A stretch of 63,272 bases of DNA, the filler included, from Rhabdomonas costata (Eukaryota), in assembly GCA_019059605.1 (NCBI GenBank). It is 44 parts of 44 records of this genome, joined end to end, with 100 filler letters (N's around TTAATTAATTAA, not from the genome) between each part and the next. Parts side by side here need not be neighbours in the genome. Positions count along the whole stretch, not along the records: positions 4,324 to 5,664 come from JAHMHO010018847.1; 43 more parts are not named here. One strand, 5' to 3'. Every line of letters starts with the position of its first letter. Position 1 is the stretch's first letter. A model generated the notes under the pieces. The model made no database searches, was not told the origin of the DNA, and saw only the letters and a program-made list of their open reading frames with translations. Shown in pieces: positions 1 to 63,272 of this stretch. The translations under genes were made by a program, and so were the position numbers.

Positions 1-765
1 ACCCTTAGCTGTTACCCCAAGCCATGTGCTGCCTGGAGGACAGCAAAGATCTCCGACTGGGGTCTGCCTTGCTCTGCACTTTATTGCTTCGCACTCTCCT
101 CAGACCACAACTCTGGCGGACCGCACAGCCGCAATCCCCGGTTGACGGATTTACCGAATTTCTTTTTTGAATGTGTGAAATCGGGATATAAGATGGGTGT
201 CGAGGTGTTCCCGATCAACCCCCTAACCCTAGGGTTTTTCTCGGTCAACCACAGTCCGAATGCAACACCTCGGCCAGCCAATGATGACGTAGCACTGTGC
301 ATTGGTTTGCGTTTATTCACAAAAAGCCTTTCGCACCGGTTCCTCCTGCCGTATCTATCGTGTGAAACAAGAATAAGCTTATGGGCTGACATCGATTTAT
401 TTTGCATTTTCAGCGTTTCAACGGGCTCCCACCCGGCTAACAGCATACTTCAAGGACAAGTCGTCCGGATTCTTTCTAACTAAATGGTGCTGTCCTGTGA
501 TTCCCGTTGATGAGGGCGACAGGGCAGGAGTCTGCTTCGAGGTTTTGTTCATGCTCAACGTTTTGAAGTGACCCGCGAAATGACCTGTCCTTCCCAAAAA
601 TAATGTGTATCAGTTGCTCTGCTCTGCTATTTCCACAGTTCTCCTGTGGTTGTCTTGTCCCTCCCAGCTTGCACACTATCCAAACCAAACCCACACACAA
701 ACTCCCTCGCGTCTCAATTTTGCTTCGCCTCACTCTGCGCTGTCACCTTCCTGTGTCATCGCCAA

Positions 766-1290
766 ATGACCTCTATGGGTGGTGGAGCGGGGCCCTTTGT
801 GGTGCTGTGGATGGTGACGGTGGCGGCGCTGCTGGCGATTCCGCAGCCTGTTCAGGGCTTGGTAGTCCGTGGTAGCATCACTCCTGTGCTCACACCTATG
901 ACGGAGACGTGGAGGCAGGAGTTCAGCGCAACATATCCTAAGGGAAAGCTCACCCTGCTCCCTGGCGGAGGCACCACGGCCTTCATCAACGTCACCGCGA
1001 ATCAGGTTGGCCCCGTGCACTGCCCCCTGCATCCGAGGCGCTGCATTCTCTGCATTCTTCTTCTTTTATGCATAAGGTTTTATATTATTGCGGGGCTGCA
1101 GCGGTTGGGGCCCCTTTTCTTGGCAGAGTGTCCTTCTGGTGCGCCTTTCCAGCGGGTCATTACTCAGGGTTCCGAGAAGATAAAGAGATGTTTTTTCTGC
1201 AGGTCGACTTCGCGATGCTGTCAGTTCTGCCCAATGTCACCGGCACGGATGTGCAGATGATTCCCGTCGCCATGACCCCACTGGTTATTC
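766..1290 (+). CDS. Secreted/membrane protein with PstS-like (periplasmic binding protein type 2) domain, 5' part; exons 766..1005 and 1203..~1290
   Basis: Hydrophobic N-terminal signal (FVVLWMVTVAALLAIPQPVQG). A GT-AG intron at 1006..1202 joins ...ETWRQEFSATYPKGKLTLLPGGGTTAFINVTANQ|VDFAMLSVLP...VQMIPVAMTPLVI in phase 0. This follows the PstS pattern W...Y/F..GSG.G...VDF...QIP...V. Confidence 0.6.
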
Positions 1291-1341
1291 GGGGAGAAGA
1301 GTGGAGGGTAGGCAAATTAGGCCTTTCTTGTCCCCAAACCC

Positions 1342-1441
1342 NNNNNNNNNNNNNNNNNNNNNNNNNNNNNNNNNNNNNNNNNNNNTTAATTAATTAANNN
1401 NNNNNNNNNNNNNNNNNNNNNNNNNNNNNNNNNNNNNNNNN
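1342..1441. other. Artificial contig spacer (first of 43): 44 N + TTAATTAATTAA + 44 N
   Basis: An identical 100-nt block recurs about every 1.44 kb up to 61834..61933. The 12-mer places stop codons in all six frames. Contigs are 1337-1352 bp. Confidence 0.99.
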
Positions 1442-2541
1442 GTGTGGGTGGTGCACCGCGACCTCAAGTGCGAGAATGTGCTGCTGTCGCTTTCAGGTGT
1501 GGAGTGATGCGCACTCCCTTCCCCTCCTGAACTGGTTGCCGCTGCGGAATTCGGATTTGATACTGATGCTACCTACCTTTGCCTTTGGTCATGACTTTTT
1601 AAATCGCTGATGTCTTCCTGTGAGCCAAGAGCTTGGGAAGGTGTGCGAGTGAGTCGGAATGTGGATCAAACCCCACCACCACCACCAACATCAACACCTA
1701 CAGGCGGCAAGCGTCAACACAGACGCCTTTGGCACCGACCCATCCACATGAAGCGGATGTGTCCACACGAAATTGCGCCCACTGGGCTCCCTTGTGTTTT
1801 CAGGTGTGCTGAAGCTGGTGGACTTCAGCTGCTCCAAGCAGCTCATGCCCTCCCGGCTGACGCACTCCCTGGAGCTGTGCCAGACCTCCGTCGGCTCACC
1901 GTACTGGTACGGGAAAACCAGAGGGGCGCACTGGGAGGGGAGATTTTGGTTTCCGTATTTGGGGGCGCGCTTGTCCTGACTTTTTCTTTTCAGTATCATA
2001 AAAAATTTCGCAGTAGCAAACGTTAATTGTGTCATAAATGAATGAAAAGGTGGTCCCAAACTCAGCCGAAAAAGATTACCGTGTTCAGGAAATGGGAAAT
2101 GGCCTGGCTTCCCCATGTGCAATATCACATCCCGATTCGACTGCGGCGTTGTTTCGCATTCTACTGGGAAGCTGTGCTCCCGTTCCTTGTGTGTTTGTAG
2201 TCGTTCAGCTCCGCCCCCTGTGAAATGCCGCCCGCTCCTTCCTCCTTCTGTAGCACCGCCTGCTTTTGTTTTCGCCGTTAGATGCGACGACAGTGTGATG
2301 GTGGAAAACCACCCTTTTTGAGAGGAGATCTGGCTTATTGCTGAGCACTGCGCCAATACCCGTTCAGCGGGACAGATGGGCTTCTTGGTTTCTTCATGTA
2401 AGAGAGGTTGGGGAGGGGATGGTTTTCCGCAGCGAGTGGTTTCAGGTTTATTCAGCGGAATGCTCCTTGCTCGTCGCAGGATGGCCCCAGAAGTTCTTCT
2501 GGGGGAGAAGTACGGCTTCAAGGCCGACATATGGAGCTTAG
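1442..2541 (+). CDS. Ser/Thr protein kinase (STE/MAP3K-like), subdomains VIb-IX; exons 1442..1496, 1804..1906, 2480..2541
   Basis: Spliced product VVHRDLKCENVLLSLSG-VLKLVDFSCSK...[27 protein letters not shown]. Introns 1497..1803 and 1907..2479 are GT-AG and phase-compatible. Confidence 0.93.
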
Positions 2542-4323
2542 GTGTGTATATCACCTCCAACCTCTGAAAAATCTCTCTGATCAGTTTTCATACCTCTTAC
2601 CGGGTTTTCTCTCCTTTTTTGGCCTTTGTTGAGGTTGTCTGTACTTGAAAGTTGATTTTCCAGGTGCAAGAGTTCCCGAAGTGCGTATCCAGAAGGGAAT
2701 CATAAAGCTCTTTCAAAAAATCGACGTGCACAAAAAAAAGCACAACCCACAGCCGTGGACAGGCTTAAGAAGTTCCAGAAGTNNNNNNNNNNNNNNNNNN
2801 NNNNNNNNNNNNNNNNNNNNNNNNNNTTAATTAATTAANNNNNNNNNNNNNNNNNNNNNNNNNNNNNNNNNNNNNNNNNNNNGTGGTTGGGGCCTTCGAA
2901 AAGAAGAAGTCGAAGGCAAATACCGGAGGGGTCAATCAAAAGGATTCACAGCGTACCACAGAGCACGTAGGCAAGCTAAAGCACAGCCAAAGATTAAAAG
3001 GGAACCGCTTTGACATTGAAATTCCCGCGCCGGTCCCACCATACCCCGGTGGGCCGGGATCCTTTACCCCAAGGGGCTCGGCATTCCATGCATCGGGCAC
3101 CTTGTGCCCGATTGGCTTGTTGCGGCCCCCTTTTTCTCCCTGCTTTGCATTTTGCTCCCTTGCCGTTCCCGTCAATGAAGATCGGCCTCATCCCAATGGC
3201 GCCGCTATGGAGAATTTTACCCCGATCCCTTGTTGTGGATTGGACCGAGCAGCGGTCCGCATCCCCCGGTCTTAGTTTCCGGGTTTCCGGGCGAAGCAGC
3301 CATCCCGGTAGCTGGTTACCAAGCCGGTTCGTGACAAAAATCAAATATGTCATTTGGCTACAAGACAAAAGCAACCAAATCACACTTATCCAAAACGGAA
3401 TAAGGCACCTTTAAGCCCAATCATCGCCTGAGCATCGGGGGAATGGCCCTTGACATGGCCAAGGTTGCGCACGGAATAAAGGAATTCATCACAGCTGCTG
3501 CCTCGCAAGGTATTCTTCGGCAGTGTGTGTGCCGAAACCCCCCGAAACAGCAACGACGAAAACCTGGAAGTGGGAGAAACGGGGGTGTTTCCTGTAACAG
3601 TAACAAGAGAAAGGTGTAAACAAGGAAAACAGCCACGGGGGGTCCCCGTGGTGCTCACCACATGACAGCTCAGAATGCCCCGCGGGTCGCAGGGTTGAAG
3701 GAAAACTCGCTTAAAAATCCTGCATAAAATCCTGCTCACCCCTTCCTACAGTTGATGCACTCTGCTTCCCACAAGTGGAAAGAACGCGGTTGTTTCCCTG
3801 CAGCGTATCATTTAATTCCGCCGCCGCCGCCGCCACCACCACCAAAACCCAGATCCCTCCAAGCGCAAGTCGGCTATGAAGCAGGGCAAGGTGGAGCAGA
3901 TAAGCTTGCGTTTGGGTTGGAAAATTCCATCGGTTGAACGGTTTTTTGGCATTTTTAAGAGAGACCTGGTCATCGACGAGCGGAGCAAGACTGACCACAA
4001 GACGATTGTGTCAGACTGGACTCGAGAATCCTCTCTCTATCTTGGTTGCTTGGTTGTGATATGCACTTTTCTGAGTCTGGGGGATTCGCTCTGTGCCATT
4101 TTAACAAAATATCTTCGTTATATATATGACGAAAAGGTGGTGATGTGCAATCCAACCAACGTGTGCACAACAATGTTTTTGATTTATTGCTGATGCATGG
4201 GGCATAAGCAATAAATCAAAAACNNNNNNNNNNNNNNNNNNNNNNNNNNNNNNNNNNNNNNNNNNNNTTAATTAATTAANNNNNNNNNNNNNNNNNNNNN
4301 NNNNNNNNNNNNNNNNNNNNNNN

Positions 4324-4661
4324 AGCTTGGCCTCGACAGGGCTGCCCACCAAGGTGGAGTCGGGATAGGAGAAGGTGGTGCTCGCCTTGAAGCTGTACGT
4401 CACAGCAAAAGTGGCCAGGGTATCAAACCCCTTGGGCGGGGTGAAGCTCGCGGAGCTCAGCACAGTGCTGGGGAGGTCCGGCTCCCACACCACGATGGGA
4501 ATGGTACACGTTTGGGAGTCAAAGGGGTAGCGGTGGAAGTTCATCGAGCAGGCGGTCATCCCGGTGACCTTGCGCTTCAGGTAAAACAGAGGCGAGGCCA
4601 GCTCGGCGGGATTGAACACCACTCTGAGGTATTCATTCAGGCCGGTGGCGGTCAGGTCGGC
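4324..4661 (-). CDS. Pentameric ligand-gated ion channel (Cys-loop receptor) extracellular-domain exon
   Basis: Acceptor tctttAG, then ADLTATGLNEYLRVVFNPAELASPLFYLKRKVTGMTA-CSMNFHRYPFDSQTC-TIPIVVW. This is C-x13-C with YPFD at 4506..4550. GC3-rich codons match other host exons. Confidence 0.82.
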
Positions 4662-6648
4662 CTAAAGACAGCAGCAGCAACGACAAAAGCCATGTCTGCA
4701 CATTTCCGTTGCGCGAGTGCAGAACAGCCATTATTTCTCTTTTTTTGAGGCCAGCACGAGCACCTAAGCAGGCCAAGACGAAAGCCCAGGCTCAGCGTGC
4801 AGGCCGAGAAAGGGCCAAAAAGGCCCGTTTGTGCAGAAAAGCCCCCAGTAGGCCCAAAATAACCCGAAAAACACCTCTAGCTAAGCCTAAAACGAAGCAT
4901 TCCGGCCCACTGTCGAGCCAAGGCGCAGCCGAAAGCTCAGGCTCAGTAGGTAGCCCTGCAAAGGCACAAAATGCCCCTAAAAAGCCCGGGGTCTCGGCAC
5001 AAGGAAAGGAGGGACGACGAGGTCAGGAAGCGGCCAACCAACTCATCTCAGGAGTGCTATCATACCGCCTGATGAGGTCCATGTTTGATCTCCGGGGTCC
5101 GGTCCAATTCAGGGGGGTCATCTGGGTGATGTCACCTAGCCTCAACGCGTGAGATTCAAGCCTACCGGACCTCGGACAAGAGAGCGCACCCCACAGTGAT
5201 TCCGCCAAAGCTCAAAGTAAACTTGAAGAACCATTCACGAGGGTCTGACCTCGAACCACACAAAGTGGAGCGAGGGACGCGCGAAACTGGTCTGTGCTGG
5301 CCAGTGAGTTTTGGTGTTCAACTATGTGCCTCTCCCGCAACCAAACACAGTGAGGTGGAAAGAAGAACCATTACCCCATAACGCCTTTCGGAACTTGCGC
5401 GATACCGCTTTATGCAATGAATAATTTTTTTCACGAAGCTCCAGGTGGCTCCATTCCCAAAGGGACGTTCTGAGCTGCGACACTTCCCGACATTTGGACA
5501 GCAGTGCTGGCCGTTCAGGATAGACAACAGGGGTTTGTGACGACCCTTAACAGCACTTAACTCAGCCCACTATGACTTATGACTCGCGGAAATCTAAAAG
5601 CAAATTACCGCCTGACCACTTCCGACCCTGGGCTCTGCAGGCGCGACATACATCCCAAACCACANNNNNNNNNNNNNNNNNNNNNNNNNNNNNNNNNNNN
5701 NNNNNNNNTTAATTAATTAANNNNNNNNNNNNNNNNNNNNNNNNNNNNNNNNNNNNNNNNNNNNAAATCGGAGCGCAACAACCACAAAAAGGGGAAGTGT
5801 GCACTAGGGAGCGTGTCGCTGTAGTTTTCCACAGCTTATTAAAAAACCCGTTGCACGAGATGAAATGCCAGGATTTGTGGCCACTTTGGATGAATGGATG
5901 GAATATATGCGCGGTACAGAGTTCACACTGATAACAGAAGTGCTCTATTTTTAGAAAATTCTCGGGCCTTTGCCCAGGTTAATTGTTGAAAAGACACGAC
6001 GCGAAAACGCAGAGATCCGCCGAGACACGGCGAGACACTACACCAGGTTTTGGGGGTTCCGGTAAAGAACTTGGTTTTCACATCGACGGGTTTTGCACAA
6101 TCTCCGTCGAAAGCGATGGCCTGATCGTCAATCATCCAGGCGGCGTCATAGATGTAGGGTGAAGGTGCGCACTTAATCGGCCCGGTTCCAAAGACAGGGT
6201 GGGTGGTGCGAATTCCCTGCTTGGGTTGCCAGAAGCGTTTTGGCAAAGGGGCTGTTAGTTTTATGGTTTCTTTTGGCCGGCTCGCCTTTTTATTTCTCCG
6301 CCTTGGACGGCGGGGATTTGAGCTCCCACGGGTCCGGAATATTGAAGACCACATCGGACGCCAAGCTGGCAAACCAAAAGAACCGTTGGTACCGACAACG
6401 TTGGTGAAAAGAAATGTTAATAAAATGGGCGTGGGATGGGGGCCGTGGGGAGGAAACCTTTCGCATTAAAAGAGAAAGCGGCGGACGCAGGTTACAATGC
6501 CTGGGCTTGCACCTTGTTACGAAGGCAGTTCCGACAACCCTTGTTGACCGAAGAAGAACATTTACGAGGGGCCTCCACCTCGGACCACACCGTCAAAAAA
6601 AAAGCTAATTTACCCAGCGCAGCCCCGACCACTCAACCCCTGTTGTAG

Positions 6649-6765
6649 CAGCATTCAGTGCTGCATACACGGCGTGGGAGAGAAGAAGCACCAGCTGGAA
6701 CTGGGGGCGAACAGTTTTTACATCTCTTTGATAAAGTACTGGTTCTTGGATTTCCTGTCCATGTG
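6649..6765 (+). CDS. Putative internal exon, membrane protein (possibly DUF898/YjgN-like repeat)
   Basis: AG/GT-bounded 117-nt phase 2-2 segment: SIQCCIHGVGEKKHQLELGANSFYISLIKYWFLDFLSM. Confidence 0.3.
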
Positions 6766-7679
6766 GTCGTGCCGGTGCTCTCGTAAAAAGTTTGGCGGTT
6801 CTATTCCATAATTCTGAGCTTCCTCATGGAATCCCCCAACCTCTCACGTTCAAGCGGGCTCGACCCAAGTGAGGCAGTCACGGCGTCACTTCAAATGCCG
6901 AGGTTGTGCTTCGTTTTTCGTTTCTACTCATCCTAAGCACAATAGTTTGCTCAAATAATAGATGCGCAATACAACTAATAATATAGCAGTAGGCTTACTA
7001 CAATAATGTACAATGCCAATAATGCTAATAGTTTTTGGTTGAGCAGACCAAAGTTCAAAGTCCAAAGTTTACTGTTAACAGGTCAAAGTTCGATACAAAA
7101 ACAANNNNNNNNNNNNNNNNNNNNNNNNNNNNNNNNNNNNNNNNNNNNTTAATTAATTAANNNNNNNNNNNNNNNNNNNNNNNNNNNNNNNNNNNNNNNN
7201 NNNNGTTTGATGTGCAACGAAAGAGAAGGCCAAACGATGACGCAGCTAGAAGTCCTGATATGATTATGGTAATTGCGTTTTTGAATGGATAGGGGTAGTT
7301 GAAATTCTCCGCGGTGTTGCCCGTTGGGCAATTTGGCCTGGGGGCGAGCCGTGTCCAAACTCATACACGTGGTTTTCGTCTATAAGGCGTATTGAACAAT
7401 CCGCCTCCCATGACCGCAAATGCACGTTCACGCAGTCACCGGCACAATGTCGATGTGGCCACAAAAGATGGAGTTATGGATAGCCACCCTTCAGTGGGAC
7501 GGCGGTGGGTTATTCGCCACACAGTCAGCTTGATAAAACTGGCTGTAATTTATCCAAGACCAGACAAAGACTGGAAATTGTACGTTATGTATCATCGGGT
7601 ATCCGAAATTTCTATTTTTAAAGCTAAGCGGGACATACACGACTCACTTTCACACCCACGCACTGCACTGCATTTGTAG

Positions 7680-7850
7680 TACTACTGTGGGGAGGATCTG
7701 TGGAACGAGCTAGTGCGGAACCAGGACTGGGCCACCATTGGGGAGATGTTTGTGCTCTTCGGGCGCATCTTTGAGCGCCACCAGGCCAACGCCCCGGAGG
7801 CCACCAACTTCGCCACTCACACCCTAACCATGCAATTCCTGTTGAAGCAG
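7680..7850 (+). CDS. Internal exon of unknown protein, GC donor
   Basis: Acceptor catttgtAG, then a 171-nt GC3-rich phase-0 exon YYCGEDLWNELVRNQDWATIGEMFVLFGRIFERHQANAPEATNFATHTLTMQFLLKQ, followed by CAG|GCGTGA with an in-frame stop immediately after. Confidence 0.6.
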
Positions 7851-9465
7851 GCGTGACAACGCCTCCCCCTCCCCTTCCCTGGCGAAATCCGAAACCTGGA
7901 ATATGAAATTCCAGGTTTCAGGGATTCCAGGTTTCAGCAGGCCCCTCTTGGTGTCCGTCGGGTGGACACCGGACGCTGCAAGGGCGGTTTTCTCACAGGG
8001 CTGGTTGGACTGGTTCTTGAATACTGGTTTGGCATTGTTTTTGGTGGAAAAAAGGTGAGGTTTGGTCCTGGTTTCGGTAGATTTGTCCTGGTTTTGGAGG
8101 TATCAGAGTTGTTCCCGAGTGTTGTTTTGATCTGGTAATAAGTGCATTGAGTGCATGGTTTGAGTGGAAGCGTGCTTTTGACCTGGTTTTGGATTTATAT
8201 GACTGGTTTCATCTGGATTTGTGTTCACGAAAGTGGTTTTGTCGAGATTTTAGAGGCAGAGAAGTGGTTTTGACGTGAGTTTGGATGCAGGAGATTGGTC
8301 TGGATTGGTTTTGGATGTGTGGGAGAGATTTGGGCACCGAAAACCGCGGTTCAACGTGATTTCGTATCGGGACCTCGTAGCGCTTGGGGCGCAGTGCCCT
8401 TACTTGTTCGAACTTGCTGTTTGGAGGTCGACGCTAGCTGAGCTAACGACTATGCCATCTATCTTTATTTAAGCGGTAAAATTGCTGATCCTCATTCTTG
8501 CCAGGACATCACGACCGGTCATCACCCAACAGACCCACCCACCCCNNNNNNNNNNNNNNNNNNNNNNNNNNNNNNNNNNNNNNNNNNNNTTAATTAATTA
8601 ANNNNNNNNNNNNNNNNNNNNNNNNNNNNNNNNNNNNNNNNNNNNCCTCTCCTGGGCATCCCGAAAGAGCTCTATGGGAAGCTCCGGGGAGGCAAGGCGC
8701 GGGCACTTCAGCGCACCTGGGCGCGCAGAAGTGGCAGATCTGACTCGAGCAAGTTAAAGAAACCCTTTGCAGCTATTGCGTCGGGTTTTGCTGATGGGAA
8801 TTATTTCTGGGTGTGGGATGTAAGATTTATTCATTAAAGGCGCTCCGAGGCACAAATGCACTCCTTACATGCACGCAGATAGGACCTTTGGCAAGTTTCT
8901 TCTTCACGACGAAACGAAAACTTCATGTGCGTGGGGTGCTAAAAGTGCTAAACCGGGGAGCATCGGCTATCAGAGGCTCCTGGGTGTGCCACTCCTACTG
9001 TAGCACTGCACTCCACAAACGCGACCCGGGCAGAAAAAAGACACCTTGGAGCAGCTGCAGGACAGCAGAACGTGGTGGTCCCGTCCGGGGGCGAAAAGGT
9101 GCAGCTACGGAGAGAAAAGGGTTCTGAAGCAGCCACGGGGGCCAGACAGCCAGCCGCCAACGAATGCTCGGTGCCGCAGGGCCTGTCAAAAAACGTTTCA
9201 AAGCCAACTGGACATGCATTGGCAACACCTTCAACATGCAGGAGTTTTATATTGAGAACATTTAGAAAATTCAAGCACCGTGTTCGAAAACGGTGAAAGA
9301 CAAGATGGAGCAGCCCACAAACGAGCAAACTCTTCGAGAGCATCGTGGGACCACATTAAAAAGAACGACAACCAACGTTTGCGACGCCATGTGCAGTTAT
9401 TTTTGACGCCTGCAGCTTACTATCTCTTACCATCTCTTTCGCCTCCCCTCCTCAAGCCGACATAC

Positions 9466-9629
9466 GTCGCCTTCTCAACCATCTTGAGCAGGAGTTTCAG
9501 AAGCTTCAGTTTGGCGGGGTTGGCCCCTGTAACCCGGGCCATCTCAACGCCCTTCGCGAACAGAATGAACGTTGGCAAGGCAGTGACGTGGCAGGCTTCG
9601 CCAACTTCAGGAAACTGTCCAATGTCCAC
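9466..9629 (-). CDS. Thioredoxin-domain protein, exon with C-terminal half of the Trx fold
   Basis: ttttccAG|VDIGQFPEVGEACHVTALPTFILFAKGVEMARVTGANPAKLKLL...|GTATGT. Shows the cis-Pro PTF motif and the G.E..RV.GAN..KL tail typical of thioredoxins. Confidence 0.85.
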
Positions 9630-10199
9630 CTGGAAAAGGACGAAACGTCGATGTCACACCAAGCCTGGCTCACCGCACAGGCTTTGCTTCACCCGTGTCA
9701 CACCACCATAGGCAACCCTGTCCTCTTTGACCTTTGCCACATCCTTCAGAGTGCCTCACGGCAACCTGGGGGGAGGGGAAATCTGGTCGACCCGAAAAAA
9801 GGGCATCACCCCCACATCAGCACTGCCCTTCTGAACCAGCGGCAGCAACAGAAATCCTTTCAAAAACCTGCCTGGCAACGGGCAAGCAAGTTCCTGTGTT
9901 CCTTTGGCTTCCTTCCTTCCTGGCGCCGCTTCTCCCAATTTCGAGCGTGACGCCCCCATGCAATGCCTCCCCACGCAACGTCCCCGNNNNNNNNNNNNNN
10001 NNNNNNNNNNNNNNNNNNNNNNNNNNNNNNTTAATTAATTAANNNNNNNNNNNNNNNNNNNNNNNNNNNNNNNNNNNNNNNNNNNNTTGAAGAACGCCTT
10101 GAATTTTGTATCCCGCGAAGCGGTTTGCAAGGCGGAGGAGGAGCTGCTCCCGAGCTACTTATCTGAGGTGGGCCCTGTCTTCTCCCTCCCCAGTCTGAT

Positions 10200-10612
10200 A
10201 TCATGAACTTTACCACAACCCACCATGGGCGTACCGCAAGGTGTCACGCCGAGCCCTCTACTATTTGACCTTGCTACACTGGGAGTCATCTGGGCGGTGG
10301 AACACTCCCACTCCCAGTGCTTCAGTCATGGTTTCACGACGATGTTGCGCTGTGCGGGACTCCCAAGCTTGTCGCCGCGGCATGCGAAGCACTCGTCCCG
10401 TCACGACGAGTTCCTCGTCCAGAGTGCACCTCCGAGTGAGCAGCTCTCAGCTCATTATAAATACGTTGGCTTTGCGCTTTGATCCACCAATCCTTCGAGA
10501 AGCTTCCCGGAAGCAGCCTCCCCCAGGCTCGGCCCTGCTCCACGTGCGGGGCAACGTCCGATTCGTCGAGTTCTTCGGAAAGGTGTACTACTGGGTGACG
10601 CAGGGATGGTAG
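10200..10612 (+). mobile_element. Degenerate non-LTR retrotransposon reverse transcriptase fragment
   Basis: GVPQGVTPSPLLFDL (RT motif 4), then after a frameshift WFHDDVAL (YxDD position), then HYKYVG (motif 7). Order and spacing are correct, but the frame is interrupted. Confidence 0.7.
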
Positions 10613-13212
10613 TACAACGAAGCAGGGAACGAGGGGCTAAAATGCTGCGTTGAAAAAGTAAAAGAGCAAAGAAAGCCGGTGTGTGCACAGGACGCAAGAT
10701 GAAGCTTCTATGTGGATGAAATGAGTAGCTGGTGGTTTGGGGAAGAGAAACCACGCGGACCGATGGTGCGGGTCTCTTTGCACCGATGGTGCGGTCGCAG
10801 CAACCAAAAAAAAAAAGACAGAAAGGCACCCGTAGGGACAGCAGGAGAAGAAACAGAGCTCAGTGAACTCAGGCTCAGGTGACGGAGGGCGAAATAAAAA
10901 CAGGAAAGGAATCACCACAGCCACAGCATGCCTGCACAAACCAGGTGCCGACAGTAGCAGCGACACCTAGCACGCGGTTGTATGCACACAGGATGCAGAC
11001 AGGTTTGAACCATTGTGGCAGCAACATCCCAAAGATCGAGTCGGTGCAGCAGGCCCAACCGCAACCACGATGGCGCGACGCTGATATTTTTGCTCGCTTT
11101 TTGAGGCGGTTTACAGTTGTAAAGTTCTTGTGTGTGGACCGAGGACAGAAACCTGCATGGGCAAGACAATGCTTGCTTCTGTTGTGGCCCGCGTACCACC
11201 TTAGGGTGGGGAGTGACGACGTGGTGATTTCGGTCTTCGGTATTTGGGTTCTGGATTTCCCTCTGCGGTCTTTGGTTATTGGGGTTCTGTCTTCGGGGTT
11301 CTATTAATGGCCCCACGAATACGAACGTAGGGAGTATGAGTGGGGTATGTATCACGAGCGCAGCGCGTAGAGGGCCACCGGCAGGTAGCATTCTGGGTCG
11401 GCCTTCAGCCTCCCTCCACACAACCCCNNNNNNNNNNNNNNNNNNNNNNNNNNNNNNNNNNNNNNNNNNNNTTAATTAATTAANNNNNNNNNNNNNNNNN
11501 NNNNNNNNNNNNNNNNNNNNNNNNNNNGGTTGTTTTTCTGAGCATCGTTTTTGGCTTTCGTGTGTGGTGTTCTCATCGTGCATTGCCGTGGTGGGATTTC
11601 TTTTTTCTCGCTGCCCGCTACTTGCCTCTTTCCTCCATTTTGTTCTTCCCTGTGACCCCGGCCGCTTCATTTGGACCCTGTGCCACAAATTTGTTACCCA
11701 CCACTCGTGTTTTATTTGTTTGCACGCGAGTATCTCATAGAATGTTAGTGAAGTTTCTCTCCGAGAATGCGCATTGATAACATCACAATGTTGTTGTTAG
11801 TTTGTCGCCGCTCCTTCCTACATCGTGATCATTTCGTTCGACTCAATTTTGCTTCTATTTCATCACGTCCTGCTGAATTTGACATAATGTTATACACGTT
11901 TACTGGATCAAAATCCATTTGTTATGGGCTTCAGGTTTCTTTGCAGCAAGTGAAGCCCAATCCATCGAAAATCGGATCCATCATATTCGCAAAGATGGTC
12001 ATCTATTTTCTCTGCGGCGTTATTTGGTTTGCTCTTGGAGAATAAATCAGACGCCACCGGTGAACTACATATTGTTGGCACAGGTTTTTTCAATCTTTTA
12101 GGTAAGCGTGCTAACTGGAACAACCGAAGAAATACAGCAATATTTATATTGCAAGAGATCCTGGTGTACCTTATCTCGCGGATAATTTTGTGTCAACTGT
12201 GGTGTTTCGCTTCCGTTTGTTTTTGCTATAAAATAACATTCTTATACACTAATATCTGCTTAGCAGGGCAGAATGTTAAATGGTGCGCTTACATTGCCAC
12301 ATGCGCGCAGACATATTTTATGAAGTAATTCAATTTTTAGGGCACATTACACCGATCCACACTCAGAAGGTAGAATAATAAAGGACTAATTTCCAGATAA
12401 AACATGGCAAATCACCACTGCACCAGTGTTTTCACAGTGGATGCTGTTGGTGTAGAATAGTATTTGATGTGTTTGAGATGGTGTGGTGTCTTTTAAATAA
12501 TGTGCAGTTTTAGGCTTCCAGTGGTTGTGCTGTTTTGTTGTGCTATTTTTAATGTGCGTCACGTTGCGTTGGTATGCGTGTTTATCAGATTTTCAGCATC
12601 TTACAAAACACACTGCATTTATTTGGAGTCAATATCTTTGTCATAAAAGCTTAGATAGAGCAGATTCTGAATTTTATATGTCCACCAAAACTTCTCAAAT
12701 ACAATTAAAAATGAATGAGGTGAAAAGGTGAACAATAATATTGAGCAATTGTACTATATGCGAGAACAGCGTACTATATGCACATACTAAGCAATAGGAA
12801 ATCACACAGGTATTACCAGAACAATTGATCATTGCAGCTGCATAATAACAATAACAAAACAACCAAACNNNNNNNNNNNNNNNNNNNNNNNNNNNNNNNN
12901 NNNNNNNNNNNNTTAATTAATTAANNNNNNNNNNNNNNNNNNNNNNNNNNNNNNNNNNNNNNNNNNNNGTGTTTTTTTCGGTTGTGCCTTTCTGAGGTGA
13001 CGCGGACAATATAATGCCCTTCTCCCAAGGCCCCAGCACCATACCCAATGACAAAACTTATCAATAAATCTCCCAACACCCAACCACCACAAAAACCAGC
13101 GCCTGCCGCTTTTTGAAACCGAGCCGTGAAGGGGCACTGGACTATCACGGGATTGGGATGCAGCACCGGCCCACCCATCTTCCAATTTCCGCATCCTTGA
13201 ATCGCCGCATAC

Positions 13213-14292
13213 GTGAAACGCAGCACTCCTTAGAGGTACAGACCCATCTGCGGCGTTGGCTCGAAGACGAATTGGGGCGAAGCACGTGGTACCGTGGGCA
13301 GGATGCCATTGAGGCGCAGGTTGGAGCTGAAGGAAAGGCATCACGACAATGATGCGACAGAATGACTTCCGCTTGGCAATACTTTGGCGACCGCAGGGGG
13401 CTGAACCATTTTAAGGCTTGCACAACTGCCGACAGGGAGAAAGTACCCCCCCCCCTCACAGAGACAACACATCCCTCAAAGGTTGAAAGTCCGCAGGAAA
13501 GAATTGGAATCAGCCCCTCTTGGCCGCAGAATCAGCATGGCCGCCGATGAGGTGATTGGAAAAGGCAACGCAAACCGCACCCCACGAGTATTCGCGTACA
13601 CCAATGCGACAACAAAGACATGCTACATTCTTTGTGAAGGTTACCCTTGCTTTCACCACAGCAAAGCCTGAAAATTAGGACACCAAGGAAACGGACCACC
13701 CCCGAGCCCTGCTCGCATATACCGGGTGGGCAGCAGTCGTGCGCAGTGCACACGCGGCCTGGGCAGTGCTTCGAAGACCTTTCCTTCATCAGTAGGGTGC
13801 CCACAGGGCACAAGGAAGCACGCAGAGTGGCACAGGTCGGAGCTGCGAAGAGATCCCACCCCCTCAGAAGACGCGCAGAAAAGCCTTATTTCACCTCGCG
13901 CGCACCTGTGCGCAGGAGGTGGGCCTTGGCCTGTTCCACGAGCATACGGAGCGAGCGTGCAGGTAACGCGTGTGTATGCAAGGGTCATCTTCTCAGAGTC
14001 CATCGTTTCATTCACGCCACCGGCTGCGCAGCAGGCAGGCCCTCCGCCCAAAAATAATCTTGTCCCAATCGATCCACAGAGTTTCAAAACATTACCACCG
14101 TTGAGCGTTTAAAACCCACCCACCCATCGCAAAAAATACAATGTCCCCGAATTTCCGTACCCTCGCATCGCCGCATACCGGGGATGCAGCACTCCTCATT
14201 GGTGCAAACCCCACTGTCGCAGAAGATCGAAGAGGGATTCGAGCGGAGCAAGTAGTTCTCGGGGCAGGAGGCGACCGTGGCACAGGTCGGAG
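13213..14292 (-). CDS. Cys-rich repeat (probably extracellular) protein; three homologous phase 1-1 exons at 14179..14292, 13723..13842, 13213..13326
   Basis: Each exon is CAG|CTCC...|GTAT bounded, 114-120 nt: APTCATVASCPENYLLRSNPSSIFCDSGVCTNEECCIP / APTCATLRASLCPVGTLLMKERSSKHCPGRVCTAHDCCPP / APTCASMASCPRYHVLRPNSSSSQRRRWVCTSKECCVS. Confidence 0.85.
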
Positions 14293-15850
14293 CTGAGGCC
14301 CCACAAACANNNNNNNNNNNNNNNNNNNNNNNNNNNNNNNNNNNNNNNNNNNNTTAATTAATTAANNNNNNNNNNNNNNNNNNNNNNNNNNNNNNNNNNN
14401 NNNNNNNNNCATCGCTCCTAAGGTGGCAGTACTTTCTACAACTTTTTCGGAAGCCAGGAAAGCTGTGCTGGAGGCTCGTTAGCATTTGGAGTTGCATTTG
14501 CCATGCTTTGCACACTCTTGAAACCTCTAATCCTCGATTTCTCTTCCTCCTCCAGTTGTGATTCAGGCCGTATGGACGAAAGATAACGGTCCCATGTTGA
14601 GCTTTCACTTGTTTTCACAGGTAACCCCCCAGGTGCTGCTAGTCCAAGGCTCAGAATCTGAGTTTCCTGCTGTGTATTCCATTCTTGTACTTCAAGAGTG
14701 TCACAGCACGGATACGGTGGATAATCTTGAACGAGCTTTATGAACTGATATTTCCCTAGAAACTTGGGATACTTCGTCCCCTTGTTCAAAAGCGGGCATG
14801 ACGTTTTTGTTGACTTTGCCTCAACGCCCGCAACCCCTGCAGTGGCTGGAAAGGACGACCCGTGAAATGCGCGGGCCTCCCTCCTTAGGTCAGAGCAATT
14901 TCATGACGCGCACATCGAATGTACTGATCTCTGCCGTATCTCTCCCTTTGCAGGCCCTTCCCACACCTTGTTTGCACGCCTTCTTCACTGAATGACTACC
15001 CGGTTTGTCCACTCGCCGTACTCCTTCGAAGGTTTTGCTGCAACCCTCCCGTCACTGCTTTCATGGGTTCATCCATCGGGGGGGGGGGTTCGAAGAGTTA
15101 GCGCTCAACCTCTCCTGGGCGATTTTAGTTTCCTTTTTTCCATTCCCCTCCTTTGCCATCACAGCTGTATGCGTGATGAGCAGGCTCGGCTTTCTATATT
15201 TAGTTATGAATTGTATTTGCATACTGGATCTTGAATCCCTCCCCTGCTCCTGCAGGCTTGGCGGAAGCACCTAGAATCAAGCACCGTACGGTGCCCGCCG
15301 CCGCGGTCCAAGACATTCTGGAACATTTACTTCCGTCCGGGGGCTCCAAAGTCCGCTAAAGTTTGCAATTTAAATAAAGCATATAAAATTTGCAACAAAA
15401 AATTGGGTAAAACTTTAGTAAAAAAGTCATTCCCTGCGATGAGCCTGAATTGCTCAGCGAATAAACCTTCTGAAAAGCGCTCCCCCTTTTCCTCACTCGC
15501 TCTTTCTCTCCCTGTTTGCAGGGATGGTCTCCGTCTCGGGATGGCCTCTTCGTCCTGCTTCGCTTTCCCCCGTTGGCCCGCCCACCTCGCCGTACGAGGA
15601 AAATCCCATGTACGCTTGTCACCTTTGTGTTCCAAGAAGTGGTTGAAGGGACGAAGGGGAGCAGCTGCAGTGCTGTGGGTCTCTATCCCAAAATGTAAGG
15701 TGAATGATGGGTGCGGGTTTGGAATGACATTTTTTGAGGAGCAACACATNNNNNNNNNNNNNNNNNNNNNNNNNNNNNNNNNNNNNNNNNNNNTTAATTA
15801 ATTAANNNNNNNNNNNNNNNNNNNNNNNNNNNNNNNNNNNNNNNNNNNNG

Positions 15851-17189
15851 GTTGGTTGGCTGAAGGACCTGAAGTACTGCGTGTTTGGACTGGGTGACAG
15901 CAGCTACTACTTCTTCAACTACACCGCCAAGCTGGTGGACGCCCGCATGGCGGAGCTGGGGGCGCAGCGCCTGGTTCCCACGATGTTCGGGGATGACGGC
16001 GACGAGGACAAGTTTGAGACCAAGTTCAATGAGTGGATCCCCACGGTGTGGCAGGCTTTGGGCACAAAGACGCCCGAGAACAAGCTGTTCGAGCCCACAA
16101 TCACGGTGAACCTCACCCCCGATGCCACCCCCGCGGAGTGGTCCTTCAGCCACTCCACCCCGGTGCAGAGCAAGACGGGTGCTGTGCGGATCACCCCCAA
16201 GGACTACCAGCGCAACTTCGTCACCATTGAGTGGAAGACGGACCTGCCCTACAGCATTGGGGACTCTCTGGGGGTGTTCCCGGAGAACAACAAGCAGTCC
16301 GTGACGGATTTCCTGACCTTCTACGGGCTGGACCCCAAGGCCGTGGTCACGATTGACAACCGCGGGGTGCGCGAGCTTCCTGAGTGCATCACCGTGGAGA
16401 ACCTGTTCACCAAGGTCCTGGACATCCTGGGGAAGCCCAACCGCCGCTTCTACCAGAACCTGGCCCACTTCGCCACCGACGCTGGCGAGAAGGAGCGCCT
16501 GGTGCAGATGGGCAACGGGCAGGGCGAGTACAGCAAGGTGTTGGCCGAGACCTACCACTACGCGGACATGCTGAAGCTGTTCAAGTCCGCCAAGCCGCCC
16601 CTGCAGTACCTGATCGAGATGGTGCCCAACATCAAGCCGCGGTACTACTCCATCTCCTCCTCCCCCAAGCACACCCCTGGTGAGGTGCACAGCTTGGTGC
16701 TGATTGACACCTGGACCACCCCCTCTGGCCGCTTCCGCACGGGGCTGACCTGCACCATGCTGGAGAAGCTGCAGGCGGGCCAGGTCGTGCAGGGCTGCAT
16801 CCACCCCACGGCCATGGAGTTCCCCGACAGCGACGAGCGCCCCAAGGTGATGGCGGGCATCGGCAGCGGGCTGGCCCCCTTCGTTGCTTTCCTGCGCGAG
16901 CGCTCGTGGAAGCGCAAGCAGGGCATCAAGGTGGGGCAAATGGTGCTGTACTTCGGTAACCAGTACGAGAAGAAGGAGTACCTCCTGAAGGAGGAGCTCG
17001 AGAGCTACGTCAAGGAGGGACTGCTGCACCTGCGCACGGCGTTCAGCCGAGATGATCCCAAGAAGAAGGTCTACGTGCAGGACCTGGTGAAGAAGGACCC
17101 CGAGCTGCTGTACGACCTCCTGGTGAAGCAGAAGGGCTCCGTCTACGTCTGCGGCAACCGCAACATGCCCAAGCCCGTGCAAAACAACA
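15851..17189 (+). CDS. PNO: Pyruvate:NADP+ oxidoreductase, C-terminal NADPH-cytochrome P450 reductase-like module (flavodoxin + FAD + NADP domains), partial at both ends
   Basis: Open across the whole contig. Motifs VFGLGDSSY, PRYYSISSSP, GSGLAPF and AFSRDDPKKKVYVQD. Segments such as GLTCTMLE.LQAGQVV.GCIHPTAMEFPD match my recollection of Euglena PNO rather than generic CPR. Very high GC3. Confidence 0.9.
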
Positions 17190-18458
17190 NNNNNNNNNNN
17201 NNNNNNNNNNNNNNNNNNNNNNNNNNNNNNNNNTTAATTAATTAANNNNNNNNNNNNNNNNNNNNNNNNNNNNNNNNNNNNNNNNNNNNGGTGTTGGGGT
17301 GAAGGTATTTTAACACCATCTTGGTGGCACAAAAAACAATTCTGCTTTACAAAAAGAGCTTGACGTGACATTGTACATTCCCAGACGACCCACATTCTGC
17401 AGCGCAAAGCTTTCTGCACAGGGTGGATTTTCCTTCATTCAGGCAAGAGGGTACCAAGGCACACGCGGACACTAGACACTCAGTCCGGCCCCAGTATTCC
17501 ACCTGAGTTCTAGAAGGGGGTACTTCACTACTCAACTCTCTCTTTAGAAAGACGAAGAACAGATACTTGTTGCAACTTAGCTGGTCCTTAGCTGGAAAAT
17601 TCAGCCACTGCAAACGCACGTAACATGCACAAGGTAATATCGTGGTGGATGTCTCTTCTGCTTCCAGTGAGCTTTCAATTTCTCTCCCGCTGCCTGGCGA
17701 CTTGTCGGGGTGCGGATTCGTACCCGTCTGCTGGGCGAAGGGAGGAATTAAAACCGCCTTATAGGAACCTCAACCTCTGGGTTTGCCCAGCTTGCTTAAT
17801 TGCTCGGTGGCCTCTCTTCACCACTTCTTCTGCCTGGTGCTGGAATCCTTAGGTCCTCGTCTTCTGACCACGCAGGGCTCCAACTATAGCGCAGTCTCTG
17901 TCCCCGTCTTCGCTGGGGCACGCGACTTCAGGACCTTTTTGAATCCTTATCTTCTCTCTGTAGCTTTCGCAGATCTCTTCAGGTACACACACTCCACACA
18001 CTCCACACACCGCACAACTGCAGCGCAGTAGCTGATCGTTTTATGGTTGCTGCTGCCTGCGGTCTCCGAGGGGGTGCAAATACAGGTCTCCAGTTTACCA
18101 GTGTTGGGCGATTGGTAAGCCAAAGGGCTTTCAAGGCAATTAGGAACGTTCACACTAACAAACACAGACACACACATACATGAGCGACAAAATCCTCAGT
18201 AACATGCGACGCCCAGTATGGGTGGACACAACATCGGCGAGTATGGGCGGCCTGGGAGCTGCCGGGGAGAGCAGTGAATCAGGGAGCAGTGTACCAGGTC
18301 CCCCCCCCCGGATCGCCGGTAAAGTGCAGATTACGAGACTCATGCATCAGTTGCGAACGCGGCAGCTGCTGCGAGAGCAAACAGCCCAGTGCCCTGCAGG
18401 GGCCTTCAGGTCGCAGTCGATTTTGAAACACACGCACACACACAAACAAGGCACACAC

Positions 18459-18629
18459 CATCCCCTCGGTGCTCCACGTGCCCATCCACTGCACGGCGCA
18501 CTTCGTGAACAGCGCCGGGTTGGACTGGCACCGCAGCTGGAAGCTGGGGTTCAGCGGGTCCATCACCAGCACCACGTGCAGGCACCGCGCCACGCGGGAC
18601 ACGAAGTACGCGAAGGGGCCCCCAACCCC
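18459..18629 (-). CDS. DYNC2H1: Cytoplasmic dynein-2 (IFT dynein) heavy chain, AAA4-region exon
   Basis: GPFAYFVSRVARCLHVVLVMDPLNPSFQLRCQSNPALFTKCAVQWMGTWSTEGM|GT. LH.VL.MD...F...C.SNPAL..KC...W...WS is characteristic of dynein-2 heavy chains. Confidence 0.85.
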
Positions 18630-19133
18630 NNNNNNNNNNNNNNNNNNNNNNNNNNNNNNNNNNNNNNNNNNNNTTAATTAATTAANNNNNNNNNNNNNNN
18701 NNNNNNNNNNNNNNNNNNNNNNNNNNNNNTGGTGTGTTTGTGTTTGGTGTGTGTGTGTATGTCTGTGTGTGCGCCATGTTTGTAGTCGTTGTGACTCTCC
18801 GTGGTTTGGGGAAGTCGGCTCAAGGAACAGGGAGAGCCGAAGAGAGGCTACCGAGCCGTAAAAGTCAGACTGGGGAAGCGAAGAGGGAACTCCCTTGAAC
18901 CGTGGTGGAATGCGCCACTGAGATTTCCCAAGAACTGCCGCCGAGCAACTGAGAAGCATGTTGACCGAGCAACTGAGAAGCTGTATTCCAAGATGCGGCC
19001 AGAAGGAAGAAGGACACCCCAACCCGACTTGTTTATGTTTTGTGCGTGTGTACGTGTGTCGTGATGACGAAATCCATCATGGGGTGGGTTGGAACTTGAC
19101 CTTTTTTGCGTGGGGATTGGGGGGACTTTGCAG

Positions 19134-19282
19134 CCCGAGAAGGGCCCAGCGCTGGACCGCCTGGAGGGCCGCCTGTGCGTGTTCGGGCGAGTGGAGGTGT
19201 TCCGTGGCGACCAAGGCGCACCGCAGGACTTGCTGGAGGTTCTTCTGGAGGGCCTTGAGGAAGTTCCCCGCGCCATGCTAAG
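19134..19282 (+). CDS. Putative internal exon, unknown protein
   Basis: tttgcAG|PEKGPALDRLEGRLCVFGRVEVFRGDQGAPQDLLEVLLEGLEEVPRAML|GT, with GC3-rich codons. Confidence 0.5.
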
Positions 19283-20174
19283 GTCCCGTTTTACCTCGCT
19301 CGTGAGACCCTTTTCCTCGTTGCACGTGTCCTGGATGAGGAGGGCTTCGCTTCCATGCTTCCCCCGATCTTCGCACTGATCAAGGACGGACGGATTATGT
19401 TCAGTTCTTTAGAATGCAGCAAAATTTTCCCCAGGCTGCTTTCAAACCCGGCCACCCACACCAGCTGCTCCGTTTCACGGCTTAAAATAATTTGTCCCAC
19501 TCGTCCTCCAAATGCCCAAGAACGACAATTCGGACACAAAAACAAAAAAACGTTGTACACTTCTGAATGTTTCAATCTCCCCCCCCCCCAAGGAACCGTT
19601 TCAATGAAACAAGCCTGACTTGTTTCCATGACGAGCCCGTGTTTGTTGCTCCCCTTCTTTTGTTTTCGGGAAGACCAGAGCGGTTTGTCATATGCTGCGA
19701 GCCAGGATTCGCGGAAGGCAGATCTCCGAGTCAAGGGGATGTCACAGTATGTGGTGAGTAGGAACCCGTGGCACATCCCGTGTTTCAAAAAGAGAAGGCC
19801 TCGGCCACCAAAAGACCTGTGCCGCAGGTCAAGCAGCACGGGTAGCCGGTGAAAAATGGTGGCTGCCTGATAATGGCCCGGGACCTTTGGGGCAGACTAC
19901 CGGACGTGCAACGCTCGGTGGTAAACCGGTGTTCCCGCGGCACCGTGAAAAATATTTCCCACGAGCACCCGTTGCGAAACAGCGCCCGCGCCCCTCAGTC
20001 GATACTCAATAGTAAGTCAGGCAACAGCCAGAGGGCTGCGCCCAGCACACACACACACACACACACACANNNNNNNNNNNNNNNNNNNNNNNNNNNNNNN
20101 NNNNNNNNNNNNNTTAATTAATTAANNNNNNNNNNNNNNNNNNNNNNNNNNNNNNNNNNNNNNNNNNNNGGTGG

Positions 20175-21062
20175 GTTGTACCCCCGGCTGATTGGGGCGC
20201 GGCAGAAGCAGCTGCGGCTGCTGGCGCACCAAGTCCTGGGGCTGGTGTTTGGGCTCTCCCGGGGAGTCCGGCGAGAGATGGAAAAGTTTATCCGCCAGGT
20301 TTTTGTGTTTCGTTATGGTCGTTTTTGGTGGTGTCTTGTTTTTCTCTTTTAGTGGATGACAGGACTGGAATGCTTTCTGCGTGATTTGTAGAGTTTTTGT
20401 TCGTTTTCGTTGTGAAAAGTTGTGCCATGGGGGCACTTTACAGCGAATTCTCGAAAACTTCTGTTTGCACCAACAAACACATACCATCTGTTTCAAAACT
20501 TAAGTCACATGCATTTTAAAAAGTAAATTGTTTGCCTGAGTTTGCGTAAGGGTGCCCGGCTGTGGCCAGAACGTTGCGTTGGTTCACTCTTGCTCGGGCG
20601 TGGACCCGCCGTCTTTTGTGGGGAGCACCAGCAATCATCCAACCGACTTCATCTTGGAGGACTTTTTTGAGAACAAATTTCTTCATGAAGTTACTTCTTT
20701 TTGAAACATAGTGCGGCCAGCCAGCCGACAAATTCCTGGGACAGGTGTAGGTCACAATCCCACAAGCTGAGAGACCATTAGAGAGCCGTGAAGACCACTA
20801 GAGACACGCCAGTACTGCATCAGTCGGCGCATCGTGCGCCAAATACACGACTTGCGTTTATTATGCGGCTTTTTCCCCCTCTGTGGCGCAGATCATTGCG
20901 TGCTGGCTCCGCGGGATGCAAGACCCGGAGGTGGATGTGCGGGAAGCCGCCTCCTCGGCCTGGACCGCTGCCCTGCCGGAGCCCGCCAAAGCCCTGGCAG
21001 TGCTGAAGTTCTGCGCCAGGGAGGCCTTCGAGGGCCTTGCCGAGGGACTCACAGTAACCCAG
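20175..21062 (+). CDS. LTN1: Listerin E3 ubiquitin ligase (LTN1)-like N-terminal HEAT region; exons ~20175..20245 and 20892..21062
   Basis: LYPRLIGARQKQLRLLAHQVLG and IIACWLRGMQDPEVDVREAASSAWTAALPEPAKALAVLKFCAREAFEGL follow the LTN1 pattern YPR...RRVR.LAH / WL...D...V..AA..AF...FP......L.FC. The intervening junction is not resolved. Confidence 0.65.
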
Positions 21063-23459
21063 GTTGTTGGGCCTCACTTGTTGACCCCTCCTTACTACGT
21101 TTATGTCGTTTTGGACGTAAGTACGTGGGGGGATGTATGTGGAGAGGCGGATTAGAACCCCCCTCTCAGGACTCCACAATGTCCATGAACTCCATTGCAC
21201 TGAAGCTTGAAAGTGGCTGGTGGACCATTCCCATAACGGATCGAATTAAAAACCCGTCCGAATGGACTTTAGGGCTGAAAAACTTAATCCTCCATCGCGT
21301 CAGGCAATCTTGGCCCCATCGTCTGACGCACGGTGTCAATCAATTTGTAGACTAGGGAGCGATAGACCCCATTTTCAAATGTGATCTTTCCAGATTTTCA
21401 AACCGGAGAATAAACTTTTCACATTGCGTCGAGATGGAGCACTCTCCAGTCAACCAGCGAAGAGTGCCTGAAACTCTAAACCCCGTTTTGAATTCCCAAG
21501 CCATTATATNNNNNNNNNNNNNNNNNNNNNNNNNNNNNNNNNNNNNNNNNNNNTTAATTAATTAANNNNNNNNNNNNNNNNNNNNNNNNNNNNNNNNNNN
21601 NNNNNNNNNGCTGAGTGCTCGTGCAGGTAGAGGGGGGGGGGTTGCTCTGTGGTCTGTGCCGTATTTGTATTTGCGCGTCAACCAATAAAACCGTTCTCCG
21701 ATGTGCGCTAATATTAATGGAGTCGACGACAAGGAAACGATACGAAGAGGGGTTGACTTTGTAAAAGTGCGCTCTGGTGAACCACGTTAAATGGGCAGCA
21801 GGGTGCCTTTGAAAACGAATTTGTAATGACTGACCTTGTTGTTGGTGCTGATAGGAGGAAGTAGGAAATTTTTCCCCTTTTCTTCTGCAGAACACATGAA
21901 TTCGGTGGGTTGGTTGGGATGTATGATGCTTTATCCTCTTTTTTCGCCCCGCGTTTCCTGCATTGTTACACGTGCTCTCTTTATCTCTCTCTCTCTCTGT
22001 GTCTTGTATGTGCGCACCGTTTTGCCCGCAGACTCGGCGACGACAAAGGAACAGAAGCGGCCGCTGGGTTCCCCCCAGCCATGGTGGGTGAAGTGTGGCT
22101 CCGGAGGGTGCGGCTTTGCGGCAATCACTCTGGTCTCCTTTTTACCCTTGCCCTCCCCTGACCCACCCTCAAAGACAAGAGGCCAAGATGCGCGAGTGGG
22201 TGACCCGGGCCGAGTGAGGGTGGGGTTTGAGTTACGTACCGGAATGGCAAGCCTTAGCCTCATAAACATTCACTGGGTTTTGGGTCACAAAATCGTGCTG
22301 TGCGTGCTTCACGAACAATAGCTCCTTCTGTGCGTGGGTTGTCCGCAGTTTGGCTTTATTCACCATCGCAGAAAAAGCGCATTCTAGGGACACGTGCCTT
22401 TTCTTTTGGCTGCATTTGAGCGGCTCTTGAGAAGAACCGATGCAAGCGATGCCGGGTTTCACATATGCACACGGAGGCGGGGTCACCAGAGCGGCCCACA
22501 AACATCAACATGGAGAATTATGCATAGCGGAAACGCGCGGGGAAGCAGAGAAACCAGGAAGAGGAAGGAATATTCAGACATAAGTTTCCCGTGATTTTTT
22601 CCGCCCCTGTATGTGATCTGCAATTCTGATGTTTGCTGCTGTTGCAGGTCTTGTTCATGCCGCTGCTGTACTACTCGAGGTGCGCGAGGATGTGGGTGTT
22701 TGTAGGAAAATGCTGAAAAGGGGGCTGTGCGGGTAGTGCTGGGTTTACTGCCCAGGTGTCGTGTCGCATCTCGACCTTTCGATTAGTCCTGGTTTGTCAA
22801 GGGAGGGTTGCTTACAGCTGCGGATGTGTAGAGGTAATCTCATACTGCGCTACTGCCTACCATTTTTAATTCACATCAGCTTTTCTCCGGCTTTGTCCGC
22901 GAACTCTATCAACACCACCTCTGTGTCCTTGTCCTTCACGGGCTTGCCTNNNNNNNNNNNNNNNNNNNNNNNNNNNNNNNNNNNNNNNNNNNNTTAATTA
23001 ATTAANNNNNNNNNNNNNNNNNNNNNNNNNNNNNNNNNNNNNNNNNNNNGGTGTTGTGTGGCATTTCTCATTTCCTAAACCAAGGTCCAAACAACCATAT
23101 GCCCAGGAAATGAGAAATGCCACACAATACAGAGGATCTTCTTTCTCGCGAAAGAAAAATAAGCTATTCAAATAGAGGATGCCCAACTTTGGCTGAGAAA
23201 CGCGTTGGCGCTAACCCGCATGGCGGAAAGCCTGCAAAAGATAATAACAGAAATCCGAAATCAAATGCACTCTCTTCGTTGGAGCCGAAGCCGAAATTGA
23301 AGTCTTGAGTGTACAAAAGGCCACGCGGACGTCCTGATCTTCATTTTGGTATCACCCGAAACGATCGATCAATGATGTACTGGACCGATTGTGGAGTCAA
23401 CTGACAATCGCCAATCATCAGCCCCTTACAGAATGAGCAGCATTACACGCAAAAAAAAC

Positions 23460-23658
23460 GGTACTTCTTGGCCACGGCCTCCCAATCTGGCGTGGCCTGC
23501 TGCTGCTGTTGCTGCTGCGAAACATCAATTGGTGCGCCGGAGCCCCCACTGCTGGTGATGCTGAAGAGAGCATTGGGAATGGGAATCCGACAAAGCGGGC
23601 GAGCCAAGAAGGTTCTGGTCACTGGAAGCAGGCCGCCCAGCAAGGCAACCCTCCACAT
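23460..23658 (-). CDS. First exon of a protein with a mitochondrial-targeting-like N terminus and a poly-Gln tract
   Basis: MWRVALLGGLLPVTRTFLARPLCRIPIPNALFS...QQQQQQQATPDWEAVAKK. The leader is Arg/Leu-rich and free of acidic residues. Confidence 0.4.
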
Positions 23659-25026
23659 TATGGATTGTCCTCTCCCTTGCAAGTGCACACAACGGCAGCC
23701 ACAAAACCGCCTGCAGCTGAAATCAAAGCACAGCTCAGCAAACAGGCGGCTTCCCAGAGCAGAAACCCAGTGCAAGAGAAGAAAACTGAGTGAGAATTTG
23801 AAAAAGAGCACCCCCCATGAATCACCCCCCATGAATGCGAAGAATTTCTTTCGCAAATATACGACGTGTTTATTTGCGGTAGAAGTAACTCAGATTCAAT
23901 CATGCCCAGTGCAAAGCAGTTGACCGTTCAGATCGCAAAATCGCCGAAGGGACAAGCATTTCGAAACTCACACTCCTTTTCGAGCTGCCGTGAAAACCTT
24001 CCGCCCAGACACTACGCGATTTGGTTCCACCATGTCATCATGCTTCCATCATGACTTTGGTGAAGGAAAAAGTTGCGTCGAGGAGTTCCAAGAAGTTTGG
24101 CGAATTAGTGCCCAGGCGCCTGCGGCCTGCGGCAGGTCTGGTCAGGCAACTCAGGAAAGTCTTTGAGTGAGGAGAAACAGCAAACACTGAAATGCGCCTG
24201 GCCGGACTTAACTGCAGGGAACACATTTATGCGCGGGGAGCTCCACCTCAGCTTTACTGCATGCCTTCCTTCACTTGGCTCCGGGTCACTTCATTTGATT
24301 CAGCTTCTGACATGACGAATACCGTGCAATGTCACCATCCACCTCCTGGAGTGCGGAGCAGGATCCCCAGGGGAGGACAACCCAAACAANNNNNNNNNNN
24401 NNNNNNNNNNNNNNNNNNNNNNNNNNNNNNNNNTTAATTAATTAANNNNNNNNNNNNNNNNNNNNNNNNNNNNNNNNNNNNNNNNNNNNGGTGTGGGTTA
24501 GCGGAACGGTCGTCTCCAAAACCTGGGGGAATCCTGTGGATATGGTGCACTTGTGGGCACTGCACTCTCGAAGCGTAGAGGGTTTGCACCGTAGTGTGTG
24601 CGTCTCGTTGTGTGTCTCTTTTTCCCTTTGCCGATTTCGATTCTCGATAACCTGTGACAATCACACCGGTGTTGAGTAACGTGAACAGTGGTGGTGGTTG
24701 ATCCAGTCTCACAGTTAGTGCTATTTTTTTTTGTCATTTTCGTGAGTCCGGAGCTGATAAAGTGGTCATCTCTCTCTCGTCTCGCCTCTTTTATTTGCCG
24801 AAGCCGGAAGCGCTGCCTTCTTTTTTCTTTATGAGAGGCGAAAAATTCTGGGCATTCGTTGCTCAACCGCGGTTTGAGTGTCTATTGCTCTGTTGTTGTA
24901 CTCAGCGCTGCCAAGGGACTGGATATGTTGCTTCCCGATCGAATTGGGCAGAGAACAAAGAGGCATTAGACCGGTGCTACATTCATGGACTGGTGTCCGG
25001 TTAGCTTTTGTTATTGGATTTCCGAA

Positions 25027-25532
25027 ATGGCTGAGACGTTTTCTTTGACGGAGGATCGCTACGACCAGGGGACATTCATGGGGCGCTTCCGAAAGATGCT
25101 GGACATTGTGGACCCCACGACACTACTGCAAAGGAACGCCGAGGTATTGCATTTCTTTGGTTCTCAGCGTGGCAATTGTTTCTGCCCTACCTAATGGGTT
25201 GTTTGCTCAATTCGCATATTCCAACTGCAACTGTAAACCGTATTCAATGGGGTGTTTTTATTTGCCAAAAAGTGAATGGTAAGTGCCGAAGTTTTTTTTT
25301 GCTTAGGGCCTTTTTCGCTGCCGTGTGGATGGGAATCTCATTGAGGTTCGTCAGTTCTCTGGTGTGCTTTTTTCGTAGGTTCTGCACGCCGCCGCTGTGC
25401 TGCAGCAGTTCAAGGACGGCACACTGCCCCCAGGTACATCCGTGGAGCAGCTCTGGCGCTACCGCAAGCTCAAAGAGAGCGCGGTGCACCCAGACACAGG
25501 GGAGCTCATCCCGAGGCCCTGCCGAATGGCTG
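25027..25532 (+). CDS. SFXN: Sideroflexin (mitochondrial tricarboxylate/serine carrier), first two exons 25027..25143 and 25379..25532
   Basis: MAETFSLTEDRYDQGTFMGRFRKMLDIVDPTTL...QLWRYRKLKESAVHPDTGELIPRPCRMA, with the family motifs R.DQ.TF.GR and HPDTGE. GT-AG intron at 25144..25378. Confidence 0.93.
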
Positions 25533-26756
25533 GTTTGCTTTGCATTTCTCATTGGTGGGGGTGTATGTGTTGGGTGTTAGGGTGTATGCCTCTGCTTTCT
25601 TGTATACCTCTTCTTTCTTTTATACCTCTGCTTTCATATAGACCACTTACCTTTTGTCCAATGCCATTACGGTCGTTGATGGTTTTCCCTATTCACTGCC
25701 ATCGGACTTTTCACATCATCGGGGGTTAGTCTCTCCCGATGCTTCGCTTCCCCCCCTTTTTGTGGTGTTTTCGTGAGATCTGAAACTTGCACATTGCTTT
25801 GTGCGATGCAGCAGCCACCACCACCCACANNNNNNNNNNNNNNNNNNNNNNNNNNNNNNNNNNNNNNNNNNNNTTAATTAATTAANNNNNNNNNNNNNNN
25901 NNNNNNNNNNNNNNNNNNNNNNNNNNNNNGTGGTGGGGTGTTGTCCGAAGGCGCATGACAAGCGGCGCTCATGTGTTTTGTTGATTCAGAACCACAACCA
26001 CAACCCTTTCTCAGGTCGGGCACATCATCCAGCGATTTGCCGCGATTGGCCTTCCTGCCAGAGGCCTACTTCCGCAGCCCGTCTTGTGCCGATATCAGGC
26101 TGGCATCTCCGTCGCGGACAGGACGAATGCACAGAGCAGAGAGAGAGAGCTCGGGGGGCTCGGAGATCAAGTTACGGTGCAGTGGTTTCCGTACCAGTCC
26201 CACTACATTCGGAGTCAATCTGAGCAACCCTTTGCCAGAGGAAGGGATCAAGCAGACACTGTTCACTGCTCAGCATTCAACCAGCCGATCCAAAGAGGCG
26301 CAAAGACGCCCACAACACTAAACTGACACACGCACACAAAAAAAGAAGAGGAAGCCATGCTCGGCATTACAAAGGGTCCATCGACAAGTCACCTACTGGC
26401 AGTGGCCATTTACTCTAACTGTCCAGGCTTGAGCCAACACTCCTTGACATTTCAATAACATAATTTGGGCAGCGGGCTCGGAAGGAATAGCAGGTTCCCT
26501 GGATTTCAGCACAAGATTTGGCGGGGTGGTGGTGATGTGTCCTTCTCTGGATTCCCGTGTTGGCTCCCTTTTTAGCGCCAACCTGCAAACCCTTTTGCCT
26601 ATCCTATAAACGGCACCTGACTGCCCCGCGCAGACCAGCTCCTTAGCCGGTGGCCCGCTATGCCAATTCTAACGAGGGCTTAGGCGGGAAGGGGGAGGGG
26701 GGCGATGGGAGAAGCCCCTTTTCAGTGCGGAATCGCAAACCCAAGGGCACACATAC

Positions 26757-27002
26757 CTAGGGTGGAGTAGCTCTGCACCAGAAACTGCCGTGCCAGCCGC
26801 AGCTCCTCCACAGTGGGCCGCCGCAGCACCTGGAGCCGGTGCTCCGAGCACTCGAACAGAGGATCCTCGGAGTCCGCAGAGGTGGCGGGGAGCTGGGCCT
26901 CCTCTTCATCAGAGCCGACAAGCTGCTTCCTCTTGGCGTTCTTTTGCTGCAGCCCACGCTGGACAAACGCCGCGGCTTGTCGCCGGATCACCTCCAGCTT
27001 TC
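26757..27002 (-). CDS. Internal exon (phase 1-1) of unknown protein
   Basis: 246-nt segment bounded by AG and GTATGT: KLEVIRRQAAAFVQRGLQQKNAKRKQLVGSDEEEAQ...EELRLARQFLVQSYSTL. Confidence 0.55.
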
Positions 27003-29735
27003 CTGTTCAGCACCATGTTTGTGGAATGGATTGGAGGACACAGGACACACGTGTTTTCCACCTGACGCGACCGTGGGAGAGAGCGGGGGGGGGGGGGGAA
27101 GCCCTTGACGCCCCCGGGGGGCGACAATTTCCCAACACACCTGCGCACACAAACTTGTAGCTATTACCATTGACACCCCATTCCCTGCCCGTTGCTACAG
27201 ACATACGCGTCCCAGTTATTTTCCAAAAGCACTTCTCTCCCTCCGAGCCTAGGCTCTTCCCCCCCAACCNNNNNNNNNNNNNNNNNNNNNNNNNNNNNNN
27301 NNNNNNNNNNNNNTTAATTAATTAANNNNNNNNNNNNNNNNNNNNNNNNNNNNNNNNNNNNNNNNNNNNTTGTTTTGTAACTGATATCTTCCCCCTTTTG
27401 TAGTGTCTGTCCTACCTACGCACGCACACCGCTCTTTTCGGGCACTTTTTCAAGGGAGTATTGCCGGGGTTCTTGCTCGCATCTAGCAGCGCAGTTCATT
27501 CAAATTTTCAGTCGCTGTTGCTTTGGTGGTGCTACCCAAAACCCCTTGGTAGTCAGATCGTCAATTCGTCTCTCACGACGAGCTTTCCTGACGACATGCT
27601 TCGCTTTGTCCCCCTGCCTTGTGCGGGAGGACTCTTTTCCTGTCACATGTCTTACTCTGCTTTCTTCTGCGTTTACTTCTCCATCCGATGCCACTCTTCT
27701 CCCCTTCTTTACCTCGTCTTCTCAATCACAAACCATCTATTTTAACTGCCCTTTTGAAGCTCGTGCTTCTAAGGTGGTGTACCGTGCACTCATCCGTCTT
27801 CATGCTCTGTCTCCTTTACCCTGCTCTCCGACCTTGGGTGCTTGTCTGGATTTTGCTCTCTGAATATGTTTCCCATCAACCCAATGACCAATCGACGCCG
27901 GCAGTCAAATAGTAGTTTTGGTGAAGCCGTTCTCCCGCAAAAAGACTCTGGCCAAGATTGGGAACTGGAACAAAAAGCTCGTAGAGCGCTCGTGGCTCTG
28001 TCTCCCCTGGTGTAATACTGCACCTGCGCGTTTTGGAGCAGGTGCCTTACCCTTTGGGCCACGTTCCCCTGTTTATCCCCACAATGGGTGGGGGTCTTTT
28101 GGCGTGCCCACGGGTAACCCTTTGGCAGGAAAGGACCAGTCATTGGATGACTGCCTTTCTCTTCGTTTCTCGTCCATCGGGCTTTCAGGTCCTCCGTCGT
28201 CACCTTGTGCTTTCAATACCTTTTTCCCATTCTCTGATTGATTGATTGATTCTCTCTGATGTACCCCTTGCCCCGCCGAAGTTTGTATTCGCTTCCTCTG
28301 CGCGGGATGATTGGGAAGAGAGCCTTCTGGTTGGGCAAGCGGAGGCGAGAACGTGTTTAGCAGGCCGTGCTGGGCTTTTTATGACCTTTTTGGAGAAAGA
28401 GTTTATGTGCCATACAGCCCACTTCGGCACTGCTGTGCTGTCTAGTTGTGCTTCGATTTTCTAACTTTGGCGTTGGGTTCAAGGAGAGTGTAATTTCCCA
28501 TTGATCATACAGTGCCTTCATCTCCAAAAGGATTTCATTCTCTGGCTGCCATAATCCATCCTTCCACCAATGAAGAAGCGGGCTGACGGCAGGATGGATT
28601 ATGGCAGCCAGAGAATGAAATCCTTTTGGAGATGAAGGCACTGTATGATCAATGGGAAATTACACTCTCCTTGAACCCAACGCCAAAGTTAGAAAATCGA
28701 ACCACAACANNNNNNNNNNNNNNNNNNNNNNNNNNNNNNNNNNNNNNNNNNNNTTAATTAATTAANNNNNNNNNNNNNNNNNNNNNNNNNNNNNNNNNNN
28801 NNNNNNNNNTGTGTTGACCTGCCTGCTCTTGTCTTGCATGTTCGTTGTGAATGGAACACACTGTCAAAATTGTGGGTGCCTGTGTCATGCTTCCTGTTTG
28901 TCTGAGTGAATAGGCGCATTGAAGAATGTAAGGGGTTCATCGATTGCTGGGGTGGCTTCCTGTCGTCCTCTCCCGTCCGGCGATTTTTTCGTTGTCTTTT
29001 TTGGTATACCAGGTTGATGGCAGGGCAACAGTCCCTTGTGCAGTGAAACTGAATGCATATGTTGGCCTCAACCTTGGATCCCGGAGCCGCTCCCATTCCA
29101 GTCGGGAGTGGCTCCAACTATGCTCCCTTGGTTGCCCTCCGCTGTTTCAGGAAGTATCCAGCCGAAAGGACTTCACACAAGGCCACACACACAAGGCCGA
29201 GATGACAGCACTGCGAACTCAGAACCGCAAGAGACCCGAGAAAATTCACACAGCTCGACTCGCAGTGCTTTTAAGACAGCGACTCTCACCTTCGGGCGTT
29301 TATGAGGATGACGATTAGTGGAAAAATGAGCAACACCGCTGTTGTCCGGTGAGGAAGTGGATTCGATATTTAATTTTCCCCTCGCACCCGCTCCCCTCGG
29401 TGTAAATACCATAAGGGGTGTCGTGTGCAGAATACCGTTTTTGAACGGTGGCTTTAGGTGCTCTTACGGCTGCTGCAGAGAACTGGCCCACAAAAAATCT
29501 CAGAAACTGGTTAAATGAACGTAAAAACGCGTTTATTAGTATTCCCGGCCGAAAAACCTGAAAGAGGCAGTTCTTTTTTCATCCAGACGTTGACGTTGGG
29601 GTGAATGGACACGTGTCATCCCAATTCCAATCCCAAGCCGAAGCAGGCATTGGTGGTGGCATCGTCTGTGCCACCTTCCTCCCTATTTTTGCGCAGCCGT
29701 GCTCTTGGGCCTTTGCTGCACGAGCGCTACCGAAA

Positions 29736-30149
29736 ATGCGTTTCCTTCCCTCGTGCCATCGGCGGGCTGTGGCCGAAGTTTTGCTGACGCTAGCCGTGGT
29801 GGCGTTTGTGGTGTACGACCTCAGCGGGCCCACCGTGGAGAAGCGCCAGCTCCGCGCCGAGGTAGTACTTTCCTCCTACGAGGCCAAGAGGCCCCTGGTG
29901 ACCGCTTCCGCGATGGCGTCATCCTCCTCGCGGATGAACCCCAAGGTCACGGGCATCTCCACGAACAACACCTTCACTATTTGCGGCAGCACCGCGGCGC
30001 CGAGCAACCCCTGGGTGATCGGCAGCGGGGGCGCCAACCAGGCCCTGGTGGTCCAGCTGGGCGGGGGATGTGCGGTGAACCCGGTGGTGCAGTTTACCAA
30101 CACTAGCACCAACACCACCGCGATGGCCCGGATCACCGTGCAGAGCGGC
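29736..30149 (+). CDS. N-terminus of a signal-anchored/secreted Ser/Thr/Gly/Asn-rich protein
   Basis: MRFLPSCHRRAVAEVLLTLAVVAFVVYDLSG..., open to the contig end and GC3-rich. Has N-glycosylation sequons (NNT, NTS, NTT). A pyrimidine tract + AG lies 39 nt upstream. Confidence 0.65.
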
Positions 30150-30249
30150 NNNNNNNNNNNNNNNNNNNNNNNNNNNNNNNNNNNNNNNNNNNNTTAATTA
30201 ATTAANNNNNNNNNNNNNNNNNNNNNNNNNNNNNNNNNNNNNNNNNNNN

Positions 30250-31589
30250 CCGTACGGGTGCTGGACGAGGGCTAGGGGTAGTATCTGCTCAGAGAGTGGA
30301 TGCCCGTGCCAACTTTGTGCTTGAGTGGGGTTGGCTTCCACCTGTGTGAGCAATCAGTGTGAAAGAGGTTACAGCCTTGCGGCTGCGGCAGTAACCATGA
30401 GTCTGACTGAGATGAGCCTGTTTCTGACCCGAATCAACAACAGTTCCATGCTGTCCAGTACCCCACATTCCGATAGCGCTAATTAGGCCCCTTTTTTTGA
30501 GAGGGGGTGGCGGCAACGGTTACCACGGAGAAAAGTTAAGCAGCCCAACACTATTGCCATTTCAGTTTGACAGCTGTTACATAATGCAATCAAGACTTTT
30601 GGAGGTGCTGCTTTCACTGTGGCTTTCACTGTGCTTACCAAATGATCTAATTGTGGAGGATTAGGTGCTCTGGAGTACTCTTTGATTGAGCAGTCTCAAA
30701 CCTCCTGCTGGCCAAGGACTTACCTCTCACTGGGGTTCTGGGCAGACGAGTTGGACAGCTTTATTTAAAGGGCGATGACCAGCGCTGCCGAAGACAGCCC
30801 GCTGCACTGCGAAGCATCACGTGAATATTGCATCACATCCCGCAAGCCAGCATCAGGCCAAGGGGAGAAATGGAGCCTGCTACGACACCACGCGGGACAC
30901 GCATCTTCATGCCTTGATTCGTGGCTACTTTTGCTGCCCTGTAGCCAAGGCTGTTCTGAACTCCATTCCGCTCTTTTTGCGTGCTTGTGCAACAATTCTG
31001 CGTTCAATTTATACTTGTGTCTGCGAGGGAGATCCGGTTCATCTCTCCCTTTATCTGATGCTGTCAACCGCGCGTTGGGATGCTTTTTCTGGATTTGCAC
31101 TGTGCCCCCGTGTACCGTGGTGTCAGTAATTGTGCTTGTTTGCTTGTATTTCGAGTTCCCCAACCCTGCCGTGTCACATTGGACCTTTGCGAGGTTTTTC
31201 AGTTTGCAAATTACTCTTTTCCGGTGCAACAAATAAGTGGTGGGGTGGCAGCTATTCCAATGCGACGCAAGAAACCGATACACGAAGATTCAGAATCCAA
31301 GTACGATATTATACCCCATTCCGCACGAGCCCTTTCGTTAATTTTACGAAAAATTTTACGGCGATGGGTTCATTGGGTAGGAATGGGGATTTCCTTTTCT
31401 GGGGCGTTGATTTTGGCGACCAGTGGCATCCTGTTTTGCTCAGGTCTTTCTGGCCAGGGAGACCGTACGGGTGCTGGACGAGGGCTAGGGGTAGTATCTG
31501 CTCAGAGAGTGGATGCCCGTGCCAACTTTGTGCTTGAGTGGGGTTGGCTTCCACCTGTGTGAGCAATCAGTGTGAAAGAGGTTACAGCC
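30250..31589. repeat. Circular or tandem-repeat unit of 1213 bp (127-nt identical terminal overlap)
   Basis: 30250..30376 is identical to 31463..31589. The length of 127 nt equals a common de Bruijn k-mer, the usual signature of a self-looping contig. Confidence 0.9.
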
Positions 31590-31689
31590 NNNNNNNNNNN
31601 NNNNNNNNNNNNNNNNNNNNNNNNNNNNNNNNNTTAATTAATTAANNNNNNNNNNNNNNNNNNNNNNNNNNNNNNNNNNNNNNNNNNNN

Positions 31690-33029
31690 TTTCGCCAGCA
31701 AGTGAGCGATGGCGCTCCAAGTTGGTTTGGCTTATATATCTGTAATCACCACAAAAGCGAAAGCATTACGGCCAAATGCCTCTGTATCCCACTCATCCAC
31801 TGCAAAATACATCGGTATCTGATGATGCCTCTCTGAAGCAAACAGTTCAATGCAAGATGTAACTATCAAATTGTAACACATTGCTATGAAAATCGTTGGC
31901 TCTAAATTAACTTCTTCTTCCGCACCAAACTCTGTACAAAAGGCACGTTACACAATTGGACGCAACATTAAATTTACGTAAGCATCATACTGTGACAATT
32001 TATCATCCGTGAAACCCTGTGGAAAGTCATCAAAGTGCACTCGCAATGCATCAAGAGACTAATGGCCAATAAACTGCTGATTGCACATATGTTTCATACG
32101 CTCTTATCTGCAAATCTCTGAAGAGCTCTTCCATACTGCCTCCACAGGATCTGGGTTTGGTGGAAACATCCACCGCCTGTGGTTCCACGTACTACTCTGG
32201 ACGATGCTCTGTAAACCGTTCGACATCTTCCATTTACTCTATGAGCCGTATTCCATTTCCTCCTCCAGACTTGGATCAGTTCGGGTATTGTACTTTTCTG
32301 GTTAGGCTGCCACGACCTCGTCCAAATATGGAAGTCTGAGTCTGTGAACACTTCGTCATCCGCTTTCATTTCATACTCATATTGTCCCGCAGTAACATCT
32401 ACGTTTTTCGCAACCACACCACTTTTATCTGCATAGAGGAATCAACACTAGGTCTAAACATCAAACCTCTTTCCCTTCATCATCATCTTCTCATTAGTCC
32501 AGAATCAGCAACGGAGTCTGCTCTACACTCTGTTTGTAACTTGACCTCTGTAATCTTCCATCTGGAGCGACACATAGATCTGCAAATTGGCTGGTACATC
32601 ACCTCGTCCATCTTCATCTGGAACTCTGTTAATTAGATCTTCACTGCAGTCAGCCTCATTCTCTGGTAACATTCCCACAAAGTCAAGCACTCTCGTATCG
32701 TACGGGACGAGATCGCCCGAGTGAAATACTTGATGCGCTCTCCACCGCACCTCAGGTAAAATCCAGCACAAAGTTCGAAGTTTTTTAATGAACGGTACAA
32801 CCGCATTATCCATCAACTTCCACCTGGTATCTACAAACCTCCGTGGTAATGCCTCCTATTACTGATCATCACATCCTGACCCACACAGAATTTGCAATCC
32901 GCTCTTTTGCAATTAGCATAAGTCGCAGCCTTCTACTTTTCCTTATCGAGTTGCTTTCATTATCTGAATCTGGAATCTTACGAGGACGTTACATTTACCT
33001 GGTTGGTCTCTGTAGACTCTGAAAGGTAC
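31690..33029 (-). pseudogene. Decayed, intronless coding relic (transposon/virus-like?)
   Basis: Purine-rich minus strand with protein-like stretches (e.g. LDALRVHFDDFPQGFTDDKLSQYDAYVNLMLRP) broken by stops and frameshifts. Codon usage is unlike host exons. Confidence 0.4.
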
Positions 33030-33693
33030 NNNNNNNNNNNNNNNNNNNNNNNNNNNNNNNNNNNNNNNNNNNNTTAATTAATTAANNNNNNNNNNNNNNN
33101 NNNNNNNNNNNNNNNNNNNNNNNNNNNNNTTTTTTGGGTCAGTCGTGGGGGAACCCCTGCAACCCTCCCTGATTACCTCCGGACTGGTTGCTCTCTCTCT
33201 CTCTCCCTGCTCTTGCTGTGCCCCTACGTGCAGCGTACCCCTTTGTCGTCACCGAAGGGTCTGGGGCAAGGAAGCTGGGGCAAGCACAGCTTCGTCAGAC
33301 CCTGCAGAAAGCCGTACCCGCCTTGAACGCTGCGGTGCGTGCGTCCCCATGCGTGCATGTGCGTTTGTGGGTGCTTCGGTATCTCTCTGCCCAATCATGT
33401 CTGCATGGATGTTTGTGTGGGTATGCAAGGCGACGAAGTGTTGTCAGAAAGCTAAGATTTGAACTCACAGGGGATTTAGGGATAGTAAAAAGTCTCACGC
33501 TCTGAATCTTGTGCAAAGCGGTTGCTTCTTGTGCATTCGAAGCTCCTATTCTCTGGTTATTTTTTTCTGGGATATCGTTTTGCTTCTCACTTTGACATTG
33601 CATAGGCCATATCAACACCTGGCATGCCAACTCGCTCCGCGATGTTGTGTGTGTGCTGGGACTGACGGCGGCCGCTCTCCCTTCTTCTTTCAG

Positions 33694-34255
33694 ATCATCA
33701 ACCAGGTGATCCAGCTGTTGCCCACTGACAGGCGCGGGCTGGTCTCCCTAGAGCACCTCCTGGACTTGGCCGGGGTCCACCTTTTTTTTCATGCGTCATG
33801 TGCTATTTTTATCGGCGTGTTTTGGGGTTGTGGTGGAGGTTGCAGTTGGCAGTTGGGGAGAAGTGCGGAGTGGGGGATGGATGCTGGGAGCTGTGCTGAT
33901 GGGGTTAACCCGTTTTGAACGCCTTTCCCAACTTGCTCTCAACTCGTGAGTTTTCATTGGTGGTTTTCTTTCTTTATCCAGTAGCGTTTTTGAGTTCGAG
34001 GTTCGGTGAAGCCTTTTGACCAAAAACAAACGGTAAGCTCACCCAGAGTTCACCGACACAGGTTGTTTGCAAAAGTAACCAGACTGTGAGTCTGTGAGGT
34101 GGTAGGCTTGCCATTTATCATTCTTACGGGGGGAAACAGAAAAGGGACGGTGGAAAGTAGCGGCATATTTTTCGCAGCTGAAGATGAGTCACTGCAGGAG
34201 GCAAGCTGTGCTGCAGGCCTTCATCAAGGTCGACTACAACCGCAACGGTCGCGGC
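33694..34255 (+). CDS. Calcyphosin-like EF-hand protein; exons 33694..33774 and 34178..~34255
   Basis: IINQVIQLLPTDRRGLVSLEHLLDLAG|LKMSHCRRQAVLQAFIKVDYNRNGR matches the calcyphosin linker M...R...V..AF..LD.D..G. Phase-0 GT-AG intron. Confidence 0.65.
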
Positions 34256-35030
34256 GTGTCCCCATTAATTTTCTTCCTCTGCCTTCTCCTCTCTGTGCTG
34301 AGCTGTGCTGGTGGGGAGAGGCCGACTGAGATTCTCTCTGGATGTCGTGCCCCATTGCCCCTACACAGTGGTGCCTTTCAGTCTTTGGATACACATGAAA
34401 GGCACCACTGTGTAGGGGCAATGGGGCACGACATCCAGAGAGAATCTCAGTCGGCCTCTCCCCACAACCNNNNNNNNNNNNNNNNNNNNNNNNNNNNNNN
34501 NNNNNNNNNNNNNTTAATTAATTAANNNNNNNNNNNNNNNNNNNNNNNNNNNNNNNNNNNNNNNNNNNNGTTGTGGTGTAGAACAAGCGCTGCCGGATCG
34601 AATGAACCAGAGAATGCGTGTGCGGGCACCAGGGCTGAAGACAGGGAGAGAAGGAACCACCAAGACGGGAGGGCCGGAGTCTGCTCTCGCACCCGTCTCG
34701 GTTGGCTTCCCTCTTCCCTCTGTATACCCTTTGTCAATAACTTAGAGCTGATCCCACAGCTTCGCTTTTTACGGCCCTCTGATCTTCAAATACAGGCGCA
34801 CACATACATGCGAACGTGCACTCGCACACACACTTGGGGTAGTCCCATTTGCTGCAACAAGGTGGGCTGGGGCTGTGTGTGATTGGCCCCTTTTTTGTTC
34901 TTGTTTCCAGTGCCTGTCTTTTAGCCGCTTTTTCCCCTGTTCAGCGGCTCTAATTGCCTGTGTCCCTGCGCATTTGTGGAGCCTTTTCCTAAGTACCTTG
35001 TGGAGAACCCCTGGAGAACCCCCCGGGTGT

Positions 35031-35180
35031 CGAAGTTCTCGTGATTTTTCGATCCAAGTTTTGCGTTCCAGGGGAAGGATGAGGAGGGGATCCTTGTGGG
35101 CATGACGAAGTTCTCGTGATTTTTCGATCCAAGTTTTGCGTTCCAGGAGAAGGATGAGTAGGGGATCCTTGTGGGCATGA
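35031..35180. repeat. Tandem duplication, 2 x 75 bp
   Basis: 35031..35105 and 35106..35180 differ at two positions. Confidence 0.95.
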
Positions 35181-36472
35181 CCGAAATGAAAACCTGCTGG
35201 GAGAGGACCAACACTCAGTGTGCACCTCTTTTTTTACGAGACCCCATAGAGCGCATAGCTTTTCGAATTATATCCCCCCCCCCCATGAGCGGCTACATAT
35301 CGCTGTTCTGAGCGGATATCTCAAGCCAAGCCAATTCAGGCCGGCTGCTTCTGGTTCGGGACTCTTCCCCTCTTAACTGCTAGACCCGATTTGAACCCTT
35401 GACAAGGAAAGTTCTGGATTGGGACATCGATTTAGATAAAGAAAAGACGCGCTCATCACCCGTACGAGCAGCTGATTTTCAAAGGAGTTCAAAGGAGCAC
35501 TTTCTTTGTTATCTGGGCGTGCGGGGATGCGGCGTGCTGGTGGGGGTGGACGCGCTGTGCTGCCGCGGCTTCTGCCTGTGTTGGGGGCAGTGCTGTACTT
35601 TGCCTGTGCGGGGCTTACCTTGAGAGCCATGCTGACCCACCAGGCACCTTTCACCACCAGCACCACCCCGCGCTTGCTCTGGCGCCCTAAACGACGAGGA
35701 TTGGGAGGGGGGTGCAAAGATATACGGCTGTTGGCTCAGATCTCAGAGTTACTTTCTGTGCCTTTCCTGGGCACTAGCAAGGGTTTGTTGCCCATCCGCA
35801 GTCATCGGTCTTTTTTCTCGCTGCATTGAATAACCTGTTTAACGCCCATTATAGTGTTTCTGATCTACAACTGCGATGATAACGATGTATCGCATTCTTC
35901 CGTTTCNNNNNNNNNNNNNNNNNNNNNNNNNNNNNNNNNNNNNNNNNNNNTTAATTAATTAANNNNNNNNNNNNNNNNNNNNNNNNNNNNNNNNNNNNNN
36001 NNNNNNCACAGCCATGTTTTTAGGTACAAAGATGGCAAAAAAGGGGGGGAGGGGCGTTCTGTCCCTTCTGACTAGGGAAAACCTCTAAAATTCAGCCTTT
36101 TATCACTTTCCGGAAGAGTTATACGTCCTGTTTTGTGGTGAAAAATGTGCAAAACGGTAGGCCTCCGTCATACAACAGAATGACATTAATACGAGTCAGA
36201 GTAGCTCACCTGAGGTACTGTCGGAGCGCTTTTTAGGGTTAAAATGGACCTTCTGGAGCCCATTCCTCTAATGGGCTTTTCCGGGCCGGACCAGGTCTTT
36301 CTGGCTAAAATCGGGCCTTCAGAGGTGCTCCAGCACACCTTTTGTGCCAAAATAATGCCTTTGTAGGCGGTTGGCACGGAGCCATGCGACGCCGCAGGCA
36401 AACACCCGAAATGCGCCCAAAATGCACCCCGAAACCCCTTAAAAACAGCCAATTCCAGCCTTCCACCCCAAA

Positions 36473-36642
36473 TACAACGTTTTGCAAAACATATTGAACA
36501 CCCCCCTTTCACCCCAATACGTCAATGTTGAAAATTCGTCCCGGCAACAATGAACTCCCTATGACAAACTACCGATATGCCCCAACATTGACCATGACTG
36601 GGGGAGAGGGGGGGTGTTCAATCCAGTTTTGCAAAACGTTGT
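36473..36642. repeat. Imperfect inverted repeat, ~60-bp arms with ~50-bp spacer (MITE-like)
   Basis: acaacgttttgcaaaac..attgaacacccccc..gtcaatgttg is mirrored by caacattgac..ggggggtgttcaat..gttttgcaaaacgttgt. Confidence 0.75.
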
Positions 36643-37626
36643 CTTGATTTTTATTTTTCGAAAAAGGTGATTTTTAAGCAGCACACGCACAATAAATTGA
36701 CTTAGCGGCACTAATTCTTGAGTTTTTCGAGAAAGGGGTGGCTTTCGACTGCATACGGGCCATTTTTAACGACGTTCATACCGCACGAAAAGCGCCTTTC
36801 TCTCAAAACTGCCACAAAAGGCTGGGTCAACCAAACAACAAGTAATTCTGCACCGATGGAACGGAAAAACACAGGAAAACGTGTGCGCTGCAAGACAATA
36901 CACAACCGTTCAACATCAAAAACAGTCTAATTCTGTCCACGAACGGCCGAGTGGCGGGGTGCCAGGGGTTTTTTCCATCTCAGAATGCTGTATTAAACTG
37001 CCGTTTCACATCAAACAGCAATGATAACCAAAGTCAATGCTCGCTTACCAGCGGACTCTCCAGAAAAACAGCAGAAAAACAGGACAGTTTGCCCTCAATG
37101 TCGAAGTACTGAGTCCAAAAGGCCCCCAACAAGCTTTTTTGTAGCCATAAAATAGGATTAAACCGAATAAGAAACTCACACGGGCACAAAAAATAACTTG
37201 CTTTGTATTCATTCATATAGATCTTAATTTTTGGTCCTTGATGACAGCGAATCGTACATGAATCACTCATGGTGTCATCATGAGAGATTCATGTGAGATT
37301 CGCTGTCATCAAGGACCAAAAATCATCTCCCTGTGAAAACAGGATGGATCACAACAAANNNNNNNNNNNNNNNNNNNNNNNNNNNNNNNNNNNNNNNNNN
37401 NNTTAATTAATTAANNNNNNNNNNNNNNNNNNNNNNNNNNNNNNNNNNNNNNNNNNNNTGGGTGTGTGTATGCCAATTGTTTTGGGATTTGGGATCCGAG
37501 AGCCCGCCCTTCGTGACAAGAGAGCGTGGCATTTGCCATATGCCACGCTCTCTTGTCACGAAGGGCGGGCTCTCGGATCCCAAAACCCAAAACAATTGGC
37601 ATACACATGGCCACAGACATACATAC

Positions 37627-38776
37627 CGATTAGATAGGAGGTCAGAGCGGTGAGATAGTACGGCGGGAAGCTGCGGTGCTTGATGAACGCGGCGGTCTGC
37701 TGGAAACCCACCGTCTTGGTCTGAAGCCCGGACTGCTCCAGGGGGTTGGCAAGCTCGCTCTGCAGGAACCACTGCATCACCGGGGACTCCACTGCACCGG
37801 CCTCCTGAGTAGCGACAAGAAACAGCTCATACCTTTCTCACGGTGAGAACATCTGCGACACGTTCTCCACCTCTCAGCAGGCGTCCATATTTTTGGGGGG
37901 TCCATCAAGTTTTTGAGCAAAGGTAGAACGAACGAAGCGGGTTCTGATTATTGGAGAGCAAGGCCTCCCAAGCGCTTCGGGTGTCCGCCAAACATCGGGG
38001 GTGTTGTCCCCCTCCTGATGCGTGTCCCAATCATACTTGCAGCCCCGTCTGACCGTGCTCAGCACCCCCGCCATTTGATTAGAATCTAAACTTGGAAGCA
38101 AGTTACGCAGCCAATAGCCAAAACCAGCGATAGCAGCCACAACGACAAATAAGCAAGAATATCAGGTTCTCCGTTGTGCTGATGTCAAAGGCAGGCAAAG
38201 GTTTGCAAAGCAAGGGCACACCGAGAATAGAAAGAAAAACGTTGTCAATGAGAATGAGGACCAACACACACAGCGCTTTATGAGGCGTGAAACAGACGGA
38301 AGGTCCCCGACCGATTGAGGCTTGCACAGACCCCTACAAAGGTGCTTTCTGCGCTGGGCTCTACGCAGGGATCATCAAAGAGATGCCTGTAGAGGGGCCG
38401 ACAGCACACGCACAGAGAGACACAATGGATTGTGTGGAAGGATTGGCATCCCATCGCGGAGTTGACCAGGGGAAGTTTTTATCTGATGGTCCAGCGTGTT
38501 CTACCGCCTCGCAGCTGGCGGCGTGCGTGAGCCCGTATTTCCCGCATTTCCCCCGGATTTCACGCCGTGCACGCACAGACAGACACACACACACAAGAAC
38601 AAACCGGCTCGTCAGGGTCACTGAGCTGCACTCGACACAGGGGCTGCTTCAGGGCCACCAAGGTACGCAACGCCTGCACTCTCACCGTGCCGTTGGGAGA
38701 GCGCAGGCAGCACCCAAGACCCTCGAACACGGTTTGCTGCTGCGCCTCATCGAGCTCCAAGGGGCCTCCCTTCTTC
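37627..38776 (-). CDS. UTP20: UTP20-like HEAT-repeat protein (SSU processome); exons 38605..38776 and 37627..37804
   Basis: VFEGLGCCLRSPNGTVRVQALRTL...EP|EAGAVESPVMQWFLQSELANP...PPYYLTALTSYLIG parallels UTP20 L..N.S.....R..TLRIL ... L.QAE..P ... YL.G. Phase-0 GT-AG join. Confidence 0.55.
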
Positions 38777-39205
38777 CTGTGAAAAGCACCCCCCCCACNN
38801 NNNNNNNNNNNNNNNNNNNNNNNNNNNNNNNNNNNNNNNNNNTTAATTAATTAANNNNNNNNNNNNNNNNNNNNNNNNNNNNNNNNNNNNNNNNNNNNGG
38901 AAAGAGACACGGCACAAAAGTTTTGCAACGGTTGGAATTTGGCAGAGAACAGACAGTTTTACAAAAAGCATCGCGAGGTCTGGGTGGAATGGCAAGAACG
39001 GCACTCAGAGAGTGCTGAAGCGGGAAAGTGAATGGGCACAAGGAGCAATGTGTGCTGAAAACGATTGAGTAAAAACCATTGATGAATTAGAGAGGAGAAT
39101 CGGGTAAATGGGGAAGAGAACGAGAAGTGGAAGAGAGCAGGAATTGATTATTGAGATTGCATTAATGAATTGCTGTTGTCATTTTCTTTAAATGAAAAAA
39201 CAAAG

Positions 39206-40235
39206 GTGGAAAACCCCGCCGACTCCAGCGCCATTGTAGGACTGGCCTACAACCCCCACAACAAGACCTTCATCACGGCATCTGGCTCCACGGTTTGTTG
39301 CCTTGCGCTTGCGGGGGCGTTAGCTGCAAAGGGGTGAAAGGGGTCGCGCTCATGGTGCTATCATCGGGAACAAGAATGGCAGAAGGACGGAGACATGATA
39401 ACCCAACCCTGAGGCATAACTTACCCATGACAACTACCGCAGTCTTCCCACATCCGCAGCGTTACGGCCCTGTTGGCACCCGTGTAAGGCGGATTACACC
39501 GCGTTGCTTGCTTCTTCACGTAACGAAAAATACACCGAGCAAGCGAGTGCTTTCAATCCTCCCGAACTTTTTTATCCCTTTTTTATCCTCATGGTGGAGC
39601 GAGTGCCTTTTTATTTGCAAAACAGGGCTGCAAGGAAATGCATACCCCGGATTTGCAAAACTCCTAGTTACTGAAGTAACCCGTCTGTTTCTACGCCATT
39701 GCTCCTTCAACTGTGGGTGTGTGCATGTGGGTGATGTAATTGGCAGGTTCGTGTTTGGAACGCGATCACCGGCGAGCTTTCCACTTCATTCGATAAATTG
39801 GTGTGAACTTTTTCACCACGCGCAAACGCGCAAGTACGCACACTCTCATTTACGCGCTTATTTTTTGCTCATGTCAGCTGGTTGCACTTCCGGTTACCTG
39901 AATTCCTTTTGTACCCAAACCACTTTGGGGGCCCGGCACAAACGAAGGTGTGCAGGCCCACTGCGGTGTCAGCATCAATTACTTCTGGGCTCTGCCCGTA
40001 AGTATGCTTAGCAGCTCCAGCTTGGGCTCAGGTCCCAGGGGGTTTGTATGTGGGAAGTCACCCAGCCAGCGGTTGAAGATTTGAGCTGAAGTTAGTTTTG
40101 CCTACCCCCACCCCTACCCCACCATTTCTGGGATGATGTCTCCCTTCTTCTTCTTTTTTTTGGGGGGGGGGGTAAGGTTTTATCCCAATGCCCTCTCTCG
40201 CCAGACGGATACGGACATCACGGCCTTCTGCGTAG
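39206..40235 (+). CDS. WD40-repeat protein; exons 39206..39292, 39747..39800, 40205..40235
   Basis: Spliced: VENPADSSAIVGLAYNPHNKTFITASGST|VRVWNAITGELSTSFDKL|TDTDITAFCV. All joins are phase-0 GT-AG. Confidence 0.8.
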
Positions 40236-40474
40236 NNNNNNNNNNNNNNNNNNNNNNNNNNNNNNNNNNNNNNNNNNNNTTAATTAATTAANNNNNNNNN
40301 NNNNNNNNNNNNNNNNNNNNNNNNNNNNNNNNNNNCCTCATTCTCAAGAGTAGCAGCATACAATTCTTAAGATTTCCAGGAAGTACGTATTTGACGTATT
40401 TGAGCCACATGGCTCAGAGAATCTGTGCATTTGGTCTGAGCTGAGAATTTATCAGCGAAACCAAAACCTCACAC

Positions 40475-41165
40475 CAGAATTCATTGAGGTTCTGATGAAC
40501 CGCTCAATGCCGCGGCTGAGGTTGTGGTCTATTCGTATTGCAACTTCAAAAAGATATAAAGCTATGATTAAAGAAACGGCCACCACATCCACCGCGAGCA
40601 TACTGCCGGAGCTGGCCGCAACCTGTGAGCAAAAGAAATCCCAACCATCATTCAAGAACAGCTATTCGTTTTCGTTTTCATGAATGTGCAGAGCACCGAT
40701 AGATTGCCCAATTCCCATTCAAGGTTCAAGGTTCAGTTTTTTGGTATTTCGCTGCGCACAACATACAGTCCCAATCACGACATACCGAAGCAAAAGATTC
40801 GCAGTGGTGAGCAAGCGCAGCAGATGCCCACTGCTCACCAGATAACGGCAAAAAGCAAGTAGTAATGGGATGGAAAGAAAGAAAAGCGAGTGACTGGCTA
40901 CGAGCTCAATGGTGCAACCACAAAATGACGCAACTGATCCTTTCATTTCTGATGACAAAATCCTTCCATCGGTGCACCGCAGAAGCCAAGCAGAGGGTCA
41001 CAGCTGCATATGTCGGGTTTGCAAGAGAGGTGCGTGAGTGCGCGAGTGAGCGGTAAAGGATTCATGCCGAAGTGAAGGAGGCTCCCCCCGCGCCGGGCGG
41101 CGGTGGGGGTGGCAGCTGGTTGTTTACCAGCATATCGAGCAGCAGCTCAACGTCAGCAAGAGGAC
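40475..41165 (-). CDS. Membrane protein of unknown family; exons 41068..41165 and 40475..40622 joined by a GC-AG intron
   Basis: PLADVELLLDMLVNNQLPPPPPPGAGGASFTS|VAASSGSMLAVDVVAVSLIIALYLFEVAIRID..., containing one TM helix. Confidence 0.45.
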
Positions 41166-41775
41166 CTACAACCGATGGAACCCCAAACTCCACCACACCC
41201 CAACCAAACCCACACACTTGAAGGATGGCAAGAGGCAGAATATCAAGAAAGAAATCACACACAACTACCAGGAAAGGGAGAAACAGAAATCCATCCTAGC
41301 AGGCGACGAGGCACAACTGCCAATCGCTAATAACACCAGAAAAAATAACACAAGCGCAACTGTCCGTCGTTTGGGTGTCATCTCATTCAGCAACGCATTT
41401 GACACACAGAGTCTCCGCTCAAGTGATGGGCTGACATTGGCACTCTGACGAGTCGTCTCGGCCCAAACAGTTGGGTCAACCAGCACCACATTTCTGGGAG
41501 GCACACAAGATCGGAGCTAAAAGTCCACAGCCGACATTCTATATTATTACCTGGTTTCCCTGTGGCAAACTGAAATTGGGCAAACGGCGTTCAGTGTTCT
41601 GCGGGATATGGCGTATACCAAATGAAGCTATACCCTATAACGATGGCATGTCGTTTTACACCCCCCACCCCCCCCNNNNNNNNNNNNNNNNNNNNNNNNN
41701 NNNNNNNNNNNNNNNNNNNTTAATTAATTAANNNNNNNNNNNNNNNNNNNNNNNNNNNNNNNNNNNNNNNNNNNN

Positions 41776-42465
41776 GTTTGTGGGGAGGTGAGGTTGGTGG
41801 TGGCCGGTGGGGACGGGACGGTGAGCTGGGTGCTCTCCGCCATTCGCGAGGAGCTCCACGGCGAGGAGTCCCACGAGGTGTCTCGTTGCTTTGTGTTGGC
41901 GAAGTGAGCAGACGTGTCTACGGAAACGGAGAGCAAGGTGATAAGGAGAAAATAGGGCATTTCAATGGTGATAGTCACGCTCTATGCTTTGCCTTCACCG
42001 ACGGAAAAAATGGGAGAGTTATCCGATCGGGGGGGAAGATATTACTTAGGGAAGCCGAATGTGAATGTAGGGTCCTGGTGCGCAACTGAAGAGGTATGAA
42101 TTACATTTTGGTGAGCTTCGGTTAAGTTTTCTTCCGAAGGGGGTCGCGGTAGGACCCCACACCTTGGCGGCCGAAAGATCGCATCTGTGCGTGCTCGCCC
42201 GTCCACTTCACAGCCGCATCGGCTCCGGCTGGCCCTGTTGAATCGACCTCAGGAGGCTGTCCGGCTCCCCAGTTTGTGCCTTGTTTCCCCCTTCCCCTCA
42301 CTTCTTCGAGGGGGCCTTTTGTTTACAGGCCTTTCCCGTAGCGGTGTTTCCCCTGGGCACGGGTAACGACCTAGCCCGGGTACTGGGTTGGGGTTGCAGC
42401 TGCGGAGCGTCGCCAGAGGCCATGCTCGGGAGGGTACAGAAGGCCGTGCCCACCGTGCTGGACAG
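41776..42465 (+). CDS. DGK: Diacylglycerol kinase catalytic domain; exons 41776..41877 and 42329..42465
   Basis: LVVAGGDGTVSWVL and PVAVFPLGTGNDLARVLGWG...VLDR, the diagnostic DGK motifs. GT-AG intron at 41878..42328. Confidence 0.93.
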
Positions 42466-43215
42466 GTCTCCCTCTGGCAAATGTTTTCCTGCGGGGGCAA
42501 CTTCATTGGAGCTCGAAGAAGAAGCATCGCCATCCCCCGCAGCGATTATCCTTTTTTTTTACAAAGCTTCGTCCAATCTGCCATCGGCTTTCTGTCTGCC
42601 CCCTGCCGAGCAGCGCCCTACACGCGCAGCATCTCATCGGGTCGTGTTCCCGTGCGTTTATGCTTGGTGGTCCGCTGTTGGACGAAGGTGCCCAATCCGA
42701 TGAAAGGTCCAGCAGGAATTTTACGTCCACTGATTGTGACACAATGGATGTTGGATTGGCTGGCATCCCTCTCCCCTGGATTTTAACCATTATCCAGTGG
42801 GACATTGACTTGTCAGTATCCGCGATATTGACCGAAAGTCGAACTGAATATTTTCAATATCTCGGCGGACACCAGAGCCCACTCTCTCATGGGACAACCT
42901 TACTCACACCACCCCAAGGCGCACAACCCAAAACAAACGAGCAGTGGAGAAACCAAAATAGCGACCCATTTTATTCCCAGAATTAACAAAAAAGCCGTTC
43001 ACAGGTATTCGTGGAATAAAAAAGAAGAGCCTTGCCTTACAACCCGCTGTCTTCGGGATTCTGAGTGACTTCGAGTACAAACGAAGGGCCAAGGAAACGA
43101 AAGGGCCACAAAACCNNNNNNNNNNNNNNNNNNNNNNNNNNNNNNNNNNNNNNNNNNNNTTAATTAATTAANNNNNNNNNNNNNNNNNNNNNNNNNNNNN
43201 NNNNNNNNNNNNNNN

Positions 43216-44205
43216 TTTTTGGGTTGAGGTTGAGGGTTAGGGTGTTGGGGTTGGAGCTGAGGGTTCAAAGATGAGGGTGTTAGGGTTGGGGCTGACCATG
43301 GTGTACCGTTGGGCTCAGGATTGCGCCTCTAGGGATAGGATGTTACGCCTGGGGCTTAGAGAAGGGGCGTTAGAATTTGGGGCTCAGAGCATCAGAGCAA
43401 GCATGTTAAGATTCTGGACCAGAATAAGGGTGAGAGGGTAGGGACTCAGGCTAAGTGTGCTTGGGTCTCAAGCTTAAGGTGCTAAGGTTGGGGTTCAGGG
43501 TCAGGGCGTTAGAGCTGGGGCTCAGGGTTAAGTTGTTAGTGTTAGGGCTCAGGGTTAGTGTGATAGGGCACCTGCTATACAGCTGAGGCTGGGGATTTTC
43601 GTGAATATTCAGCAAATGAAATGGCGCTTAAGGCGCCAAGTGCGTTCGCGCTTAAGTTGAACCCGTTGGCTCCCCTCCTCTTTTACTCTTCTCTCCCTCG
43701 CCCCACATCCTGCCCTCCCCATCCCTTCCCTCTATATATTATAAACTATTTTTTTTAGGTTAGGCGACCACGGCACGGTATGAAAAACGACCATCCACAA
43801 AATCTGGACTCTCCGCGGCTCAGCATTCATAGATGTGGTTTGGTGTGGTAATGTTAGGGCTCAGGGTTAGTGTTAGGGTTAATGCTACGGTGTTCGGGCT
43901 CAGAGTAATGGTGTTCGGGTTGGGGCTCAGCATTGCGGCTCAGGGTAAGGGTGTTAGGCTTGGGGCTCAGGGTTGGGAGACAGGTGCAGCGGTGTTAGGG
44001 TCGGGACTCTGAGTTAAGATGCTAAGATCGGGGTCCCAACCCCGAACCCCAATCCCCAAGAACATAACCCTACGCTTCAGCTCAGACAAACTCAACCTGT
44101 GCACCAAACCTTACCGCGATCTCCCGACCCTGAAGCCCAACACCAACACCCTAACCCTCTTCTCCCTTCCCTGGGCCCGAACTCTGATCATCTGCCCAAA
44201 CACCA
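43216..44205. repeat. Degenerate telomere-like minisatellite (GTTAGGG / GGGGCTCAGGGTTA units), G-rich blocks then an inverted C-rich block
   Basis: G-rich blocks at 43216..43568 and 43838..44030. C-rich block (e.g. aacaccctaaccct) at 44031..44205. Confidence 0.75.
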
Positions 44206-44395
44206 TAAAAGCAATGTTCATACGGTCAGGGTCACTGTTTCCCGGGATGTTTAATCTCTTTAAAAAAAATCCTATAGAGGTGGTTAAGGTAGGGGGACTT
44301 TCGGTGCTGCGCGGAAAGCCGAGTTTTCGATATGATCAGCGCGTCGAACCACGACCGGCCACCTCTCGGTCATTTTATCGATTTGGCGAGCATGC

Positions 44396-44491
44396 CTTGT
44401 CTTGGGAGACCATCTCCAGGCCTTCGCCGTATTTCGCGGGGTTCGCCACCTTCACCGTGATCTTGTTCAGGTCCTCCTTCAGCTTCCGCGC
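44396..44491 (-). CDS. Internal exon of unknown protein, GC donor
   Basis: 96-nt phase-0 exon ARKLKEDLNKITVKVANPAKYGEGLEMVSQDK bounded by AG and AAG|GCATGC; GC3-rich. Confidence 0.55.
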
Positions 44492-44759
44492 CTATTCCCC
44501 CACCCCGCTTCCCTAGCACCAAACACCCACACTCACACCAACGCACACCCATCTANNNNNNNNNNNNNNNNNNNNNNNNNNNNNNNNNNNNNNNNNNNNT
44601 TAATTAATTAANNNNNNNNNNNNNNNNNNNNNNNNNNNNNNNNNNNNNNNNNNNNTGAATGTGTGTTGCAGCCGTCGCACTGCCTTCGCCCAGTTAATGG
44701 TTGTGTCTGTCGATGAACAGAATAGTGATGATATGACATTTGCGTGCACCCCCTCGTAC

Positions 44760-45995
44760 CTCGGCTCCTCAAGAAAGTAGTCAGAAAGGATGTTGATTTT
44801 CGAGTAGGTCTCCATCACTCCCGCCTTTCCCTCCTCAATCAAGCAGTACTGACCCCGAAACCTGCAGGACAGGGTAGGGTGCTCACAATTCAAAAAAGAA
44901 ACGTTACCGCCCACAGAAACAAAAATACTGACACAAACATCTCCAAGGTGACACACATACGTGGTAACCCTTTTCCGAAGGAAGGCTATCGCAATAGTGC
45001 ACGTTAAATACGTGCGGTTCTCAGCACAGACTCCAATCACACACCAGTAAACGGACACATGCATTTGGGTGCCTTATGTGGGTGCCTTATGTGCAGGCGT
45101 GCGTTCTCTGTCAGTTTTGGCAGCTATCCTCACCAACGGCAACCGTATATATTATATTGATAACAAATGGGGCAGCTTTAAGACCGTTTTGTTTTTGAGC
45201 TGCGTCGGATTGGATTGGACTCATAAAGACGACATGCACCTCCTTGCCATGCAGAATCTACCCAACCTCATCACCTCACCGCGGCAACGGTATTCTTCTG
45301 AATTTACCTGGTTTGCGAACTGCAACTACTGTACAGGGAGAGAAGTGCACCACACCGCACAGCAAACCTGACGGGAAACATATTGAAAAACTCCCGGGTG
45401 GCGTCAATGACATTGACCACCCGAAAGGGCTCCCCCCTCCGGACAGTGCACTGATAGGTCTGCAGCGCACGGAACTTGTCCTGCAAAGAGTTCCCTGCGA
45501 GCAACGAGAAGGGACCCTTAACCTCCAACCGTCAGAGAAAGAAAGAAACTTCAGCACAAGTGTAAGTGTGTCTGCTGCGCCCGCCCGCCCTTCACAGGAG
45601 CACCGAGGAAGAGGACCACCTCTTTCATAAAAAGAAATAGAAGACACAGTTTGCTTTTCAAAGACCTCGACTCGAAAATTCCTCCCCAAAAACAATACTA
45701 TAGGCAGGATTGACAACACGAAAGCGCACCCTCCGTGTTCATGAAATACTTCTTGAAGGGAAAGCTCAGCTTGTCAGTGCAGATCAGGGAGGACAATTGG
45801 GACGTCAGGGCCTTAGCTCCCCACAGTGTTCGCAGCTCCGCTAAACAAGCCACACCGATACGGGGTGAGAAATGGGAGGTATGAACCAAGGAGTCGAGAG
45901 AGCTGAATAAACAAATACAGGAAAATGCAACGCACTCACATCACTTCAGGCAGAATGTTGATGAACACTTTGTCGTAACTACTTTACCACCACAC
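44760..45995 (-). CDS. Multi-exon fragment of unknown protein; exons ~45945..45985, 45730..~45770, 45380..45494, 44760..44861
   Basis: Phase-consistent GT-AG splicing gives LSFPFKKYFMNTEG-NSLQDKFRALQTYQCTVRRGEPFRVVNVIDATREFFNM-FRGQYCLIEEGKAGVMETYSKINILSDYFLEEPR. Confidence 0.6.
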
Positions 45996-46486
45996 NNNNN
46001 NNNNNNNNNNNNNNNNNNNNNNNNNNNNNNNNNNNNNNNTTAATTAATTAANNNNNNNNNNNNNNNNNNNNNNNNNNNNNNNNNNNNNNNNNNNNGGTGT
46101 TGGTGTAGAAAACAATAGGAGGACATTCAGGTCCCAATCCAGGGTTGGCACGTTCTATTTAAATTTTTTTCCGTTTTTTCCATAATTTGCAACTTTTTTA
46201 TTCGTTCGTTATTCGTTCCATTTTTTGTGGAAAGAAAACTGTTCGGGTTGTCCAACTTCTTTTGTTGGTCGGGGGATGTGTTTGCATAATGCGCCCTGCT
46301 GGTCCTCATCGGCTGCCCAACAAACTACTTAGCATAGTTGGGGTGATCGCAAAGAACAGGAACAACTATTTCGGACCTCAAACGGCATCAGAGAACACAC
46401 CTGCTAAATAAAACATGAATTTAGCAAATTTTTTAAGCTGCTCCCTTCCTTCCTTCCTTCCTCACCACGCACATGGCACAAGAAAC

Positions 46487-47435
46487 CTCAAAGCCCCGAG
46501 GTCGAAGTTCCTCTGGAACGCTGCTTCCTCGCCCATAGTGCCCCTCTAGACTTGCTACAATCTGACAGCTTATTGAGCTGCTTCCTGCAGACTCCTTCAC
46601 CGCCGCAATGTATTGTTGCACCGAGGGCATGCAAGGCTCCCAGCACACGGTCCCAAGCAAGGCACCCTTTCGCTGAAGCTCAGCCAAGTTTTCCAGGAAG
46701 TTGTACTCGCTCACTCCGTCCACAACAGTGCCCCTCTCCGTGGAGAGGCCCACACACATAAGCCACAGATTTTTTGGCTTCTGTGTTGCAAAATAAAAAA
46801 GTGTTGCAATTTGTAATTAATTTCATCCTGTAACGTCGTGAGGTGGACCAAATAAAAGTGTTGGAGTTCATTTGCACGCATGTTAATGCCCTTGACCCGG
46901 ACGGAACCAGAGATCTGGTTCCAAAACCACTCCAACACACCATTAGCCACCCCGAAAAAAAAAGTAAAAATTCGCTGAAGTTTAAAAAGCGTAAGAAATG
47001 CACCGCCACAAATACACCTTTGTACAATGCCGGTTCACACTGGCTTTCAGCACTTCAGGGGGTGATTTCCATACAATTGAAATTGCGCCAAACTATAATA
47101 TTGTGGGGGGGGAGGGGGTCACAAGTCCAAGAAGGCACCTGAGTCATGGTCTTGACAGCGAGGAAGCATAGATACTCCTCTAGAAAGGTTCCCATTGCTT
47201 CCTCGTCACCCTTGGTGATGGAATCCACCCCACCGTCAACAAGAATAATTGTGTCCACTGTAAACCGTTCCACCAGATAATCAAGGCTGCCTGCCAACTG
47301 GCGCACGTGGGTGGCGTTGGAAACAGGAAGGGCAAACACTGGAGTATCCTGGCCGTGTTTTTGAGACAAAAAGCGGCTTAAATGAAACTCAGGAAAATAA
47401 TTCTGAGGAAACCCTCGGAATTCTGCAAAACCACA
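46487..47435 (-). CDS. DUF1152-family protein; exons 47139..47435 and 46487..46780
   Basis: YFPEFHLSRFL...DTIILVDGGVDSITKGDEEAMGTFLEE and DGVSEYNFLENLAEL...GALLG...SSISCQIVASLEGHYG follow the DUF1152 consensus. Phase-0 GT-AG intron at 46781..47138. Confidence 0.8.
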
Positions 47436-50134
47436 NNNNNNNNNNNNNNNNNNNNNNNNNNNNNNNNNNNNNNNNNNNNTTAATTAATTAANNNNNNNNN
47501 NNNNNNNNNNNNNNNNNNNNNNNNNNNNNNNNNNNGTGTGTGTGTATGCTCTTCTAGCATTTGTTTTGAGCGTTGACCCCACGTATGGATTTGTTCTGCG
47601 TGGACGAAGTTTTTTCTCAGCTCCTTTTGAGGAGCACGTTTTGTCAACTTGCTATCGCAAGAAAGCCATCTTCCTGGAAAACATTTCTACCCATGTGTGC
47701 TATTATTGGCGTAAGACTCAATTGTGTGTTTCATTGTGTCACCATTGTCTTATGTTATTTTGTTTGTATGGGGTCTTGTGGTTTGCGATTCAGAACCTGC
47801 TCTTCCAGCGAACCGTTTCCGATCCCCGTGCGCAGCATTGTTTAGGCGTCATTGCGTTTTTTTGGGGTGGGGGGAGGGTCAGTCTTGCGCGGCAGTGTTA
47901 CGCCCGTGTCTGTGAACACGGCGCCATCTGCCGTCGAGTGTTCCTGATGGGGTTTGGTGCCACTCGTGTGCGCTTAAGTGCCCACGATACTTTTTCATGC
48001 TGGAGAACTTTCCTGTCTCGTCTCATTCTCTGCTGGTTGGAACTTCTCTTTTTCGTTGAGAAGTTGTCCTGTGGTAACGTCTCAGCTTTTGATGTGGTGT
48101 CCCGCACACCCTGTGGCGCTTGCTTTCGATTCTGTTTTCATTGGTTGATCAATGTATGTCCACTCCTTGTGTCCGTGTCCACTCCTGCACTCCACTGCTG
48201 CCTTCCTGTGCCCCAGCCAAGCCATTTTTGTTTCATGGTGGTGGTCTGCAGACAGCATGCAAGTTGACGGTTGTTGAGGAATGGCTCCACATTTAAATAT
48301 CATGCTGCTACCCGTTTCCGGGAAAAAAGCTTGGAGCCAGACAAGTGCGCAAAGCAGAATGGCGCAGTTTCAGACCCGTATACTGACGGTTACCAGTGGG
48401 ATCAAGCGAGAAGTGAGTTAACCTTCTGGATCCAGCGAGCGCTGGCTCGCCCAACCCTATACCTGTTTTTTTACGGATGCTATTACATTTCACTTCACCC
48501 TAAGTTAAACTGAAAATCGCCTTGTGGGTCCCTCCAAAAAAGTGTCAACAGGATCCAACCCACCCTTCTCTTACAATGTGGCTTTGTTTGACCTCTCCAT
48601 AGTTTCATCAGCCCACACAAATTGCGACATTACACATCTTTGCGACAAGCCACGCGCCATCAGGGGGACTCACGGGCTGAATGCAGCGGCCGGGAGACAG
48701 CCGCCATAACAGGGGAGCTTGGCAGACGGATAATTAACATCCTGACTATCAACGAGCGTAAGCGCCACACCACCCTGCCAAATATGGGCCGATGTATAGC
48801 TAACAAAAAAGTGCAGAAGGCAAGGGAACATCAATGTACCGTACTCCCATACACACACACACGCTTGGAATAGAANNNNNNNNNNNNNNNNNNNNNNNNN
48901 NNNNNNNNNNNNNNNNNNNTTAATTAATTAANNNNNNNNNNNNNNNNNNNNNNNNNNNNNNNNNNNNNNNNNNNNTGCACGTCATGGAAATCCGTCGTTA
49001 CAAAGGTGTGGTTGACCGCCATCACCAGAGCCGTAGACGAAGCCCTCCACGTCACCTTGTGTAGGTGTGTGAGAGCCACCAGGAAAGTGGAGGGCAATGC
49101 CAAAGAACACCAAAAAAGGAGGCCAAACGAAGGGAAGAGAGGAAGCAGAAGTGGAAAGGGACAGTGCGGGAGTAATGCTGACCTGGAGTGGGCTACCCAA
49201 CTCGTAGTAATTTCCTTCGGCCCAGAAGGACGTGATGGAGTCCCCAGCAGAAGTGACCTGCACACCACACCAGAGGCGCAGCTGTCCAGCAAACGAAGTG
49301 GACAACGAAATTTACAGCGCAGTGAAAGCTCTCTGTTCGCGAGAAAGGATTCCTCCGGGTGCCATAGAGGTGTTAAGTAACCCACCCCAGCGGCGCTATC
49401 ACCTCCTTCCAAAGACACAGCTCATCGCTGGTGTCACAGGGTGCCACATAGGGGGGTGAGGATGGCCCAGGCGCCGTCTTCTCCCCGCTGGGAACCGGAA
49501 GCTCAAAGGGCACGCAGCCATCCGAGACGTACGACGGGAGAGAGGTTTTCTGGGCCGGGCAGGCCGCGGTGTCGCCGAAGAAGTAACGAGCTTCGAACTG
49601 CAAATTGTGTGGGGGAGAAGACGGGCAAAGCAAAAGCGGCAGGGAATCCGGATGCCCTTGATGCAAAAATTCAGCTGTTGGCATAAAAGGGTGCCTATGT
49701 TCCTGCTCACATAATTTGCGCGTTCTGCCGCGGAAACAAGGACAGCTCGAAAGGGAGCACCAAGCAAACGCCTAAAATGACACCCACTGGAACGAAAGCA
49801 CGAGTTCTGACACAAATGTCCCGTCCAAGACACAGCAACACAGATTCATATGAAAATAGCAGAGAGGGGGGTGGGTGGAAGACAGTGGGGAAGAGTAGTA
49901 GCACGCGATCCGAGACAACGCGCAATGCAACAAGCACATAACCGTTGCACTGTGCTTCCCATCGAGCAACCACCATTCTGCAACGGACAAAAAGAACGGT
50001 TTGTCGAGGACAATAGAACTGGTTCTCCCGAAAGGATTCCAAGGCATCAAACGTTCCGAGCTACCCTCTTCCCTGCACACACCTCCGCGACAGTCCAAAA
50101 AATTCCCTCAAAACTCGAGCCCCCCGCCGCCGAC

Positions 50135-50268
50135 CTGGTTGAGAAGGGGGAGGTTCGTCAGGGGATGGATGGTCCCCAGGAAGGGGTTCACCACCAAAAC
50201 ATTGCAGCTGCTGGCGATCGGGGTGAACCGCAGCAGCAGGCTGCGGCCCACCACCACGGCCTCCTCCG
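50135..50268 (-). CDS. Partial exon of unknown protein, truncated by a fold-back
   Basis: EEAVVVGRSLLLRFTPIASSCNVLVVNPFLGTIHPLTNLPLLNQ|GTCGGC. Confidence 0.4.
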
Positions 50269-50679
50269 CAGCCGCAATGTTTTGGTGGTGAACCCCTTCC
50301 TGGGGACCACCCAACNNNNNNNNNNNNNNNNNNNNNNNNNNNNNNNNNNNNNNNNNNNNTTAATTAATTAANNNNNNNNNNNNNNNNNNNNNNNNNNNNN
50401 NNNNNNNNNNNNNNNAAGCCTCTAGCTTCTCCTCATCACCACACAAAGTTTCCAAGTCAAATAAAGAAAACATGGCTGCAGGATGAAGAAAACAACACCC
50501 CCTAACACGAGGTAAGTTGCCCGGGGGGGGGGGCTCCGCATGACGTCCTAACCCCACATGATAAAAATACTTGAATTCCTTGGCCGATCAAGTAGACCGC
50601 TGCCATATGTATATACAAACAGTGGCTTCATTTTTTCACCCCCTCCTTTTTCACCCCTCCCTATCTGTCTCGGCGTGTG

Positions 50680-51330
50680 GGCTAACCCACACAAAGAACT
50701 AATCATACCAACGCAGAATACACAATTGGGCTTCAGCGCACAATTGGTCACCAACTCACCCGTGCAGAGTGCAAAGTTCGACAACTGCTGTAACTAGTCC
50801 TTCAACTTACTGTTCTACTGGTAGTGTCGATTGTTCAACGAAGTTATTCGTCAGGACTACAAGCAATTCGGCGGTGGTACTCAAGCATCATCACTTCTCT
50901 TCACTGTTGGCAATACGGCATTCGAAGCGCGCAACTTCAAAACACCGAGATCTTTTGATATTTGTTATTGCGACACTGATTGCGACACTCCTTCAAGTTG
51001 GTTCAAAGTTGGTGTTCTTGGAATGTTCCCGTACACACTGATCTCTTCTGCAACAGACACGGCTGATAAACCGTTTGTTTCTAAAGTGAACGTGCCTGGC
51101 GTGATTGGCTTTGCACAACCAGCACGAACGGATGTTTTGGGGCTCGTTGATGGCGGTATCATCAAGCTCGTTCAGGACAATTCAATGACTCTTCCTGATT
51201 CAGCATGTGCTACGGCAATTTTCGATCCAAGTCTTGTTGGAGGCATCACTAGTTTGAGTGCGGCAAGTTCAAGTTATCGTGCAAAGACTAACGAGTATAA
51301 CAGAATTGTGTTCAACTCGGGCACAATAGG
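50680..51330 (+). pseudogene. Intronless, frameshifted coding segment with non-host codon usage (Cys-containing, surface-protein-like)
   Basis: VIRQDYKQFGGGTQASSLLFTVGNTAFEARNFKTPRSFDICYCDTDCDTPSSWFKVG...NRIVFNSGTIG with mostly T/A-ending codons. The upstream part reads in other frames. Confidence 0.5.
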
Positions 51331-51569
51331 TCTTAAAGAAGGCCTGTCATCACGAATATATTTGTGGAAACAGTACCCGACTCTAGCTTTTGCGATAGAG
51401 AGAGACGCCAATCGATCGCCAATCAAACGTATTCAGCGCGGACATGCACATGCTCCAGCCCAGGACAGCCAGCAGTGTCGTGTCCCGTGGCAGGGGCTTG
51501 AAATCGAATTCCGTTGGCAGAGGAGTCCCTCCCCTTCTATCGCCTCGCCCCCGCAGCGCTGCGCAAGAC

Positions 51570-51685
51570 CTCGGGAGTAAGTCCGCGGAACCATCACGTC
51601 CACCAGTGCGTCAATCATCTCTACCTCCAAGTGCTCGAACAGCGGCCTCGCCCTCAGGCCTTGGGTCAGAAGACGGCGCTGGGCC
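51570..51685 (-). CDS. Cyclic-nucleotide-binding (PKA-R/PKG-like) domain protein exon
   Basis: AQRRLLTQGLRARPLFEHLEVEMIDALVDVMVPRTYSRG is the LF..L.......VD.M....Y..G start of a CNB domain. AG/GT bounded. Confidence 0.7.
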
Positions 51686-54600
51686 CTTTGGGAGCACAGA
51701 AACACCTCAAGTGACAGCCCTTCCCCCCAGTACAAAAGATCTGCCCCAAAAACCCNNNNNNNNNNNNNNNNNNNNNNNNNNNNNNNNNNNNNNNNNNNNT
51801 TAATTAATTAANNNNNNNNNNNNNNNNNNNNNNNNNNNNNNNNNNNNNNNNNNNNGTGGTGGGTGTGTGTGGGTGGGGGGGGTTGGGCGGGATGGTGGTC
51901 ATGACCCTGCACCCCTCGGGCTTCTTTCTTTCTTCTTTCTTTTGCTGTGCTTTCAGCACAGCTTTGGAGGCTCACTTTCTCACACCCTTCTTCATCTTCA
52001 GTATTTCTTTAACATCGGTGCCAGCGCTTCGCTCTGCCCTCAGAGCCTCCATGCTGTCATGGACGGTGGTTGTTCCTTCCTAACCATTGACGTACCCCGG
52101 ATGTGAGGTAACCCTATATATCTAATGTCCCGCAAAGTACGACTTGGGTACGTTTAAGTAGGGTTTCTTTCTGGGTTTCCGGGCCCAAGCAAGCAAAAAC
52201 ATCTCCAGTCCTTTTTCGCTATTCTTTCGTCGCTTTGAAGTCTGAAAAGGTAATTCGCAGCTTTCCCTGGTGACTTGTTGAACTGACGTGGACGTGTAAA
52301 TGGGGTGTGCACCTATGTGTTTTGCATGCGTGCATCCTTATTTTGTCTATGTCATTGATAGTTTCGTTTGAAACGAATAGCATTCTTGCTAGCATTGCAT
52401 GCTCTGAGGTGCAGTGGCAGACTGTTGCGCCTGGCCTCTTTCTGCTTTACCACTACTGGTTGTGTGCCCTGTCCCGTTCCCTGCCTCTCACCCACCTGCG
52501 CAGGTACAGACACGGAATCCACAAATGGCTCGTGTTTTTTTTCTTGCTAGAGACTGAGAAGTGGAGGAACACAACCTACTCCCTCGGTTTTTCATTCACT
52601 CGCCCAAGTGTGGGGCCAATCCATTGTGCCGCTCATGAGTGACTCACGTCTTTCAAGCTATTTTTTGCTGTGGCGGCGGGGTGGTCGAACCTCGCAAGAC
52701 CCTACGTCGGGTTAAGGTGGGGTTTTCCGAGGATTTTCAAAATGTGCGTCGAAAATGTGGTGACGATTGGCCTGATTATTGTGTGTGTGGTGGGTAAATT
52801 ATGACCTCAGCACTGTCAACCAGTTTCTGGCTTGGCCAACGACCTAAACGACAACCCCTTATAAAAGAATTTTTGGGGAATGGGAATTTTTTGACCGATT
52901 AACGCCAGTTAAGGTTAGGTTTTTAATTGGGTTTTAGGGTGGGGGGCTTTACACTTTCACGTTATCAAAACTGCTGCTGCGTTCAGATTGTCCAGGGTCC
53001 GGGCAAAATGCAATGCAATAATTTACACTGACAACGAAGGGAAAACAATTGGTGGAGAACTGTTTTGAGTAGTGCTTAGTCACACAGAACAAGACACAAG
53101 TGATGTTGCAGTGGCTGGGATTCAGCACCAAACAAACAATTTATTTAAAAAGAAACCCGAGAGAGATCAAAGGGGAATAAAAGACACAAAAACCCNNNNN
53201 NNNNNNNNNNNNNNNNNNNNNNNNNNNNNNNNNNNNNNNTTAATTAATTAANNNNNNNNNNNNNNNNNNNNNNNNNNNNNNNNNNNNNNNNNNNNTGTGT
53301 TGGTGAATTACGCAGCTGCTTTTTGCGGTTTGTCTGTCCAGGCCTGTTTTCTCTGGCGGAGAGCTGCACGGATCTTCCCCTCGTCTGCAACGAGCTCTGC
53401 TGCCGCTGCTTCGGCAGTATGGTGTACAGCTGGTACTCAGCGGAGACGATCACATTTTGGAGGTAACCAAGACGGGGTAAATTTGAGAGAAGACAGCAAT
53501 CAAACCGCTTTCTGAAGAGCCTGATCCTCAGGGCCTCTAGGTTTTCAGTTTTTTTTTTCAAAGTTGACAACGGCATGGATTATCTTGAAAAGGGTGAAGG
53601 TAAAAGATCCATGTCTTGCGGAGTATAATGGTTCTAATTTGCTGTTCGGTGTAGGTTTGGGGAGTTTTTGGCGCTTTGACGTTCCGCACTGCCGTCTTCT
53701 TACTATTGTGCACAGGTTTTGCAGCACTTAGGAATTACCTTCGTTGTCTCCGGCGGAGGCTCGTGGCTACATCGGCACAAAAACGTGCCGGAAACCGTTT
53801 TCGCTGCCGCGTCCAATGGGTTCACAGCCCATCATGTCAACCGGACGCATATGAAAATTCACGTCATCAGTGGTGCTGGCCAGATACTTTTTTCCACGGA
53901 AGTACCGCGAACTCCAACGTGAGACATTGTCTCTTTCTGCCCTGTTGACCTGAAGCAACCAACGTGATATCCCTGTTCATATGTGCTGACGAGCATGAAA
54001 TTTTTTTCATGAAATCATAGGCAAATAGTTTTTTTTGCTTTTTTTTTCGCAAAATGCTTGAGCAAAGCAAATTTACCTTCCAGCGCCTTGTCAGGTCTGC
54101 ATTCTTTCCAAAAAAAAAATTATTGTCTTTTTTCGTTTTGTTGTGTCTTCTTTAATAAAGATGATTCTTTCGTGCTCGCATTTGTTTTGGGGACACCGTG
54201 GGGCATTAAGTGCAATGCTTTTTTAAGCCCATTTGTGCTCGTCGATGTTGAATAACGTGCCGAATTCAAACCTGTTTCGAAATCTACTGCCTTGCTCTGA
54301 TGTGCTGCATGTCTCCTTGTCTGTTGCAGGTCTTTCGATTTTGCGATAAATCTTGCTGTTTCTATTGTAAAATATTGTAAAGATGCCCCTGCCAACCTGG
54401 CCTCTCGTCGCGCTTTAAACATCACTGTAGAAACGCACCCGTGAAAAAAGATGGCTGCCGTTTTTGGCTCTCGGACATTCCCTGGGCAAAAAGCAGCTGG
54501 ACCTCGTTTTTTCACTTCGCCCGATCGCTCTGCTGGACGCAGCGAAAGCAGCTCGAGCAGTAGCAGCGGTGGGAGTGGATCTTCCACCCCATCGCCCAAC

Positions 54601-56559
54601 CCTCACCATCACCGCCGGGGGATTCACAAAACAAANNNNNNNNNNNNNNNNNNNNNNNNNNNNNNNNNNNNNNNNNNNNTTAATTAATTAANNNNNNNNN
54701 NNNNNNNNNNNNNNNNNNNNNNNNNNNNNNNNNNNTGTGTGTGGTTGTCGGGGTTCTGGGTTTCGGTTTTCTTGTGGCCGATCCTTGATTCAATGCTTTG
54801 GTGGCGTGGATCGCATTCACCCGACTTCGATCAGAAGAGGTCTGAGTACCTTCAGCACTTTTTGCCCCACCAACCACCAAGTCCACCAGACCGTTGTCCA
54901 CATGGCTGCCTTTGGAAGTTCTTCGTCTTCTTCTTGAGGTTTTGTGTCATTTACTATGTCTCCGCTTGCTCGAGTTTCCTCCCAGACGGTCATGTGTTTC
55001 CGTTGGTTAATTGACATTCATCGCCCCGTCCCCGTTCCCCCGTTTTTTGTTTCCATTGTCCATTCTGGATCCCCTCTCCCGTATTTCCCGGCGCAGAGAG
55101 GAGCGGGTGAGTGCATGTGTGCATGTACGTATTCCAAGGTCTCCTGTATTTTTGGGTTGCACCTCAGACGTGACCAGGCATCTTCACGATTTGTGGAGGG
55201 TGTTAGTGTCGGTAAGGGGTCAGGTGATTGGAATGCGGCTGTTCACACACGAAAATAGATTTCTTCCAAAGAGTCCCTGAGGTTCTCCCGTTGAAACCTG
55301 TGGATACTGCTGGTGCGTGGTGGCGTCTTCCATTGTCTGGGTCTCTCTTTTTATCCTCTTCATCCTCTCATTCATTCTCCCTTGTTTTGTTTTGCTCAGC
55401 TCTTCATTCTGTAACTGCTTTTTCCATGGTGAACCCGGAAAAGCAGAGAAAAAAAGGAAGCTTCCCCGCGTTGCGAAATGCCATGCTGACGCAGAAAACA
55501 CTGCATCATTATATCTCTTCGCGCTGGTCAACAGTGAATTTGTGCTGTTGATTTGCTGGGTTTCTGTGCGGAAAGGTTGGTAGGGGGCCGTGAGAGAAGC
55601 CGACAGGGCCCGACTAGCTTATGTGAGGGTGGGACGGTGTGGTGCCACCGCCTTTGTCAAGTGATTCGGGAAATTCGTTGGTTTGGTAGAGTTCCTCGTC
55701 GACGTTAGGGGGCAACTACCTTAAGTCTAACATTCTGCCTAACTATTCTGCCCTCATCACTCGCACCGTGCCCATTCCCAGTGGCAACCCAGTCCCAGAG
55801 CCACCATTTATCAGAGATATAGCAAGGTACCCCATACGCGGAACCACTTAAAGCACCATAGCCCCTCTATGTGTCGGACCCGCTTCCCCCACCACACGCA
55901 CCGTGGGGGCCAGGGTGATCAACGGTGCCCGTGTGCGGCTGGGCAAGCTGGGCTAGATAAGGCCATTTGATGGACCCCCCACCCCTGGGCGCCGTGGCAG
56001 GGGGCTGTATAGGTCCAGATCGAATAGGCTATCCATCGGCATATTATATAGGGACATGGGATTGCACAACACACCNNNNNNNNNNNNNNNNNNNNNNNNN
56101 NNNNNNNNNNNNNNNNNNNTTAATTAATTAANNNNNNNNNNNNNNNNNNNNNNNNNNNNNNNNNNNNNNNNNNNNGGGTGTGGGTGGGTGGTGCAATGCG
56201 GTAGTGGCCTTCCTGTTTTTTCCTATTTCGCGTCTTTTTCTGCCAGCGGGGGAATGGGATCGAAGGGAATTTCGGCATTTTGATGCTTTAGCTTTCTAAT
56301 TAGCTGTGGGGGGGTGCTTGTAGAAATCACCTTTCAAAAACTTAAAGGTTTGGGTGTTTTTTCTTTTAGCAGCACCCTTCGCATAAGTCCTCCAAGGCAG
56401 TGTGCCGTTCACCCGCACCACTCGCCACGCCGACTTGGAGGTTAAAAGTTCTTCGGTTCCACGATCCGTTCCCCATTGGTGGTGTTGTGGTCTGTTTTAC
56501 ACCGAGGCGCCGTCTGAACAGAGGCCTGTGGCTGGCTGGTGCTTCTGGCGTGTATCTCA

Positions 56560-57180
56560 AACGTTGGCTCGAACTGTAGGTCCTTGTGCGCTGCGCTGAA
56601 AGTCCTCCGCTTCTCCTTGTTCCATCCAAGAAATAATGAGACAAGAGATTTTGCGGGAACACTCCCAACCGCGCTGCTCTCTAATAAGCGAGGGTTTTGG
56701 GGAAATAGTAGACATAGCGTCTGGAAAGACAACCTTCAACAACGTCTGGTGCATGTTAGCCTTATTCAGCAACTGCTGTTCATTGACTCCGCCTGAACCA
56801 ACAACTATAACAGCGCTATCAGCTCAACTTCTGTTGATATAAACAACTCTGCCTTGATCTACTAATCTCTGCGCTCTACTCATCTACTTGTTCTTCTGGA
56901 ATTCCATTACCCTGGAAGGATGTGTGTGGGTCTTCAAACCCTGCAACCATATGAAACGCCTCTCAACCTTGTACTTGGTCTGTAGAGAAATATGGTACTT
57001 GTCGGAGGTCTAGCTTTCCAAGATGTCCGCTGGAACCAACGCAGAACCTCCCAATACTCTGAAATATTAGTTACGGTCAACGCTCCATCTGTAAGTGGTC
57101 TGCTGTCCCCCTCCTGCACCAATGTGTCTGAATTTGAACCAAGCTAATTTCCTGGACTTGGCTTGTGTAAATAGAAGAGC
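56560..57180 (-). pseudogene. Decayed coding relic, possibly retroelement ORF1-like
   Basis: About 200 codons in one frame with four stops: ...KYKVERRFIWLQGLKTHTHPSRVMEF...DSAVIVVGSGGVNEQQLLNK.... Confidence 0.3.
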
Positions 57181-58824
57181 TGAAGGAATTTTGCATGATT
57201 CTAGATTAAGTCGCAATTATTTACGCCACACGAGCCTTGTGTGCACAGGACGTTATGATGGATGCTAAAGAGTTTGATTAGCGATGTGATTTCACCGCTG
57301 GAACTGGACTAGTTTATAATTACGGCATGCATTTAGAATCCCACAATGGCAAGTTCTGGTTCATCGCAGGCACAATGCAAAGCCCTAGACCCCGAGACAC
57401 TGCCTGCAATCCATCTGGACCTCCACGACAACCGCTTTACGTGGCACACAAGGCCATCGTGCTTATCCTTCAGAATATCGATGACGCTGCTGGAGATGAA
57501 TAAGATCCGGAAGTCNNNNNNNNNNNNNNNNNNNNNNNNNNNNNNNNNNNNNNNNNNNNTTAATTAATTAANNNNNNNNNNNNNNNNNNNNNNNNNNNNN
57601 NNNNNNNNNNNNNNNGGTGTGTGGGTGGTCGGTAATGTAAACACTCAATGGTGAAGAAGAAGAAACCCCATTCCATACAAAAATACCTTCTCTCTCTTCC
57701 TAGGAGAGAGAAGGTATTTTTGTATGGAATGGGGTTTCTTCTTCTTCACCATTGAGTGTTTACATTACCGACCACCCACAGGCGACGTGCACAAGGCATT
57801 GCTGTGGTTGATCTCCTGGTGCCTGTTCACCCACATACACTCTTCCCTCCTCCGTCGCTTTTATCGCTGTATTTTCTGTCCAATGTGTACTGCGGTTTGA
57901 TTTTCGCAGCAATTGTGATTCTCGCAGCAACCCATAAAGATTGCTGCATCGCGCTGGACGCGCCGTACTGCGGCGGAGGCTGGTTTTGCCTTCCTTCGCC
58001 AATACTTCTCAGTCACTTTCTCCTTGGCCTGTTTTCCGATCGTGGTAGAGATGTAGGGTTCCTACAACATAGTCACCCACTCATACAGACCAAAGTATTT
58101 TTTAGTACCTCTTGTATGGTTCTTTGCAAACCAACGAGTTTCAAACACCCCGTCGTGGTCGCAATTCGGGTGCTGGGCTCGACAAAGCAACCCTTCAGGC
58201 ACACCCTTTACCACCTCACCTGCCATTGGCCAGTGCGGCTGGTGGACACCGCTTTCCCTTCACTCATCCAGCGTCCCTTTTATTTTGTGACCAGAGACCC
58301 TTTTTTCCACACCACTTCCTTTTCTTTTTCGGTGACACCGCCTGTTGGTGGTGTGCTGGCCTCTCTCTCTCTCAAATTTCTCTGGCTCTTTCCCTCGGAG
58401 TGGGTACAGAGAATTTTGGTGCTACTTTAATAATGGGTCACGACCAGTTGGCTTGAATCTCCGTGATCTCACTGGGAGAAGTAAGCACGCCGTAAGCCTC
58501 CCCCCCCCCACCCCCGAAGAAAGGGAATGGGGAATGGGGAATGGGGAATGGGCCTTATGACTGAGTAAATGACCGAGAGGTTCTGGCCGGACCAACGCAT
58601 ACTCGCATACTCACACCAGCGAGCAGTTGACCACAAAAACGAGCTCTTTGTTTTGCGGTGCACATCGCTTATGGCTGTGCGGAAGTGTGGAAGGAAATCT
58701 CCCTCCGAAATGGGCCTTTTTCTGGTTGCCTCAATCTTCGGTAGGTCGACACAGCCTTTGAAAACTGTTCTATCCGCGGAGTGCACTCTTCTGATATCTC
58801 CACATCCGCCCTTTTCTGCTGCAG

Positions 58825-58954
58825 AGAACGTGTGCAGCTTCGGGACGGTGCCCGCGGGGTACGTGATTGACTGGGGCGCTTGCAGCAGCAGCACGTACAG
58901 CGTCACCAGCTTTGCGGAGTGCGGCGGCCGGGTGACCTGCGCGCCGGGCTACGG
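58825..58954 (+). CDS. Cys-rich extracellular protein exon (partial)
   Basis: Pyrimidine tract + CAG, then ENVCSFGTVPAGYVIDWGACSSSTYSVTSFAECGGRVTCAPGY; GC3-rich. Confidence 0.6.
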
Positions 58955-59333
58955 NNNNNNNNNNNNNNNNNNNNNNNNNNNNNNNNNNNNNNNNNNNNTT
59001 AATTAATTAANNNNNNNNNNNNNNNNNNNNNNNNNNNNNNNNNNNNNNNNNNNNCCCCAAATATACACAAACACACACACTGCCCCAGTTGCCTGAACTA
59101 AAATCCTCCTGCACCTGTAGAGCAGACACAATTAAAAGACAGACACGATACACGGGAAAATAGGGACTGTGAGGCACACTGCGAGGCAGCCTCTTGACGT
59201 CCTGCGGGTGCTTGTCCTAGTTGCTAAAACGTTCGAAAAAAAACAAATATTTTCTTGACGTGAGTCCGCAACGTGGCTTGCATTTTTTTTTCATTTTTTT
59301 CATTTTGTTGTATGGTATGTTGTATGGTATAAG

Positions 59334-59489
59334 GTTTGCCGAGTTTGGGCGCTGTACCGCGCCGCGTTTGTGCGGTGGCGGCTGCTCATTGTCGGGGGGA
59401 AGCTGGCGAAGGGCCGCGCGGCGCAGGCCGAGGAGCTGCGTTGCGCCCAAGAGCGCGTTCGGCCTGCGATGGAGGCGCTTCGAGAGAAG
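59334..59489 (+). CDS. Putative internal exon, helical/coiled-coil protein
   Basis: 156-nt phase-0 segment VCRVWALYRAAFVRWRLLIVGGKLAKGRAAQAEELRCAQERVRPAMEALREK|GTATGT. Confidence 0.45.
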
Positions 59490-62227
59490 GTATGTCCTGG
59501 AGCCCTGCATGGTGTGTTCTGGAAGCGGGGTGAGCGAATCCTCTTGATGTACTAAGCAGTGAGTCCTGCATTCTGCTCTATCGTTTGATGAAGTCCCGGT
59601 GAACGCAGTCTGACTGCACAGAGAGTGTCAAAAGATGGAGGCTGGGTTTCTTGTCTGAGTTTACGTTCCCACCAGTACGCTCCCATTAGATGGTTAAACA
59701 TGTATTTGTCTGTATTGTGTTGCCTGGGACTTCGCTTTGGTTCCAGTTAGAGATTTTGGGTTTATCCTTTTGCTTTCTTTCTCGGGTCACAGAGGAAGGG
59801 AAAGGAATGTCCACCGCAAACTTGATAAAGGCCAGAAGACAGCCCGCTGCCTTTGTTGTGGCTTGAACGAGAGTGTGACTGTTGGGCAGAGCAATATATC
59901 CCCCCCCCCCTGGTGCAGCTTGCAACGCAGGAGAGGGCACAGCCACCACCACCTCCTCCTCCCGTCACTCAAAGACTATGTTAACCCAGGATATAATGAA
60001 GGACATAGGACATAATGAACAAACCTTCACCTAACTATCCCGCGGGATATTGAATCTACCATGAAGTGGTTTGGGCTCAAACTTTCTTGGGTGTTGAGTT
60101 GGATATTTTGCCCTCCTCCCCACCCACTAAACTTAGCTCGCGGCGCAGCATGCGCGGGCGGCAGCGATGAAGGCAGAGCTGGCGAGCCAGCAGGGAGAGG
60201 CCAAGGTGGATCCCGGGGCGGTGTACGAGACGGACCTTCTGCGGAGGTCCCATGCGTGCGAGTGCCCATGTGCTGTGTGCGTTTGAGGAGTCTTTCCATT
60301 TTCCCTACTCAAATCCAAACCCCTTTATCTTAACCCTTAATCCTTACCCCTGCATCTCCAAATTCCCCAAACCCCCCAACCACACCCGACACANNNNNNN
60401 NNNNNNNNNNNNNNNNNNNNNNNNNNNNNNNNNNNNNTTAATTAATTAANNNNNNNNNNNNNNNNNNNNNNNNNNNNNNNNNNNNNNNNNNNNGGTTTTT
60501 TTGCTGCAATGGCTCGTCTTCTACCTCTCCATTCTTGGTGGCTTTTCTTCTGTGGACGCGCCAAGCGTTCCACTCGCCGTAACTTCTCACTATGCTTTCT
60601 GGATTGCGGTAAAGAGCAGGGACACAAACAGCATTCTGTACCCGAGCAGAACAGGTTGCGGTGTTGGTATGATATTGGTACGTGGGTATTGATATTTATC
60701 TGCCGGACGACCACTGCAGCTCATTTGATTATTCCGTTCGCTCCCCCTGTCTCCACAACATGGTACTCTGGTAGGCTACAGTGCAAATCGAGAATTACCT
60801 TGCACATTCTTGCACACGCTACCAAGGTTCTGCGGCATGACTATGCCGTCCGCTTCACTTCAAGGGTGAGCAAGCATTTCGGACTTCGTAGCGAAAAAGA
60901 AAAGCGAAAAAAGCGAACTGAGATGGCCCATTTTTACCCTGCCCGCTTCTTTGCATTGACGTTTCTCATGTTTTTAACATTGAACATTGGATTTTCAAAA
61001 TTCACTTATAATGTGAAGCGGGCCATATGTGAGAGATTTATCCAACAGTGCTCCAAACAACTTCCAGGACTCGCAGGTTCCCCTCACCATCTTTGTTTTT
61101 GTTGTAACAGACAACCTTACGTTGAAAGCTCAGCCGAAACGAGAATGGGAAACACAGGCACCGTTGTTACCCATCGAAGCAGTGGCAGCGATTGCCATGC
61201 CTTTGAGTACCGTTGGGGGCTGCCCGGGTGGTGCTTTTTGGTTGTTGGGGTGATCATGAGCATTAGTTGGAGCAGGGAAGCCAGAACGGAGGAAATCGCC
61301 CCCTTTATGCACTCGCAGTGCCTTGCAGTGACATCCTCTCAGAGCTGCATGTTAACAGTAACAACGCGGACATTGTTCGCTACGAACTCACGATGCATCT
61401 ACTAATTCGCACCAAAAAATCAGTTTTGCTGACTCCGTCTGCAGTCTGGTGGGTGTGTATTGGGCAGAATGGACATTTGCATTTGGTGAGGGAGGGGACG
61501 GCAAGCGTTTTTCGGTGCTTGGCATTTGGCTTGGGTTTTGGATTGAGGCCAGAGGCCCGGCTTCCTGAGGGCGCGTACAAAAAAAGGAAAAGTAAATTTT
61601 CACATGTCACGTTATGGTGATGCAATACTTCGATGAAATTCTTTTGAATTGTCTCGTTTAACGCCCTCAAAAGAGTGAATCAATAGCCCGCGTCAGGGGT
61701 GAGTCATTGTTTATCCACCTCATTCCTCGGGCTTTCTCTGCCTTTTTGCGCTGACTTCTTCAACCAAAGAGTGCACCTCTCCCTTTCTTGCACCCTTTCT
61801 CTCCTTTTTCCTTTGCGCTGTGTGCGGTTCATTNNNNNNNNNNNNNNNNNNNNNNNNNNNNNNNNNNNNNNNNNNNNTTAATTAATTAANNNNNNNNNNN
61901 NNNNNNNNNNNNNNNNNNNNNNNNNNNNNNNNNAACACCCCCGTTTCTCCCACTTCCAGGGTCTCGTGGTTACTGTTTCGTGCACCTATTCCTCTGCGTC
62001 CTCCCTCTGCTACATTTTTCCCCTTCCTCACCTGACATCAGCCAGCGCACTAACACGTTGTCCCCTGTGAAGATGTCAGTGTTGGATTTGCTTAAAGGCA
62101 ACTGAAACTATTGATCGTGATGTGCATCATTCCTCGGAGTACTGACAGTTTGATGTTTGCGTGGAGAACTCTCACTTTTATCCTCGGAGAGGGACTGTGG
62201 CCAATCGTTTTTTGTGCTGCCCACCAG

Positions 62228-63272
62228 CTGACCAGCAGCTCCCGCCGGTGATGGCCTTCAACCTGAACATGCCTGGCTTCCTGACCCCGTTCACGTTTGG
62301 GGACTTCCGCGCCGACCTGGAGCGTGTGCTGCGGGCGTCGGCCGGGGCCCCGGTGCCGTGCATCCTGAGGTCGCTGCTGTACGTCACTGTGCAGGGCTCG
62401 GGGGGCTCCGTGACTCAGGCCCGGTGGGTGCTCAACGAGGCTGTGGTGTTCCGGGTGACCGCGCCGGCCTCTACTCGCCTTGAGCTTGTCGTGGACGAGC
62501 ACTTGGTGTGCTGGCCTACTCCTCCCCACTCCTTCACCACCACCACCTCATATACAGCGCCGCTGCGGTGCTCAGCACGGCGCAACACGAGCAACGGGTG
62601 GAACCTATTATGGTGCACGCAGTCAGCGCCTGTCCGTCGGACCCATGATCCCGACTCATATGGCAATCGTCGATAACCACTGTTTAACTTATTGAGCGAA
62701 TGCCAAAGTACAATCGCACGCGCAGCCGGGTATTTGCTGTGTACGCTGGGGTTCAGGATCGATTGCGCTTCTAATATTTTGGAACTCAAGAAACAGGAGT
62801 GTCAGCAGCTGGACATCCACTTTCCCCAACGTCTGGCAGTGACCTTTCCGCTCCATTGATCGAATCTCTGCAGCGGTAGTACAACTAATGGAACTGACGA
62901 TTTGGATTCGTGGCCGCCGCGTTCCCTGCCGAACGCCAAAACAGGGATCCCCGATTCCTGGAAATCCTCACCTTTTTCCCGTCTTGTGATCATGGTAACA
63001 GTCCATGCTCCAGATGGCTTGCATTCCTTTCGTTGCTACAAGAGTTCTAGCACCATAGCACCGAACTATGTCATATTTTCTTTCTTGGAATCTCGTCATC
63101 GCTTGCGGTGCGTCGCAGGTGAATGTTCTGCGCGCCGATGGGGTGATCGTCTCCACTCCCACGGGCTCCACTGCGTACAGCACCGCCGCCGGGGGGCCGA
63201 TGGTGGTCCCCTCGACACCGTGCATCATCATCACCCCAGTGGCCTCTCGGGCCCTCTCCTGCCGCAGCATTG
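62228..63272 (+). CDS. NADK: NAD(H) kinase; exons 62228..62505 and 63119..63272
   Basis: [22 protein letters not shown], and [24 protein letters not shown]...IIITPV. Phase-0 GT-AG intron at 62506..63118. Confidence 0.93.

What the first reader, a model, noticed from the sequence alone, without database searches (positions are those of the whole stretch)
4324..4661. Cys-loop pentameric ligand-gated ion channel exon in a euglenid
Seen: a spliced, host-like GC3-rich exon encoding NEYLRV...LFYLKRKVTGMTA-CSMNFHRYPFDSQTC-TIPIVVW, an exact C-x13-C loop with the YPFD proline motif and the expected beta5-beta6-beta7 context. Established: the disulfide-closed Cys-loop typifies animal GABA-A/glycine/nicotinic receptors, prokaryotic pLGICs (GLIC, ELIC) lack it, and protist homologues are only patchily reported. 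Inference: this flagellate has neurotransmitter-receptor-like channels, perhaps a chemosensory or electrical-signalling family. That bears on whether the Cys bridge is ancestral, convergent or horizontally acquired.
Basis: partly seen in the sequence, partly recalled or inferred. Interest (0 to 1): 0.8.

Follow-up and report, generated by a model that had tools for sequence, protein, structure and literature searches.

The report
Cys-loop receptor exon fragment, euglenid
A short genomic contig from a Rhabdomonas-like euglenid flagellate carries part of a gene for a neurotransmitter-receptor-type (Cys-loop) ion channel, a kind already known from a few other protists but apparently not yet from this branch of eukaryotes.

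Summary
Window 4324-4661, minus strand, is an open 112-codon stretch with GC3 0.84 and an exact C-x13-C loop containing YPFD. It starts at a conventional AG acceptor (4662-4663). Its other end is cut by the contig end, not by a splice site, because the window is 44 unrelated ~1340-bp contigs joined by N spacers.

The fragment alone falls just under the Pfam threshold for Neur_chan_LBD (23.6 bits against 26, E 4e-5). A profile of its three nearest relatives, built without it, matches it at E 1.6e-15. Those relatives are 420-440-aa environmental proteins with PF02931 and PF02932. As a profile they hit GABA-A and glycine receptors at up to E 4.9e-21.

The euglenid attribution holds. Another contig encodes a protein 444/446 identical to a named Rhabdomonas costata protein, and the exon's codon usage matches that contig.

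Not shown: the transmembrane domain, the N-terminal half, a transcript, and function. Protist Cys-loop receptors were published in 2016 (PMC4795631). This is therefore a new member in a new lineage (Euglenozoa), not a new kind.

The parts
4324..4661 (-). Partial coding exon, 112 codons. It covers roughly the second half of a pLGIC extracellular domain, from before the Cys-loop to just before the pre-M1 strand. It is cut at 4324 by the contig end.
   Evidence: Open frame with GC3 0.84. PF02931 E 4e-5. Relatives' profile positions 165-258 of 420 match at E 1.6e-15. Alignment A1/A5 to P0004, P0006 and P0007.
4506..4550 (-). Cys-loop: C38-x13-C52 with Y45-P46-F47-D48 (the Pro-loop proline).
   Evidence: codons TGC at 4548-4550 and TGT at 4506-4508 on the minus strand. 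C38, Y45, P46, D48 and C52 are invariant in A1. The stretch aligns to the Cys-loop of GABA-A pi.
4662..4686 (-). 3' splice acceptor (AG at 4662-4663) with a pyrimidine-rich tract upstream: ...ttgtcgttgctgctgctgtctttag|GCC.
   Evidence: Minus-strand sequence read. The in-frame TAG formed by the acceptor closes the ORF. Homology to relatives begins at residue 2 of the ORF.
4662..5664 (-). Upstream intron, incomplete (at least 1003 nt, running to the contig end). No further pLGIC-like coding piece lies in any frame.
   Evidence: hmmsearch with all filters off, relatives' profile against all six-frame ORFs of 12 aa or more, found nothing else on contig 4 or on the other 43 contigs. The two longest other ORFs of the contig have no Pfam hit. 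No tandem repeats.
4224..4323 (.). Artificial spacer between contigs (N run, TTAATTAATTAA, N run). It is not biology.
   Evidence: 43 identical 100-nt spacers divide the window into 44 contigs of 1337-1352 bp.

Best explanation
The stretch is a genuine internal exon, incomplete at its 3' side, of a nuclear gene of a Rhabdomonas costata-like euglenid. It encodes the C-terminal half of the extracellular ligand-binding domain of a Cys-loop pentameric ligand-gated ion channel. The gene belongs to a small, rarely sampled protist subfamily (P0004, P0006 cluster, P0007). Full-length members of that subfamily have a signal peptide, a roughly 230-aa beta-sandwich domain with the same C-x13-C loop, four transmembrane helices with a very short M3-M4 loop, and a P-A-R motif at the start of M2 that aligns with the PAR of the GABA-A delta subunit. 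By inference from the family, five subunits would form a channel. A small agonist (unknown) would bind between extracellular domains. The disulfide-stapled Cys-loop, with its invariant Pro, would press on the M2-M3 linker and open a pore that is probably anion-selective. Shown here: the coding exon, the Cys-loop motif, subfamily membership, and the euglenid source of the assembly. Inferred: the transmembrane domain of this gene, pentamer formation, the disulfide, anion selectivity, the ligand, expression, and a role in sensing.
For: Sequence and motif. Family: PF02931 E 4e-5 over the Cys-loop. PDB phmmer best hits are GABA-A pi (0.0039), rho-1 and GLIC. In the ESM Atlas, 29 of 30 feature hits fall in Neur_chan_LBD clusters, top score 0.97. 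In an exhaustive phmmer over 1.84 billion representatives, 5 of 9 hits carry PF02931, and three of them (P0004, P0006, P0007) align over residues 2-101 at 31-35% identity. The profile of relatives built without the query scores 54.4 bits, E 1.6e-15. The subfamily profile against PDB hits GABA-A beta1 at 4.9e-21, plus GlyR; all 60 listed rows are anionic-type receptors or constructs carrying a GlyR transmembrane domain, and PPARVGLSIT aligns to VPARVSLGIT of GABA-A delta. The profile of the ECD half alone: 38 of 39 PDB hits at E<=0.01 are GABA-A or pH-gated chloride channels. The AF2 model of relative P0004 has a beta-sandwich plus 4 helices and hits GlyR alpha3 5cfb_A in Foldseek at E 2.4e-17, TM(target) 0.70. 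Eukaryotic gene structure: homology starts directly after an in-frame stop that coincides with an AG acceptor, at profile position 165 of 420. Host: the contig 12 exon is 444/446 identical to EukProt R. costata P005594. The exon's synonymous codon choice fits contig 12 better than 992 of 1000 GC3-matched recodings. Contig GC of 0.55 lies within the range of the other 43 contigs. R. costata genes are intron-rich with GT/AG introns (PMC8219788, section 7).
Against: The fragment alone is below Pfam's gathering score (23.6 against 26 bits). The AF2 model of the fragment is poor (pLDDT 47.2), and the relative's model is only moderate (pLDDT 56.9). No transmembrane domain, N-terminal half or donor site is on the contig, and none is elsewhere in the window. 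The rest of the assembly could not be searched. No protein at 50% identity or more exists among about 15 billion proteins, a collection that includes transcriptome-derived R. costata proteins. There is therefore no sign of a transcript, and the gene could be silent or a relic. No euglenid, kinetoplastid or other Discoba homologue turned up. The link of contig 4 to the host rests on codon usage with a reference of only 446 codons and on composition. No repeat is shared with the other contigs.
Confidence: 0.72

Rival explanations
1. The contig comes from another eukaryote (a co-cultured or carried-over protist or alga) assembled together with the euglenid. The Cys-loop receptor would then not be a euglenid gene.
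For: The nearest relatives are unnamed environmental sequences, not euglenids. No homologue was found in the transcriptome-derived R. costata proteins held in the collection. Contig 4 shares no repeat with the other 43 contigs. An Atlas side hit points to a haptophyte-dominated cluster (rank 17).
Against: Codon usage matches the R. costata PNO exon better than 99.2% of GC3-matched recodings. GC and GC3 are typical of the window's other exons. The published draft of this species used sorted or microdissected cells and reports bacterial contamination only (PMC8219788, section 16), though I do not claim the window is that assembly. The exon is only 31-35% identical to any known sequence, so no specific donor can be named.
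Confidence: 0.13
2. It is a genuine euglenid locus, but a silent relic or pseudogene fragment (for example a laterally acquired piece) that no longer makes a channel.
For: There is no trace of a transcript-derived protein. No upstream exon lies within 1003 nt. Only one exon is visible.
Against: 112 codons are open, with strong host-type codon bias kept along the whole length (GC3 0.81-0.94 in all seven blocks). All subfamily-invariant residues are intact: D2, F16, P24, F26, G34, C38, Y45, P46, D48, C52, P55, P76, L104. The acceptor site is conventional. The transcriptome of that species is reported as incomplete, with 75% complete BUSCOs (PMC8219788).
Confidence: 0.12
3. It is a chance open frame whose C-x13-C/YPFD string merely mimics the Cys-loop.
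For: The Pfam score is sub-threshold, and the match to solved structures covers only about 30 residues.
Against: An independent profile gives E 1.6e-15 over 95 residues. GC3 is 0.84 in this frame only. The motif is the only one of its kind among 123 C-x13-C strings in the window. The Atlas is unanimous, with 29 of 30 hits.
Confidence: 0.02

Closest known systems
Protist Cys-loop (anionic-type) pLGICs described by Jaiteh, Taly & Henin 2016 (PLoS One 11:e0151934; PMC4795631) in Emiliania, Aureococcus, ciliates and unicellular opisthokonts
   Same: It is a unicellular-eukaryote pLGIC with both loop cysteines and the invariant loop proline. Its nearest full-length relatives carry an anion-type pre-M2 motif.
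   Different: The host lineage differs. In the main text of that paper 'Euglen' and 'Excavata' occur 0 times, and a later paper states that the inventory did not include kinetoplastid genomes (PMC9366347). I could not compare sequences with their dataset S1 because supplements are closed, so orthology to any of their sequences is untested.
Unnamed environmental proteins P0004 (438 aa), P0007 (422 aa) and the P0006 cluster (8 members)
   Same: They are 31, 26 and 32% identical to the exon product over the whole exon. They share C-x13-C, YP[FW]D, I/V-P after the second Cys, the (G/P)PKG turn, and the same strand pattern.
   Different: They are distant, so they are not orthologues from a close species. 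The exon has a 2-residue insertion after the Cys-loop (WEPDLP against DF) and lacks the GDVS motif (it has GMTA). The organisms are unknown.
Metazoan GABA-A / glycine receptor subunits (e.g. PDB 6dw0_E, 5cfb_A, 8vv0_A)
   Same: They are the best solved-structure matches for the fragment, for the subfamily profile and for the relative's model. They share the Cys-loop spacing and, in the relatives, PAR at M2.
   Different: Foldseek identity is only 15-21%. The relatives have an M3-M4 loop of about 25 residues and a long N-terminal extension. The agonist-binding residues cannot be mapped with confidence. There is no nervous system context.
Prokaryotic pLGICs GLIC / ELIC
   Same: They share the Pro-loop and the beta-sandwich region. 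GLIC chains match the fragment at E 0.012-0.017.
   Different: The window's loop has both cysteines. The statement that prokaryotic sequences lack them comes from PMC4795631. The gene has an intron.

Membership tests
pLGIC / Pro-loop receptor superfamily (Pfam PF02931 + PF02932) | Extracellular domain matches the Neur_chan_LBD profile at or above the curated threshold | tested here: inconclusive
   The fragment scores 23.6 bits against a cut-off of 26, E 4e-5, over residues 33-59 only. Its relatives P0004, P0006 and P0007 pass (37.9, 29.1, 31.8 bits), and their profile matches the fragment at E 1.6e-15.
pLGIC / Pro-loop receptor superfamily (Pfam PF02931 + PF02932) | Invariant proline in the beta6-beta7 loop (stated to be the only absolutely conserved residue, PMC4795631) | tested here: met
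   P46 in YPFD. It is invariant in alignments A1 and A4.
pLGIC / Pro-loop receptor superfamily (Pfam PF02931 + PF02932) | Beta-sandwich fold of the extracellular domain | tested here: inconclusive
   The fragment model has pLDDT 47.2, too poor to search. The model of relative P0004 (pLDDT 56.9) hits GlyR alpha3 at E 2.4e-17, TMt 0.70.
pLGIC / Pro-loop receptor superfamily (Pfam PF02931 + PF02932) | Four transmembrane helices M1-M4 following the extracellular domain | not testable with these tools
   The contig ends about 10 residues before pre-M1. No such exon lies elsewhere in the window. It is present in relatives P0004 and P0007.
pLGIC / Pro-loop receptor superfamily (Pfam PF02931 + PF02932) | Homo- or hetero-pentameric assembly | not tested
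   Half a domain is not a meaningful input for complex prediction, so no job was sent.
Cys-loop receptor clade | Two cysteines 13 residues apart flanking the loop | tested here: met
   C38 and C52, with 13 residues between them. Both are invariant in the subfamily.
Cys-loop receptor clade | The two cysteines form a disulfide | not testable with these tools
   This needs protein chemistry or a confident structure, and the fragment model is unreliable.
Cys-loop receptor clade | Groups within the monophyletic Cys-loop clade in a superfamily phylogeny | not tested
The only proxy is that 38 of 39 PDB hits of the ECD-half profile are anionic-type Cys-loop receptors.
Anionic-type Cys-loop receptors | Anion-type three-residue motif before M2 | not testable with these tools
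   M2 of this gene is off the contig. Relatives P0004 and P0007 have P-A-R aligned with the PAR of GABA-A delta. That PAR marks anion selectivity is recalled knowledge; PMC4795631 mentions a 3-residue signature without giving the letters.
Nuclear gene of a Rhabdomonas-like euglenid | The contig belongs to the same genome as contigs with species-level matches | tested here: inconclusive
   Contig 12 is 444/446 identical to the R. costata protein. For contig 4 there is only the codon-usage fit (8 of 1000 controls reach it), composition and a conventional intron border. No depth data are available.

The most novel reading that the evidence does not exclude
A disulfide Cys-loop, anionic-type pLGIC is vertically inherited in Euglenozoa (Discoba). 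Together with the haptophyte, heterokont, ciliate and opisthokont cases, this would put the Cys-loop bridge in or near the last eukaryotic common ancestor. It would also give a free-living, nerve-less flagellate a fast ligand-gated chloride conductance, usable for chemosensory control of flagellar beat or cell shape.
Probability: 0.25. Interest if true: 0.65.

Novelty: new member of a known kind. Interest (0 to 1): 0.42.

Why it matters
Where the disulfide-bridged Cys-loop arose is an open question. The 2016 inventory could not place it later than the common ancestor of haptophytes, heterokonts, ciliates and opisthokonts, and it could not exclude lateral transfer (PMC4795631). A member in Euglenozoa, a lineage absent from that paper's main text, adds an independent and deeply separated data point. 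It also adds a culturable organism in which the biological role of a protist pLGIC could be tested, and that paper notes that no biological role is known for any pLGIC of a unicellular organism. The value is limited for now: only 112 residues are in hand, and neither expression nor host origin is proven.

Tried and rejected
Searching the rest of the assembly:
- No whole genome is held.

Looking for closer relatives or the full-length protein:
- The word-index search for longer proteins scored none of 340 candidates.
- The profile search returned only P0004 itself and a Cys-less protein, P0018.
- The metagenome scan gave 5 loci out of 64 pattern matches, all matching only residues 17-56. The one inspected, L002, looks like an AT-rich metazoan-type gene.
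- None of these gave a close relative.

Exhaustive representative search: 4 of the 9 hits (P0002, P0003, P0008, P0010) are repetitive or low-complexity proteins without PF02931. I dropped them as false positives.

Structure: the AF2 fold of the fragment was too poor to use (pLDDT 47.2).

Other negative checks:
- Rfam on the whole window: 0 matches.
- Repeats linking contig 4 to other contigs: none.
- Tandem repeats in the intron: none.
- Other ORFs of contig 4, including the antisense frame: no Pfam family.

Not attempted:
- A superfamily phylogeny. 112 residues and no named reference set would not give a trustworthy placement.
- Complex prediction, because half a domain is not a meaningful input.

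Literature:
- The searches found no paper tying pLGIC or Cys-loop receptors to Euglena, euglenids or Discoba.
- PMC7947827 holds both search terms, but in unrelated contexts.
- Supplementary tables of PMC4795631 (dataset S1) and PMC8219788 could not be read and might list such a sequence.

Full report
**What the window is.**
The 63,272-base window is not one locus. 43 identical 100-nt spacers (an N run, TTAATTAATTAA, an N run) divide it into 44 contigs of 1337-1352 bp. Neighbourhood across spacers therefore means nothing. The finding lies on contig 4 (4324-5664). No whole genome is held for the window.

**Checking the observation.**
- C38 and C52 are 13 residues apart, with Y45-P46-F47-D48 between them.
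- GC3 is 0.84 overall and 0.81-0.94 in each of seven consecutive 16-codon blocks up to the last base of the contig.
- Of 123 C-x13-C strings in all six-frame ORFs of the window, this is the only one containing [FYW]PxD.
- The 5' border is a conventional acceptor...ttgtcgttgctgctgctgtctttag|GCC, with the AG at 4662-4663. Homology to relatives begins at residue 2, directly after the in-frame stop that this AG creates.
- The other border, 4324, is a contig end and not a splice site.

**What it encodes.**
- On its own the fragment matches Pfam Neur_chan_LBD at E 4e-5. The score of 23.6 bits is just under the curated 26 bits, and the match covers only residues 33-59 against profile positions 121-147 of 216.
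- Against PDB sequences the best matches are GABA-A pi (E 0.0039) and rho-1, then GLIC (0.012-0.017).
- In the ESM Atlas, 29 of 30 feature neighbours are Neur_chan_LBD clusters, top score 0.97. The tool's 'recognition' value (1863) is below the level at which such scores are strong.
- The exhaustive phmmer over 1.84 billion representatives gave only 9 hits at E<=0.001 and none at E<=1e-10.
  - Four of the nine are repetitive false positives. Five carry PF02931.
  - Three of those five (P0004 438 aa, P0007 422 aa, P0006 223 aa) align with the exon product over essentially its whole length at 31-35% identity.
- A profile built from these relatives without the query scores the exon at 54.4 bits, E 1.6e-15, over profile positions 165-258 of 420. 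The next-best window ORF has E 4.9.
- Thirteen residues are invariant across the four sequences, including both cysteines, YP.D, and the proline after the second cysteine.

The exon therefore encodes the second half of a pLGIC extracellular domain. It stops about ten residues short of the pre-M1 arginine.

**What the subfamily looks like.**
- P0004 and P0007 carry both PF02931 and PF02932.
- The subfamily profile hits 216 distinct PDB sequences at E<=0.001. All 60 listed rows are anionic-type receptors or constructs that carry a glycine-receptor transmembrane domain; GABA-A beta1 leads at 4.9e-21. The relatives' PPARVGLSIT aligns with VPARVSLGIT of GABA-A delta.
- With the profile restricted to the part equivalent to the exon, 38 of 39 hits at E<=0.01 are GABA-A or pH-gated chloride channels. 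One is a squid nicotinic-like receptor.
- An AF2 model of P0004 has modest quality (pLDDT 56.9, pTM 0.50). It shows an N-terminal helix, a beta-sandwich and four long helices. It matches the glycine receptor alpha3 at Foldseek E 2.4e-17, TM 0.70 on the target.
- The model of the 112-residue fragment itself was too poor to use (pLDDT 47.2).
- That the PAR motif indicates anion selectivity is recalled knowledge. The 2016 paper speaks of a three-residue signature without giving the letters.

**Whose gene it is.**
- Contig 12 (15851-17188) is one open exon with flavodoxin, FAD-binding and NAD-binding domains. It is 444 of 446 residues identical, differing only at the two end residues, to the EukProt protein EP00906 Rhabdomonas costata P005594. 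That protein is an 1812-aa pyruvate:NADP+ oxidoreductase. Its next relative, unnamed, is 89% identical.
- Other contigs hold pieces of a dynein heavy chain and an NAD kinase.
- The assembly therefore comes from R. costata or a very close relative, a colourless osmotrophic euglenid.

For contig 4 itself the link to the host is indirect:
- Its synonymous codon choice fits the contig-12 usage (mean log2 ratio 0.41) better than 992 of 1000 GC3-matched random recodings, whose mean is 0.07.
- Its GC (0.55) is typical of the window.
- It has a conventional intron border. According to PMC8219788 (section 7), conventional GT/AG borders are the rule in this intron-rich species.
- It shares no repeat with the other 43 contigs.
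- An animal contaminant is unlikely. The best metazoan hit (a snail protein) covers 26 residues at E 7.6e-5. A rotifer or nematode gene would have found close relatives.
- A bacterial origin is excluded by the intron and the cysteines.
- A different protist cannot be fully excluded.

**What is missing.**
- The 1003 nt upstream of the acceptor contain no further pLGIC-like coding piece in any frame, and neither do the other 43 contigs.
- The transmembrane domain lies beyond the contig end.
- No protein with 50% identity or more exists in the collection of about 15 billion proteins. That collection includes transcriptome-derived R. costata proteins. There is therefore no evidence of expression. 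The published transcriptome is reported as 75% BUSCO-complete, so absence is weak evidence.
- The word-index searches and the metagenome scan added nothing closer.

**Mechanism.**
By homology, the product would be a subunit of a pentameric channel. An agonist would bind at the interface of extracellular domains, and the Cys-loop would couple to the M2-M3 linker to open the pore. From the relatives' pre-M2 motif and their solved-structure neighbours, the pore is probably anion-selective. Only the Cys-loop-bearing half-domain is shown here. The rest is inference from the subfamily and from established knowledge of Cys-loop receptors.

**Comparison with what is known.**
- Jaiteh, Taly and Henin (2016, PMC4795631; passages read) already reported pLGICs in 22 protist genera.
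- They found bona fide Cys-loop forms in four species. All three groups (Cys-less, anionic-type, cationic-type) occur in Emiliania, Aureococcus, ciliates and opisthokonts.
- They posed the question of ancient origin versus lateral transfer explicitly.
- 'Euglen' and 'Excavata' occur 0 times in their main text.
- A later paper says their inventory did not include kinetoplastid genomes (PMC9366347).
- A 2024 survey of stramenopiles does not mention Discoba (PMC11085791).
- My searches found no paper linking Cys-loop or pLGIC with Euglena or euglenids. Supplements that I could not open might list one.

The finding is a new member of a known kind in a lineage where it has not, to my searching, been reported.

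**Verdict.**
- The exon is real and is a real pLGIC Cys-loop exon (about 0.95).
- It most likely belongs to the euglenid host (about 0.8, given that it is real).
- A functional channel is plausible but unproven.

Interest is moderate. The finding adds a deeply separated taxon to an open evolutionary question. It rests on 112 residues, and protist Cys-loop receptors as such are already published.

Noticed in passing
whole window; spacers e.g. 4224-4323: The window is a pseudo-scaffold of 44 size-sorted contigs (1337-1352 bp) joined by 100-nt N/TTAATTAATTAA/N spacers. Any reading that spans a spacer is an artefact.
   Followed up: yes
15851-17188 (+), contig 12: One uninterrupted 446-codon exon (GC3 0.92) encodes the flavodoxin/FAD/NAD(P) C-terminal part of pyruvate:NADP+ oxidoreductase. 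It is 444/446 identical to EukProt Rhabdomonas costata P005594 and 89% identical to an unnamed environmental homologue.
   Followed up: yes
18282-18629 (-), contig 13; 63059-63271 (+), contig 44: These are exon pieces of a dynein heavy chain (AAA_8, E 1.6e-9) and an NAD kinase (NAD_kinase_C, E 1.4e-15). Both are GC3-rich like the pLGIC exon.
   Followed up: partly
proteins P0006, P0011-P0014, P0016 (unnamed ENA contigs): All aligned members of this cluster of relatives end in the same short tail right after the pre-M1 motif TLTRKRG. This suggests gene callers read into an intron at that position in genomic contigs of an unknown protist.
   Followed up: no
contig 3 (about 3543-3589) and contig 44 (about 61934-61980): A 47-bp stretch with 91% identity in inverted orientation is the only similarity found between any two of the 44 contigs. 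It may be a short dispersed repeat.
   Followed up: no
11528-12868, contig 9: This contig has markedly lower GC (0.39) than the other 43 (0.44-0.62). Its origin (organellar, AT-rich intergenic, or foreign) was not examined.
   Followed up: no
4700-5000 (+), intron of contig 4: An open 174-codon K/A/P-rich frame (4628-5149 +) runs through the intron. It has no Pfam match, non-host codon usage (score -1.0) and no tandem repeat, so it is probably non-coding.
   Followed up: partly
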